A stretch of DNA of 64,000 nt, from positions 128,001 to 192,000 of the forward strand of contig CAWKDC010000001.1 of the NCBI GenBank assembly GCA_963848305.1, given 5' to 3'. The first letter of the stretch is position 1. Every line of letters starts with the position of its first letter. Under the pieces are notes generated by a model. It made no database searches. It was not told the origin of the DNA and saw only the letters and a program-made list of their open reading frames with translations. Source of the stretch: an uncultured Gammaproteobacteria bacterium. GTDB lineage: Bacteria; Pseudomonadota; Gammaproteobacteria; JABCZS01. Below, piece after piece: positions 1-64,000 of the stretch. The position numbers and the translations under genes were made by a program.

Positions 1-713
1 TACCGAACCGGCATATTGGAACCATCCCGGGTGCGTGCAGGAAACACCCACTCGTCATTGCTGGTGGGTTTGGAGATCTCTTTCCATGCCTTCAGTGATT
101 GAGCCAGGGGCGGAGTCATATCAAGACGGCGACAAACCTGGTTCTTGGTTCCAACCAGGATATCGCCACCGCGGACGTGCTGAAGAATGTCAATGGTGTT
201 ACTTGCGAAGTCGACGTGGGACCATTTCAGGCCTGTGATTTCCCCAAGCCGCCCTCCAAACGTCCGGATGCAATCGAACAGTATTGAACTTTTGATCGGC
301 AGAAGCCTTGCTAGATTATCCAGGATCTCTTCTGGTGGAAGCTTTGGCTTAATGGGCGTCGGCTTGGCCGGAAGCTGGATGAACTTGCAAGGGTTGGTCT
401 CAAGACCAACCACTTTCGTGAATTTCATCAGGTGACTGTACGGGCCACTCAGATAGTTGCGGATTTTATAGCTGTTCACGATTCCCGTGCCTTCTGACAG
501 CATTTTATTGAACACGGGCTGGAGATCGTCGCGCGTGATGGCGGTGATAGGTCGATCCCCTATTGTCGGGAAAAGGTGCTTTGCGAATGCCAAGTTTTTG
601 TCCTGGATCGTGCCGGGCGCCTGGGCATGGCTTTCCTCCAGTTCTTTCATCCAGCCCAGCCAGCACTCCCTCAAGGGTGATGGCTGAACTTCAGGTTCGG
701 CAGGCTGTGACAT
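1..713 (-). CDS. Tyrosine recombinase / phage-type integrase, partial (runs off left edge)
   Basis: Not in ORF track. Manual translation from ATG at 713 is open to position 1: MSQPAEPEVQ...KHLFPTIGDRPITAITRDDLQPVF...TNPCKFIQLP...FGGRLGEITGLKWSHVDF...GTKNQVCRRLDM...WVFP. Contains the box I R-x-G-E...L-x-W-x-x-V-D motif and the catalytic Lys region. Confidence 0.85.
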   Translation of the reverse strand, partial: MSQPAEPEVQPSPLRECWLGWMKELEESHAQAPGTIQDKNLAFAKHLFPTIGDRPITAITRDDLQPVFNKMLSEGTGIVNSYKIRNYLSGPYSHLMKFTKVVGLETNPCKFIQLPAKPTPIKPKLPPEEILDNLARLLPIKSSILFDCIRTFGGRLGEITGLKWSHVDFASNTIDILQHVRGGDILVGTKNQVCRRLDMTPPLAQSLKAWKEISKPTSNDEWVFPARTRDGSNMPVR

Positions 714-727
714 CAGCGTGACATCAC

Positions 728-1284
728 TTACCACGGCCGGCGGCCTTCGCCACGCACCACATTTTTTTCCCGCCACGGCTTGAGGTCGTGGCTGAGCAAT
801 AAGATCCGCGCCGTCTCCCGGCCCACCTGGGGCACCAGTTTGCGTTTGACGGCCTGTTCGGCGACCAAACGGATGGTCCAACGGGCGTAACCTTCCGGCG
901 GCGGGCCACAAACCATGGCAATGATCCGCTGCTTCTGCGGTTCGTCCAACAGTTGCTCGGCACCCCGCCCTTGCCGCTCGTAAAGCGCACCCGACAACCC
1001 GCCACGCCTATATCGGTGGCTGATCCACCGCACCGCCTGCGGGGTCAGATGCACCAGTTTGGCTACCGCCGGCGCGGTCAAGCCCGCCGACAACTGCTCC
1101 AAGGCGAGGGCCCGCAGGACCACGCACACCTGCTGAATCCCGGCTCGCAAAAGTTGCCGAAGCTGCTTCTGATCTTCGGCCGATACTTTCACCTCAAGGG
1201 GGCGTCGCGACATGCCCCCGTATAGACCCAAGGATTTCCCAAAAACAAGACATTATAGAATCTTTTCATGCAGTCAAAGACCTA
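728..1284 (-). mobile_element. Truncated IS630-family insertion sequence (HTH part only)
   Basis: ORF 728..1231 has the IS630 N-terminal HTH features (CGPPPEGYARWTIRLVA...LKPWREK), then an A7 run (762-768) leading in another frame to MWCVA, which stops at once; no DDE domain. Possible terminus TAGGTCTTTGAC (minus strand) near 1284 is an inference. Confidence 0.75.
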
Positions 1285-1415
1285 GGGCATTGGACGCGTT
1301 CGGGCCCTCGACGGGTCGCGCTTTGGAGTGGGTTAGGCTCGGATCTGAAGTATCTGGACAGGGAATTGGATTATACTGCCGTTTAGAATACGATGGACTG
1401 CTGGGGAAAAACACG

Positions 1416-2513
1416 ATGGGGGCTCAGCCAGCGAAACTTGGTCCCAGAAAAGTAGGATCGTTGGGTAGCAGGCCGCTGCGAAATTTGGCCGTCGCTGGCC
1501 CTGCCGTCGTTTGGGGCGTGCTTCTTTTAATATTACTCTGCTCACCCCTAGTTTTGGCAACCCAGGAGGGCGGCAACTTTGCGGCCGCGGAGAAGTTGTA
1601 TGCCGCGGGGAAAGTCTCCGAAGCAGAGGCCCTTTATCAAACGATTGGGAGTGAGGATCGGAATTTCGCCCAGGTGCTCCGGCGTCTGGGGGGAATTTAC
1701 TATTTAAGCGGTCGCCTGGGGTTGGCCGAGGAAAAATTCGCCCGTTACGCCAACCTGCAGAACTCAGCCGAAGCCTACACCTTGTTGGCAGGGGTGCAGT
1801 TTGACCTTAAGAAGTTCGATCCCGCCGTAGCTTCGGCCGAACACGCTATTCGTCTCGACCCCAGTTTTTACAAGGCTTTTACCGCGCTGGGGATGATTCT
1901 TGCCGCCGCGGGCGATTGGCCCGGCGCGGAAAAGGCGTACCACGAGGCCCTGCGTTTGAACGAAGGAGACGCCGATACATGGTTCTTAATCGGGCGCGGC
2001 TACTTCTCGCGCAACGACTTCGAGAAGGCCCAGAATGCCTTCGAGGAATCGCTCAAACGCAGTCCACAGCAAGTCCGCAACTATACGAATCTCGCCCTGG
2101 CACTGGAAGCCATGAACCAAGATGATGCGGCAGAAAAAGTACTGCAGCAGGGTACGCAAGTCGGTGAGGCCCAGGGGCGGCCTGATGTCACGGCGGCGGT
2201 GAATTACGGAATTTTTCTCTTGGAGCACGAGCGTAACGCAGAAAGTATGAGTGTTTTGGGCCAGGCCATCAAGGCGTCACCTCAAGATGCCGAGGCCCAC
2301 TACCAACTCGCCCGTTGCCTATTCCGCATGAAGCACTTTGAGGAGGCCGCGGCAGAAGGAGAGGCGTCCGTGCGCCTGAGCGGTCCCAACTATAAAGTGC
2401 AGTATTTGCTGGCACGGATCTACACCGCGCGGGGCGACACCGCGAATGCGGCGCGTCATGCTGAAGAAGCCGCCCATCTTGCCGACCAGAAACTCGCCTC
2501 GAGTAAGGAGTAG
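1416..2513 (+). CDS. Tetratricopeptide-repeat protein, probably exported
   Basis: Hydrophobic signal-like segment (VVWGVLLLILLCSPLVLA), then many TPRs (AYTLLAGVQFDLKKFDPAV..., AHYQLARCLFRMKHFEEA). Start uncertain; ORF track begins at 1212. Confidence 0.85.
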   Translation: MGAQPAKLGPRKVGSLGSRPLRNLAVAGPAVVWGVLLLILLCSPLVLATQEGGNFAAAEKLYAAGKVSEAEALYQTIGSEDRNFAQVLRRLGGIYYLSGRLGLAEEKFARYANLQNSAEAYTLLAGVQFDLKKFDPAVASAEHAIRLDPSFYKAFTALGMILAAAGDWPGAEKAYHEALRLNEGDADTWFLIGRGYFSRNDFEKAQNAFEESLKRSPQQVRNYTNLALALEAMNQDDAAEKVLQQGTQVGEAQGRPDVTAAVNYGIFLLEHERNAESMSVLGQAIKASPQDAEAHYQLARCLFRMKHFEEAAAEGEASVRLSGPNYKVQYLLARIYTARGDTANAARHAEEAAHLADQKLASSKE

Positions 2514-2530
2514 CGCCGTCCCGGGAGTCG

Positions 2531-4294
2531 CTACTGGGGTTCGGTCACCGTTAGAATCTGATCGGCCGGGATACTGGTAAGTTCCTGCCGCGCACCGCTG
2601 GGCCAGCGGATTTCCAGGCGTTTGACCACCGCATCGCGTCCCAGTCCGAAATGCACGCGCCGGTCGCTCGATCCGGCATAGCCCACGCTAGTCGTGACGT
2701 GGTTGTACTGGGTCCCACTCTCCGTCTCGACTCTTAACTCGGCGCCAATTCCGTCGCGATTACTGCGCGTCCCGACGGTTTTCACCAGAAGCCAATGATT
2801 TTCCTTGGCGGAGATATTTTGGAGTATTTGCGCCGGCGCTCCTAAGGCGGAAACCGCCAGATCGATACGCCCGTCATTATTCAAATCACCAAAGGCACAG
2901 CCGCGGTGCGCCAGGGGCCGCTCGAAATCCTGACCGGCATCGGCTGAGCCGTCCATGAAGCGACCCTTATCGTTCAGGAAGACCGCGTTGGGTTGCCGGA
3001 AAGGGACATTCATCTGCTCCAGCTCGATTTTGTCGTTCACGTGAGAATTGACCGCCACCAAATCCTTCCAACCGTCATTATTCATATCGTAAATCCCATT
3101 ACTCCACCCGCTCAGGAAGAGGCTCCAGCGCGCGAGCAAACTTGGATGAGTGAAATCGTCAAAGATCCCATGGCCCTCATTATGAAAATAAGAAAAGGTC
3201 TCATTGGAGATTGCGGTCACGAACAGGTCAGGCTGCCCGTCATTGTCCACATCTCGGAAATCGGTGCCCATGTAAGATAGGGCGGCACCGTCACCATTAA
3301 AGGCCACTCCTGCCTGCAGGGCCACTTCGTTAAAAGTGCCGTTACCGTTGTTGTGGAACAGAAAATTACGCGTTGTGTCGTTGGCCACAAAGACGTCCGG
3401 GTAGCCGTCATCGTCGTAGTCGGCGAACGATACCCCCATGCCTTTTCCCAAATGTGCGCGAATACCGGAGGAATCCGAGACGTCCGTAAACGTTCCATCG
3501 CGGTTATTATGATAGAGCATATTGGGCAAGGGCTGAAATTCTGAAGGATGACAGTAGACTCGGGAACCCCTCCGGGAGGCGGAGCAATAGGGATTCTCAT
3601 CGAGATTCCAGGCACAGTAGTTGACCACAAAGAGGTCGAGCCAGCCATCGTTGTCGTAATCAAACCAGCCCGCGGCCACCGACCAGGTTTTTCCTCGCTG
3701 CGGGTCGAGCCCAGCGACGCCGGCGCGGGCAGTAACGTCGGTGAACGTTCCATCGTGGTTATTGTGGTAGAGGATGTTTCGATTCACCCCGGTTACGTAG
3801 AGGTCTTCCCAGCCATCATTGTCATAGTCGGCCGCGGCAACCCCCATCGAGTAGCCTTCGCCTTTCACGCCGGCTTGTTCGGTCACGTCGGTGAAGGTGC
3901 CATCTCCGTTATTTCGGTAAAGACGATTCCAGTATTGTGGCCCGGTCTTTTGAAGTTCAGGAATGTGGGCCCCATTGGCAAAGTAGAGGTCCGGCAGGCC
4001 ATCATTGTTATAGTCGAAAACGGCCACACCCGCGACCATGGGCTCGATCTGATATTTATAGGGCGTCGCGCAATTGTCGAGCACAAAATGCACGCCGGCG
4101 CTTGCGGCAATGTCCTTAAATCTGACCGTAAGAGCTGAACCTGGGGGGGTGGCTTCCCGGCGCGGTGGCAGTGCCCCAAAAGTCAGAATTAGTGCACCCA
4201 CCACAGAAGCTACTAACGTCCAGGTGAATTTTAGTGGCCCGCCGTACCAACGCTTCATTGCGGTGGAGCTCCAGGGCGTGGGTTTTGACAGCAC
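2531..4294 (-). CDS. CRTAC1-family protein (FG-GAP/VCBS repeats plus ASPIC/UnbV domain)
   Basis: Repeated DYDNDGxxDL Ca-binding motifs, NRLYRNNGDGTFTDVT, and C-terminal SNRDGIGA...RVHFGLG...IRWPSG. Confidence 0.9.
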   Translation of the reverse strand: MLSKPTPWSSTAMKRWYGGPLKFTWTLVASVVGALILTFGALPPRREATPPGSALTVRFKDIAASAGVHFVLDNCATPYKYQIEPMVAGVAVFDYNNDGLPDLYFANGAHIPELQKTGPQYWNRLYRNNGDGTFTDVTEQAGVKGEGYSMGVAAADYDNDGWEDLYVTGVNRNILYHNNHDGTFTDVTARAGVAGLDPQRGKTWSVAAGWFDYDNDGWLDLFVVNYCAWNLDENPYCSASRRGSRVYCHPSEFQPLPNMLYHNNRDGTFTDVSDSSGIRAHLGKGMGVSFADYDDDGYPDVFVANDTTRNFLFHNNGNGTFNEVALQAGVAFNGDGAALSYMGTDFRDVDNDGQPDLFVTAISNETFSYFHNEGHGIFDDFTHPSLLARWSLFLSGWSNGIYDMNNDGWKDLVAVNSHVNDKIELEQMNVPFRQPNAVFLNDKGRFMDGSADAGQDFERPLAHRGCAFGDLNNDGRIDLAVSALGAPAQILQNISAKENHWLLVKTVGTRSNRDGIGAELRVETESGTQYNHVTTSVGYAGSSDRRVHFGLGRDAVVKRLEIRWPSGARQELTSIPADQILTVTEPQ

Positions 4295-4571
4295 AGTTTC
4301 AACAGCAGCAAATCGCTAAGCCTATGCATGGCGGCACATGTCCAAGCCGGGAAAAAGCGCCGAGTGCTGGGTCCTACATACAATTATGTTCTGAGGCCCC
4401 GTGGCCCTATGGTCCCACAGCAATCTTCCTCCGTCAACGCTATCGAATGGTCCGCATGGACCCGCTTCTTGAGTAATCACTTTATCCGCTCAATCTGGCG
4501 GGCGGAGGCGGCAGTTCGACAGTCGAATAAAGAGGCGCTATAGTGGACACGACGCGCCCGGGAGGTGGTAC

Positions 4572-5687
4572 TTGGATCAGGATGGCATTGAAAGACGTTA
4601 CTTCGTTGAGGCGGCAGCGAAGGTCTTGGACGTACTGGAGAGCTTTGATACCGGCGAAGACGAACTTACGGTCACCGAAGTTGCGCGGCGCGCTAGCGTG
4701 ACCTACTCTTCGGCATTCCGATTACTGTATACCCTCGAGAAACGCGGGTATGTGATGCGGCGTCTTGGGGGAAAGAAGTTCGTTCGTACCCCGGCCCGAA
4801 AACGATATCGGATCGGGTACGCTGCGCTCGACAACTCGATGAAGTTCTGTGCCAATGTAACGCGGAGCATGGTGTTGGCTGCCCGCAATTATGGTATTGA
4901 CCTGGTCGTGAAAGACAATGAGACGAGCCCACCGAAGACGCTGGCGAACCTCGACAGCCTGCTGGAAGAGGGAATTCATCTGCTGATTGAATATCAGGCA
5001 AACGAGGCAGTTGCGCACCTGATCTCCACGAAATGTCATGAAGCTCAAATCCCGGTCATCGCGGTCAATTTCTCTTTGCCCGGAGCCTATTATTTCGGTG
5101 GAAATAACTACTTGGCAGGCAAATTGGCTGGCCAATTCTTGAGTGAATCTGCCACCGGGATCGCCCAAAAGGGAGCAAACAAATTCCTGATTCTTCCGGG
5201 CAAGGGCATGGGCTCAACGCAGGAAACACGGGTAACCGGTATCCTCGATGGCTTGCGGCAGAGCCTTCCCCGGCTGCCTAAAGCCGACATTCTAACCGCC
5301 GCACCAGGCTTGACAACCCACGATGGTTATCGCGCCACCAAGGACTGGCTTCAACCCCTTGCCGGTTCCTCGAAAAAGATGAAGATATTGATTGCTGCTT
5401 TGACAGATCCTTTGGGCATCGGAGCGGCGCGGGCGATTGCCAAGATGGGAATGGGCGATAGAACATGCATTGTAGGACAGGGGGGCGGCGACGACGCCCG
5501 GCAATACCTGCGGCTGGGAAGATCCTTTAAAGCCACGGTGGCTTATTTCCCCCATACCTATGGCGGGCGTGTGATGCCACTGGCTTTGAAAGTTCTCGCC
5601 GGCGATAAAGTGCCGTTAATCGCCTACACCGATCACGTTGTCCTGACCGAACAGAACCTGCCTGAGTATTATCCCCCTTGCGTGTAG
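4572..5687 (+). CDS. Transcriptional regulator: IclR-type wHTH fused to a periplasmic-binding-protein (RbsB/LacI-like) domain
   Basis: N-term VEAAAKVLDVLESF...LTVTEVARRASVTYSSAFRLLYTLEKRGYV; C-term RIGYAAL...IPVIAVNF...GGNNYLAGKLAG...IVGQGG. Confidence 0.8.
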   Translation: MDQDGIERRYFVEAAAKVLDVLESFDTGEDELTVTEVARRASVTYSSAFRLLYTLEKRGYVMRRLGGKKFVRTPARKRYRIGYAALDNSMKFCANVTRSMVLAARNYGIDLVVKDNETSPPKTLANLDSLLEEGIHLLIEYQANEAVAHLISTKCHEAQIPVIAVNFSLPGAYYFGGNNYLAGKLAGQFLSESATGIAQKGANKFLILPGKGMGSTQETRVTGILDGLRQSLPRLPKADILTAAPGLTTHDGYRATKDWLQPLAGSSKKMKILIAALTDPLGIGAARAIAKMGMGDRTCIVGQGGGDDARQYLRLGRSFKATVAYFPHTYGGRVMPLALKVLAGDKVPLIAYTDHVVLTEQNLPEYYPPCV

Positions 5688-6012
5688 CTTCTAGATCACT
5701 CCCACCTTGGACCGAGTCCTCTTCAAACAGCGAATAAAATGGTCCCTCAATGGTCAACTCATCTTCGACCATCGAATAAAGAAGGATATCGGCCTTCACA
5801 AACCTTGACTCGGTCCACCGAAATGCGTATAAGAGGTCGGGGCGATACCGAATTCAAAACTCAAACGTGTGGGGAGCGTCATGGTTATGCGGCTTGCGCT
5901 TTGGTTGTGCGCTTAACTTGGCAAAGTTGCGCAGCGCACGTGGAAATAACCCACCTCTAGCTTCGTAGCGAACCACCCGGCATTGAATCAGGCTACAGAA
6001 GGATGGAAAACG

Positions 6013-7494
6013 ATGAAGCGCGTCGACGGGCTGGAATATGGCAAGGAAAGCTGGCACTTGGACGTGCCGGATGATGCGGTTGTTTTTGAGCATCCGGCGC
6101 CACAACAGGTTCATCTCTCTCTAAGCAATCCCTCCGAGAAACTCCAAGAGACACTTCAACACCCTCTGGGTATGCCGAGACTCGATCAGTTGGTTGACCA
6201 CACTTCGCGTGTGTCAATCACCATGAACGACTGGATGGGCGGCAGCCTTTACGCTGCACCTGCCGTGCTTAGCATTCTTCGCCAGGCGGGCGTGAAGGAT
6301 GGAAACATCCGAATGATGGTAGCAGGAGGGACGCATGCCAAGGTGACGCGGGGCGAGCTTGTGGCTTCGAGGTTGGCACGTTGGATTACTGGCAACAAGC
6401 CGCCCTTCCCGGATGCGTGCCGCATTCTTCCACCTGAATTGATCACTGAATGGTCAGGCGGTCATGAGCGCATCGAGAGGCATGATTCGACGGATCATTC
6501 GCGCCTGGTCAACTTGGGGGTATCCGAGTGTGGCGACTTAGTGGAAGTAAACAAGATCCTGCTGGAAAGCGATTTAATTGTCCACCTGGGCTGGGGACCG
6601 CTGCCGCTGTCGCCTTTCGGGGGGTTCCTGGGGACCGGTTTGGCGATCGGATTATCGAGTGACCGCTCAATCCTGCCTCGCCATTCTCCAAGCCAAATTA
6701 ACCATCCGGATAGCATCGCCGCAGATCCTCATCAGCAACTCTACCAACGGCATAAGCTTGCAGTTATGGACAAGATTGAGAAGTCCATTTCAGCGAAGAT
6801 TTTCTATATCGATCCTTTCATCAATGTGGACGTACAGTTCGCATATGGGTGGTGGGCGGGAAACTGGCGTGAGCTCCGGGAGAAACAGATTGCGGTTGCA
6901 TCGGAAGAGTACGTGGTGAAATTACCACGCGGCGCCGACATTCTAGTTTTGGGTTGCCCAGGGTACATGTTGCACGGGGAAACCTCCAATCCCATGATCG
7001 CTTTAACCCACGTCGCCAACACGATGCGGGGCTATTTACCTCCTAATCCCGTATTGCGAAAAGGCGGAGTCGTAATTATGACCACTCCCGGCAACGGGAA
7101 CTTTGATGAGCGCTATCGGCCCTCGGACCGCGAGGTGCTCGAACATTATGCTCATGTGGGTCGAAATGTTGACGATCTATTTGACCAATATGCGGAAGAG
7201 TACCTCACTCGCGAGGACCTGTTGTATAAATATCGCCACTGCTATGGTTTTCATCCCATCCATCCATTTTGGATTCTGGCATCGACACAGTATGTCTTCG
7301 ATCATGCGTCGAAGGTGATTTATGCGGGGGCGAAAGAATCTGAGATGAGTCGCCAGTTGGGAATAACGGTTGTTCCTGATTTGCAGGCCGCGTGGCAGAT
7401 GGCTGTGGCTGAAACTGGACCTCAACCGGAGGTCACAGTACTTCCCAACTCGTCCAAACGACTATATACGATATTCGATATCGCCGAACCCTAG
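6013..7494 (+). CDS. LarA / lactate-racemase superfamily (DUF2088) protein, divergent
   Basis: HPLGMPRLDQLV...VSITMND, VAGGTH, RHDSTD..LVNLG...VEVNK....SDLIV, ADILVLG, LRKGGVVI match the LarA fold pattern. Confidence 0.75.
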   Translation: MKRVDGLEYGKESWHLDVPDDAVVFEHPAPQQVHLSLSNPSEKLQETLQHPLGMPRLDQLVDHTSRVSITMNDWMGGSLYAAPAVLSILRQAGVKDGNIRMMVAGGTHAKVTRGELVASRLARWITGNKPPFPDACRILPPELITEWSGGHERIERHDSTDHSRLVNLGVSECGDLVEVNKILLESDLIVHLGWGPLPLSPFGGFLGTGLAIGLSSDRSILPRHSPSQINHPDSIAADPHQQLYQRHKLAVMDKIEKSISAKIFYIDPFINVDVQFAYGWWAGNWRELREKQIAVASEEYVVKLPRGADILVLGCPGYMLHGETSNPMIALTHVANTMRGYLPPNPVLRKGGVVIMTTPGNGNFDERYRPSDREVLEHYAHVGRNVDDLFDQYAEEYLTREDLLYKYRHCYGFHPIHPFWILASTQYVFDHASKVIYAGAKESEMSRQLGITVVPDLQAAWQMAVAETGPQPEVTVLPNSSKRLYTIFDIAEP

Positions 7495-7588
7495 ATGGCT
7501 TTACAAGGTGGACCATGGTACGGCCCCGAGGTCGTTGAGCGATTTTCAGGAGGAGTGATTGAATAGAACGGGGCGGAGGTAAGCACAT

Positions 7589-8395
7589 ATGTCGGTCAAG
7601 GGTAAGGTTGCTGTCGTAACCGGCGGCGGTCAGGGGATTGGGCGAGGAATCGCCCTCCGATTGGCCTCTAAAGGTGCAGACATTGGGATTGCCGACAGGA
7701 ATCTTGAAACAGCGACTGCCGTGGGCGAGGAAATCAGAAAGTTAGGGAGAAAAGCTGTAGCGGTTAAAGTGGACACCTCGGTTTGTTCTGAGATTCCGTC
7801 AATGGTGGAAAGAATGATCCAGGAATTTGGCCAGGTTGATATCTGGGTGAACAACGCTGGGATCATGCAAACGAAAGCGCTGCTGGAAATCACGGAGGAA
7901 GATTGGGACAGAATGATAGACGTCAATGCCAAAGGAACCTTCTTTTGCACTCAGGCGATCGCCAAGCACATGGTCAAGCGGGGTTCCGGACTCATCGTCA
8001 ATATCACCTCGGGTCAGAGAGCGAGGCCCATGGCGGGACACTATGCAGCAAGCAAGATGGCTGTTGATATCGGGACGATGACCGCGGCCCTAACTCTGGC
8101 TCCCTATAAGGTTCGTGTCAACGCCATCGATCCCGGTATTGTTATCACCCCCATGTGGAATCAGATGGACGAGGATCGGGTCCGGCTGTTTGGTGTCCCT
8201 CCAGGAGAGGCGACGAAGAGATGGGTGGCGCAGGTTCCCACCGGAAAGATTACGATCCCCGAAGAGGTCGGGGGAGTTATAGCCTTTCTGGCCTCTGATG
8301 ATGCAGCCAATATTACGGGGCAGATCATTCGGCTAACTGGAGGAACTGACCTAGCAACTTTTGAGAAGTCTCAAGAAAAAGACAAGAAGTCATAG
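7589..8395 (+). CDS. SDR-family NAD(P)-dependent oxidoreductase
   Basis: TGGGQGIG, NNAG, YAASK, VNAIDPG motifs; RBS GGAGG upstream. Confidence 0.92.
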   Translation: MSVKGKVAVVTGGGQGIGRGIALRLASKGADIGIADRNLETATAVGEEIRKLGRKAVAVKVDTSVCSEIPSMVERMIQEFGQVDIWVNNAGIMQTKALLEITEEDWDRMIDVNAKGTFFCTQAIAKHMVKRGSGLIVNITSGQRARPMAGHYAASKMAVDIGTMTAALTLAPYKVRVNAIDPGIVITPMWNQMDEDRVRLFGVPPGEATKRWVAQVPTGKITIPEEVGGVIAFLASDDAANITGQIIRLTGGTDLATFEKSQEKDKKS

Positions 8396-8476
8396 TGTAA
8401 ATTTCCCTTGGACGTCGTCAAGGGTGGATTTGAAGTGAAATTCGGTCTTTGGGGCTGCCAAGCCCGGGGTGATTTG

Positions 8477-8932
8477 ATGATTAAAGGAATGCATCACGCA
8501 AACGTCGTGGTCTCCGACATGGAAAGAACCAAGAAGTTCTATACGGAAGTTCTCGGTTTCGCGATAGCGCTCGAGGCCTCCATCGACGACATGGAATTCG
8601 CTCGTGGCGTGGGTTCTCCAGGAACCAAGGTTCAGGCTACGTTCTTTGCTGTGCCCGGAACCCCCACTTTGATCGAGACGTTTCAATTCTTGAGTCCATC
8701 GAGCCGACCGGTAGCCGCGGATTCCAAACCTACCGACATGGGGGTGGGCCACATCTGCTTTGAAGTGGATGACATCGACAGGACCTACCAGGAGCTTCGC
8801 AGCAAAGGTGTCGAGTTCGCTTCGACTCCCGTTACGATTTCTCCCGATCATCCAAAGGCAGGGGGAATTCGGTGGTGTTACTTTTACGGTCCCGACGGAG
8901 AGCGTTTGGAAATCCTTCAGGCGCCCAAATAA
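8477..8932 (+). CDS. VOC (glyoxalase/epimerase) family protein
   Basis: MHHANVVVSDMERTKKFY, GHICFEVDDI, GPDGERLEILQ. Confidence 0.88.
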   Translation: MIKGMHHANVVVSDMERTKKFYTEVLGFAIALEASIDDMEFARGVGSPGTKVQATFFAVPGTPTLIETFQFLSPSSRPVAADSKPTDMGVGHICFEVDDIDRTYQELRSKGVEFASTPVTISPDHPKAGGIRWCYFYGPDGERLEILQAPK

Positions 8933-8977
8933 GTTCGATCGAGTAGCTATCTTGGGTAATCGCGGAGTTCACCGACG

Positions 8978-10066
8978 ATGCCAATAAAAATTGGCGTTAT
9001 AGGAATTGGCTGGTGGGCAGTAGAGAACCACATCCCTATGCTCCAGGCCCTGCCTGACGTGGAAGTAACCTCCATCTGCGGGATCGGGCAGGAAAAACTC
9101 AAGAGTGTTCGGGAGCGATTTGGAATTCGTGTCGGCACAGAAGATTATCGGGAACTTCTGAATGAAGAAAGGCTGGACGGAGTGGTGGTGAGCTCCCCAC
9201 ATCAGTTCCACTATGAACACAGCACCGCAGCGCTGGAGCGTGGAATCCACGTGCTCTGTGAAAAGCCAATGACGTTGAGAGCGTCAGACGCGAATCGCAT
9301 GGTGGAATTAGTCGAATCAAAGCGGCTACACTTCTTGATTCCCTACGGATGGAGCTATACAGACTTTGCAAGTTTTGCGCGCGAGCAGGTTCTGGGGGGA
9401 AGAATCGGAAAAATCGAGCAGGTACACTGTTATATGGCGACAGCGACCCGTGAAATCTTCAGTGGGGTTGGCGCATGGTTCACGGCAGAGGCCGTTCTCA
9501 AACCGGAGACGGCCACTTGGAGTGATCCGGCCGTGGGCGGAGGATTTGCTCACGGGCAACTCACTCATCTTCTGGGGTTATTGCTTTGGATTACGGAGCT
9601 CGAGCCAGTTGAGGTGTTTGCGTTTGTCGGAAGGTCCGTAACGGGTGCCGACGTGTTTGATTCATTCGTTTGCCGTTTCAAAGGAGGTATTACGGGAACC
9701 ATAAGCGGCACCGGTGCTCTGCCTCCACCCTCACCCCACGAGCTAGATATAAGGATTTTTGGAAGCGAAGGGATGCTCCATTTGGATATCGAAAGGCCAA
9801 GACTCGAAGTGCGGCGCGGCGACGGGCATAACTACTCTCTCCCCATGAGCATTAGGTCTGGGTTCTACGCGTGTCTTGAACCTCTACGAGTTTTCGTGGA
9901 CTTGATAAAAGGTAAGCCTGTGGAGAACCGGTCACCGGCTTGGTTAGGAGCCCGGGTCGTGGGGATTCTTGAGGCGAGCCTTCGCTCGGCCGCCACGGGT
10001 AGGCCGGAGGTTGTATATCGCCCTCCAAGGATTGCAGAAGATCGGATGGTGATGCCAGGAAGCTGA
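8978..10066 (+). CDS. Gfo/Idh/MocA-family oxidoreductase
   Basis: KIGVIGIG, SSPHQFHYE, HVLCEKP, GGG...H motifs. Confidence 0.92.
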   Translation: MPIKIGVIGIGWWAVENHIPMLQALPDVEVTSICGIGQEKLKSVRERFGIRVGTEDYRELLNEERLDGVVVSSPHQFHYEHSTAALERGIHVLCEKPMTLRASDANRMVELVESKRLHFLIPYGWSYTDFASFAREQVLGGRIGKIEQVHCYMATATREIFSGVGAWFTAEAVLKPETATWSDPAVGGGFAHGQLTHLLGLLLWITELEPVEVFAFVGRSVTGADVFDSFVCRFKGGITGTISGTGALPPPSPHELDIRIFGSEGMLHLDIERPRLEVRRGDGHNYSLPMSIRSGFYACLEPLRVFVDLIKGKPVENRSPAWLGARVVGILEASLRSAATGRPEVVYRPPRIAEDRMVMPGS

Positions 10067-10356
10067 GCAGCCGTTTTAGTCGTCGGAAAGAGAAATCCTC
10101 CCAGTACGCCTTTTTATACTGTTTTTTGCGTCGGGCTAGCGATAGCGAAGAGTGTTTCGTTGCCGCACAGGAGGGTAGGCGAATAAGAGAGACCAAGTGC
10201 GCATGGGTTCGGTGCGTGAAGGGATTCATTGGGTGGGCCACTTACGGTTCGGCTGGATTGCCCTACTGAAGTCCTCACGAAATGTCGCCCCAGGCACGAG
10301 CACAGATCCCAAGGCCAACGGTAGTACAGACTCCCAAATTTACAAGGAGGTCGTCG

Positions 10357-11521
10357 ATGAAGGAATGTGTGAAAGTTTTCCTCTCCATCGTTTTTTGTAC
10401 CGGTGCCCTTTTGCTTTCGAGCGCGACCGAGGCATTGGCCCAGACGAGCACGGGAACCGTTCTTGGCGTTGTGTCAGACCAGTCGGGGGGTGCCGTTCCG
10501 GACGCGGAAGTGGCACTTGTATCGACAACGACGGGTGTTAAGCGCACGACTGAGTCTCTCCAAACTGGAAACTACGAGTTTCCCTTGGTGGCGCCGGATA
10601 CGTATCAACTCACGGTAACCAAGTCAGGTTTCAGCACAGCCGCCTTCAACAATGTTGTCGTAAGAGTTAACGAGACGTTCACCCAAAACGTGGAAATGAG
10701 CGTTGGCAGTACAACGCAGCAAGTTACGGTCACGGCGGATGTGGCGAAGGTTGATACGAGCACGGCGACGCTGGGGGCCGTTACGGGGTATACCCAGATC
10801 ACCACTCTTCCCATTCTGGGCCGGAGTTTCCTCGCGCTAGCGACACTTTCCGCCGGGACGGTGGTCGATTATCCGGGAAGCTGGACGGGCACTTTCTCGG
10901 GCGGCCGGTCGGATATGGCGGTTGGCGTTTCGGGCGCCCAGGATTTCTTCACCACCAACCTGATCGACGGAGTGCCGACCAAGAGTCCGGAGTATGGCGG
11001 CATTGGGTACCAATTACCCCTGGAGATGATCGACGAATTTAACATCCAGCGTGGCTATTACTCCGCCAAATACCCGGGACCGGGCGTGGTCAACATCGCG
11101 AGCCGCTCGGGAGCGAATCAAATTCATGGCGTTGCCTGGGAAACCATCCGCAACAACGTCTTGGACTCGCGCAGCTTTTTCGATCAGAACATACCTCCCT
11201 TGCGGCAGAACCACTTCGGCGGGGCGTTCGGTGGAGCGATCAAGAAGGACAAACTCTTCTATTTTGGCAATGTACAATTTGTCCGCGACGTGATCGGGAG
11301 CACGCTCCTGGGATCTGTGCCCACGGCCTCCGAGTTGCAGGGAAACCTCTGCGATATCCCCGCCATCTCGCTCACCAATCCATTCACTGGCGGAGCTCTG
11401 TCATGTGTTATTCCCCAGGGCAATTTCGATCCGTTTGCCACGAAATTCATCGCCTTGGGATCCAGGGCCATTCCGCCCCCCACAACGTCGGGTCCGGCAG
11501 GAAGCATCAATCGTATCATCA
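10357..11521 (+). CDS. TonB-dependent receptor with carboxypeptidase-regulatory-like N-domain (Acidobacteria type), truncated at the junction
   Basis: Signal peptide, GTVLGVVSDQSGGAVPDA, LPILGRSFLALATL, RSGANQIHG, RNNVLDSRSFF, RQNHFGGAFGGAIKKDKLFYF. Only about 390 aa before the sequence switches to pyrD; RBS AAGGAGG. Confidence 0.88.
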
Positions 11522-12211
11522 CGATTAACAGACGATAACGCTTTGATCAACCGCATGGGTTTTCCCAATAAAGGCGTTGATCACCTTGTACAGCGACTTT
11601 CAACGCTTAAGCAGCGCCCTGTCCTGGGTATTAATATTGGCAAAAATGCAGCAACCTCACTAGAGGATGCCATTCACGATTATACTCACTGTTTAACGCG
11701 TGTTTATCCATACGCTGATTACGTTGCAGTGAACCTGTCTTCCCCCAATACCCCAGGATTACGCGAACTTCAGGGAGGGCGTTATTTGCCTGGTCTTTTG
11801 TCCGCCCTCAAAGCAGAGCAGGCCAGATTGGCAGATCAAACAGGGCGCCATGTCCCATTGGTCGTTAAAATCTCACCTGACCTCGCAGACTCAGAGGTGG
11901 AGGATATCGCACATATGCTTTTAGAAGCCCGTATAGAGGGTGCAATAGCGACCAATACGACCTTGTCTCGTTCAGGGCTTCATAAATCACTTGATCAGGC
12001 AGGGGGATTGAGCGGGGCACCTTTATTTTCTGCCTCTACTCACGTATTATCTCTCTTGAAAAAGGCGGTTGGGGATAAAATCGCTCTCATAGGCGTCGGG
12101 GGAATCATGGGTTCACAGGATGCCCAAGCCAAGTATGCGGCCGGCGCAGATTTGATTCAGGTCTACACAGGGCTCATTTACCAGGGTCCAGGCATGGTCA
12201 AAACCCTCTAA
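11522..12211 (+). CDS. pyrD: Quinone-dependent dihydroorotate dehydrogenase, 5' part missing
   Basis: RLTDDNALINRMGFPNKG, GINIGKN, NLSSPNTPGLR, VKISPD, ATNTT, GGLSG, IGVGGI, QVYTGLIYQGP. Confidence 0.92.
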   Translation, partial: RLTDDNALINRMGFPNKGVDHLVQRLSTLKQRPVLGINIGKNAATSLEDAIHDYTHCLTRVYPYADYVAVNLSSPNTPGLRELQGGRYLPGLLSALKAEQARLADQTGRHVPLVVKISPDLADSEVEDIAHMLLEARIEGAIATNTTLSRSGLHKSLDQAGGLSGAPLFSASTHVLSLLKKAVGDKIALIGVGGIMGSQDAQAKYAAGADLIQVYTGLIYQGPGMVKTL

Positions 12212-12542
12212 TCTTCCAGAATGTCTTTAAAGTTTGTGAGACATTGTCCATTTTGTGCCATCCTTTTAGCTAAAGTTGGCAATCTTCATTGATTTGAAAT
12301 TTTCAATATGTTAATTTGGCTCTATCGAAGTGCAATCATTTTGTAGGTTGTGAAAGGTTAAAGCTTACAAAATCAATGTGCTAGCGATGTTTGAGTCATT
12401 TTGATCGTAGTTTGCTTCTTAACTTGTGTTGGTTGCAGAATACTGTTAAAATACCCAGACCTGGCACTTAACGGTGCATGTAGGGTCTACTACCCTTGCG
12501 GGGGAGTAGAGAGAGGTTTTACTTAGAAATAGGAAGTGTCAT

Positions 12543-13155
12543 ATGCCACGCAAAACAGACAAACGCCAACGCCTGATTCAGGCTGCCAAGAAACTCATCC
12601 GTAGACAAGGTTTTCACTTAACAACCTTGGCTGATATTGCTCAAGAGGCAGATGTGCCGTTGGGTAACGTTTATTATTACTTTAAGACCAAAGAAGCGAT
12701 TGGTGAAGCTGTGATTGCCGATATTTCACGCAGTTTGAATGAGTTGATCACCGCCTGGGACGAGAATGCTGATCCCCGCGATAGACTGTTTGCTTTTGTC
12801 CAAGAAGAAGTCTCCAATGTCGAAGAAACAGCCCGTTCCGGCTGTGCCATTGGTGGACTTTGCCAAGAATTGGCAAAACAGGGCGGTCGCATTGGCCGAC
12901 GCTGCTGCCAAATTGATGAGCGACACCATTGCTTGGGCGGCTAAGCAATTTCATTCCTTGGGTATGGGCGATGCCTCAGGTGACCTGGCCAACCAATTCT
13001 ACGGAATGGTTCAAGGGACAGCCTTGTTGACGAACACGTTTAAAGAGCCAAAGTTGATGATCAACTTGAGCCAATCTCTCCGTGTTTGGTTGGACAAGCA
13101 TGTTGCGAAAGGTAAGGCAACTGCACCTATGGCTATTAAAGAAGAAGTGGCTTAA
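12543..13155 (+). CDS. TetR/AcrR-family regulator (frameshift near 12,888)
   Basis: HTH TTLADIAQEADVPLGNVYYYFKTKE and GCAIGGLCQEL; continues in ORF 12766..13155 (ALADAAAK...QGTALLTN). Confidence 0.85.
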
Positions 13156-13173
13156 ACTCCCTTTTTCAATGTT

Positions 13174-13204
13174 AGAAAAAACGCGCTCAAGGCGCGTTTT
13201 TTCT
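13174..13204. terminator. Bidirectional intrinsic terminator
   Basis: Perfect 13-bp inverted repeat AGAAAAAACGCGC-TCAAG-GCGCGTTTTTTCT between convergent genes. Confidence 0.85.
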
Positions 13205-13224
13205 TTTTCCATTTCTACCACTTG

Positions 13225-13479
13225 CTAAGGCCAATTATTAAATAGCTTTCTGGCAACCTCGTGTTGCGGTTGTTGGGGTACTGCGTGACTAAACAATAAT
13301 GGCTGAGCAGGCACCCAAACGGCAATATTCTCTATGTCATCATCGTCAACATCTTGGACGTGAAAACCTACTTTTCTGGGTGCACCTGGTACAACCAGCG
13401 TTCTTGCTGGTTGAGCAGGTGTTGATGGAACGTTGGCATTCATTGCTGCTAGCCCAGCGTTATTGTTCGGATTTATCAT
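13225..13479 (-). CDS. Small orphan protein (84 aa), low complexity, eukaryote-like motifs
   Basis: RBS TAAGGAGA upstream of ATG; ends just before the terminator; motifs STP, PGAPRK, VARKLF. Confidence 0.7.
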   Translation of the reverse strand: MINPNNNAGLAAMNANVPSTPAQPARTLVVPGAPRKVGFHVQDVDDDDIENIAVWVPAQPLLFSHAVPQQPQHEVARKLFNNWP

Positions 13480-13604
13480 ACAAATCTCCTTACTGAAACA
13501 AAGTATTTACTGATACTACTAAGAAATGTTAGTTACTGCACCAATCATACCTTATGACTATAGTCAGGAGATCAGATTTATACAAGTCCAAAGGATAATT
13601 CTTT

Positions 13605-14087
13605 TTAATGATTCCTTTTATCCACTCTAGGTCGTTTAGCAGGCTTCTCTGGTCTGGAAGGACATGTTGGCTGAATGTATTTGGGTACAGGTGTGCTGAC
13701 AGCGAACTGAATCATATTCATGAGATCTTCTTTATGGCCTTCCAGATGAGGGGCATTGAAGATTTGAGCGATGGCATGCTTAATCAAGGCGTTGCTTATT
13801 CTTGGATTTGTTTTAACAGGTTCTAAACGCAATGGCGCGTTCTCAGCATCTACCAACATAGAACCTAAGGATAGCGTGCCTAACCCATTGACCATCAGAT
13901 GATTGATCAACGTAATTAATTGATTTCTGTATTCTTTTGAAACCTGCATGTCAAGATGGAGGCACTGGCTGTCATCTTGCCAGATACCAATTTCTTGATC
14001 GCCTTGAACATAGTTAACTTGTCGTGCGACACTGGGCGACTTCTCATCTGTTAACGTCAAATCGCCGATTTTGTCCCATTGTTTCAT
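13605..14087 (-). CDS. Orphan protein with basic C-terminal tail
   Basis: Long ORF in AT-rich DNA, RBS GGGGG; tail STPVPKYIQPTCPSRPEKPAKRPRVDKRNH. Confidence 0.7.
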   Translation of the reverse strand: MKQWDKIGDLTLTDEKSPSVARQVNYVQGDQEIGIWQDDSQCLHLDMQVSKEYRNQLITLINHLMVNGLGTLSLGSMLVDAENAPLRLEPVKTNPRISNALIKHAIAQIFNAPHLEGHKEDLMNMIQFAVSTPVPKYIQPTCPSRPEKPAKRPRVDKRNH

Positions 14088-14180
14088 ATTGACCCCCAAA
14101 CTGCTTAATAACCACTATAAAACTGATGGCTATCTTACCCTTCATTTTTTAATAAGTCAAATAAAAAATGTTAGGTAAAT

Positions 14181-14369
14181 TTATGCCAACGCCGTCTGTT
14201 TGAGGATGATTTGGATGACAAGGCCTAGACTTGCGATGAAAATGAGGATAAATATAACCCCTACAAGCACGTAAGGCCATAATTTTGTTTGAGAAAAGTC
14301 TTTATGGGCTGCATTTGCAGGGTGCACGCCGAGCATTGCACTCAAAACACTTTTAACGATATCCCACAT
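14181..14369 (-). CDS. DUF2970-like small membrane protein
   Basis: IVKSVLSAMLGV...KDF...PYVLVGVIFILIFI pattern. Confidence 0.7.
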   Translation of the reverse strand: MWDIVKSVLSAMLGVHPANAAHKDFSQTKLWPYVLVGVIFILIFIASLGLVIQIILKQTALA

Positions 14370-14371
14370 GA

Positions 14372-15110
14372 TTAGCGCTCCAATTGTCGTTCCATGTCAG
14401 TACGTACCCGAGACATCAAGGCATCCCGGCTGTTAGTGCCTGTCCCCATTCCTTGCGTATCAATCGGCTCCCCAACAGTGACGGTCACAGTTTTGCCAGC
14501 AGAGAAATCCCATGTCTTGGCAGGCAAAATATCATGGGTGCCATGGATGGTCATCGGGATAATGATGGCCTCGGCTTCAAGGGCCAATATGAAAATCCCC
14601 TTTTTGAAGGGAAGAAGTTCACCTGTGCGAGAACGGGTTCCTTCTGCAGCGGCCCAGATCACAATGCCACTTTCCATGAGTTTTTTCGCTGCTTGTAGAG
14701 CAGATAGGGCATGATGACGGTTTTGACGGTCGATTTTGATGTACTCATGCTTCGTGAGCGCCGCCAAAAAAGGGAATATCGAATAGTTCCTTTTTTGTGA
14801 TCATACGAATACTATAAGGAAGGGCCGCATACACGGCAGGGATATCAAAGTGGCTGGCATGGTTGGAAATGAGGATATAAGGGCGACCTGGGATCAGCGC
14901 GGGTGGTGTCCCTTTCACTTGCAAATGCGCGCCGACAGCGGCGAGCATTTGCTGCCCAAATTCCTTGGCAAGCGTATCAGTACGTTCGCGGTTATTGCGA
15001 CCGGCCATATTCATATAAATGCTTTTCACCAGCATTTTGCAAAATACAAAAAGCGAGGCAAGGGCAAGGTATGTGCGTGTTTGTTTAATCATATACGTAT
15101 AGTACCACAA
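14372..15110 (-). CDS. plsC: 1-acyl-sn-glycerol-3-phosphate acyltransferase (frameshift near 14,762)
   Basis: NHASHFD and KKELFDIPFFG in ORF 14745..15110; EGTRS, FKKG, IIPMTI in ORF 14372..14767. Confidence 0.85.
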
Positions 15111-15145
15111 CAGATATGAGTAAATGCGACCATTTTGACGACATC

Positions 15146-17101
15146 TTAAAGCGCCTGAATCGGTTTCAGCAAGTTTTTCAAACGGGCGGTTTTCTGGCTC
15201 AGGCGATCCTCATAAATCATGCGGTAGATTAGCACGCTCTTCACGTATTCACGGGTTTCATAATAGGGAATATTTTCAATCCAAATATCAGGATCCATCG
15301 TCACATTCTTAGGGGGCAACCATTGGTAGACGCGGTGTGGGCCTGCATTGTATGCCGCTGTCGCAAGGATCATGTTCTGATCGAGCAGTTGATACAGCTC
15401 GTTCAAATACGCGGCGCCCAAATGAATGTTTTTGGTAGGTGAAAGTAATTGAGTCGGAGAAACTGCGGCTTCGCGTAATTTCCGTGACGTTTGTTTGGCA
15501 GTCATAGGCATGAGTTGCATGAGCCCCATGGCGCCAACAGGGGAGCGTGCATCCGGCATGAAAGCACTCTCGCGGCGCGTGATCGCAAAGACCCATGCGG
15601 GGCTCAGGCCTTGACGTTTGGCTTCATTCAGCACAATGTCTTTATAGACGACAGGAAAGCGGACTTTCGTGTTATTGCGGTTTTCGGCGCGTGAGAGTGT
15701 GAAAATAGCGCGATCAAACCAGCCCTGGTTATAGGCAATTTGTGCCGCTGTTTGCATGCCTGCTTCATTCATACGCGTAGTCACATAATCCCATTCGATC
15801 CGTGCGGCATCAATTTGTTTCAAACGATAAAACTCGAGGGCGCGTGCAATCCCGGGGTTTTGTTTCACTTTATTGATATCAACATCAGTGATTTTCGGCG
15901 TGGGAAGATTGAGCGGGTAGGGTGCATTGTAGAGATCACTGGCAAAAAAGCCTTGGAATAAACGTTCCTTGCTCACTGCTTCGAGATAGGGTTTCGCTGC
16001 AGCGGGATTTCCAAGCTTGATGAGTCCACGTGCATACCAATATTGCCAAGCAGAATCCTTTCGCATCGCGAGTGGCATATTTTGAATATAGGTGACCACG
16101 TTTTTCCAATTCCCATCCCATAAGGCGTGACGTACACGCCATTCATGAAGGTCCGTGGTGAAAGATTCAGGCTTGAGTTTGGCGTACCAGGTCGCCGCAT
16201 CAGGATCATGCTCAGTGGCCGCTTCCAAAGCGAATGCCCCATAAATGCGTTGTTTCTCTGTTTCAGTGAAGTAACCGGGTTGATTGATTTTGTTGAATGC
16301 TTTGACAGCTACATCGAGATCACGCCGCGCGAGCCTCGTCAACCCATAAACTTGAATGTTGCGCAGCGAGGCTTGGCCTTGATTGAATAAACGTGTTGAT
16401 GTCACGAGTTGTGGATCACGCGCGACACTGAGCCATGTATTGACATAAGGTTGTTCATTTGCAGGCAAGTATTTTCGCAAATGACTGGCGAGACCATATT
16501 GTTTCGCATCTATGGCCAGTTGAATCCGCTGCCACACGAGTGGCTGCGTGAGCCGTCCTGCCTTGATCCAGGTTGCCATAGGACCATTGCACGTGTCAGG
16601 CCGTGATTGTCCGTACAGCCAAATGTCTTTCACATCATTCAGGGCAGTCATGTCTTTGTTTCGTAAACGCACCGCGAGTGCCGTGCATTGCAATTCAACA
16701 TTACCCATGTCACGGTATTCAGCCAAAAAAAGTTTATCATTGGCAGGTTTGTTTTCTTTTTCCAGCTTCGTTAGCCAGAACTCTCGTAATCTCTTTTCGA
16801 GCAGTGTGCCCTTTTGTTCAGCCAGAAATGTATCAATTTCTGTTTGGTTGACTTTTTTTTGAGTGATATCTAATTTGAGCTTTTCAAATTCTAAGTAATC
16901 GTAGAGAGGATAACCCGTTTTCTCAAGACGATCTTTCAGTGTGTAAAACGTGCTGATCTTGCCACTACGCAAAGCTGAAAACGCATCTTTATAAAGTTTA
17001 TTCTGAGCGTCAATGTTCGACCCTGTGAACGAGGCGATAGGCAAAAGCAGCACAGATAGGATGCAGCATAAACGAAAAACAAATCGAACAGACATTGACA
17101 C
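15146..17101 (-). CDS. slt: Soluble lytic murein transglycosylase Slt70
   Basis: YPLYDYL, WQYWYAR, RRESAF, GAMGLMQLMP, AYNAGP, ENIPYYETREYV. Confidence 0.93.
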   Translation of the reverse strand: MSMSVRFVFRLCCILSVLLLPIASFTGSNIDAQNKLYKDAFSALRSGKISTFYTLKDRLEKTGYPLYDYLEFEKLKLDITQKKVNQTEIDTFLAEQKGTLLEKRLREFWLTKLEKENKPANDKLFLAEYRDMGNVELQCTALAVRLRNKDMTALNDVKDIWLYGQSRPDTCNGPMATWIKAGRLTQPLVWQRIQLAIDAKQYGLASHLRKYLPANEQPYVNTWLSVARDPQLVTSTRLFNQGQASLRNIQVYGLTRLARRDLDVAVKAFNKINQPGYFTETEKQRIYGAFALEAATEHDPDAATWYAKLKPESFTTDLHEWRVRHALWDGNWKNVVTYIQNMPLAMRKDSAWQYWYARGLIKLGNPAAAKPYLEAVSKERLFQGFFASDLYNAPYPLNLPTPKITDVDINKVKQNPGIARALEFYRLKQIDAARIEWDYVTTRMNEAGMQTAAQIAYNQGWFDRAIFTLSRAENRNNTKVRFPVVYKDIVLNEAKRQGLSPAWVFAITRRESAFMPDARSPVGAMGLMQLMPMTAKQTSRKLREAAVSPTQLLSPTKNIHLGAAYLNELYQLLDQNMILATAAYNAGPHRVYQWLPPKNVTMDPDIWIENIPYYETREYVKSVLIYRMIYEDRLSQKTARLKNLLKPIQAL

Positions 17102-17166
17102 AGGAGCCCCACTGAAAATATGGTCACACTACTAGGATACACGTATTGTATGATAGTGTGGTCTGA

Positions 17167-17448
17167 TTAATGTATCAAGCCCCAAACGTCTTCTTCGTCT
17201 TGAATAATAGTTGGGTCTGATTCATCCACTTCATTTGCTTCAATTTCATAGGGAGCCGACCAGTCTTCAGGTTCAGGAATTTCATCCAGCTGTAATAAAT
17301 GCCAGCTGTCCATGTCATATTCACTGACTGCGCCATCGACATATTGTACTTCGATGTCTGCATTGTCTTGATCGAGTGCCACAACCTCGAACATTTCACC
17401 TGAATCATTATTGAGGTACCAGGAGCCTATTTCTGGATATGCAAGCAT
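17167..17448 (-). CDS. Small acidic protein (DUF6763-like)
   Basis: PEIGSWY...FEVVALD...IEVQYVDG...EPEDWSAP; RBS GGAGG. Confidence 0.7.
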   Translation of the reverse strand: MLAYPEIGSWYLNNDSGEMFEVVALDQDNADIEVQYVDGAVSEYDMDSWHLLQLDEIPEPEDWSAPYEIEANEVDESDPTIIQDEEDVWGLIH

Positions 17449-17646
17449 GATAACCTCCAACTGATATCCAACTAACTTCTACCTTAAATATAGCACAAAT
17501 TTGAGATTGCTCCATCTTTGCAACCTGTTGAAAAACTGAACAGTTTACAAATTCATGTGCTTTTTTGAGGATTTCAAGCGCTTCAACCTTGACCTGGTGC
17601 CATTAGTGTGCGATAACACACAGTAACTTTTGATAAGGATTGAATC

Positions 17647-20034
17647 ATGGACTTGCTGCTATGGATTGTGGCGCTTATCGCCGTCCTGGGGTTGGGATTT
17701 TCTGGCGCATCCTCGTGGGTATGGACAGGCACATCCGGCGCTGTTTTATGCTTACTGACCGTCAATAATGTCTTATCATGGCCACTTCTGATCTTTTTCT
17801 GGCCAATCTGGGTCGTGACTGTGTTGTTTTGTCACGTGTCTGCATGGCGTGTTCGTTTTTTCACGAAGCCCATTGCGCGTTTTGTTAAAAAACAATTGCC
17901 CCCCATTTCTGATACAGAGCAAGCAGCGATTGATGCAGGAGATATTTGGTGGGATGCCGCTTTGATGCGGGGGACGCAATCATGGGACGATATTGCTGCA
18001 TTTGATGTGCAAAAACTCACCATTGAAGAATTGGCATTTCTCAATCAACAAGTCGATGCGTTGTGTAAACTTGTGGACAAATGGATGCAAGACAATTCAC
18101 GTCAACATAGTGAAGCTGTCTGGGCGTACATTAAAAGAGAAAAATTTTTCAGCATGATCATCCCTAAGCAATATGGTGGATTGGGATTTTCTGCGTATGC
18201 GCAATCATGCATATTAAGTAAAATTGCGACCAAAGATATCAGCACAGCAGTCACTGTCATGGTTCCCAATTCATTAGGTCCCGCGGAATTATTGCTACAT
18301 TATGGAACGCCAGAGCAACAATCCTTTTATTTGCCTCGTCTAGCAGATGGCACGGACATCCCATGTTTTGCATTAACATCACCCGATGCTGGCAGTGATG
18401 CGGGTGGTATGATCGATCAAGGGATTATCATGGAAGGCATGCACGAAGGGAAAACAGTCCTGGGCATTTCATTGACCTTCAATAAGCGTTATATCACGCT
18501 CGCTCCTGTTGCAACAGTGGTTGGTTTGGCGTTTAAATGTTTCGATCCCAAACATCTCATCGGTGATCGTGTTGAATGCGGCATCACTGTCTGTTTATTG
18601 CCTTCTTCACATCCAGGCTTAATGATAGGCGATCGACATTATCCGATTGGCGGTGCTTTTCCCAATGGCAGCGTACAGGGTAAAGAGGTTTTTATTCCTA
18701 TTGATTGGGTTGTGGGTGGACAAGCGTTTGTGGGCCAAGGCTGGCGTATGCTCATGGAATGTTTGGCTGCAGGACGAGGCATTTCATTGCCAGCATTGGC
18801 CAGTGCGAGTGCGAAATTGGCTGATTTGTCGACAGCTTGTTATGGTCGAGTGCGGCAGCAATTCAGAGTTTCTATCGGCGCTTTTGAAGGGATTCAATCA
18901 GGCATGGCAGAGATAGGCGGTATTGCTTATTTGCTTGAAGCCATGCGCACAATCACATCCAGTGCGATTTCATCAGGGATCAAGCCCGCTGTTGTCTCCG
19001 CCATTGCTAAATATCACATGACAGAACTTGCCCGTGTTGCGATGACGCATGCGATGGATATTCATGCAGGTAAAGGGATCATGCTTGGACCAAAAAATTA
19101 TTTAGCCAATACGTACGTGAGCATGCCTGTCGCCATCACGGTAGAAGGCGCAAATATTTTAACCAGAAATTTAATTATTTTTGGACAAGGGGCGATACGA
19201 TGCCATCTTTATTTATTGAAAGAAATGAATATGGCTGCAGCACCTGTGCTCGATGTGAAAGCATTTGATCGCGTGTTACGTGATCATGTGCATTTCGGTA
19301 TTGAGCGTTTTTTCAAAACGTTAGTATTGGGATTGCTTGCAGGACATGGATCGCACACATCATCGAAGTTAGGATTTAAAAAAACGCAGCAAGCTGTTTC
19401 TCGTATGAGTGATGCACTGGCTTTTGTCTCAGACATCACATTCCTATTGTTAGGTGGTCAATTAAAGCGAAAAGAATATTTGTCGGCAAGGCTGGGAGAT
19501 GTGCTGAGTTATTTATACATGACAACCTGCGTGATCAAGTATGCATCAACCATTGAGAATGACTCCCCGAAAGCGGCTACATTTGCAATGGCGTATTGTT
19601 TAAATAAAATTCAAATGGCATTTGACGCTTTTTTTGATAACTTCCCCATCAAATGGATTGGCAAGTTATTGAGGTTTATTGTCTTTCCATTCGGACGATC
19701 TTATCGCTATCCTTCTGATCAACTCTCCAGTGAACTCGCGAAAGAGATGATGGGCTCATCATTTAAGGAACCCATGTGGGAATCATTTTATGTTGGTGAC
19801 GATCACGATAATTTAGGCGTCGTCAGGGCTGCAGCCGAATTGGATGCTGCAATGCATGAGCAAATTCGAGCTGTACGCCATCTGCGTCTTGACAGTGTAT
19901 TGCCACAAACTTTTCGAGACAAATTAGCAGCGGCAGTTGAAGCGGGCACAGTGAGTGAATCAGATCATCAGCATTTATTACGTTATTGCGACCTGGTTGA
20001 AAAATCAATCGCTGTAGATACTTTTTCAACTTAG
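17647..20034 (+). CDS. fadE: Acyl-CoA dehydrogenase FadE
   Basis: N-terminal TM segments, VMVPNSLGPAELL, CFALTSPDAGSDA, KRYITLAPVAT, ITVEGANILTR. Confidence 0.95.
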   Translation: MDLLLWIVALIAVLGLGFSGASSWVWTGTSGAVLCLLTVNNVLSWPLLIFFWPIWVVTVLFCHVSAWRVRFFTKPIARFVKKQLPPISDTEQAAIDAGDIWWDAALMRGTQSWDDIAAFDVQKLTIEELAFLNQQVDALCKLVDKWMQDNSRQHSEAVWAYIKREKFFSMIIPKQYGGLGFSAYAQSCILSKIATKDISTAVTVMVPNSLGPAELLLHYGTPEQQSFYLPRLADGTDIPCFALTSPDAGSDAGGMIDQGIIMEGMHEGKTVLGISLTFNKRYITLAPVATVVGLAFKCFDPKHLIGDRVECGITVCLLPSSHPGLMIGDRHYPIGGAFPNGSVQGKEVFIPIDWVVGGQAFVGQGWRMLMECLAAGRGISLPALASASAKLADLSTACYGRVRQQFRVSIGAFEGIQSGMAEIGGIAYLLEAMRTITSSAISSGIKPAVVSAIAKYHMTELARVAMTHAMDIHAGKGIMLGPKNYLANTYVSMPVAITVEGANILTRNLIIFGQGAIRCHLYLLKEMNMAAAPVLDVKAFDRVLRDHVHFGIERFFKTLVLGLLAGHGSHTSSKLGFKKTQQAVSRMSDALAFVSDITFLLLGGQLKRKEYLSARLGDVLSYLYMTTCVIKYASTIENDSPKAATFAMAYCLNKIQMAFDAFFDNFPIKWIGKLLRFIVFPFGRSYRYPSDQLSSELAKEMMGSSFKEPMWESFYVGDDHDNLGVVRAAAELDAAMHEQIRAVRHLRLDSVLPQTFRDKLAAAVEAGTVSESDHQHLLRYCDLVEKSIAVDTFST

Positions 20035-20054
20035 CATTGATTGAGGAGTCAATT

Positions 20055-21350
20055 ATGTTTTCCAAGCGAGATGTGTATATTGTCGATGGAGCGAGAACCC
20101 CTTTTTTAAAAGCAAAGACTGCGCCGAATCCCTTCTCAAGTTGTGATTTGGCGGTAGCTGCAGGGCAAGCATTGTTGATGCGTCAGCCATTTTCACCTCA
20201 TCATATTGATCAGGTGATAGTCGGTTCAACCATTCCTAATCCTGATGAAACCAATATTGGGCGCATGGTTGCACTGCGGGTGGGCTGTGGAGACAGTGTG
20301 CCAGGTATGACAGTGATGCGTAATTGTGCTTCTGGGTTGCAGGCATTGGATACAGCGGCTTGTCAAATCATGTTAGGTAAAAGCAACCTCGTTTTAGCAG
20401 GCGGTACAGATGCCATGAGCCAGGCTCCGTTGCTGCTGAATGAAGAAATGACGCGTTGGTTGTCCTATTTTTTTGCGGCTAAATCACCTGTTGAAAAATT
20501 AAAATTGATCACACAGTTGCGTCCACGCTATTTTGCGCCCGTGATCTCCATTTTGAGAGGGCTGTCAGATCCAGTCGTTGGGATTTCTATGGGACAAACA
20601 GCCGAAAATGTGGCTTTTGAATTTAATATTGATCGACTGGCGATGGATGAATATTCACTGCAAAGTCATCAGCGTACAGCGAAAGCGCAAGATGAGATGA
20701 TGTTTCCTGAAATCGTGCCCATTTGTGATAGCCGTGGGAAGACATATACGTTTGATGATGGTGTTCGACGTGATAGCTCGTTGGAAAAGCTTGGTAAATT
20801 AAAACCTTATTTTGACAAAAAATATGGGCAGATCACCGCAGGTAATAGTTCTCAGATTACTGACGGCGCTGCCATGTTAATTCTGGCAAGCAAAGAGGCT
20901 GTTCAAGAGTATCAATTACCCGTCATGGCAAGAATAGTCGATTGTCAATGGTCTGCGTTAAGTCCCGCATACATGGGTCTCGGCCCTGCTTATGCCATTG
21001 CGGCCTTATTACAAAAGCAAAAGCTGGCACTTAAAGATATCGATTATTTTGAAATCAATGAAGCTTTCGCAGCGCAAGTCATTGGCTGCGTTCTTGCATT
21101 AGACAGTGACACCTATTGTCGTGAAAAATTAGGCTTGCCTGGTGCGTTAGGACTGATCGATCCACTTCGTATGAATATTCATGGTGGGGCGATTGCCGTT
21201 GGTCATCCGGTCGGTGCAAGTGGTGCACGCCTTGCGTTGCACATGGCTCATATCTTGAAACGACAAAAAGCCAAGTACGGTATTGCGAGTTTGTGCATTG
21301 GGGGAGGCCAAGGTGGCGCCATGCTGATTGAATCAGTGGAAGGAGTATAA
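20055..21350 (+). CDS. fadI: 3-ketoacyl-CoA thiolase (FadI-like)
   Basis: RTPFLKA, RNCASG, GNSSQITDGA, NEAFA, GHPVGASG, CIGGGQG; RBS GAGGAG. Confidence 0.85.
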   Translation: MFSKRDVYIVDGARTPFLKAKTAPNPFSSCDLAVAAGQALLMRQPFSPHHIDQVIVGSTIPNPDETNIGRMVALRVGCGDSVPGMTVMRNCASGLQALDTAACQIMLGKSNLVLAGGTDAMSQAPLLLNEEMTRWLSYFFAAKSPVEKLKLITQLRPRYFAPVISILRGLSDPVVGISMGQTAENVAFEFNIDRLAMDEYSLQSHQRTAKAQDEMMFPEIVPICDSRGKTYTFDDGVRRDSSLEKLGKLKPYFDKKYGQITAGNSSQITDGAAMLILASKEAVQEYQLPVMARIVDCQWSALSPAYMGLGPAYAIAALLQKQKLALKDIDYFEINEAFAAQVIGCVLALDSDTYCREKLGLPGALGLIDPLRMNIHGGAIAVGHPVGASGARLALHMAHILKRQKAKYGIASLCIGGGQGGAMLIESVEGV

Positions 21351-21352
21351 AG

Positions 21353-23392
21353 ATGAAAACATTGAAACAGTATCAACATTGGAATTTGAAAACTGATAAG
21401 CATGATATTCTGTGGCTTTATTTCGATAAAAAAGGGGAAAGCGCCAATACCATTAATCATGAAGTGCTGGATGAATTAGCTGATATTTTTGCAGATTGTA
21501 TAGCACATCCTCCAAAAGGGCTTGTGATTGCATCTGCCAAGAAATCTGGTTTTATTGCGGGTGCTGATGTCAGAGAAATACAACAATTAAATTCATCAGA
21601 TAAAGTTGTTGCCTTTTTAGAAAAGGGGCAAGCCGTATGTAATGCTTTGTCAAAATTACCGTGTCCAACACTTGCTTTCATTCAAGGGTTTTGTTTGGGC
21701 GGTGGATTGGAATTATCTCTATCTTGTGATTACCGCATTGCAGAAGATCGTCCGGACACCAAGATAGGTTTACCAGAAATTTTATTGGGGATTCTCCCCG
21801 GTTGGGGCGGTACAGTGCGCTTGCCGCGGTTGATTGGTTTCCCGAATGCAATGGACATGATTTTAACTGGGAAAACATTAAGTGCCAAGGCTGCAAAGGC
21901 GGTAGGTGTTGTTGATGAATGTTTGCCAGAGCGTGTCATGACATTGGCAGCAGTTAATATTCTTTTGAATAAGCCGTCTAAACATAAAGCACCTGTTTAT
22001 CATATGTTGTTTGATTTGAAACCTATGCGCATGTTGTTGGCCAGTTATTTGCGTCGAGAAGTGGGGAAACGTGCCTCTCGAGAGCATTATCCTTCTCCCT
22101 ATGCCGTGATCGATAATTTTGAAGCTTATGGTTCATCTAATGCTGGTTTTAAGGCGGAGATTAAATCCCTCTCTCATATTTCTGGTGAATCCACTGCGCA
22201 GAACTTGATCCGAATTTTCTTTTTGCAAGAAAAGTTAAAAGAAGCAGCAAAACAAGTTAAATTTAAAGCACAACACGTGCATGTCATTGGCGCTGGTACC
22301 ATGGGTGGAGATATCGCGGCGTGGTGTGCGATGCAAGGAATCCGTGTCACACTCCAAGATACTTCGATTGAACGCATTGCGCTTGTGGTTAAAAAGTTCA
22401 GTGATGATCTGAAGAAACGTGTCAAAGATCGTATTAAAATCATGCACTATCGTGATTTATTGACGCCTGATCTCAAGGGAGACGGTATCGCATTTGCAGA
22501 TGTCATCATTGAGGCGGTATTTGAAAATCTCGATGTGAAACAAACTATTTTCAGGGATGTTGAATCGCGTGCAAAACAAACCGCCATTTTGGCCACGAAT
22601 ACATCCAGCATTCCGTTGGATGACATCAATACAGTGATGAGCAATCCATCTCGTCTTGTCGGGATACATTTTTTCAATCCCGTCTCAAAAATGCAATTGG
22701 TTGAAGTGATTCATGGCAATAACACTGATGCGAATGTATTATCACAAGCAGCAGCTTTTGTACTGCAGATCAAGAAATTGCCTTTATCTGTCAAATCTGC
22801 GCCAGGTTTTCTGGTCAATCGTTGCTTAACACCGTATTTGCTTGAAGCAGTTGCATTGCTCGATGAAGGCGTTCCACCCGCTGTCATCGATAAAGCAGCG
22901 GTTGATTTTGGCATGCCCATGGGGCCGATTGAATTGGCTGATGTGGTAGGGCTTGATATTTGTTTATCGGTAGCAGAACATTTAAAAGGTAAAATTGATA
23001 TCACGATCCCTGAGGTGTTGGTAAATAAAGTTAAATCAGGACTTCTTGGTAAAAAAACAGGCAAAGGTTTTTATCAATGGCATGGCAGCAAATGCATCAA
23101 GCCTGCTGCGGCTCATCTTTCAGAGAAGTTATCTGAGGATATCATTCAAAATCGTTTGGTTTTTCGTTTATTGAATGAATCCATGGCGTGTTTAAGGGAG
23201 CATATTGTTAATAACGCCGATCATCTCGACGCAGGCATTATTTTCGGCACCGGTTTCGCGCCATTTCGTGGCGGGCCTATGCATTATGCACAAACCATTG
23301 GTTACCCACAAATAGTTGAAGCATTGAATGATTATGCAAAAGCGTATGGTGATAGATTCACTCCTGATGCAGGATGGAAGGGCGGGCAATAA
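21353..23392 (+). CDS. fadJ: Fatty-acid oxidation complex alpha subunit (enoyl-CoA hydratase + 3-hydroxyacyl-CoA dehydrogenase)
   Basis: FIAGAD, CLGGGLE, LPEILLG, VIGAGTMG, ATNTSS, HFFNP. Confidence 0.88.
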   Translation: MKTLKQYQHWNLKTDKHDILWLYFDKKGESANTINHEVLDELADIFADCIAHPPKGLVIASAKKSGFIAGADVREIQQLNSSDKVVAFLEKGQAVCNALSKLPCPTLAFIQGFCLGGGLELSLSCDYRIAEDRPDTKIGLPEILLGILPGWGGTVRLPRLIGFPNAMDMILTGKTLSAKAAKAVGVVDECLPERVMTLAAVNILLNKPSKHKAPVYHMLFDLKPMRMLLASYLRREVGKRASREHYPSPYAVIDNFEAYGSSNAGFKAEIKSLSHISGESTAQNLIRIFFLQEKLKEAAKQVKFKAQHVHVIGAGTMGGDIAAWCAMQGIRVTLQDTSIERIALVVKKFSDDLKKRVKDRIKIMHYRDLLTPDLKGDGIAFADVIIEAVFENLDVKQTIFRDVESRAKQTAILATNTSSIPLDDINTVMSNPSRLVGIHFFNPVSKMQLVEVIHGNNTDANVLSQAAAFVLQIKKLPLSVKSAPGFLVNRCLTPYLLEAVALLDEGVPPAVIDKAAVDFGMPMGPIELADVVGLDICLSVAEHLKGKIDITIPEVLVNKVKSGLLGKKTGKGFYQWHGSKCIKPAAAHLSEKLSEDIIQNRLVFRLLNESMACLREHIVNNADHLDAGIIFGTGFAPFRGGPMHYAQTIGYPQIVEALNDYAKAYGDRFTPDAGWKGGQ

Positions 23393-23393
23393 C

Positions 23394-25736
23394 ATGAAGA
23401 ACATTCAGTGGCACGTTGGATCTGTTGCTGTTTTGGGTGCCGGTGTCATGGGCGCGAAGATTGCAGCATTATTTGTCAATGCAGGTTTTCCAGTTCTTTT
23501 GTTTGATCTCGCTGCAGGTGACAATAGGAATATGCTGGCAGAAGATGCTATTCGTGGTTTGCTCACGACACATCCCCCTGCATTGGTTGATCCTGCTTGG
23601 TCAAGGTACATTACGCCCGCCAACTATGAAACAGATTTAGATAAGCTAACATCCTGTAGTTTGATTATTGAAGCGATTGCTGAAAGATTAGATTGGAAAA
23701 AAGATTTATTTTATAAGATTGAATCCTTTATTTCTGAACATGCAGTATTGGCGACGAATACTTCAGGTCTCAGTATTGAGGCATTGTCAGAAGTTTTGCC
23801 ATCATCTTTGCGTTCAAGATTTCTGGGTTTGCATTTTTTCAACCCGCCACGTTATCTGACTTTGGTTGAAATGATTCCATCAACGCATACAGATCCTGAA
23901 TTGCTCGATCAACTTGAAACTTTTTTGACAATTTACCTCGGTAAAAATGTGTTGCGGGCATTTGACACGCCTAATTTTATTGGTAATCGCATGGGCGTTT
24001 TTTCGTTATTAACTACGTTGCACCATGCTGATGCATTTGATTTGCGTTTTGATCTGGTGGATGCATTAACGGGTACGTTGATTGGTCACCCTAAAAGCGC
24101 CACCTTTAGAACCTTGGATCTCGTCGGGTTAGATACATTCGCGCATGTTGTCACGACAATGGCGCGTGATCTGAAGCAAGATCCCTGGCATGCCTTGTTT
24201 AAAGTTCCAGATTGGATGAAAAAATTAATTGATAAGGGTGCTTTAGGTGAGAAATCAGGTGCAGGTATTTATAAGAAAGACAAAGGGGAATTATTCGTTT
24301 ATGATGTGAAAGATGGCACTTATAAAAAGGTTGCTGCTCAACCCAACCGTGACATCACTGATGTGCTGAAAGATCATAAAAAACCCTGTGCTTTAAAAGT
24401 AGTGTTTAACAAAAAACACCCTGAGGCTGAGTTTCTATGGGCCTATCATCGCGATGTTTGGCAATATGCTGCACATCATTTGAAGGATATTGCACATAAT
24501 GTTCGTGATGTTGATTGTGCCATGAAATGGGGTTTTGCTTGGCTACAGGGTCCTTTTGAATCTTGGCAATCTTTAGGCGTCAATGATATCGCGCAGAAAA
24601 TAGTGGATGATCCGGCATCAATGGATGTGCCTGGTGTCGGTGTTTTACCTGAATGGATTTCTTTATTGGAAAGTCAATCATTTTATGTTGATCAGACATC
24701 CTATTCTGCCCAAACAATGTCATATCAACCTCCCTCAACATTGCCTGTCTATCGACGCCAACATTTCATCATATCCAAACCAATATACGAAAATGATTTT
24801 GTCGAGATGTGGCATCACGACAATGATGTTTTTGTCTTAAGTTTTAAGTCGAAACTGGGATCGATCAGTCAGGGCGTCTTGTCAGGTATTACACGTTGTG
24901 TGGAACTTGCGTCAGAGAATGCTGCGGGACTCGTGATCTGGCAACGGCAAAGTCCTCAATTTTCTGTCGGGGCAGATATCCGTGAATTTTTGGATTCCAT
25001 GCAGAAAAAGCAATTTTCACAAATCGAACAGACGCTGAAAAACTTTCAAGACATGTGTTTATTAATACGTTACTCACGTATTCCTGTTGTTGCTGCATTG
25101 AAAGGGTATGTGTTCGGTGGAGGCTGTGAATTGGCGATGCATTGCGATAAACGTGTTGCAGCGCAGGAAACCTACATGGGGTTGGTAGAAGCGGGTGTCG
25201 GTTTATTGCCAGGTGGCGGCGGCTCGAAGGAGTGGGCGTTGCGTGCCAGTGATAATGCGCCCCAAGATCCTATGTTTTTGTTAAAGGGTTTTTTTGAACA
25301 AGTTGCTATGGGCAAGTCCAGCGACAATGCAAACATGGCTCAAAAAATGGGTTATTTATTACCCGCTGATCCCATTATCATGAACCCAAATGAATTATTA
25401 TTTGTAGCAACGCAACAAGCGATCACAATGGCGCAATCAGGATATTGTCCTCCACGTCATCCTCACATTAAAGTCGTTGGCGAATCAGGTTGGGCTGAGT
25501 TTGAAACGCAATTGGTGAATATGGTCGAAGGGAAATTTATTTCTCCTCACGATTATGCAGTGGCACATCATATTGCAAAAGTGATGTGCGGTGGCATGAT
25601 TGATACAATGAATGAAGTGGATGAGCAGTGGATGTTGCGGCTGGAGCGTGAAGGATTTGTTGAACTTGCGCAAACACCTGAAACGCAAGCCAGAATTGCC
25701 CACATGCTTGAAACAGGTAAACCGTTGAGGAATTAG
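23394..25736 (+). CDS. 3-hydroxyacyl-CoA dehydrogenase / enoyl-CoA hydratase with dehydrogenase first (FadN-type order)
   Basis: VLGAGVMG, TNTSGL, HFFNPPRYL, FSVGAD, GGGCE, C-term HMLETGKPLRN. Confidence 0.9.
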   Translation: MKNIQWHVGSVAVLGAGVMGAKIAALFVNAGFPVLLFDLAAGDNRNMLAEDAIRGLLTTHPPALVDPAWSRYITPANYETDLDKLTSCSLIIEAIAERLDWKKDLFYKIESFISEHAVLATNTSGLSIEALSEVLPSSLRSRFLGLHFFNPPRYLTLVEMIPSTHTDPELLDQLETFLTIYLGKNVLRAFDTPNFIGNRMGVFSLLTTLHHADAFDLRFDLVDALTGTLIGHPKSATFRTLDLVGLDTFAHVVTTMARDLKQDPWHALFKVPDWMKKLIDKGALGEKSGAGIYKKDKGELFVYDVKDGTYKKVAAQPNRDITDVLKDHKKPCALKVVFNKKHPEAEFLWAYHRDVWQYAAHHLKDIAHNVRDVDCAMKWGFAWLQGPFESWQSLGVNDIAQKIVDDPASMDVPGVGVLPEWISLLESQSFYVDQTSYSAQTMSYQPPSTLPVYRRQHFIISKPIYENDFVEMWHHDNDVFVLSFKSKLGSISQGVLSGITRCVELASENAAGLVIWQRQSPQFSVGADIREFLDSMQKKQFSQIEQTLKNFQDMCLLIRYSRIPVVAALKGYVFGGGCELAMHCDKRVAAQETYMGLVEAGVGLLPGGGGSKEWALRASDNAPQDPMFLLKGFFEQVAMGKSSDNANMAQKMGYLLPADPIIMNPNELLFVATQQAITMAQSGYCPPRHPHIKVVGESGWAEFETQLVNMVEGKFISPHDYAVAHHIAKVMCGGMIDTMNEVDEQWMLRLEREGFVELAQTPETQARIAHMLETGKPLRN

Positions 25737-25739
25737 AAG

Positions 25740-26933
25740 ATGCATTCAGACGCATACATTGTTGCTGCCACTCGCACGCCTGTGGGCAAAGCGAATAAAG
25801 GTGTGTTCAAACACACGCGACCCGATGATTTGTTGACCCATGCGATCAAATCATTGGTGGCGCTCAATCCTCAAGTCGATCCTAATGAAATTGCTGATGT
25901 GGTGATCGGCTGTGCGATGCCAGAAGCAGAGCAGGGGATGAATGTGGCACGTATTGCCACTTTGCTCGCAGGTTTGCCGGTGGGTGTTCCTGGTGTCACC
26001 GTGAACCGATTTTGTGCATCAGGTATTCAATCGATTGCAATGGCAGCAGCTCATGTTCAACTTGGCCATGTCGATTGTGTGATCGCAGGTGGTGTGGAAA
26101 GCATGAGCTTTGTGTCGCTGGGTGGTCGAGAGTTAAAAACAAATCCACGCATTTTTATCCAGGATGATACCGTATCGATAGCTTATGGCATGGGCTTAAC
26201 AGCTGAGCGTGTCGCAGAAAAATGGCATATTTCTCGTGAGCGTCAAGATGCTTTTGCATTACAAAGTCATCAACGTGCGGTTGCAGCGATCAACATTGGT
26301 GCTTTCAAAGATGAAATTTCACCGATTTGGGTAGACACCCGCACGGCGAATCTTCAGCATCAGTGCATTGACATCTCACACCAACAAGTTTCAGTAGATG
26401 AAGGTCCCCGCAAAGATACCACTTTGGAACGTCTCTCTCAATTGAAGCCTGTTTTCATGAGAGGCGGCACAGTCACTGCAGGAAACAGTTCACAAATGAG
26501 CGATGGTGCTGCTGCCGTCATGATTGTCAGTGAATCATTCATGACATCGCATCAACTCAAACCCCTGGGCATCCTCCGTGGCTATGCTGTGAAAGGGGTG
26601 TCTCCTGAATATATGGGTATTGGTCCTGTGGAGGCGATCCCTGCTGCATTGAAACAGGCTGGTCTAACATTGCAAGACATGCAATGGATAGAGTTAAATG
26701 AAGCGTTTGCGGCGCAGTCGTTGGCTGTGATGGATACAATCGGTCTAAATCCAGCGATCGTGAACCCCCTCGGCGGCGCGATTGCATTGGGGCATCCACT
26801 GGGTGCAACTGGGGCGATCAGAACAGCCACTCTACTGCATGGCATGCGTCGTCAGAAACTGAGATACGGAATGGTCACAATGTGCATTGGCACTGGGATG
26901 GGTGCCGCTGCGGTTTTTGAAGCCTTATATTAA
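25740..26933 (+). CDS. fadA: Acetyl-CoA C-acyltransferase (thiolase)
   Basis: RPDDL, NRFCASG, GNSSQMSDGA, NEAFA, GHPLGATG, CIGTGMG. Confidence 0.88.
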   Translation: MHSDAYIVAATRTPVGKANKGVFKHTRPDDLLTHAIKSLVALNPQVDPNEIADVVIGCAMPEAEQGMNVARIATLLAGLPVGVPGVTVNRFCASGIQSIAMAAAHVQLGHVDCVIAGGVESMSFVSLGGRELKTNPRIFIQDDTVSIAYGMGLTAERVAEKWHISRERQDAFALQSHQRAVAAINIGAFKDEISPIWVDTRTANLQHQCIDISHQQVSVDEGPRKDTTLERLSQLKPVFMRGGTVTAGNSSQMSDGAAAVMIVSESFMTSHQLKPLGILRGYAVKGVSPEYMGIGPVEAIPAALKQAGLTLQDMQWIELNEAFAAQSLAVMDTIGLNPAIVNPLGGAIALGHPLGATGAIRTATLLHGMRRQKLRYGMVTMCIGTGMGAAAVFEALY

Positions 26934-27368
26934 TGGTTGTAAGGGTATATTCTGGGGGGGGGTAATATCAGGATTATCATCTTTCGTAGTGCATAGCTTA
27001 TAGGTATTCCAACCGAATGTTAGCGTTGATGCGCCCAATAGCCCACCCCACGCGATACTGAAGAAACTATCGTCTATCTCACTGGCCAATCCAAAGCCGG
27101 CTCCCAGGATCATCAACGCACTGCCGAGCAAGGATATAAGGTGTAGAGCAAGGAAACTTTTGGTGTGAGTGTCGACAGAGATCATATGAAAGAGCGATTG
27201 TATAAGGGTATGCGATAGCATACATGCCGTCCCTATGAACAAGGGTGTTATGATTGCAGGATCATCAAGGTTCCAGGCATGAAAAGTGAAAATAAGTGCT
27301 GCGGTATCTATCACTGCCAACGTACCAAGTTCAATTTTTTGGGTAGTCAGGTGATCTGTGTTTCTCAT
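26925..27368 (-). CDS. Orphan membrane protein (about 4 TM segments)
   Basis: Four hydrophobic stretches, RBS GAAGGA; 3' end overlaps the thiolase stop. Confidence 0.6.
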   Translation of the reverse strand: MRNTDHLTTQKIELGTLAVIDTAALIFTFHAWNLDDPAIITPLFIGTACMLSHTLIQSLFHMISVDTHTKSFLALHLISLLGSALMILGAGFGLASEIDDSFFSIAWGGLLGASTLTFGWNTYKLCTTKDDNPDITPPQNIPLQPLI

Positions 27369-27487
27369 GCTATTTTCCTTCAATCTAATGCTTGGAAGGA
27401 TACCACAGAAATAAGTAAGGAAGAAAGCTTTTACAGGGGGGAGATTGACACCCCCCGGTGTATATTGGTGTATAATTTGATGCTATC

Positions 27488-29252
27488 ATGCTGATGAGGT
27501 ACATATTGAAACCGTCCGACTGGTCAACCTACACCCGCCTTTTTACCTATGTTAAACGGTATTGGGGTCTTTTCCTCATTGCTGGGGTTAGCTCTGCCCT
27601 CTATTCCGCCGTGGATGCGGGGATGATCAAGCTCCTACAACCCTTGGTGGACGACGGTTTTGTGGCCCAGGACCCAGGCTTCATTAAAATGATACCTATT
27701 ATATTGCCCCTTGTATTTTTGGTGCGTGGGGTACTGAGCTTTGGGTCCGACTATAGTTTGGCCTGGTTGTCTCGAAAAGTGGTCATTGCCGTGCGTCAGG
27801 AATTGTTCAACCATTATCTCAAATTACCTGCGACATTTTTCGATCGATATTCATCAGGAGAATTATTATCCAAGCTCACCTTTAATGTGGAGCAAATTTC
27901 AAAAGCCTGCACTGATGCGATTTTAGATTCAGTCCGTAATGGCTTTTTGGTGCCTATTTTTGCTCGGTGTGATGGTGACAATCAGTTGGGAATTAACCGC
28001 GTGGTTTTTCATCAGTGCCCCGGTGCTGTATTTATTGTTTGCGATGTCCAGTTATCGATTGCGAAAATACAGTCATGATATTCAGGGTAGCATGGGACAC
28101 ATGACCCATGTCGCCGAGGAAAATATCACAGGTTACCGTGAAGTGAAAATATTTGGTGGCGAAGCGTATGAGCGCCGTCAATTTGAACAAGCAATGGAAA
28201 AAAACAGAAAAGTGGAAATGCGGTTGCAACTCACTAAATCTGTCAGCGTACCTTTGATTCAGTGGGTGGGCGGCTGCGCATTGGCATTCACGTTATTCAT
28301 TGCGACAAGCTCTGAAGGTGGAATCACGTTATCTGCCGGTGGGTTCACAAGTTTTGTCTCGGCCATGTTAGCATTGCTCAAGCCCATTAAAGAATTAACA
28401 TCGGTCAATAGTAAAATACAACGTGGGATTGCTGGCGCCCAAAGTATTTTTGCAACGCTTGATATACCCGCTGAAAAAGACACTGGTACGGTTGTGTTGA
28501 ACCGTGCAAAAGGACATATCCAGATCCAGGATTTATCATTCCAGTACACACCTGCGCACGATCCCGTTTTGCAGCATATCAACCTAACGGTTGAGCCTGA
28601 AATGCATGTGGCTATCGTGGGTAAATCTGGCAGTGGCAAAACAACTTTGGTGAATTTGCTGCCGAGATTATATGAATTTGATACTGGAGCCATCATGCTG
28701 GATGGTGTCTCTATTCGTGATATTGAGATCAAATCATTGCGACATCAATTTGCGATCGTGTCCCAGAACGTGACTTTATTCAATGACACGATTGCACGTA
28801 ACATAGCGTATGGAGAAACGGACATCGATGATGCACGAATGCTTTTGGCGGCTGAAATGGCCTTTGTCACCGAATTTTCAGATAAATTTCCTGATAAATT
28901 AAATACCTTGATCGGTGATGACGGGGTATTATTATCAGGTGGTCAGCGGCAACGTTTAGCAATTGCCCGTGCTATTTATAAAAATGCACCGATTTTAATT
29001 TTGGATGAAGCCACTTCCGCGTTGGATTCTGTTTCAGAGCGTAAAATTCAGGATGCACTCGAAGCGTTGATGAAAAATCGAACGAGCATTATCATCGCAC
29101 ACCGGCTTTCAACCATTGAAAATGCCGATAAAATTGTGGTGATGGATCAGGGGCGTATCATTGAAGAAGGTACGCATGCTTCATTGTTGTCGAATGGTAA
29201 GATTTACAAGCAGCTTCACCAATTACAGTTTAGCGATGAAAAAAATGTTTGA
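27488..29252 (+). CDS. msbA: Lipid A flippase MsbA (frameshift near 27,953)
   Basis: TM domain split over ORFs 27488..28078 and 27939..29252; GKSGSGKTT, LSGGQRQR, ILDEATSALD. Confidence 0.92.
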
Positions 29253-30176
29253 AAAAGCGTGGGCGCAGCGCTCGTCGTGGCTCGTCTTGATGATACCATT
29301 ATCATATATTTATGGCGTTTTGCAATCTTTGCACCGTCAATTGTATGAATGGGGTTTTTTAAAAAAAATATCGTTTGATATCCCTGTGATTGTTGTCGGG
29401 AATATTTTTGTCGGTGGCACGGGCAAAACACCCACCGTGATTGCTTTGGCTAAACAATATTTATCTGAAGGGAAAAGGGTAGGGGTGTTGTCGCGCGGAT
29501 ATGGTGCACGCGCATCGCATTATCCTATTCTCGTGAAACCGACCGATGATGTGAGTCTAGCAGGAGATGAACCTTTACTGATTGCTGAAAGTACCCAGGC
29601 AACCGTGGTGTGTGATCCTGATCGCGTTCGTGGCGTACGCTATTTAATGGAGCTTGGGTGTGATATGATTATCTGTGATGATGGGTTACAACATTATCGC
29701 TTAAAACCTTCGAAAACCATCGCCCTGCATCCTGCTGATTGGGCGGGTTCTCCCTATTTATTACCTGCGGGTTCCTTCCGAGAACCCCTGTCTCGTTTGA
29801 AATCATTTGATCAAGTGATTATGATGGATGATTCGAAGCGGCAGCTATATTGTCGTGATGCGGACGGTCATCCAGTCAATTTCGCTGAATTGCCTCATGA
29901 TTTGCATGTGGTTGTCGGGATAGCGCAGCCGGAGCGATTGTTTCGTTTTTTAGATACTTTATCGATCCGATATGAAAAACATATTTTTCCTGATCATTAT
30001 TTGTTTAGACCTGCAGATTTTTTGAGTATCCCTGGCCCATATTAATGACCGAAAAAGATTGGGTGAAGTGCCGTGTATTTTGTAATGACGCATATATTCG
30101 CTCGTGCGTCGAAGACGTATCTTTTGTACGGGAAGTCTATATTATCGGGTATCATGTGAACCTGACGGCGGAGTGA
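29245..30176 (+). CDS. lpxK: Tetraacyldisaccharide 4'-kinase (frameshift near 30,037)
   Basis: VGNIFVGGTGKTP, SRGYG, GDEP, DDGLQH, FPDH; the conserved MTEKDWVKC follows in another frame from 30,045. Confidence 0.9.
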
Positions 30177-30307
30177 ATTTCAATTTATGCATTATGTTTG
30201 AACGTCTGCATGTTGAGCATTAGCCCCCATTTGCCACCTGCGGCGGCTACATGGGGGGCTCTGCCTCTAACGCCTCTGCGAGGATGAAGAACAACCCATA
30301 TTCCGTA

Positions 30308-33064
30308 TCATTTATTATCCGTCGTCGCATTTTCACCTTTATTGCGATGATATGGGCGCAGATGATTGGCGCGACGTCTCGAAAACTTGCGTTCTTGAGG
30401 GCGTTGCTCTATCTCGCCCAGATTGCCAGCTTCATCAGCGGGGGCGTCTGATTGGATAACGGGCTGTGTGTCAGATGCGGCTTGCGCAGCAGCTGCATTC
30501 ATCGCTGTCACGTCCATCAACGTCGTTTCCTGCATCAACGGGCTGTTGATTTTAGGCACTTTGCGTTCACGGGGTGCGCGAGGCGCGGCTTTCGCCACAG
30601 GAGCCAGGGCTACTTCTACAACCGGTGCTTCATGATGCACAACAATCTCAGGTTCATCCATCATTGCTACAATGGGTGAAGGCATAGGTGTTTCATGTTT
30701 CACGAAACGGGGTGCCACTTCCCCGTCTTCTGCAAACGTATCAATGCGGGGTTGACGATCATGATCCTGACGCTTACGACGATGACCGCCATGTCCGCGA
30801 CCACGTGAGTGTTCATGACGTGGTGCGCCGGCAGCCTGACGTTCCATGGGTGAGCGGTGGTCGATATCGGGCGGTTGAATATCCAATGCGTCGATATCGT
30901 GCAGATCATCATGCTCCTCATTCATCGTCAGTGGTGCAGGCATGTCATCAAAGCGAGGCTGAGCGTCTGGGGCGCGACGGCCATCATGGCGACGCCTGTC
31001 CTGTCCAATACCGCGACGGTTGCCTTGTTGTGGGTTTGACTCATCTTCACGCACTTCATGACGTGGTTCTTGACGCACATCTTGACGGGGTGCACGGTTA
31101 TCGCGTCGATTATCCCGTGCCTCGAATTCGCCTTCAGGACGGGGCGCGCGACTATCGCGTCGATTATCCCGTGCCTCGAATTCGCCTTCAGGGCGGGGTG
31201 CGCGATTATCGCGTCGATTATCGCGACGACGTCCATAACGACCACGTCCGCCAGAGCGTTCGCTGCGTTCACCGCCTTCACGGCGTTCTTGACGTTCGCC
31301 TCGTTCACCTGATGATGCAGTAGTTGGACGTGTTGTGGCAGGCGCTTCATCTTCCTTTTCAGCTTTGAACACTGATTTGAACAGTTGAGAAATGCCATTC
31401 ACAGACTTTTGAATCAAGCTCTGCTCACGGGGTTTCACATCTGACAAGAATTGGACGACCGGTGTTTGAGGGGCTTGACGTAAAGGTTGAACATGGGTGT
31501 TTTGTTCAATAGAACGGGTGCCCATTTCCCTTGCCATTTCGAAACTGGAAGCATCGCTCATGGTGGCGCTTTCATTTTCGCGTATACGTCTGATTTGATA
31601 ATTGGGTGCTTGAATTTCAACCACAGGCATCACCACCACTTTCCTGCCGTGACGGGCTTCAAGTGCAGACAACATATTACGTTTTTCATTCGTTAAGAAT
31701 GTGGCGACATCGATAGGCAAGGCAGCATATACAGCGGCAGTGCCTTCTTTCATCGCTTCTTCTTCAATCAAGCGAATGATAGAGAGTGATAAAGACTCAA
31801 TGCTGCGAATGGAGCCTTGGCCACTGCAGCGTGGGCAGGGCTCTTGCACAGATTCGCTCAGGGATGAACGTAAACGTTGACGGGACATTTCGAGCAGGCC
31901 AAAGCGTGAAATGCGGCCAATTTGCACACGCGCCCGATCCAAGCGCATTGCATCACGGAGGCGATTTTCCACTTCACGTTGATGAGAGGTCGCCATCATG
32001 TCGATGAAATCGATGACAATCAAACCGCCTAAATCGCGTAAACGCAATTGGCGCGCTATTTCTTCTGCGGCCTCAAGGTTGGTGTGGAAAGCGGTTTCTT
32101 CAATGTCATGCCCGCGGGTTGCGCGTGCAGAGTTGATGTCGATGCTGATCAACGCTTCCGTGTGGTCAATGACCAGTGTACCGCCTGAGGGCAAGGTCAC
32201 TTGCCGTTGGAAAGCGGATTCAATTTGGTTCTCAATTTGGAACCGGGAGAAGAGGGGGACAATGTCCGTGTACAACTTGAGGCGAGTCAGGAGTTCAGGG
32301 CGCAGGCGCTCGACATAATGACGGGCTTTTTCAAAGTAGACAGGGCTGTCAATCAGGATTTCTTCCACATCGTCGCGCAAATGATCACGAATAGCGCGGG
32401 CAATGATGTCGCGTTCTTGGTGAATCAAAGCAGGTGCGTTGACATTGGCGACTGCATTCAGGATATCTTCCCAACGTTTCAGCAGCACTTCAAGATCCCA
32501 CTTCAATTCAGCGGGGTCGCGGCCAACACCGGCAGTGCGCACAATCACGCCCATGCCTTCAGGCACTTTCAAGCCTTCAAGGGTATCACGCAGTTCTTCA
32601 CGCTCTTCTCCTTCAATGCGGCGAGAAATACCGCCGGCACGGGGATTGTTAGGCATCAAGACTAAATAGCAACCGGCCAAGGTGATGAAAGTCGTGAGAG
32701 CAGCCCCTTTGGTGCCGCGCTCGTCCTTATCGACTTGAACCAAGACTTGCTGACCAACCCGGAGAATATCGCGAATATTCTTGCGGGAACCGCGGCCTTC
32801 ATCTGCATTCATGTCCTCGGCGGATTGGAAATAATCCTTCGAGATTTCTTTGAGGGGAAGGAAGCCATGGCGTTCTGCGCCGTAATCCACGAAGGCGGCA
32901 TTCAAGCTTTGTTCGATGTTCTTGACTGTCGCGAGGTAAAGGTTTCCTTTGAGAAGCTCTTTATCCATGTTTTCCAAATCAAGATCGTAGAGGGTCTGGC
33001 CATTCACCAGTGCAACCCGGATTTCTTCGCTTTGGGTTGCATTTATTAACATTCTATTCGTCAC
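30308..33064 (-). CDS. rne: Ribonuclease E
   Basis: RMLINATQSEEIRVA, AAFVDYGAERHGFL, IDINSAR, LGGLIVIDFIDM, CPRCSG, long disordered Arg-rich C-terminus. Confidence 0.96.
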   Translation of the reverse strand: MTNRMLINATQSEEIRVALVNGQTLYDLDLENMDKELLKGNLYLATVKNIEQSLNAAFVDYGAERHGFLPLKEISKDYFQSAEDMNADEGRGSRKNIRDILRVGQQVLVQVDKDERGTKGAALTTFITLAGCYLVLMPNNPRAGGISRRIEGEEREELRDTLEGLKVPEGMGVIVRTAGVGRDPAELKWDLEVLLKRWEDILNAVANVNAPALIHQERDIIARAIRDHLRDDVEEILIDSPVYFEKARHYVERLRPELLTRLKLYTDIVPLFSRFQIENQIESAFQRQVTLPSGGTLVIDHTEALISIDINSARATRGHDIEETAFHTNLEAAEEIARQLRLRDLGGLIVIDFIDMMATSHQREVENRLRDAMRLDRARVQIGRISRFGLLEMSRQRLRSSLSESVQEPCPRCSGQGSIRSIESLSLSIIRLIEEEAMKEGTAAVYAALPIDVATFLTNEKRNMLSALEARHGRKVVVMPVVEIQAPNYQIRRIRENESATMSDASSFEMAREMGTRSIEQNTHVQPLRQAPQTPVVQFLSDVKPREQSLIQKSVNGISQLFKSVFKAEKEDEAPATTRPTTASSGERGERQERREGGERSERSGGRGRYGRRRDNRRDNRAPRPEGEFEARDNRRDSRAPRPEGEFEARDNRRDNRAPRQDVRQEPRHEVREDESNPQQGNRRGIGQDRRRHDGRRAPDAQPRFDDMPAPLTMNEEHDDLHDIDALDIQPPDIDHRSPMERQAAGAPRHEHSRGRGHGGHRRKRQDHDRQPRIDTFAEDGEVAPRFVKHETPMPSPIVAMMDEPEIVVHHEAPVVEVALAPVAKAAPRAPRERKVPKINSPLMQETTLMDVTAMNAAAAQAASDTQPVIQSDAPADEAGNLGEIEQRPQERKFSRRRANHLRPYHRNKGENATTDNK
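31086..31225 (-). repeat. In-frame 54-bp tandem repeat (about 2.5 copies) in the rne C-terminal region
   Basis: Encodes RDNRRD(N/S)RAPRPEGEFEA twice plus RDNRRDNRAPR; near-identical at DNA level. Confidence 0.85.
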
Positions 33065-33394
33065 AGTTTCATTCCTTAATCAGTAGGGAATGCCACGTAA
33101 TGCTTATTCACAGGCGTGCGAACACGGGCGAACCGTTTGGCCGCGGATGTATCGCAAATTGACGTTCTGTTTGTTGACAATGCTTCAAACTCTTCCGTTG
33201 TCTGTGGGGCGGTCATGTCTCTATAGTCGACCGGCTGTCACAGTTGCCTGTCATGTGCATCACATGACATCTTGCTATTGAGCTTTTGGTACCTTACTGA
33301 GGTTTGATAACATTTCCCTTGAAGTAGGCACCGCACTCGGTTACACTGAGCGTGTAGTTCGTTGTCACTATAGCATGAAAAAGGTATCGCAGCA

Positions 33395-34336
33395 ATGGTT
33401 GTTGAAAATGGTTCTGAGTCCCCTGAGTTTAAAAAACCTTCTAATATTCAATATATTACGGTAGACCCCGAATTTGCCGATACCCGCCTCGACAATTTTT
33501 TAATACGGACTTACAAAGCCGTTCCCAAAAGCCGTTTGTATCGCGCCATTCGAAATGGTGAAGTGCGGGTGAATAAGGGGCGGGTGAAGGTCGATTACCG
33601 CCTGCAGGGCGGAGATGTCCTACGCATTCCTCCTTTATCGAACATTGTAACCCCGCTAGCGGCGGTATCACGCGACCTGCAGGATGTCTTAAAAGAGGCC
33701 GTGATTTATGAAGATGCAAACTTGTTTGTCTTGAATAAACCGCCATCGTTGGCAGTCCATGCTGGCAGCGGTGTGCGGGGTGGGGTGATTGAAGCGATGC
33801 GGATCATGTACCCTGATTTGTCGTTGGAGCTGGTGCATCGCATTGACAAAGAAACCTCCGGTTGCTTGATGGTAGCCAAAAAACGCAGTTCCTTGAAGGC
33901 ATTACAATCAGCCTTGCAAGAAGGAAACATCCGTAAAACATACCGTGCCTGGGTGGCAGGGCATTGGCCAAAATCATTGCAACATGTGGATATGCCCTTG
34001 CGTCGTTTTGAATCACGTGGCGGCGAGCGTCGCGTGTACGTGGACGATGAGGGCAAAGCCTCACAAACAATCTTCCGTCCTATTCGGTATGAAGATGGAG
34101 CGACATTGTTAGAGTGCCGTATCATGACAGGTCGAACCCATCAAATCCGCGTGCATACGTCAGCCAACGGGCATCCTATCATTGGGGATGACAAATATGG
34201 TTCTCGGCAAGTGAATACGGCCTTTCGTGAACGTGGCATGAAACGCATGATGCTGCATGCGAGCGAGTTGATCATTGATTGTGACGCATTGGGTTTGCAA
34301 TTAACGGTCACAGCACCCAATCCGATGTTTGACTAA
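33395..34336 (+). CDS. rluC: 23S rRNA pseudouridine synthase C
   Basis: RLDNFL, GEVRVNKGR, HRIDKETSG, TGRTHQIRVH; divergent from rne as usual. Confidence 0.92.
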   Translation: MVVENGSESPEFKKPSNIQYITVDPEFADTRLDNFLIRTYKAVPKSRLYRAIRNGEVRVNKGRVKVDYRLQGGDVLRIPPLSNIVTPLAAVSRDLQDVLKEAVIYEDANLFVLNKPPSLAVHAGSGVRGGVIEAMRIMYPDLSLELVHRIDKETSGCLMVAKKRSSLKALQSALQEGNIRKTYRAWVAGHWPKSLQHVDMPLRRFESRGGERRVYVDDEGKASQTIFRPIRYEDGATLLECRIMTGRTHQIRVHTSANGHPIIGDDKYGSRQVNTAFRERGMKRMMLHASELIIDCDALGLQLTVTAPNPMFD

Positions 34337-34383
34337 ATCCTGAATCGGCCATACAATTATGGTTTCACAACCCAATCAGGAGA

Positions 34384-35307
34384 TTGTCCGTGGATCCAAG
34401 AATTGAAAATGCTATCGAACACTTATTGTATGACACTCTCAAAGAACAACGCGCCAAACGCCGTTGGGGCATTTTTTTCAAATCCCTCTTTTTTGCTTAT
34501 TTCGTTGTTATCCTTTTGATGTTGCTTCCCACAGATTTGAAGACCTCGCCTATTGCGGGTGCGCACACAGCGGTGATTAAAGTGGATGGCGAGATCGATG
34601 CGGCTGCCAATGCGAGCGCTGATAATATCATTGATGCGTTAAACCGTGCTTACGGGAATATGCACGCCAAAGCGATTATCTTGGCGTTGAATAGCCCTGG
34701 TGGCAGCCCGGTTCAATCTGGTGAAATTTATGATGAAATGCGTCGCTTGCAAGCGCAATATCCTGAGAAACCTTTATACGCAGTGATTGGCGATACCTGT
34801 GCTTCAGGTTGTTATTACATTGCGGCAGGGGCTAAGGAAATATATGCGAATGAGGCGAGTTTGGTCGGTTCTATTGGCGTACTGTTCGACGGATTTGGTG
34901 TAGTTGACCTGATGCATAAAATCGGCGTAGAGCGTCGGTTGATCACGGCTGGTGCGAACAAAGGCTTCCTTGATCCCTTTGAGCCCATGAAGCCTGAGAA
35001 TAAATTGTTCATGGAAAATGTATTGGGTGTGGTTCATCAGCAATTCATTCATAAGGTGAAGGAAGGACGTGGCGATCGTTTGAAAGATGATCCGCTCTTG
35101 TTCACGGGGTTGATTTGGACAGGTCAACAAAGCATTCTGCTAGGCCTTGTCGATAAATTGGGCTCTGTGTCGACAGTTGCCCGCGATGTGGTGCAAGTGC
35201 CTACAACGGTCGATTATATGGAAGAAGAACCTTTCATGGTGCGTTTAGGTAAGAAATTTGGGGCGAGTGTGAAGTCTGGGTTTGTAGGGGTTGCGCATTT
35301 ATTGTAA
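34384..35307 (+). CDS. sppA: S49-family peptidase (SppA-like)
   Basis: NSPGGS, CASGCYYIA, VGSIGV, FTGLIWTG. Confidence 0.88.
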   Translation: MSVDPRIENAIEHLLYDTLKEQRAKRRWGIFFKSLFFAYFVVILLMLLPTDLKTSPIAGAHTAVIKVDGEIDAAANASADNIIDALNRAYGNMHAKAIILALNSPGGSPVQSGEIYDEMRRLQAQYPEKPLYAVIGDTCASGCYYIAAGAKEIYANEASLVGSIGVLFDGFGVVDLMHKIGVERRLITAGANKGFLDPFEPMKPENKLFMENVLGVVHQQFIHKVKEGRGDRLKDDPLLFTGLIWTGQQSILLGLVDKLGSVSTVARDVVQVPTTVDYMEEEPFMVRLGKKFGASVKSGFVGVAHLL

Positions 35308-35362
35308 CTTTCTGTATGGTTTCCTGGCGCCAAATAACAATCTGTGATCCTTCAGCCTTCTA

Positions 35363-36268
35363 TTAGCGCTCGAGGACAGATTGTTTTTGGGATGACAAGG
35401 TGTGTGCTTTTTGATGTGCTCTCTCTATCGCCCGCGCCCGATTCCGTTCTGTCTGTGTATCCGCACAATGAGGACAAGAGATATCCTTGAGGTATTTGGG
35501 TGACAACTTGTCTGTCTCAGACACAGGATGGCGGCACGCATGGCACATCGAATAGCCAGCGGGAGCCAAATCGTGGTTCACGGCAACGCGGTGATCAAAC
35601 ACGAAACAATCGCCTACCCAAAGGCTTTCTGCGGCAGGGACATCTTCTAAGTATTTCAAAATGCCGCCTTTCAGGTGATAAACCGCTTCAAATCCTTTTG
35701 CGAGCATCAGGCTAGAAGCTTTTTCACATCGGATGCCGCCGGTACAAAACATGGCAACTTTGCGGTGCTTTGTGGGGTCCAGGTTTTCATCGACAAAAGC
35801 GGTGAATTCACGGAATGAATCTGTGTTGGGGTTGACTGCCCCTTTAAAAGTACCTAATGCGTATTCATAATCGTTCCGCGTATCGAGTAGCAATACATCT
35901 GGATCTTGAATTAACGCATTCCAGTCTTGAGGGGCGACATATTGGCCAACACATTGTGTGGGATCCACGGTGGGCACGCCCAAGGTCACGATTTCTTGTT
36001 TGAGTTTGACTTTCATTCTATTGAAAGGATGGGCATCTGTGTAAGATTCTTTAAAATCAATCTGTTGAAACCGCGTATCTTGCGCAAACCAGTCTCTGAG
36101 GGCATCAATGGCCTCTCGGGTACCGGATACAGTGCCATTGATCCCTTCATGGGCCAATAACAGGGTGCCCATAATGCCTTGTTGTTCGCAAAATGGCAGC
36201 AATTCGCTTTTAACGGCTTGAGTGTCCTCAATCGACACAAATTTATAAAGTGCTAGCACGACAATCAT
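35363..36268 (-). CDS. trhO: Rhodanese-domain tRNA uridine(34) hydroxylase (UPF0176)
   Basis: [42 protein letters not shown]. Confidence 0.9.
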
Positions 36269-36371
36269 GAGTTCCTCCAGATTTGGTGTATTATACCCAC
36301 AATTTCGCGTTAACGCCTAAAAAGATAGCTTCGTTCATTGATGGTTAGACCCGGTTGGACTATAATCACTT

Positions 36372-36608
36372 ATGGGGAAGATATTGATACCAGACACATT
36401 TTTTGAGAAAATTCAGAAAGAAAGTGGATACGAGATATTGCTTCTTCAGCCTGCCCATATTGAAAGATATCAAATGTTACCATTGCTGCATCGCGATCCA
36501 TTTGATCGCATGCTGATTGCACAAGCACAACATGAACAGCTTACTTTGGTCACAGGCGATGAATCTATTGTACAGTACGACAGTGTTTCTATTTTGAAAG
36601 TCATTTGA
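36372..36608 (+). pseudogene. C-terminal half of a VapC/PIN toxin
   Basis: LPLLHRDPFDRMLIAQA...LVTGD; the N-terminal LDT motif is absent and no antitoxin lies upstream. Confidence 0.7.
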
Positions 36609-36615
36609 GGTATTT

Positions 36616-37861
36616 ATGTTCAAGCCTTTGGCATTGTATATTGGTTTGCGCTACGTGCGGGCGAAGCGTAGTAACCATTTTATATCATTCATTTCACTGG
36701 TCTCCACGCTGGGCATTGGCCTTGGCGTGGCGGTGCTGGTCACTGTCTTGTCCGTCATGAATGGTTTTGATAAAGAATTAAAAACCCGTATTCTGGGTAT
36801 GACCTCGCATGTGCTTGTCGTTGGGCCAGGCGCGGAACTCAGTGATTGGGAAGGTGGCATCAAAACCCTTCAAAAAATGCCGGGGGTTCACGCTGTCTCG
36901 CCGTTTGTCGAAACTGCAGGTATGATGAGTACACCGGGAACCACGCAATTTGTCCAGGTGATGGGGCTCGATGCGAAACAGCTCGATGCTTATCAATTTT
37001 TAAATGATCATATGTTGGAAGGTAGCCTCCAATCCTTGGAGAGTGGCGCGTTCCATATTATCTTGGGTGCGCAGCTCGCGCGCAATCTGGGCGCAATACC
37101 GGGCGATTTTGTGACGCTGGCAGTGCCTGAAACAACGCTGACACCCGCAGGTTTGTTGCCCAGACTGAAACGGTTTCAAGTGTCAGGTATTTTCAAAGTG
37201 GATTATGAATATGATGCCTCTTATGCGTATATTGATATCAAAGATGCTCAGAAATTGATGCGATTCGGCGACAATGTGAGCGCGCTCAGCGTGAAGCTGG
37301 ATAATATCTATGATGCGCCACGCGATGTGTATTCCTTCAGACATCGTTTGCCAGAAGATTGGCGTGTGTATGATCGGCACCATGTTAAATGGCACTTTTT
37401 TTGAAGCGGTCAAACTTGAAAAAACCATGATGTTTGTGATCCTCACACTGATCATTGCGGTTGCGGCATTTAATATTTTATCGATGTTGGTGATGGTGGT
37501 GACGGACAAGCAATCAGACATTGCGATTTTGCGTACCATGGGGGTGAAGCCGCGTAGCATCATCCATATTTTCATGGTGCAAGGCTCATTGATTGGCGTG
37601 TTTGGAACAGTGGTTGGTATTGTGGGTGGTATATTGCTCGCAAACAATGTGACGACATTGGTTCACTTTTTAGAAGCGGTATTAAGTACTCGGTTTTTAT
37701 CGTCAGAGGTGTATTACATCAGCTTCTTGCCATCTGATCTGCACATGAGAGATGTGTTTGTTGTGGCGGGCATTTCATTTGTGATGAGTTTTCTCGCCAC
37801 ACTCTATCCTGCGTGGCGAGCATCGAAAACACATCCTGCGGAGGCGTTGCGTTATGAGTGA
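36616..37861 (+). CDS. lolC: Lipoprotein-releasing ABC permease LolC/E (frameshift near 37,376)
   Basis: [47 protein letters not shown]. Confidence 0.88.
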
Positions 37862-38531
37862 GTGTGTCTTAAAAGCCAATGGCGTGTCCAAAACCTATTT
37901 GGATGCGCATAAAGAAGTGCCTGTATTGAACAGCGTTGACCTCACGGTGTTGGCAGGAGAGTGTATTGCGATTCAAGGGGCATCAGGTTCCGGTAAATCC
38001 ACTTTGTTGCATTGTTTGGGCGGATTAGATGCTTTAACTGCGGGTGAAGTGTTTTGGCGGGGCACGGCGATTCAATCGTTGTCAGAGAATCAGCGATCTG
38101 AGATGCGAAACCGTCATTTAGGATTTGTGTATCAATTTCACCATTTATTGAATGAGTTCACTGCGCAGGAAAATGTGGCGATACCCCTGCTCATCCGCGC
38201 AGAAGTCAGCGCATCATCAGCGATGAGTGCGGCGAAAAAGATATTGACCCGGGTGGGACTGAGCGCACGTTTAAACCACAAGCCTGGAGAACTATCGGGC
38301 GGTGAACGTCAACGGGTGGCGTTGGCACGGGCATTAGTCACAGAGCCCGCTTGTGTATTGGCGGATGAGCCGACAGGAAATTTAGACAAAAAGACTGCTG
38401 AAGCAGTTTTATCATTGATACTTGAGCTGAATGCAGAGAGCAATACCAGCTTTGTTATCGTGACCCATGATAATGCGATTGCGCAATCGTTAGGGCGCAT
38501 CTTAAGAATGCAAGATGGTTTTCTTCAATAA
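37854..38531 (+). CDS. lolD: Lipoprotein-releasing ABC ATPase
   Basis: [35 protein letters not shown]. Confidence 0.95.
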
Positions 38532-38614
38532 AATGAAGAGATTATAAGTTTGAACTTTAGCTATTATTGGCTATACTTACATATATGGACAGATTTAAAC
38601 TGAGGAGGTTTGAT

Positions 38615-38992
38615 ATGTTTCCTAATATGCTGAAAAAGAAAGCAATCTTGTTATTAGCCAGCTCTGTACTTCTGGTGTCATCAAATGCGTATGCATTGGT
38701 ATGCCCAGATGATGAAGAGCTGATTGTTCAACCCAATGGCTATCAATATTGCGCTGACTATGATGACGGGCCTTACTATGACTATGCACCTTACATTCTG
38801 CCTTTCGTAGGATATGGTGTGGGTTATGAAGAAGGGTACTGGGGTCACGATGGCTATTATAATGGGTATTATGATGGCGGACACGGCTGGAATGGTCACG
38901 GTGGTGGTCACGGCGGTGGCGGTTACCATGGTGGTGGCCACGGTGGTGGCGGATACCACGGTGGAGGACATGGTGGTGGAGGACATCACTAG
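38615..38992 (+). CDS. Exported Tyr/Gly/His-rich low-complexity protein
   Basis: RBS GAGGAGG, signal peptide ending AYA, two Cys, tail of GGHGGGGYH repeats. Confidence 0.75.
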   Translation: MFPNMLKKKAILLLASSVLLVSSNAYALVCPDDEELIVQPNGYQYCADYDDGPYYDYAPYILPFVGYGVGYEEGYWGHDGYYNGYYDGGHGWNGHGGGHGGGGYHGGGHGGGGYHGGGHGGGGHH

Positions 38993-39010
38993 TTTTTGGG
39001 CATTAACTGC

Positions 39011-39564
39011 CTAGAAAAACCAGACGATCCCAATGGTGTGAATATCTAATCCATCATTGGGTTCGATCACGCCTAAATTAGAATAATGGTAATACCGATA
39101 AATCATTTGAACAGGTCGCGCAGTGGCGATATTAATGCCCGCCCCGAATTTATCTTCAAAATGCCAAAGCCCTCCAAAATTTTTTCTTCCCAATTCGTTA
39201 TTTGAAAAATAAGAAGGCCCAATCCCAAACTCGAAAAAGAAAGCGTTGCGTTTCAGATCCACGGGCCGAGCCACATTTGAAAGATAGGGCTCGCAGAGGT
39301 CACGACCAAATGATTGTTATCATGATCATCATCATTTGATTGCCAATACCCAAAGCCACCTTCCCAATACCCTGTGAATTGAATGGGGGATTTGGGCAGC
39401 CAAACCACATCCCAGTCCCAGCGACCGGCGACACGGAAACCATTACGATTGGTGTTGTTCCCCCAGTAGCCTGCTGTGAATGTCATGCCATCCATGAAAA
39501 GCGGGTAACCGGCGTGTGCCTCAAAGCAACAGCATAAAAGTAAGAAAGAAAATTTTCTAAACAT
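39011..39564 (-). CDS. pagL: PagL-like lipid A deacylase (frameshift near 39,264)
   Basis: Signal peptide, aromatic beta-strands, EFGIGPSY, HFEDKFGAG, YYHYSN (PagL HxSN), PNDGLD. Confidence 0.78.
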
Positions 39565-39645
39565 AATGCATCCATTCATTCCCACAAATCCGTTGAACAT
39601 GGTAACATCCGCGTTGTTCGATAACAACAATAATAAAAATATAAT

Positions 39646-41916
39646 ATGCATACATTTTTTGTTAGCTTTATCATCGTCACAACCATTCTGCTGGCATTGG
39701 ATGCCTTGCTTATGGGTGCATTATGTATAACCATTGCGCTGATGGGAGCGATAGCGTTCCCACGTTATTGTTTACCAATTGTGCTGGGAGGTGTCTTGGC
39801 ATTGCTACAGGTTGGCATATCCCAAGCAATCAGGTCAGATACTGCGCTGGCTGAAAGAGATTGGCAAAAACCTATGCGATTGGTGGTAGACATAAATGCT
39901 GTGCTATATGACACGCCTAAGGCGCAATCTGTTTTGGCAAGTGTGCAGGGATCGCACGAGCCTCCATTCCCCCATAAATTGAAAATCACACGATACAGTG
40001 ATCAACGTTTTATCCCAGGTGAGCGTTGTAGTCTGTGGGTTAAGCTAAAACCTATTCGGGGTTATAGTAATCCAGGTGGCCGTGATTTCACAAACACATG
40101 GGAGTCAAAACGCGTGACTGCTCAAGGATATGTCCTAGAAAATCAGGATGTTTTCTGTGAATTGAATGATCATGTGACGCATCGCGTGTTTCGATATCGA
40201 CAGCAAGTTCATCAATTTATTGAACAGCATGTTGCATCGCGTCCCGTGCAATCAATATTAATAGCACTCGCGTTGGGGGAAAAGGAAATTGACGCCACCA
40301 TGCAAACAGTCTTGAGACGAACTGGCACCGCGCATTTGCTTGCCATATCGGGGCTGCATGTCGGACTTGTCGGGTTATTTATATTGATGTTGATGCGTCC
40401 ACTGGCAAAGGGAATAGTCATTTTGAAATGGTGTGATTCGTCGCGCGCGATCGGATGGCTGTGCTCATTGGCTGGTGTGTTGATCTATATTTTGATGACA
40501 GGCAGTGCCGTCAGCAGTCAAAGGGCCGGGTGGATGTATGCATTCGCTGTCTTATTGTATCTGTGTCAACAAAAGCAATCCAAAATGCGTTTATTATTAT
40601 CAGTCATGTGTTTGATGATGATAATCAATGCATATGTGGTATTGGATATTGGATTTTGGTTATCATGCGGCATGGTAGCGATATTGATAGTCGTATGTGG
40701 TTATAGCGTTTCACCACAAAGCGGGATCATCCACATGTTAAAAGTGCAATGGCGTATCTCGTGTGTGGGATTTCCGCTTACATTATTGTTGTTGCAACAA
40801 GGATCGTTGATGTCACCATTGGCAAACATCATTGCTATCCCTGTGGTGAGTTTTGGGGTGGTGCCATTGTTATTGCTGATGGATTGCACGGTGAATTTTC
40901 AGCCAGAACTGGCGCAGCTTTGTTTGACTTTGTCTAATTTTATCACAGAATATTTAATGTTATTTTTATCACGGTTGAGTGAGTTGCCTCTTTACATGGA
41001 GCAACCCCTTCAGCATCCTTGGATGGCAGTTGCATTGGGTTTATCAGGTATCTTATTTGCTTTGCCGCGTGGGTTAGGAGCCGGCATTTTGGGTTTTTAT
41101 TTTTTGATGATCGTGATCGTGTATCCGTCTGAGAAACCTGAAGATAATGAGGTATGGGTCACTTGGTTGGATGTGGGGCAAGGTTTAAGCACAGTGATTC
41201 AAACCAAAAACCATGTCGTTGTCTATGACACAGGTCCGCAATTTGAATCCTTTGATGTGGCCACATTTACGCTGATCCCGTTTTTGAAATATCATGGGGT
41301 ACGTGAAATTGATATGCTGATCGTCAGTCATGCTGATAATGACCATCGAGGCGGTGTTAATGTTGTCCTGGAGACTTTCCAAGTGCATGATATGCGTGTG
41401 GGCCAACGATTGCCAGATATCTCCATGCCACAATCTCTGTGCCATGAGGATAAACGTTGGGAGTGGGATGGGGTATTGTTCGAGCAATTGAACGTACCAG
41501 GTGAATGGAAATCATCCAACAATCATTCTTGTGTACTGAAAATCACCGCCAGTGGTCACACGGTATTGTTGTTGGGTGATCTCGAGCGTGATGCGGAAGC
41601 AGCGTTACTGAGATCACACCCTGGTTTATCTGCACAGATCATTTCTGTGCCACACCACGGCAGTAAAACATCATCGACACTTCAACTCCTTGAGGCCGTG
41701 AAACCAGAGTATGCAATTTTTTCAAGTGGTTTTCTCAATCGTTACCATCATCCCCATCCAACTGTTTTGAAACGTTATGATGCACTTGGGATCAAAAGGC
41801 TAGATACTGGGAAAGTTGGTGCAATCCGTGTTACACTGGACGATAAGGACGACGCGGGCATTATATGCCATAGGGACAAAAAATGTTTGAGCACTTTCTA
41901 TCGGGCGGGATCATGA
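39646..41916 (+). CDS. comEC: DNA-uptake protein ComEC/Rec2
   Basis: NPGG, TAHLLAISGLH, LDVGQG, YDTG, SHADNDH, PHHGSKTSS. Confidence 0.93.
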   Translation: MHTFFVSFIIVTTILLALDALLMGALCITIALMGAIAFPRYCLPIVLGGVLALLQVGISQAIRSDTALAERDWQKPMRLVVDINAVLYDTPKAQSVLASVQGSHEPPFPHKLKITRYSDQRFIPGERCSLWVKLKPIRGYSNPGGRDFTNTWESKRVTAQGYVLENQDVFCELNDHVTHRVFRYRQQVHQFIEQHVASRPVQSILIALALGEKEIDATMQTVLRRTGTAHLLAISGLHVGLVGLFILMLMRPLAKGIVILKWCDSSRAIGWLCSLAGVLIYILMTGSAVSSQRAGWMYAFAVLLYLCQQKQSKMRLLLSVMCLMMIINAYVVLDIGFWLSCGMVAILIVVCGYSVSPQSGIIHMLKVQWRISCVGFPLTLLLLQQGSLMSPLANIIAIPVVSFGVVPLLLLMDCTVNFQPELAQLCLTLSNFITEYLMLFLSRLSELPLYMEQPLQHPWMAVALGLSGILFALPRGLGAGILGFYFLMIVIVYPSEKPEDNEVWVTWLDVGQGLSTVIQTKNHVVVYDTGPQFESFDVATFTLIPFLKYHGVREIDMLIVSHADNDHRGGVNVVLETFQVHDMRVGQRLPDISMPQSLCHEDKRWEWDGVLFEQLNVPGEWKSSNNHSCVLKITASGHTVLLLGDLERDAEAALLRSHPGLSAQIISVPHHGSKTSSTLQLLEAVKPEYAIFSSGFLNRYHHPHPTVLKRYDALGIKRLDTGKVGAIRVTLDDKDDAGIICHRDKKCLSTFYRAGS

Positions 41917-42509
41917 TGTGGCCAATTTTAGGCTGCTCTATTGCTGCACTGGCCATTTCAACTGAGCGTTGCATGGTTCTTAAACGTTCACGGGTAGCAC
42001 CACCTCGTCTGGTCAATAAAGCGGTGGCTTTATTAAGCGCACCCAATAAACAGAATATAGAAAACATGGCGCAACAAAGCTTGTTGGGCAGTATATTTGC
42101 TGCGGGTTTGGCTCATGTCGGGGATGACATGGACGCTGTCACTGAATCGATGGAAGAGGCCGGGCGACATGCTATTCACACCCTCGAAAAATATTTATCT
42201 GCTTTATCGACGATTGCGATGGTCGCCCCCTTGCTTGGGTTGCTGGGAACAGTGTTCGGTTTGATCACGGTGTTTTCAGCATTAATGGAAACGGGTGGGG
42301 GAGATTCGCAAATGCTGTCAGGTGGCATCGCTAGCGCATTATTATCAACAGCGGCAGGTTTGTTGGTGGCCATTCCAGCAACGGCTGCGCACCGTGCATT
42401 TGAACGCCATATCGAGTCATTGGCTATTGATTTAGAAAAGCAATCCACAGAGTTTTTGCAAGCGATACGCCGATTTAAACGGTCCTATATTGACGGGGCG
42501 CGTACATGA
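41883..42509 (+). CDS. exbB: MotA/TolQ/ExbB proton-channel protein
   Basis: GGIMMWPI, APLLGLLGTV, GIASALLSTAAGL. Confidence 0.88.
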   Translation: MFEHFLSGGIMMWPILGCSIAALAISTERCMVLKRSRVAPPRLVNKAVALLSAPNKQNIENMAQQSLLGSIFAAGLAHVGDDMDAVTESMEEAGRHAIHTLEKYLSALSTIAMVAPLLGLLGTVFGLITVFSALMETGGGDSQMLSGGIASALLSTAAGLLVAIPATAAHRAFERHIESLAIDLEKQSTEFLQAIRRFKRSYIDGART

Positions 42510-42919
42510 AATTTTATACTCGGGTTAAACATCCGTTGTCGTTGAATGTCACCCCCTTAATAGACATTGTTTTTTTATTACTCATTTTTTTCGTGACGAG
42601 CACGACCCTGACTGAATATCATGTGCTCAATATCACATTGCCCAGTGTCTTGCATGCTGCGGATGAATCACCTGCACCTGTGCTACATATCACTGTGTCA
42701 GCAACCGGAGAGTATTCAGTGAATCACGAGCGGTTATCAAACAATGCATTACCAACATTAACCCGTGTGCTTGGTGCAGCAATGCCTTTTAATCCTGACA
42801 CAGTGGTGCTGATTGCAGCAGATGCCAATGCACCTTATCAAGATGTGGCACGGGCAATGGACGCGGCCAGTCAGCTGGGGTATTCACACATTCAATTGCA
42901 AGGTCAATCGAAACAGTAG
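42506..42919 (+). CDS. exbD: ExbD/TolR protein
   Basis: NVTPLIDIVFLLLIFF, IAADANAPY. Confidence 0.88.
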   Translation: MKFYTRVKHPLSLNVTPLIDIVFLLLIFFVTSTTLTEYHVLNITLPSVLHAADESPAPVLHITVSATGEYSVNHERLSNNALPTLTRVLGAAMPFNPDTVVLIAADANAPYQDVARAMDAASQLGYSHIQLQGQSKQ

Positions 42920-42928
42920 GAGGCGAAA

Positions 42929-43387
42929 ATGAACATGGGTATGTCTGATCATGAGCGCATGGCAGTGGCTAAAACACTGGGTAATTTGCTGGCAAACACA
43001 TATGTCTTATATTTAAAGACTCAAAACTTTCACTGGAATGTGACTGGGCCGATGTTTCAGCCATTGCATATCTTGTTTGAAGGACAATATACTGCTTTAG
43101 CCGAGGCGGTCGATCAAATTGCTGAACGCATTCGTGCCCTGGGTGAATTTGCGCCGGCGAGCCTGAGCCAGTATTTATCATTGTCGTTGATTGAAGAAGC
43201 AGTAGATGTGCCATCTGCTGACAGCATGGTCGCACAATTAGTGGAAGATCATGAAACCGTTGTGCGCGCCATGCGTGATTCATTCGAAGTGATCGACGAC
43301 GCCAACGATGAGGTCACTGCGGATTTGTTCGTTCAGCGCATGACATTTCATGAGAAGGCCGCATGGATGTTGCGGAGTATTTTGTAA
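42929..43387 (+). CDS. dps: Dps ferritin-like DNA-protection protein
   Basis: KTQNFHWNVTGP.F..LH, DQIAERIRALG, HEKAAWML. Confidence 0.95.
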   Translation: MNMGMSDHERMAVAKTLGNLLANTYVLYLKTQNFHWNVTGPMFQPLHILFEGQYTALAEAVDQIAERIRALGEFAPASLSQYLSLSLIEEAVDVPSADSMVAQLVEDHETVVRAMRDSFEVIDDANDEVTADLFVQRMTFHEKAAWMLRSIL

Positions 43388-43408
43388 ATCTATCTTGTAT
43401 CTTGACTG

Positions 43409-43442
43409 GTAGGGGCGCATATTATGCCCATGGAGCCCCTAC
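43409..43442. repeat. GTAG-type REP-like palindrome
   Basis: GTAGGGGC...GCCCCTAC between convergent dps and LRR genes. Confidence 0.6.
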
Positions 43443-43447
43443 AATAT

Positions 43448-44281
43448 TCAGATCGAAAGGTTGTTTGCTGTTTTTGGCTTGATAATTTCTAACCCTGGAT
43501 GTTTTAATTGCAGCTGCTCTATCATCGCCAATGCCTCGGCATCCACAGTGCTACCTTCTAAATTTACTTGAATCAAAGCACCGAGTGTCTCTTTCCCGAG
43601 CAATCCTTCCAAAATGGTTTTGATTGGACTAGAAGACAGGGTTATATTATTCAGTGCAAGTACCTCCAGTGTATCGTTGAGCACTAACGATTGCGCAATC
43701 GTCTCCGCGCAAGTGTCACTCATTTCTTTGCTATCGAAGGAAAAGCATGTTAGAGAGGAGTTGGTATCGCTTAACAGCATCGCAAGATGTGATACCATCT
43801 TGGATGTCATTGTGACGATGTCTTTTAACATAAATGTTTTGACATGTGATTGTTGCGTCATCGCATGTAATAATAATTCAATATCGTCTTCTTCCATATA
43901 AAGGGCATTGATGCCAATCAAGACAAGACTCTTTTGATGTATCATCAAATATGCATAGGCAGGATACGCACCTTTTTTGCTACCTGGTAATATTTGTAGA
44001 TTCAAAACAGTACTTTGATCCATGATAATTTGATAGGGGCTCGTGAAGGTCGAGACATTCAGGAATGATGACCATGCTCTGTGTTCATCAGAAGATATTT
44101 CAAACGCCTGTTTATGTTCCATCAACAATTGCGTTGCCAGTAAATAATTATTGTCTTCGATTGCCTTCTGAATATCTGTGCGCAGCCCATCTTCTTTGCT
44201 TTGGCTATGGGTGCTTGAGCGGAGCGCTTGAGGATTGCGTTGCTCGCCTGTTCTGCGGCAGCATTTGAACATCCAAAACAT
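43448..44281 (-). CDS. Orphan protein with RNI-like leucine-rich repeats (effector-like)
   Basis: TNSSLTCFSF...MSDTCAETIAQSLVLNDTLEVLALNNITLS...LIQVNLEG. Confidence 0.65.
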   Translation of the reverse strand: MFWMFKCCRRTGEQRNPQALRSSTHSQSKEDGLRTDIQKAIEDNNYLLATQLLMEHKQAFEISSDEHRAWSSFLNVSTFTSPYQIIMDQSTVLNLQILPGSKKGAYPAYAYLMIHQKSLVLIGINALYMEEDDIELLLHAMTQQSHVKTFMLKDIVTMTSKMVSHLAMLLSDTNSSLTCFSFDSKEMSDTCAETIAQSLVLNDTLEVLALNNITLSSSPIKTILEGLLGKETLGALIQVNLEGSTVDAEALAMIEQLQLKHPGLEIIKPKTANNLSI

Positions 44282-44372
44282 GGGGTTTCTCCGAAAGGGT
44301 TATTAAATGAACGCCATTGGATTTTAAACGCACCATAAGTCTTTGTCAATAGGCTAAATTAAATTTGTTTAT

Positions 44373-45851
44373 TCACTGGAAACTCTTAACTACTTGTTCT
44401 TGAAAGATTTTCAGTGTCTCAGGTGATAAAGGCGAGGCTGTGAGGGTGTCTTTATGCTGTTTTGCCAGCAGCATCCCAGCTTCAGTGTAATGACCAACGC
44501 AATAGAGGTGGCGATCATACTGGGCTGAAAGCAGTTGCTCGGGTGAGTCGATGCAAGCTTGGAAGTGTTGAACAGCTTTTAAATGCGAATCTTCCCCTGA
44601 TTCTCTGTCCAGTAAGATTGCAATGTCCCTGAATTCATCGAAGCAATGTTTAAGAACCTGAGACAGGGGTTGCATCTTGTTGTCATAGCATATCTCAAGG
44701 CCAGGTTTCCGACCTTCATACGCCACGCGGTGTAAGGTTGTTTGCCATGACTTCAGTTCGTTATTCATGAAAACAGGGCTCGGTTTAATCAAACAATAAA
44801 TAAGATAGACGTCAAGGAATAATAATTGTGCTGTCGATATACCGGTAGGTTCGAATGGATTGATATCAATGGAACGGATTTCAATATATTCGACGCCGCG
44901 TGACGACAATGCCTCGAGTGCTGTCTCGCCAGGCTTCGGCAACCGCTTGGGTCGAATCGGATGATAAAACTCGTTTTCAATCTGTAAAAGATGCGTGTTT
45001 AATTGCGCATCTTCTCCAAATTGTTCAGCCAGTTTTTGATAGGGTGGGTAGGGCGTTGACAATCCTAGTCTCAAATCAGCAATATATTCAGCCAAACTGT
45101 CAAACCGAATTGAGAGATGATCTGTTTGTGTTTGCGCGTAATACCCTAATGGCGTTAGTCGTAGTGAGCAAGCGTTGGGCGCAATAAAAGTGGAATCATC
45201 AAATGGTTTTAAATAGGAAGCTGTTTTATCTTGGAGCAATGTTTTATCGATGGCACTTGACGCGCCAAACAAATATGCCAAAATCCAAACATGCCGCATG
45301 TGCTGGCGGATCATGTGAAAGTACTGTGTATCAATGCAGGCTTGTATTGAGTCGTGTGCGGGGTCAATATGTTGGTACCATGTTTCCCAAAATGTTTGGG
45401 GCAATGAAAAATTAAAATGCAGCCCAGCAATCGTTTGCATCGCTTTGCCGTAACGCAACCCAAGCCCTCGTCGATAGCGCATTTTTTGCTGTGCTGCTGT
45501 ACTTGTGCCATAATTTGCAATGGGGATTTCTCCGATGAGCGGGCATGGAAGACTTTGTGGCCAAATCCATTCGTCTTTCAATTGTTCTTCAACAAACTGA
45601 TGCGTGTTTCTCATGCCTTTGAGTAAACCGCTCACGCTTGTGCATGGAGGTGTGATAAGCTCGATAAGATTTTCGCTATAATCAGTGGTAATGTATGGGT
45701 GGGTGAGTTTTGAGCCCAGCGATGCTGGATGAGGTGTTTGAGCAGGTAGCCCTTGGGCAGTGACTCGCAGGCCCTCGCGCTCGATGCCCCGTCGAATACC
45801 GGCAAATAAGGGTGTTGGAAGTTTGTTGAGTCGATCGATAAGGTATTGCAT
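44373..45851 (-). CDS. gshA: Glutamate-cysteine ligase
   Basis: GIEREGLR, ITTDYSE, YRRGL..RYG..MQ.IAG.HFNFS, LQIENE, GVEYIEIR. Confidence 0.95.
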   Translation of the reverse strand: MQYLIDRLNKLPTPLFAGIRRGIEREGLRVTAQGLPAQTPHPASLGSKLTHPYITTDYSENLIELITPPCTSVSGLLKGMRNTHQFVEEQLKDEWIWPQSLPCPLIGEIPIANYGTSTAAQQKMRYRRGLGLRYGKAMQTIAGLHFNFSLPQTFWETWYQHIDPAHDSIQACIDTQYFHMIRQHMRHVWILAYLFGASSAIDKTLLQDKTASYLKPFDDSTFIAPNACSLRLTPLGYYAQTQTDHLSIRFDSLAEYIADLRLGLSTPYPPYQKLAEQFGEDAQLNTHLLQIENEFYHPIRPKRLPKPGETALEALSSRGVEYIEIRSIDINPFEPTGISTAQLLFLDVYLIYCLIKPSPVFMNNELKSWQTTLHRVAYEGRKPGLEICYDNKMQPLSQVLKHCFDEFRDIAILLDRESGEDSHLKAVQHFQACIDSPEQLLSAQYDRHLYCVGHYTEAGMLLAKQHKDTLTASPLSPETLKIFQEQVVKSFQ

Positions 45852-45881
45852 AGGGATAATTATACACTAAGGGGTGAATAG

Positions 45882-47078
45882 GTGAACATATTCGTGAAGC
45901 TACATAAGGTTTTTAATGTCCTCATCATCTGTGGCATCGTTGGGTTGATTTTCGTCGCATTATTTTTATTCTTGTACAGGGAAGCTCCCCCCTTGGAGAA
46001 GAATCACTCATTCAGTATGTTGCAAGAAGATTTTTTGAATGCCGTCCGTTCCTACGATATTAAATCTGCTAAACGTTTGTACGGTTATTTGCAAGAAAAA
46101 AATCCCTACTCGCCTTTTGTGGAGGTTGCAGCCCCTGCCTATTTAGCAGACATTTATATCCATTATGCTGAACAAATGGCCTTCAATCCTGAGGCTTCTG
46201 CCTCATTTTTGGCTGAGGCAAAGCGGCTTGCTCCCGATCACCCTTTATTAGCCGAATGTGAACACTGTGATACCGCGACTGAGGGGGGCGCTTCACCTGT
46301 GCCAGCAGTAGAGGATGCCATCGAATTATCTTCACAAGTTGAGCAGGTCGAAAAGGTTGCTTCTGCAGAAATTGAGGCCTATCTTGATGAGCTTGATGCA
46401 TTGGAGCAAACCCTTGCCTCACTCGAAGCAGCGCGTGTGGGTGAAGCCGCGGTGATCGAACCGCCTGCGCCTGGGGTAGAAGCATTGAAGCCTTTGGCTG
46501 AAGCCTCTTCCTTGGCTACAGCGCCTACCGACGATGCATGTCTTCTTTCGTTTTTGACACGAAGTAGTCCTGTGAGCACATGCACAGATGTGTTGTCTTC
46601 AAATCAATATGGTCCATCATTGTTTGTGGTGGGGCATGAAGATCGCTCACCGCTTGCGTTTACGCAGCAGCCTATCACGCGTGATGCATTCAACGCATTG
46701 TGTCATGAATCCGAAGGATGTAAACCTGAGCAGAAAACTACTGGCGTGAGTGGTTTGAGCCTTGATTTAACAGACGTAGAGGCCACGGTGAATCAATACA
46801 ATGCATTCTGCGAAATGTCGCAATCCTGCGATACCTTGATACCTGCTTCGGCGCGCACATTGTTGAGTCCAGAAAAGTTGCCTGACTATGCAAAATTGCT
46901 GTCCAAGCAAACGGGCTATCTATACCGCCAAATGACTCAAGAGGATGTGGATACCATCATCGCTTATTTCGATGATTGCACACAGAAAGAAGTGTGCGAC
47001 GAATCAATGACGCAAGATCTGGCACGGTTTTTGAAAAATCAACGTAAAGTACTGCTGGTGCGACAGACGGCGCATTGA
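45882..47078 (+). CDS. Membrane-anchored hypothetical protein with degenerate FGE/SUMF1-like C-terminus
   Basis: N-terminal TM, TPR-like helices, Pro/Ala linker, Cys-rich C-term (GPSLFVV, YAKLLSKQTGYLYR). Confidence 0.65.
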   Translation: MNIFVKLHKVFNVLIICGIVGLIFVALFLFLYREAPPLEKNHSFSMLQEDFLNAVRSYDIKSAKRLYGYLQEKNPYSPFVEVAAPAYLADIYIHYAEQMAFNPEASASFLAEAKRLAPDHPLLAECEHCDTATEGGASPVPAVEDAIELSSQVEQVEKVASAEIEAYLDELDALEQTLASLEAARVGEAAVIEPPAPGVEALKPLAEASSLATAPTDDACLLSFLTRSSPVSTCTDVLSSNQYGPSLFVVGHEDRSPLAFTQQPITRDAFNALCHESEGCKPEQKTTGVSGLSLDLTDVEATVNQYNAFCEMSQSCDTLIPASARTLLSPEKLPDYAKLLSKQTGYLYRQMTQEDVDTIIAYFDDCTQKEVCDESMTQDLARFLKNQRKVLLVRQTAH

Positions 47079-47091
47079 GTCGTTTTATCGT

Positions 47092-47271
47092 TTAAGCTGA
47101 GATGGCCATCTGCCCTTCCTTGAAGAAGCATTCCCACCAACCTTCCTGCCAATAATGTGCAGCCACAGAATGCTTCGGATAGGGGTTATTTTCCTCATCG
47201 TATCCTGACAAGCTTGATCTGAAGCCTTGCAACCAACATAGTTCTAGAGATGTTATGTATTCGTCCTGCAT
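47092..47271 (-). CDS. Small Rmf/CrpP-like protein
   Basis: QGF...G...NPYP.....YWQEGW pattern; RBS GAGAGGA. Confidence 0.6.
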   Translation of the reverse strand: MQDEYITSLELCWLQGFRSSLSGYDEENNPYPKHSVAAHYWQEGWWECFFKEGQMAISA

Positions 47272-47446
47272 GTTCCTCTCCCAAAACACTGTGCCTGAGA
47301 ATTCAGTAGTGTTCATTTTCAAATGTAGCACAACATATAGACTTGTCTAGTTTTTATAGTAATAAAAAAAGTGGATTAGTCTTTGCGGAAAAGAGAATTC
47401 TCGGGTACAATTTACAAGGTCTTTTTTCAAACTTAAGGGGAAAAAT

Positions 47447-47620
47447 ATGAAAGTAACTCAACTTATCGGTGCGGTTTGTTCCGTCGTATTAGCGGCTTTA
47501 TTGCTTGTTGGCTGCGAAAGCAAGGGCATGAACAAATCTGATGACTACCATGATAATGACATGCAACGCACTGACGCGCCTGCGCGTGGTGCAGACCATG
47601 GTCATTACAAGGACAAATAA
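47447..47620 (+). CDS. Small lipoprotein, 57 aa (not in ORF track)
   Basis: MKVTQLIGAVCSVVLAALLLVG-CESKGMNKSDDYHDNDMQRTDAPARGADHGHYKDK; lipobox LVGC; RBS AAGGGG. Confidence 0.75.
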   Translation: MKVTQLIGAVCSVVLAALLLVGCESKGMNKSDDYHDNDMQRTDAPARGADHGHYKDK

Positions 47621-47627
47621 CCTGTCA

Positions 47628-47761
47628 GGAGATAACATGCGCAGCATGTTATCTCCGCATCCCGGAAGGAACGCGTTTACGCGTTTCTATCCGGCACCTA
47701 CATGCGCAGCATGTTATCTTCGCATCCCGGAAGAAACGCGTTTATGCGTTTCTCTCTGGGA
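47628..47761. repeat. Tandem 65-bp REP/BIME-like composite repeat
   Basis: Two copies (starting 47,635 and 47,700) of alternating hairpins CATGC-GCA-GCATG and CCGGA..AACGCG-TTTA-CGCGTT..TCCGG. Confidence 0.8.
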
Positions 47762-48781
47762 CTATTGATCACTATCCGAATTCTCTGCCGCTTGAGCCAC
47801 AGGCGCAGTTTCTTTTACCATGTCAGGCTCAGGGCTAGAAACAACCGCTTCGTTACCCATATTATTTGCTTTTGCGCCAATACCCCCTACCGCAGTCGGT
47901 ATGCCATTAGGATACTTGCTCATTTGCTTCACATTGGCCCAATCAACATTGAAAGGGTTTGTGGGGCCATTTTTATCAATCATGTTCATCAACTCTTTCA
48001 CGAGGTCAGTCTTGCCTTCTTCGTACTCAGCCAAAGGTTGGTGCATTTCTACATAAAACGTTCCATCAACCCAGGCATATTTGACGGGGGCATGGATAAT
48101 ATGTACGGGCGTGTTGATCGCGACGTGGTTGAAGAGGTACTCAATGTCATTGGGATACATCCGCATGCAACCGTGGGTCAGGCGGCGACCAATGCCTGAA
48201 CTATGATTGGTTCCGTGGATCAAGTAGCCGGGGATGCTCAGCGTCAGCTTATAGTCGCCTAAAGGATTGTCTGGGCCTGGGGGAACCACGCGGTCAAGAG
48301 AGTCTCCGCGCTCTTCATGCTCTTCCATGATGCTGTCAGGGACATACCAGGAAGGATGCTTGGTTTTACCAATCACCTTGCCGTCGACGATAGGTGTGGG
48401 CGTGAGCTCACTGCCAATCCCGATAGGTGAGGTGGTGACTGTTTTACCATCTGGGGAGAAATAGTAGAGGCGCAGTTCTGCGAGGTTGACAGTAATCCCA
48501 TCATGCGGACCAGGGGGTAAAATGAACTGGCGAGGGATCACTAACTCGGTACCTTCTTTGGGTTCCCATGGGTCAATATGAGGATTGGCATCCACAATCG
48601 CGTAGTACCCAATGTCGTAGCGTTGGGCAATGTCAGAAAAAGTTTCTTTATATTCAACTTTGGCGGTCAGGTTCTCGCCGACCATTTTAGTTTCTGGGGT
48701 GATATTGAAGGTGGTTGTCGCTTGCGACATGATTGAGCAGGCAAGTCCGAGAGAGAGGAGTAATAATGTTTTCCAGCGCAT
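47762..48781 (-). CDS. L,D-transpeptidase (ErfK/YbiS family)
   Basis: LysM-like ANPHIDPW, VNLAELRLYY, PGPDNPLG, YLIHGTN, HGCMRM. Confidence 0.92.
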   Translation of the reverse strand: MRWKTLLLLSLGLACSIMSQATTTFNITPETKMVGENLTAKVEYKETFSDIAQRYDIGYYAIVDANPHIDPWEPKEGTELVIPRQFILPPGPHDGITVNLAELRLYYFSPDGKTVTTSPIGIGSELTPTPIVDGKVIGKTKHPSWYVPDSIMEEHEERGDSLDRVVPPGPDNPLGDYKLTLSIPGYLIHGTNHSSGIGRRLTHGCMRMYPNDIEYLFNHVAINTPVHIIHAPVKYAWVDGTFYVEMHQPLAEYEEGKTDLVKELMNMIDKNGPTNPFNVDWANVKQMSKYPNGIPTAVGGIGAKANNMGNEAVVSSPEPDMVKETAPVAQAAENSDSDQ

Positions 48782-48922
48782 GATTCACCTTATGATCAGA
48801 ATATTCAATACAGATGAGTATAGCATCGTCTGGAAGGTAAGAAACTTAAGGCGGGGGATGGGGATGGGTTGCTGATCCCCCGCTTTCGCGGGGGTAAACT
48901 TTTATTGAGTGGGAACCCACTA

Positions 48923-49603
48923 TTATTCCCTATTAGAAAACGCACCCAGCAATTGCAGTAAGTTCACGAAAATATTGAACAAACTGACGTATAAGCTGAC
49001 TGTCGCCATGATGTAATTGGTTTCGCCCCCATTGATGATTGCGCTGGTTTGCCACAAAATCACCCCAGAAGACAGCACAATAAACATGGCGCTGACGGCC
49101 AGTTGTAATGCAGTCAGGTGGAAGAACATGGCGCCAATCCCCAGCACAAATGCCACGATGAGGCCAATCGAGAGGCCTTTCGCCATGGGGGTGAAGTCAC
49201 GTTTTGACGTGAGCGCGTAACCTGATAAAGCAAGGAAAATCAAACCGGTGCCACCGAAAGCCGTGGCAATGATTTGCCCCCCATTGGGTAATCCATGCAG
49301 GATTGCGCTGAGCATAGGCCCCAATGTGTATCCCAAGAAGCCTGTTAAAGCAAACACGGAAGCAATACCCCAAATGCTATTGCGGGTATAGTTCACCAGG
49401 AATAAAAGACCAATGTATATAGCCAGGAGCGGGAAGAAACCCATCGGTGGCGCTGCCATTGCCATAGAGGCCATGGCGCAAATAGCGCTGAAAATCAACG
49501 TTAAAGAGAGTAAAAAGTACGTGTTGCGTAGCACACGGTGTGTTGCGAGTGCTGATAAGCTCGCGCCTGAGAGTGTTGTTCTGTCCGAAGGGTAACCTTG
49601 CAT
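48923..49603 (-). CDS. yccA: Bax inhibitor-1 / YccA family membrane protein
   Basis: VLRNTY.LLSLT, GGETNYIMATVSLYVS; the ORF track's N-terminal extension is the antisense of tRNA-Ser. Confidence 0.92.
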   Translation of the reverse strand: MQGYPSDRTTLSGASLSALATHRVLRNTYFLLSLTLIFSAICAMASMAMAAPPMGFFPLLAIYIGLLFLVNYTRNSIWGIASVFALTGFLGYTLGPMLSAILHGLPNGGQIIATAFGGTGLIFLALSGYALTSKRDFTPMAKGLSIGLIVAFVLGIGAMFFHLTALQLAVSAMFIVLSSGVILWQTSAIINGGETNYIMATVSLYVSLFNIFVNLLQLLGAFSNRE

Positions 49604-49731
49604 ATAATCTCCTGTTGAAAAGGTGGCTTGTACGACCACGTATCTCGAGTTTAACACAGATTTTTTTAAAAAATAATCGCGTGGGGGTATCAAAATGTAA
49701 CAAAGTTTGTCAGAATAGCGGAAGCAGTTAT

Positions 49732-49819
49732 GGAGAGATGGCAGAGCGGTCGAATGCGGCGGTCTTGAAAACCGTTGAAGGGCAACCTTCCCTGGGTTCG
49801 AATCCCAGTCTCTCCGCCA
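49732..49819 (+). tRNA. tRNA-Ser(TGA)
   Basis: GGAGAGATGGCAGAGCGGTCGAATGCGGCGGTCTTGAAAACCG...long variable arm...GGTTCGAATCCCAGTCTCTCCGCCA. Confidence 0.96.
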
Positions 49820-49861
49820 CAGTAATAAATGACTGAAACTTGTGACAATGAGGAGCGCTCC

Positions 49862-50530
49862 TTGATTAACCTCATGTTGGTAGATGACCACGACCTTGTC
49901 AGAATCGGCATTACGCGATTATTATCAGACGTAAAAGGTATTACTGTCGTCGGAGAAGCCCGTAGTGGCGAAGACGCCATCAAATTAGCCAAAACACTTG
50001 AGCCTGACGTGATCCTCATGGACGTTAAAATGCCTGGTATTGGCGGACTCGAAGCAACCCGTCGAATATTGCAAATGTTACGGGACACTAAAATCATTGC
50101 GGTCACCGTCTACGGTGAGGAACCATATCCGTCCCGATTTCTAGAAGCCGGCGCATCAGGTTACATTACCAAAGGCTCTAGCTTAGACGAAATGGTCAAA
50201 GCCATACGTACAGTTTACAATGGCCAGCGCTATCTGTCCCCGGAAGTGGCACAAGTGCTTGCTCTCAAACATTTCGGCGATGAGGACAGTTCTCCATTCG
50301 ATCTACTTTCTACGCGCGAGTTGCAAGTCATGATGATGATCACCACCGGTCAGAAGGTGCAAGACATTTCGGACAGCCTTTGCTTAAGCGCCAAGACCGT
50401 GAACAGTTATCGTTACCGTTTATTTAAAAAGCTGAAGGTCAACAACGATGTTGAATTGACACACCTTGCCATTCGTCACGGTCTTATCGAGACAACTGGT
50501 ACCGAGGAAGACATCCCCACAGAAGATTAA
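49862..50530 (+). CDS. gacA: UvrY/GacA/LetA response regulator
   Basis: TTG start after GAGGAG; VDDHDLVR, DVKMPGIGGLEAT, LSAKTVNSYRYR; upstream of uvrC. Confidence 0.92.
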   Translation: MINLMLVDDHDLVRIGITRLLSDVKGITVVGEARSGEDAIKLAKTLEPDVILMDVKMPGIGGLEATRRILQMLRDTKIIAVTVYGEEPYPSRFLEAGASGYITKGSSLDEMVKAIRTVYNGQRYLSPEVAQVLALKHFGDEDSSPFDLLSTRELQVMMMITTGQKVQDISDSLCLSAKTVNSYRYRLFKKLKVNNDVELTHLAIRHGLIETTGTEEDIPTED

Positions 50531-50534
50531 TCCA

Positions 50535-52399
50535 ATGTCCAAGAAGCAGAGTGAGCAAACGCGAACAGGGGATTTTATCACAGCGCGAAGCAGCTATGTC
50601 GTACAATTTTTGTCGCAAACACCCCATTCCCCGGGCGTGTATCGCATGTATGATCAAAACGATACGCTGCTCTATATTGGAAAGGCCAAAGATTTACATA
50701 AGCGTATCCAATCATACTTTTCTCGCGCACTGGATGCGAAAACGCTCGCATTGGTTCAGCAGATTGTTCGCATGGAATATACCTTAGTGCCCACGGAAGT
50801 CGATGCGCTCGTTCTCGAACACAGTCTGATTAAAACACATAAGCCTCACTATAATATTCTGCTGAAAGATGATAAATCTTATCCATTCTTGATGATCAGC
50901 AAGGGTGAGCCTTATCCGCGCATGGATATATACAGAGGGTCGCGTCACGAATCGGCGTACTATTTTGGCCCCTATCCCAGTGCCCATGCAGCAAGACAAA
51001 GTTTGCATCTGATGCAAAAGATTTTCAATATCCGTCCTTGTGAAAATACTTTTTTCAAAAACAGATCGCGGCCGTGCTTGCAATATCAAATCAAACGGTG
51101 CAAAGCGCCTTGTGTTGGTTATATTTCGCCTGAGGATTATGCAACAGATGTCGAGCATGCCATTTCCTTTTTGGAAGGCAAAACACATGAGGTGATTGAT
51201 CAGCTCGTCGCCCGCATGGATGAAGCGTCCGCTCAAAAAATGTATGAAAAAGCCGCTGTTTTTCGTGATCAGGTTCGTGCACTCCAATTGCTTGTTCAGC
51301 AGCAACAAATGACACATGGTCACAATTCATTGGATGTGTGCGTGATTGTGTCTGGAACGATGCATGCAGTGATCACGCAACTGTTCGTGCGAAATGGCGA
51401 AGTTGTGGGCCATAAAAATACAGTATTTAAAAATCCTCTGCAAACGGATGCTGAATTACTCGGTTCATTTATGGGGCAGTATTGTTTGTCTCAAGATTCT
51501 CTACAGATGCCTCGCGAATGGGTCATGAACATCTTGCCAGAAGAAGACGATTTATTGATTTCGGCTATTAAACAAAAAACGGGTAAACCATTCAAGATTA
51601 TTTCTCGTCCACAACAGGAGAAAAAAGTTTGGATGGGCATCGCATTGAAAAATGCACGCGATACTTTGATGATGGTTGAAGGGCAGGCAGCTCTCGCGGC
51701 AGTCACATTGCAACAATTAGAATCTTGGTTGTCGACCAGCGAAGTGGAAAGAATCGAATGTTTTGACGTGGCCCATTTGCAAGGAGAGCAAACGGTTGCG
51801 TCGTGTGTTGTGTTCGATGCGAACGGCCTGTGTCATCTGAATATCGACGCTTCAATATCACTGGCATCACACCAGGAGATGATTATGCAGCACTTGCACA
51901 AGCACTGACGCGTCATTACAGCAAACGTAAGATGGCCATGGCGCCGTTACCTGACGTGATCATCATTGATGGCGGAAAGGGGCAGTTATCGCGCGCATGC
52001 GATGTGCTCGCAGAACTGCAACTTCAAGATATCGCGATATTTTCTGTGTCAAAAGGCCCTGATCGGAAACCGGGTGAAGAACAAATCTGGCGCCCTGGTC
52101 ATGAGCCTGAACGTTTTCCTGAAGACTCGGCTTTGCTTCATTTCATTCAGCGTATTCGTGATGAAGCGCATCGATTTGCGATCACAGGACATCGTCGTGC
52201 CCGTGCGCGCAAAATGAAAACATCCACCTTAGAAGACATTCCAGGGATAGGGGCCAAGCGGCGTCAGGCTTTGTTGAAACATTTTGGTGGCTTACAAGGA
52301 TTAAAAGCGGCGCGAATAGAGGCGATTGCCAAAGTCCCCTTGATTAGTTTAAGCTTAGCGAAGACAATTTTTGAGTATTTACATGGAACCCAGGAGTAA
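50535..52399 (+). CDS. uvrC: Excinuclease ABC subunit C (frameshift near 51,827)
   Basis: PGVY, YIGKAK, CLQYQIKRC, IECFD; second frame YRRFNI, GDDY, IDGGKGQ, RDEAHRFA, HhH. Confidence 0.93.
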
Positions 52400-52402
52400 T
52401 GA

Positions 52403-52957
52403 ATGATGATGACAATCCCCAATATGCTGAGTTTATTTCGCTTGGCTTTGCTCCCCGTGTTGTTTCTGGTTTTTTATGCTGACTTTGAATACCACTATAC
52501 ATCCTGCATGTTGGTCATCCTCCTGATCGGCGTATCCGATTTTTTGGATGGTTATTTGGCGCGCCGACTCAATCAAACCTCTCGCTTTGGAGCGTTCATT
52601 GATCCGGTGGCCGATAAAATTGCAGTAGCGATGGCCTACATTCTGGTCGTAGAGATGTATGAAAGTCTGTGGATCACGTTGGCGGCCATCATTATTATTG
52701 GACGTGAGATCAGCATTTCCGCGTTACGCGAGTGGATGGGCACTGAAGGTAAGGGAGTGGTGATCCCTGTCTCTCAATTGGGCAAATGGAAAACCACACT
52801 TCAGATGTGGAGTGTAGGCGGGTTGTTCTGGGTTCCTGATATGAACTATTTCCCTTTCACTGTCTTCATCTATCTATGTTTGCTGATAGCGACGGGTCTG
52901 ACCATCATCTCGATGATTGATTATTTCACTGCAGTTTGGAAGAATTTAACCACCTAG
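52403..52957 (+). CDS. pgsA: CDP-diacylglycerol--glycerol-3-phosphate 3-phosphatidyltransferase
   Basis: IPN.LS..R, DFLDGYLARRLNQTSRFGAFIDPVADK, GKWKT. Confidence 0.95.
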   Translation: MMMTIPNMLSLFRLALLPVLFLVFYADFEYHYTSCMLVILLIGVSDFLDGYLARRLNQTSRFGAFIDPVADKIAVAMAYILVVEMYESLWITLAAIIIIGREISISALREWMGTEGKGVVIPVSQLGKWKTTLQMWSVGGLFWVPDMNYFPFTVFIYLCLLIATGLTIISMIDYFTAVWKNLTT

Positions 52958-53000
52958 TGGATGACCTTGAAAAAATGTTCAAAAAATTCACCTTACCCCA

Positions 53001-53029
53001 TTGACAGAAGATCTTGTTTTACGTAATAT
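53001..53029 (+). promoter_or_regulatory. Sigma70 promoter of the tRNA operon
   Basis: TTGACA-17 bp-TAATAT, ending 12 bp before tRNA-Gly. Confidence 0.75.
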
Positions 53030-53041
53030 TCCGCATGTCAA

Positions 53042-53117
<76 letters not shown>

Positions 53118-53134
53118 CTTTGGTTTCTAGCTAA

Positions 53135-53205
53135 GGCTGGGTGGCAGAGTGGTCATGCAGCGGCCTGCAAAGCCGTGTACGCCGGTTCGATTCCGACCTC
53201 AGCCT
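53135..53205 (+). tRNA. tRNA-Cys(GCA), CCA not encoded
   Basis: GGCTGGGTGGCAGAGTGGTCATGCAGCGGCCTGCAAAGCCG...GGTTCGATTCCGACCTCAGCCT. Confidence 0.95.
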
Positions 53206-53243
53206 TATCTAGAGACTAAAGACACAATCCACAATTTGAAATC

Positions 53244-53332
53244 GCCCGGGTGGCGGAATAGGTAGACGCAAGGGACTTAAAATCCCTCGGGATTTAACTC
53301 CCGTGCCGGTTCGATTCCGGCTCCGGGCACCA
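53244..53332 (+). tRNA. tRNA-Leu(TAA)
   Basis: GCCCGGGTGGCGGAATAGGTAGACGCAAGGGACTTAAAATCCC...GGTTCGATTCCGGCTCCGGGCACCA. Confidence 0.96.
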
Positions 53333-53397
53333 CAATTGTCAGCACGTGCTAAACTGTCGTTGGAAGGAACCATTAAACAACATTTAGGCAATTAACT

Positions 53398-56300
53398 ATG
53401 CGCATTAAATCATTAAGATTGGCACGTATCAAGCTTGCAGGTTTTAAATCTTTCGTTGATCCTACCACCATTGAATTCAAGTCCGACCGTGTGGCTGTCG
53501 TTGGACCCAATGGGTGCGGTAAATCCAACGTGATTGATGCCGTTCGTTGGGTGATGGGAGAAAGCTCCGCCAAGCATCTCCGTGGCGACTCCATGACTGA
53601 CGTCATTTTCAACGGCTCTACTGGGCGCAAGCCAGTCGGTCAAGCCAGTGTTGAGCTCGTGTTTGACAACAGCGAGGGCAGTCTTGGGGGCGAATATGCT
53701 GCCTATGCTGAAATCTCTATCAAGCGTGTCGTTAACCGTGAAGCAGAATCTCATTACTATTTGAATGGTGTGCGTTGCCGGCGTCGCGATATCACGCATA
53801 TTTTCTTGGGTACAGGCTTGGGTGCGCGCAGTTATTCCATCATTGAGCAGGGCATGATTTCCCGTTTGATTGAAGCCAAACCTGAAGACTTGCGCAATTT
53901 TCTCGAAGAAACGGCTGGTATCTCAAAATATAAAGATCGTCGACGTGAAACCGAAAACAGGATGAAGCATACGCGTGAAAATTTGGATCGCTTGAATGAT
54001 CTGCGTGACGAGTTGGAACGCCAGCAAGAAAAATTAAAGCGTCAATCAGAATCTGCTGCTAAATTCAAAATTTTCAGAGAAGAAGAAGATTTATTACAAG
54101 CACAATTTCTGGGCATTCAATGGCGCGATCTAGACGCAAAATACAATCAAGAAAGTGCTTCACTGGGCGTTGCGCAAACCCATGCCGAAGGAATTGCTGC
54201 AGAACGCACACGGTTAGATGCACAGTGGGAGAAAATGCGCATTGAACATGACGCGCTCACGGATGCATTATCTCAAGCACAAAATCATTTTTACGATATC
54301 GGCTCTCAAGCCTCTCGCATCGAACAAGATTTGAAGCATGCGAAAAGTCGATTGGGCTCGCTCACCCATGAACACACCAGTACATTGCAAAGCTTGGGAG
54401 AGTTGCGTGAAGAGCAATCTCAAGATGAAGTGCATATATTGGGTTTGAATGAACGCGCAATATCGATTGAACCAACGTTATTAACCAGTGCAAAGGCTCA
54501 TGAGGCTGCTGCATTGCGTCTCTCCGAAGCGGAGCAAGCGCTGCAGCAGTGGCAAAAAGCGTGGGACACGTTGAATCAATCATTCCACACGGTTTCTCAA
54601 AAAGCCTATGGCGAACAAACCACCATCACGCATTTGGAACAAGCGACGTTCAAAGCGCAAGAGCGTTTATCAAAACTGAATACACAAGCGGCAGCCTTGT
54701 CCAGTCAAGCGCTCGATACTCAAATGGCACAAGCCAATGAACGCGTTGCTGCGGCACACGCGCACCTTGAGCAGACTAAACTCGCACTGGAAGAGGCGCG
54801 CACACGGATCCAGTCTGCCCGCGATCAGATCACAGAAGCGCAACATGCTCTAGATGATCATAAAGAAGACGTCCAAAGCACGAAAGCAGATTTAGCAAAA
54901 CAACTTGCACTGCAAGAAGCTGCACTGAAAGGTGTTCATCAGTCTACATCAGAATGGTTAAAATCACGCGGATATGACAGTGCTAAACGGTTAGCACAAT
55001 GCTTGTCTGTTGAACCAGGCTATGAACAAGCCGTTGAAACCGTGTTAGGGGATACGTTGCAAGCTGTCTGTGTGAGCGATTTGCTCACGGTGCGCGAAGG
55101 ATTGGGCGATTTCCCTGCAGGGGATTGTTGTTTCTTAACCTCATCCAACGACACGTTATCGCCCAAAGCCAATTCATTGCTCAGTAAAATTCAACAAAGT
55201 CCATTTGATTTGTCCGGTTGGTTGGGACACATTCTGGTTGCTGAGTCAGATGGAGAAGCGTGGGCCATGCAATCGCAATTAGCGCCACACGAATCAGTGA
55301 TCACGAAAGACGGCTTATGGCTATCCAAATCATGGCTTCGCGTTAGCAAGAAAGTCACTGAAAACACCTCCATTTTAGCGCGAGAAAAACGCATTCATGC
55401 TCTGACGCAGGCGTTGGCGGCACTCGAGGCAGAAACACCTGCGCTGGCAGAAGCCTTGTCAATGGCCCATGAAGCATTGGCTGATCGAGAAATGGATCGC
55501 GATGATGCGCAAAAGGCATCAAACGAATCACACCGTTTAATGGTAGAAGCCCGTTCGAATTTGGCTTCATTGCAAAAAGAAGCCACGCAAATCGCTGATC
55601 GACGTCGTCAAGTTGAACAAGAATTGGCGGATGTCACGAAACAATTGTCTCAAGATGAAACGCGCATCAAAGAAACACGTGCCACATTAGAGCAACATCT
55701 CGATCAGATGGCTGCATTCGAGCAACAGAAAACGGCTCAATTAACCACTAAAGATCAGATCATGCAAGCATTTCACGATGCAAAAACGTTGTCGAAGCAA
55801 ACATTCGATGAAGCGCAGCGTATTAAAATCGAATTGTCAGGATTGCAGTCTTCATTACAAAGTGCCTCAAAAAATAAAGACCGCTTGAGTGCTCAGCTTG
55901 ACAAAATGTCTCAGCAAGCTGCTCGTTTGCAAGTTGAGATGGAAGAAACTTCAAAACCTTTACCAGAGATGGAAGCAACTTTTGCCGCTTTATTGGATCG
56001 CCGTGCTCAGGCAGATACTGCATTACAAGCTGCTCGCACGACGCTTGATGCGAGTGCGCATGCCATGCGTGATTGTGAGCAGCAGCGTCATACGCTGGAA
56101 CAAGCTCTGCAAGAGGCGCGTGAAAAGTTGGAAGGCATGCGTTTGAACTTGCAAACATTGAAAGTCCGTGCAGAAACTTTGCAAGAGCAAATGTCTTCAT
56201 CTTCTTTTGTGTTGCTGGACGTTGTTCAAGGATTACCACCGGAAGCGACAGCATCATCACTGGAATCCCAATTAAACACAGTGCGCGATCGTATCAAACG

Positions 56301-56916
56301 GTTAGGTGCAATTAACTTAGCTGCCATCGAAGAATATGAGGCCACGCATGAGCGCCGCGCCTACCTCGATGCGCAATTGCTGGATTTGAACACAGCGCTC
56401 GAAGCACTCGAGTCTGCCATTGCGCGCATCGATAAAGAAACGCGTGATCGCTTCAAAGAAACATTCGATAAAGTGAATGATAATTTGAAACAATTGTTCC
56501 CTCAAGTTTTCAATGGGGGAGAAGCGTATTTGGAAATGACGGGCGACAATTTGCTTGAAACAGGTGTGTCCATCATGGCACGTCCCCCTGGTAAACGCAA
56601 TGCGACCATTCATTTATTATCAGGTGGTGAAAAAGCATTGACTGCCATGGCCTTGGTGTTTTCATTGTTCCGCCTCAACCCGTCACCTTTCTGTATGCTG
56701 GATGAAGTGGATGCGCCTTTGGATGATACCAATGTGGGTCGCTTCTGTAATTTGGTGAAAGAAATGGCGAAGTCTGTTCAATTTATTTTTATCACGCACA
56801 ACAAATTAACCATGGAAATGGGTGAAACGTTGATGGGTGTGACCATGAAAGAGCCTGGTGTTTCGCGCATTGTGTCGGTGAACATCGATGAGGCTGCGGA
56901 ATTAATAGACGCGTAG
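53398..56916 (+). CDS. smc: Chromosome partition protein Smc
   Basis: GFKSF, GPNGCGKSN, coiled coils, LSGGE, LDEVDAPLD. Confidence 0.97.
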   Translation: MRIKSLRLARIKLAGFKSFVDPTTIEFKSDRVAVVGPNGCGKSNVIDAVRWVMGESSAKHLRGDSMTDVIFNGSTGRKPVGQASVELVFDNSEGSLGGEYAAYAEISIKRVVNREAESHYYLNGVRCRRRDITHIFLGTGLGARSYSIIEQGMISRLIEAKPEDLRNFLEETAGISKYKDRRRETENRMKHTRENLDRLNDLRDELERQQEKLKRQSESAAKFKIFREEEDLLQAQFLGIQWRDLDAKYNQESASLGVAQTHAEGIAAERTRLDAQWEKMRIEHDALTDALSQAQNHFYDIGSQASRIEQDLKHAKSRLGSLTHEHTSTLQSLGELREEQSQDEVHILGLNERAISIEPTLLTSAKAHEAAALRLSEAEQALQQWQKAWDTLNQSFHTVSQKAYGEQTTITHLEQATFKAQERLSKLNTQAAALSSQALDTQMAQANERVAAAHAHLEQTKLALEEARTRIQSARDQITEAQHALDDHKEDVQSTKADLAKQLALQEAALKGVHQSTSEWLKSRGYDSAKRLAQCLSVEPGYEQAVETVLGDTLQAVCVSDLLTVREGLGDFPAGDCCFLTSSNDTLSPKANSLLSKIQQSPFDLSGWLGHILVAESDGEAWAMQSQLAPHESVITKDGLWLSKSWLRVSKKVTENTSILAREKRIHALTQALAALEAETPALAEALSMAHEALADREMDRDDAQKASNESHRLMVEARSNLASLQKEATQIADRRRQVEQELADVTKQLSQDETRIKETRATLEQHLDQMAAFEQQKTAQLTTKDQIMQAFHDAKTLSKQTFDEAQRIKIELSGLQSSLQSASKNKDRLSAQLDKMSQQAARLQVEMEETSKPLPEMEATFAALLDRRAQADTALQAARTTLDASAHAMRDCEQQRHTLEQALQEAREKLEGMRLNLQTLKVRAETLQEQMSSSSFVLLDVVQGLPPEATASSLESQLNTVRDRIKRLGAINLAAIEEYEATHERRAYLDAQLLDLNTALEALESAIARIDKETRDRFKETFDKVNDNLKQLFPQVFNGGEAYLEMTGDNLLETGVSIMARPPGKRNATIHLLSGGEKALTAMALVFSLFRLNPSPFCMLDEVDAPLDDTNVGRFCNLVKEMAKSVQFIFITHNKLTMEMGETLMGVTMKEPGVSRIVSVNIDEAAELIDA

Positions 56917-56993
56917 CGACACAATCTTGTTTGGGCACGGTCTATGTGCCTACTTGCTTGTAGGGGCAGGTTCATTAACACGGAGGATATAAA

Positions 56994-59557
<2,564 letters not shown>

Positions 59558-59587
59558 GGGCGGATATTTCTATGGTACGATCATCCC

Positions 59588-60373
59588 ATGCGTATCGCCA
59601 TGGGTCTAGAATATGAGGGAACCGCTTATAGCGGCTTTCAAGCACAGCCGGAGGGTAAAACCGTTGCTGATTGCTTGAATGCGGCCATTTCCCAGGTCGC
59701 CAATGAACCGATTGAATGTATTTGTGCTGGCCGAACCGACGCCGGCGTTCATGCCCGCGGCCAGGTCATCCACTTTGATACCCACGCTATTCGCACTGAA
59801 CATGCCTGGTTGATGGGCGTCAATCGTTATCTGCCGCCTGATATTGCCATTCAATGGGTGAAATTCGTGCCCATTGATTTTCATGCCCGTTTCGATGCAA
59901 CAGCCAGACGATACCATTATCATATCTTGAATAAGCCAGTTCGTCCTGGGTTGGACGCACGCTTCTTGACATGGCATTATGTTCACCTGGACGCAGAGCG
60001 CATGCATGAGGCGGCCCAATTATTGGTCGGTGAACATGATTTTTCGGCTTTTCGCGGGAGTGATTGCCAAGCAAAAAGCCCTGTTAAAACAGTTCACTAT
60101 ATCAATGTCGTGAGAAATCAGGATATCATTTGCTTGGACATCAAAGCCAATGCATTTTTGTACCACATGGTGCGAAACATCGTGGGCACCCTCTATAAGA
60201 TAGGGGAAGGCAGACAGCCTGTGCAGTGGATGTCTGTGGTGTTGGAAGGTCGGGATCGTGCCAAGGCAGGCGAAACAGCTCCCGCAAAAGGCCTGACATT
60301 ACTTGAGATTAGTTACCCAGAGGTATACAATCTGCCCGTGGGCGCAAGTATGCGTCCCTACAGCCCTATTTAA
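59588..60373 (+). CDS. truA: tRNA pseudouridine(38-40) synthase
   Basis: [21 protein letters not shown]. Confidence 0.96.
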
Positions 60374-60395
60374 CAATTACATAGGATCGCAACAT

Positions 60396-61256
60396 ATGAG
60401 CTGGTTCAAAAAACTCTTTCCATCCCGCATCGCGACCACGACAGAATCACGTCGTGGCGTACCTGAGGGCGTATGGACCAAATGTCCCAACTGTCAGGCA
60501 GTATTATACCGCGCTGAGCTCGAGCGCAACCTTGAAGTATGTCCGAAATGCCAACACCACATTCGCTTAAGCGCGCGTAAACGGTTGGAATACTTTTTTG
60601 ATAAGGGCATGTATGAAGAAATTGGTGCTGATATCCAACCTGTCGATCGCTTAAAATTCAAAGACACTAAAAAATATAAAGACAGACTGCTCGCTGCTCA
60701 AAAAGAGAGTGGTGAACATGATGCCTTGATCTCAGGTCAAGGAACGCTCGAAGGGCACCCCATCGTTGCTTGCGCATTTGACTTTGGTTTTATCGGGGGA
60801 TCAATGGGCGCTGTGGTTGGTGAGCGATTTGTGCTAGCGGCAGAACGTGCATTGGCAGAGCGCATTCCTTTCATTTGCTTTTCAACAAGCGGTGGCGCGC
60901 GCATGCAAGAATCGGTCATCTCCCTCATGCAAATGGCCAAAACATCCGCCGCATTGGCGCGTTTGGCACAAGCGGGTGTTCCTTACATTTCTGTGATGGC
61001 TGATCCGACCTACGGCGGCGTTTCGGCCAGCTTGGCAATGCTAGGGGATGTGAACATTGCAGAACCTCATGCCATGATTGGTTTCACAGGCCCGCGCGTG
61101 ATCGCACAAACGGTGCGCGAAACCTTGCCAGAAGGGTTTCAAACTGCTGAATTCTTATTGGCACACGGTTTCATCGACATGATTGTCGCTCGTGGCGATA
61201 TGCGCTCGGTTGTATCTCGATTGACAGGAAAATTCATGCATGCCCAAGCGGTTTAG
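60396..61256 (+). CDS. accD: Acetyl-CoA carboxylase carboxyltransferase beta
   Basis: [33 protein letters not shown]. Confidence 0.96.
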
Positions 61257-62556
61257 CAGCCAATCTTTGGCTGAATGGCTCACGTACTTGGAAGGGATGC
61301 ATGCCAAAACCATTGATTTGGGGTTGGAACGTATGCGGCCTGTTGCCGAACAGATTTGGCCTCACAATCCTTGTCCTGTCGTCACTGTGGCAGGCACCAA
61401 TGGCAAGGGGACGACTGTCGCGGCCTTGCAAACCTTGGCGGCACACGCTGGATGGCGCGTGGGCGTGTACACATCGCCGCATCTTTTTCAATTTAATGAG
61501 CGCATAGTACTGGATTTGCCCGGCAGTGGCGCACAGCCTGTTTCCGATATGCAGTTGATTGAAGCGTTTGAGCAGATTGATTCCCTGCGGGGTGATGTCA
61601 CGCTCACTTATTTTGAATTCACGACCTTGGCGGCTTTATATGTGTTCCGCAGTATGCACCTTGATTTGGTGATCCTTGAGGTGGGGCTGGGCGGTCGTCT
61701 TGATTCAACCAATGTGGTCGACGCTGATATCGCTATCATTACCCGGATTGCGCTGGATCACATGGATTATTTGGGGGATACGCGCGAGCAGATTGCAGTT
61801 GAAAAGGCGGGCATCATGCGTCCTGGGAAACCCTGTATTTACGGTGGCAATGATTTGCTAGGGGTGATTCAAGACTGTGCGAATAAGCAGAGTGCACAGT
61901 TACGTACCATCAGTTTGCTTCTTAACGATCCTGTGCTGAAGCAAGTCTCGCAGCACACCCTGATTCCTGTGGCCAATCTGGCGTGTGCATTCACAGCATT
62001 TCAATTATTGGGCGGGCAGAGCAGTGTGTCACAGTGGAACCAGCTCGCAAACAAAAAACCAAAAGGGCGTTTTACGCCTGTCAATTGGCAAGGCAAAACC
62101 GTCATATTTGATGTCGCCCATAACCCTGATGCCATGGCATTGCTGGCTCAGCATATTGCCCAATTACCTCAAGCAGATGTTCGGCTGGTGATCGGCATGT
62201 TGGCGGATAAAGACCATCACGCGTCTGTACAGCCTTTAAAACACGACCCGCGGATACGGTTCTATGTTTCATCTCCATCAGGTACGCCACGGGCAGCACC
62301 AGCTGCATCATTGATGAATGCGCTGGAACTTAAGACTGCAAGAACATTCAATACGCTAGAGATTGCATTTCATGCTTCGCTTGAGGAATCAGGTTCCGAC
62401 ACTGTATGGATAGTGGCAGGGTCATTCTATACCGTGGCGGAGGTGTGGCATCTGTTGACAGGAGGATGGCAAGCTGGTACTCTCGTAGGCAGTGGATATA
62501 CTTATTTGGAGGCATCATGCCAGAGTCGAACAAAGGTTCAGATGATAAAGGTCTAG
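61240..62556 (+). CDS. folC: Folylpolyglutamate/dihydrofolate synthase
   Basis: [35 protein letters not shown]. Confidence 0.95.
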
Positions 62557-62900
62557 CTTATTACGCTTGCTTTGCGGTGATTTTCGGTACAATTGGTGCG
62601 TGCGTTGGTTGTACAATTGCGCAAGACTTGGGTGAAGTCATCCTTGCCGATGGCCCCCCGCCTGGTTATGCTCATTTTATGACAGAGAGTGAATCAACCC
62701 ATATCGACGGTTATACCCAAGCAGGCAAAGCATGGGTAGGCGGCAGCACAGGTGTTGGTGCGCTCTTTGGTATGATGTTAGTGATGCTCTACAGAAATAG
62801 TGCAGTGGTCAAAAGCACGTTCACATCGCTCTTTAATTCGAAGCGTGCTGATACCAGCGCAGGTGCTGGTCGTGAGCCACTTCTAAATAACAATATCTAA
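62517..62900 (+). CDS. Orphan 2-TM membrane protein
   Basis: RBS GGAGG then ATG at 62,517; two Gly-rich hydrophobic segments. Confidence 0.6.
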   Translation: MPESNKGSDDKGLAYYACFAVIFGTIGACVGCTIAQDLGEVILADGPPPGYAHFMTESESTHIDGYTQAGKAWVGGSTGVGALFGMMLVMLYRNSAVVKSTFTSLFNSKRADTSAGAGREPLLNNNI

Positions 62901-62962
62901 GCGTAATATCTTCATGCACAGGCTCATTGCGAGCAGTGCGTAGTGAATGATTTGTGTGGGTG

Positions 62963-64000
62963 TTACATAACATAATTTGGCACTAATTGCTGTAAGAAAA
63001 CATCACAGGGCATACACAGTATTTTTCCGCGACGAAATGTTTCGGAGCCTCGATACAATAATATGGCACTAGCTTCTGGATAGTCCGCTAAAAAAATATT
63101 AAGTGCTTTTACATCATCATTTGAAACTTGTGTTGAGTTTTTAACTTCTATCGCCCAAAAAACTTTTGTACCGTAAACCACAAAATCAACCTCAACGCCG
63201 GATCGCGTTCTCCAAAAATGAATGGCATGCTTTTCAGTGGAATAATCATTCCATGCCCGCAAATGGTTTGCAACAAGACCCTCTAAACACGTGCCATTGA
63301 TTTCATCGTTACTATCCAATAAGCCGCGGGGACGTAATACGTTAAATACACCGCTATCAAAAAGATAAAATTTGGGATGCACACTCAATTCTCGTTGAGC
63401 ACGCTTGGTAAAGACAGGAATTTGATAAGCCAGCAAGAGCTCCTCTAATATCAAAATATAATTTTCAACCGTCTTACGCTTTACCGCGCATTCACGCGCA
63501 ATATTGGCGACATTCAGTATGGCTCCATGTGAAAACGAAACAACTTCTAAAAATCGTGAAAAACTCTCAATGTTTCTCGTTAGCCCTTCCATTTGTATTT
63601 CTTCATGCAAATAAAGGCTGATATACCCATGCAGAATATCCACCGCATCTGACTCTCCTGTGACCAAAGGCAATAATCCTTGCGACAATGCCTTTTCAAG
63701 ACTAAAGACATTTCCGAGTTCAGCGGCCATGAATGGATGTAATTCACGTTTCAGGGCACGTCCGCCTAATAAATCTGCGCTCGTCCGTTTCAGCTTCCGT
63801 GAACTGGATCCAGTCAAAATAAATTGCTTTCCTTGTTTTTTTTCTATTTCTTGGTGCACAATTGAAAGCAAACTGGGTGCTTTCTGTACCTCATCAATAA
63901 TAATGGTGTTCTTATCAGGGTAGTCTTGTATCAGTTCTGCAAAACGTCCAGGTTGAGCCAGGTAAGTATGCAATACAGAAGGCGTCAGCAAATCGATGTA
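62963..64000 (-). CDS. AAA_14 ATPase with DUF4143 domain, 5' part beyond window
   Basis: IIDEVQK, ILTGSS, PKFYLFDSG, FWRTRSGVEVDFV...AIEVK. Confidence 0.9.
   Translation of the reverse strand, partial: YIDLLTPSVLHTYLAQPGRFAELIQDYPDKNTIIIDEVQKAPSLLSIVHQEIEKKQGKQFILTGSSSRKLKRTSADLLGGRALKRELHPFMAAELGNVFSLEKALSQGLLPLVTGESDAVDILHGYISLYLHEEIQMEGLTRNIESFSRFLEVVSFSHGAILNVANIARECAVKRKTVENYILILEELLLAYQIPVFTKRAQRELSVHPKFYLFDSGVFNVLRPRGLLDSNDEINGTCLEGLVANHLRAWNDYSTEKHAIHFWRTRSGVEVDFVVYGTKVFWAIEVKNSTQVSNDDVKALNIFLADYPEASAILLYRGSETFRRGKILCMPCDVFLQQLVPNYVM

Follow-up and report, generated by a model that had tools for sequence, protein, structure and literature searches.

ORF84, a reading frame for 84 amino acids in a small-genome gammaproteobacterium, is interpreted here as a young orphan cistron, probably translated, that forms part of a cassette in a variable genomic slot and is a candidate substrate of the Dot/Icm secretion system at best. 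We hold this reading tentatively, somewhat short of calling it probable. The ORF would be genuine and evolutionarily young at the strain level, and would come second, after a gene for 160 aa, in a cassette of two orphan genes between a DUF2970 gene and a TetR gene. The features on which this interpretation draws are given below, with positions counted in the window, i.e., the whole stretch of 64,000 nt that was analysed.

13225..13479, minus strand: ORF84, an 84-aa orphan ORF, stop codon included
13486..13491, minus strand: Shine-Dalgarno sequence AAGGAG, 6 nt 5′ of the ATG of ORF84
13372..13425, minus strand: core motif, residues 19–36, STPAQPARTLVVPGAPRK, with TP, LxVP and PxxPxK / PxAPxK
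13330..13353, minus strand: acidic patch DVDDDDIE, residues 43–50
13240..13260, minus strand: C-terminal EVARKLF, residues 74–80, in which RKLF fits RxLF
13174..13204, both strands: bidirectional intrinsic terminator, common to ORF84 and the convergent TetR gene
13480..13604, minus strand: A+T-rich spacer of 125 nt between the upstream 160-aa orphan and ORF84
13605..14087, minus strand: upstream orphan ORF, 160 aa if started at its ATG and 164 aa if started at TTG 14099
14132..14160, minus strand: promoter-like site TTGACT-17-TAAGAT, which precedes the 160-aa ORF and is the only such site on this strand

The original prediction had credited ORF84 with a ribosome-binding site and a terminator of its own, and both were recovered. 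AAGGAG lies at 13491..13486, 6 nt ahead of the ATG. The same hexamer was found at −17 to −4 in 29 of 670 long ORFs and in 11 of 2259 ORFs of 60–100 aa, being about nine times commoner in the former. The G + C-rich terminator hairpin lies 20 nt after the stop codon of ORF84. It was listed by the scan only for the plus strand; on the minus strand we read it by eye as CGCGC-loop-GCGCG, then TTTTTTCT. Because TTTTTTCT follows the hairpin on the minus strand, the terminator is bidirectional and can serve both ORF84 and the TetR gene. A search of Rfam over positions 12000–15000 gave eight matches, all on this hairpin and all below the gathering scores.

In the 125-nt spacer between the 160-aa ORF and ORF84 the scan listed no terminator-like site. 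The 160-aa ORF probably heads the transcript that also carries ORF84. ORF84 would then be transcribed together with the upstream orphan, with the transcript ended by the shared bidirectional terminator, and would be translated from its own strong Shine-Dalgarno sequence into a product with no recognisable domain. Promoter-like sites were not above chance, with two found versus a mean of 2.6 in shuffled sequences. Overall, we consider the translation of ORF84 moderately probable.

The frame was also found in a second, independent assembly, whose 84-aa product (P0001) is 99% identical, with a single change, P24A. In addition, a short contig from run X1 is an exact match to positions 13430–13699, which take in the stop codon of the 160-aa ORF, the spacer that follows it and the 5′ end of ORF84. 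This exact match matters because the window assembly has indel problems nearby. No contig from runs X1–X4 covered positions 13225–13429, which make up most of ORF84, and none of the runs listed was an RNA dataset with the organism.

Several irregularities were noticed in the assembly around the locus. The G + C content of contig C1 is 53–61% over the first ~139.5 kb and ~45% over the remainder. Near window positions 11,500–11,540, a truncated ORF resembling a TonB-dependent receptor (10282..11538) abuts a pyrD fragment in which roughly the first 62 positions of the profile are missing. These sequence features give the contig a chimeric appearance. In both the TetR gene (12543..13155) and an acyltransferase gene (14372..15110), the coding sequence is divided between two frames. 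At 12889, the contigs of X2 and X4 are one base shorter, which brings the TetR halves into one frame, and behind 14763 the X3 contig has two extra bases, which does the same for the acyltransferase halves. The splits at 12889 and 14763 are either assembly indel errors, which is probably the case, or strain-specific frameshifts.

The product of ORF84 is rich in Pro, Ala, Val and Asn. It carries TP at residues 20–21, PGAPRK at 31–36, DVDDDDIE at 43–50 and RKLF at 77–80, so that the motif order given in the original prediction is present in the sequence. The peptide had also been called disordered-looking, which was not confirmed: despite 64% disorder-promoting residues, the charge-hydropathy plot places it on the folded side.

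Homologue searches bore out the earlier label of orphan. Within its own genome, ORF84 matched only itself and, with 13.8 bits, a sequence with an internal stop. Sixty related genomes, including two congeneric ones that are 95–99% complete, yielded no relative; the best other match there had an E-value of 0.058, and five of the eight other matches contained internal stop codons. A word-indexed search of 5.8 billion clusters confirmed one of 32 candidates, the 99% copy P0001. An exhaustive phmmer search of 1,835,955,588 protein representatives (E ≤ 0.001, library of 2.4e11 residues) returned three proteins, namely P0001 (the strain copy), P0004 (a giant-virus family) and P0003 (a repeat protein). 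As judged by sequence comparison, P0001 is the only true match among the 1.84 billion representatives. Searches with alignment A1 gave 175 and 95 pattern matches in genome and viral collections, respectively, none of which was confirmed. ORF84 had no family in Pfam, NCBIfam, PADLOC or PHROGs and no relative in the PDB, and its Atlas neighbours were exclusively unnamed clusters (0.92–0.93) with low recognition. With no homologue beyond the 99% copy, purifying selection on ORF84 cannot be shown.

P0003, a protein of 2925 aa from an 832-kb contig, has at least 13 repeat units with KVDFQSQEVPDDDGEAPAYAAWVERQKLL, each 42–47% identical to residues 36–71 of ORF84 over 38 aa. We rejected it as a relative, the similarity being a low-complexity chance resemblance inflated by the repeats.

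The slot occupied by the two orphans is bounded by the DUF2970 gene on one side and by the convergent TetR gene on the other. In G001, a genome of the same genus, it is filled by a single ORF of 286 aa, itself an orphan; G002 has other genes there, and G004 and G005 differ again (loci L016 for G001, L011 for G002, L013 for G004 and L014 for G005). Since the relatives carry different genes behind DUF2970, the slot is variable, and it may be an insertion hot spot. More generally, the DNA immediately downstream of the conserved SLT, acyltransferase and DUF2970 genes differs in every relative examined.

The 160-aa orphan was matched in one of the 12 genomes of the family, its own. It gave no family in the four libraries (Pfam, NCBIfam, PADLOC, PHROGs) and no usable match in the Atlas, and its low-confidence AlphaFold model (pLDDT 42.5) did not lend itself to a fold search. 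Two weak collinear matches connect it to residues 1–161 of the 286-aa orphan of G001 (MKQWDKIGDLT/MPVWKREGNFT at the N-terminus and PEKPAKRPRVD/PKKPATRPIVN further on; joint E-value 0.07). The 160-aa ORF, the spacer and ORF84 together span 291 codons, versus 286 in G001, and a gene fission linking the 286-aa ORF to the two ORFs of the window is conceivable. That ORF84 might be homologous to the 286-aa ORF in its tail was considered and rejected, as no homology was detectable (E 32) and anything else was at noise level.

Basic stretches are the rule for eukaryotic nuclear localisation signals, and the C-terminal basic tail of the 160-aa orphan, PEKPAKRPRVDKRNH, resembles such a signal. In the 286-aa orphan of G001, PKKPATRPIVN corresponds in position to the PEKPAKRPRVDKRNH region.

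Codon use does not support ORF84 as a settled gene. Its score of 0.042 is lower than that of 98% of the in-frame chunks of long ORFs (mean 0.283, sd 0.114), and 40% of the out-of-frame “shadow” ORFs of similar length (mean 0.009, sd 0.110) outscore it. The antisense frame scores 0.094, slightly above ORF84. The native codon use of the host genome is thus not seen in ORF84, and its Atlas recognition (1152) is within the range of shuffled sequences. This shadow-like codon use and low recognition are what would be expected if ORF84 were a functionless or untranslated frame in the 3′ region of the 160-aa orphan, an explanation that is doubtful but has to be taken seriously. One possibility within it is that ORF84 is the decayed C-terminal tail of an ancestor of ~290 codons, like the 286-aa ORF of G001. 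The lack of an ORF84 homologue even in the same genus, the similar codon counts (291 and 286) and the weak collinear matches between the 160-aa ORF and G001 (E 0.07) are in agreement with this. However, no similarity connects ORF84 with the G001 tail (E 32), a strong Shine-Dalgarno sequence stands at the right spacing, the frame is intact in two assemblies, and the stop and spacer between the ORFs were confirmed by an independent contig. Without ORF84, there would also be a non-coding gap of ~400 nt in a compact genome.

For the reading as a young cistron, the lifestyle of the host is relevant. The original prediction had suggested a check for Dot/Icm genes, and a type IVB system is indeed present, with DotI/IcmL detected at 186 bits. 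In the cluster G000:C1:910000-929999 (locus L023), 7 of the 12 ORFs scanned matched T4BSS families: TrbI (DotG-like), DotI, T2SSE (DotB-like), T4SS_TraI (DotC-like), DotD, DotM_C and TraG-D_C (DotL-like). The other five gave no family. DotI was found in 11 of the 12 genomes of the family, the single miss being a genome that is 53% complete. The bacterium occurs in wetland, soil and sediment runs, with small shares in X1–X4.

Comparative genomics of Legionella has shown that Dot/Icm effector repertoires consist largely of species-specific orphans, and the C-terminal translocation signal of such effectors is formed by acidic and small or polar residues in the last 20–30 positions. The presence of Dot/Icm therefore makes an effector role plausible, on general grounds, for a strain-specific orphan. 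ORF84 is similar to Legionella-like Dot/Icm substrates in that it is a strain-level orphan with eukaryote-type motifs, in a variable slot of a genome with Dot/Icm; no clear acidic C-terminal signal was seen in it. Counted by composition and without a trained predictor, its last 30 residues include one acidic and ten small or polar residues, and with a single acidic residue there is no obvious signal of the E-block type. We regard ORF84 as a possible candidate Dot/Icm effector. If functional, it would most likely be a species-specific Dot/Icm substrate acting via short linear motifs.

Alternatively, ORF84 could encode a genuine small protein that acts only within the bacterium, for instance as a partner or regulator of the 160-aa orphan, which we consider unlikely. 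The two ORFs are on the same strand, 125 nt apart with no terminator-like site listed between them, and both are orphans of the slot. Yet a spacing of 125 nt is atypical of tight two-gene modules, and Pfam, NCBIfam, PADLOC and PHROGs gave no family match. The neighbour's model (pLDDT 42.5) is such that nothing can be said on an interface between the two proteins.

The motifs of ORF84 were compared with chance in two ways, both proposed in the original prediction, by a pattern search of its own genome and by shuffling. The ordered pattern TP..P.AP.K..[RK].LF occurred in none of 200,000 shuffles of the ORF84 product. In the genome, the full combination was found in one of the 10,469 open frames of at least 60 aa (1.33 million residues), namely ORF84. 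These rarities are post hoc, the pattern having been defined after the ORF84 sequence was read. Taken singly, the motifs were found in 0.43% (P.AP.K), 1.1% ([RK].LF), 0.16% (a run of four acidic residues) and 25% (TP) of the shuffles, while among the genome frames TP.{3,20}P.AP.K alone hit 3 and [RK].LF hit 624. By our own estimate, ~0.05–0.1 chance combinations are to be expected per genome. The combination is rare per window, yet it is expected many times across a large scan, and hundreds of other “eukaryote-like layouts” would be equally reportable.

The same residues can be read in other ways. Class II SH3 ligands follow the rule PxxPx[KR], and calcineurin docks to LxVP. In ORF84, PAQPAR and PGAPRK fit P..P.[KR] and LVVP fits L.VP, which is a likeness to both ligand types; the difference lies in the looseness of the rules, with which 7.6 and 7.9% of the shuffles comply, respectively. 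Since the same residues fit the SH3 and LxVP rules at such rates, the motif reading is non-specific. A few residues fit a TP kinase site, LxVP, PxxPxK and RxL equally well, and on these sequence grounds the resemblance to SIAMESE and p21, and with it the inhibitor-like layout of ORF84, is most likely coincidental.

In plant SIAMESE/SMR inhibitors of cyclin-dependent kinases (CDK), the proline-basic element has the form P.AP.K and follows a TP site, and RxLF is the cyclin-docking motif of p21 and p27. The original prediction had assigned ORF84 a SIAMESE-like layout plus RxLF. Of this, the TP site, PGAPRK and RKLF are present, but motif C of the SMRs and the CDI domain are absent. Three motifs, A, B and C, define the SMR family according to bioRxiv 10.1101/2020.03.12.989079, and PMC10904545 gives EIERFF as the consensus of motif C. 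Motif C binds cyclin and is shared with ICK/KRP, and motif A, 10 residues from a conserved Thr, binds CDK and CYCA2;3. The pattern [ED][IVL][ED].FF hit 3 of the 10,469 genome frames, ORF84 not being among them; the nearest stretch to motif C in ORF84 is EVARKLF, which needs an extra residue. The candidate for motif A is TP at residues 20–21, a dipeptide found in 25% of the shuffles. PGAPRK, the candidate for motif B, was compared with the form P.AP.K.

ORF84 is like SIAMESE/SMR proteins in its small size, in the TP followed by PGAPRK, and in the hydrophobic LF near the C-terminus. It differs from them by the absence of EIERFF, by the lack of a plant protein among the three matches of the exhaustive phmmer search (E ≤ 0.001), and by its bacterial host, the SMRs being described as plant-specific in PMC7389639 and bioRxiv 10.1101/2020.03.12.989079. 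The likeness to the CIP/KIP proteins p21 and p27 consists of RKLF (residues 77–80), which fits the RxL cyclin-docking motif RxLF; this motif has low specificity (1.1% of shuffles) and is common in the genome (624 of 10,469 frames). In contrast to CIP/KIP proteins, ORF84 has no CDI domain, with no Pfam match at E ≤ 0.01 and only DUF5585 (10.5 bits) at E ≤ 10, and no p21 or p27 chain was found in a PDB search. On this sequence comparison, membership of ORF84 in the SMR or CIP/KIP families is not supported.

The best non-self match of the exhaustive search, P0004, belongs to a family of six proteins (P0004, P0005, P0006, P0008, P0009 and P0010; locus L021, gene L021:163-675 on the plus strand). 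P0004 has 170 aa and three tandem units of the form TTPVRERRALVVPGAPRK, and its five relatives have 2–3 units each. The family search confirmed 4 of 376 candidates, and no further relatives were found in viral or genome collections. The unit reads TTPV-x3-R-x-[IL]V[VI]P-x-AP[KR]K, with TP, R, VVP and AP[KR]K invariant across units, and the proteins end in a conserved C-terminal domain of ~55 aa; Pfam gave no family for them. Each unit is then followed by VP..LF or PFPLF, and the C-terminal domain begins with DEI[ND]ELL. The layout of TP plus P.AP[KR]K in P0004 recalls the SMR motifs as much as that of ORF84 does.

The L021 contig has a G + C content of 16–32% and an ACBP gene adjoining, the P0004 gene being relatively G + C-rich. 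For a 478-aa gene beside P0004, two IMG/VR records labelled as giant-virus MAGs hold relatives, one 94% and the other 45% identical; in the more distant record the neighbourhood is kept and there is no P0004-like gene. These relatives of the neighbour, together with the L021 context, indicate that the P0004 family is viral and eukaryote-directed.

ORF84 and the P0004 family have in common the core TP-x4-R-x-L-VVPGAPRK-V, with an identical 10-mer, LVVPGAPRKV. The P0004 profile aligned residues 17–36 of ORF84 to its positions 39–58 with 18.1 bits, the core unit being present, and this core is the only part of ORF84 that matches the family. By eye, the later elements VP..LF and Q.EV...LF also seem common to both; the part of ORF84 after PGAPRK did not score above shuffles, 170–2508 of 5000 of which reached its score (with a gap-open penalty of −11 the count was 442–3434 of 5000, and with −8 it rose to as many as 3705 of 5000). 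The likeness is therefore one of the TP, R, VVP and AP[KR]K core, whereas the tandem units and the ~55-aa C-terminal domain are both absent from ORF84, which ends before that domain. Over 299 other gammaproteobacterial genomes, the P0004 profile gave matches of 17.5 and 16.3 bits, versus 16.4 for ORF84, and both lie in plainly unrelated sequence. Because 2 of the 299 genomes have matches of equal score, we treat the link to P0004 as a lead rather than as evidence or homology. For P0004, the E-value of 2e-5 in the database search results from the sum over three near-identical repeats, and by our own estimate chance alone would give a single unit of such strength many times over in 2.4e11 residues.

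We consider it very improbable that ORF84 is a CDK-inhibitor mimic delivered by Dot/Icm, which would bind cyclin via RKLF and CDK via TP...PxAPxK and so arrest the host cell cycle. The ordered motifs, their full combination in a single one of the 10,469 frames, the presence of Dot/Icm and a giant-virus family whose 2–3 tandem units per protein keep TP and P.AP[KR]K with the same spacing would all fit such a role. However, motif C, the CDI domain and a p21/p27 match in the PDB are all lacking, and SMRs are described as plant-specific, while the bacterium was found in wetland, soil and sediment runs. The giant-virus match is limited to 20 residues and is equalled in 2 of 299 genomes, RxLF is not conserved in the P0004 family (by eye, 3 of 12 compared units, i.e., the second unit of P0004, P0005 and P0010), and the motifs were chosen after reading. 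Nothing beyond the motifs themselves supports a mimic, and ORF84 fails the one defining SMR feature that was testable. More improbable still is that TP-x4-R-x-[LI]VVP-x-AP[KR]K is a real motif for docking to a conserved host hub (CDK–cyclin or similar), functionally akin to SIAMESE motifs A and B and used independently by the giant-virus family (2–3 tandem copies) and by ORF84 (one copy plus RKLF), which would make ORF84 the first bacterial effector to inhibit host CDKs by direct mimicry of a motif.

If ORF84 were such a mimic, it would represent a new route to host cell-cycle arrest, a tiny peptide docking directly to CDK–cyclin, with a parallel in giant viruses; cyclomodulins such as Cif are described in reviews as acting indirectly. 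On present evidence, ORF84 is one more strain-specific orphan in a genome with Dot/Icm and a low-priority effector candidate, and it illustrates how easily short motifs are assembled by chance into a familiar layout.
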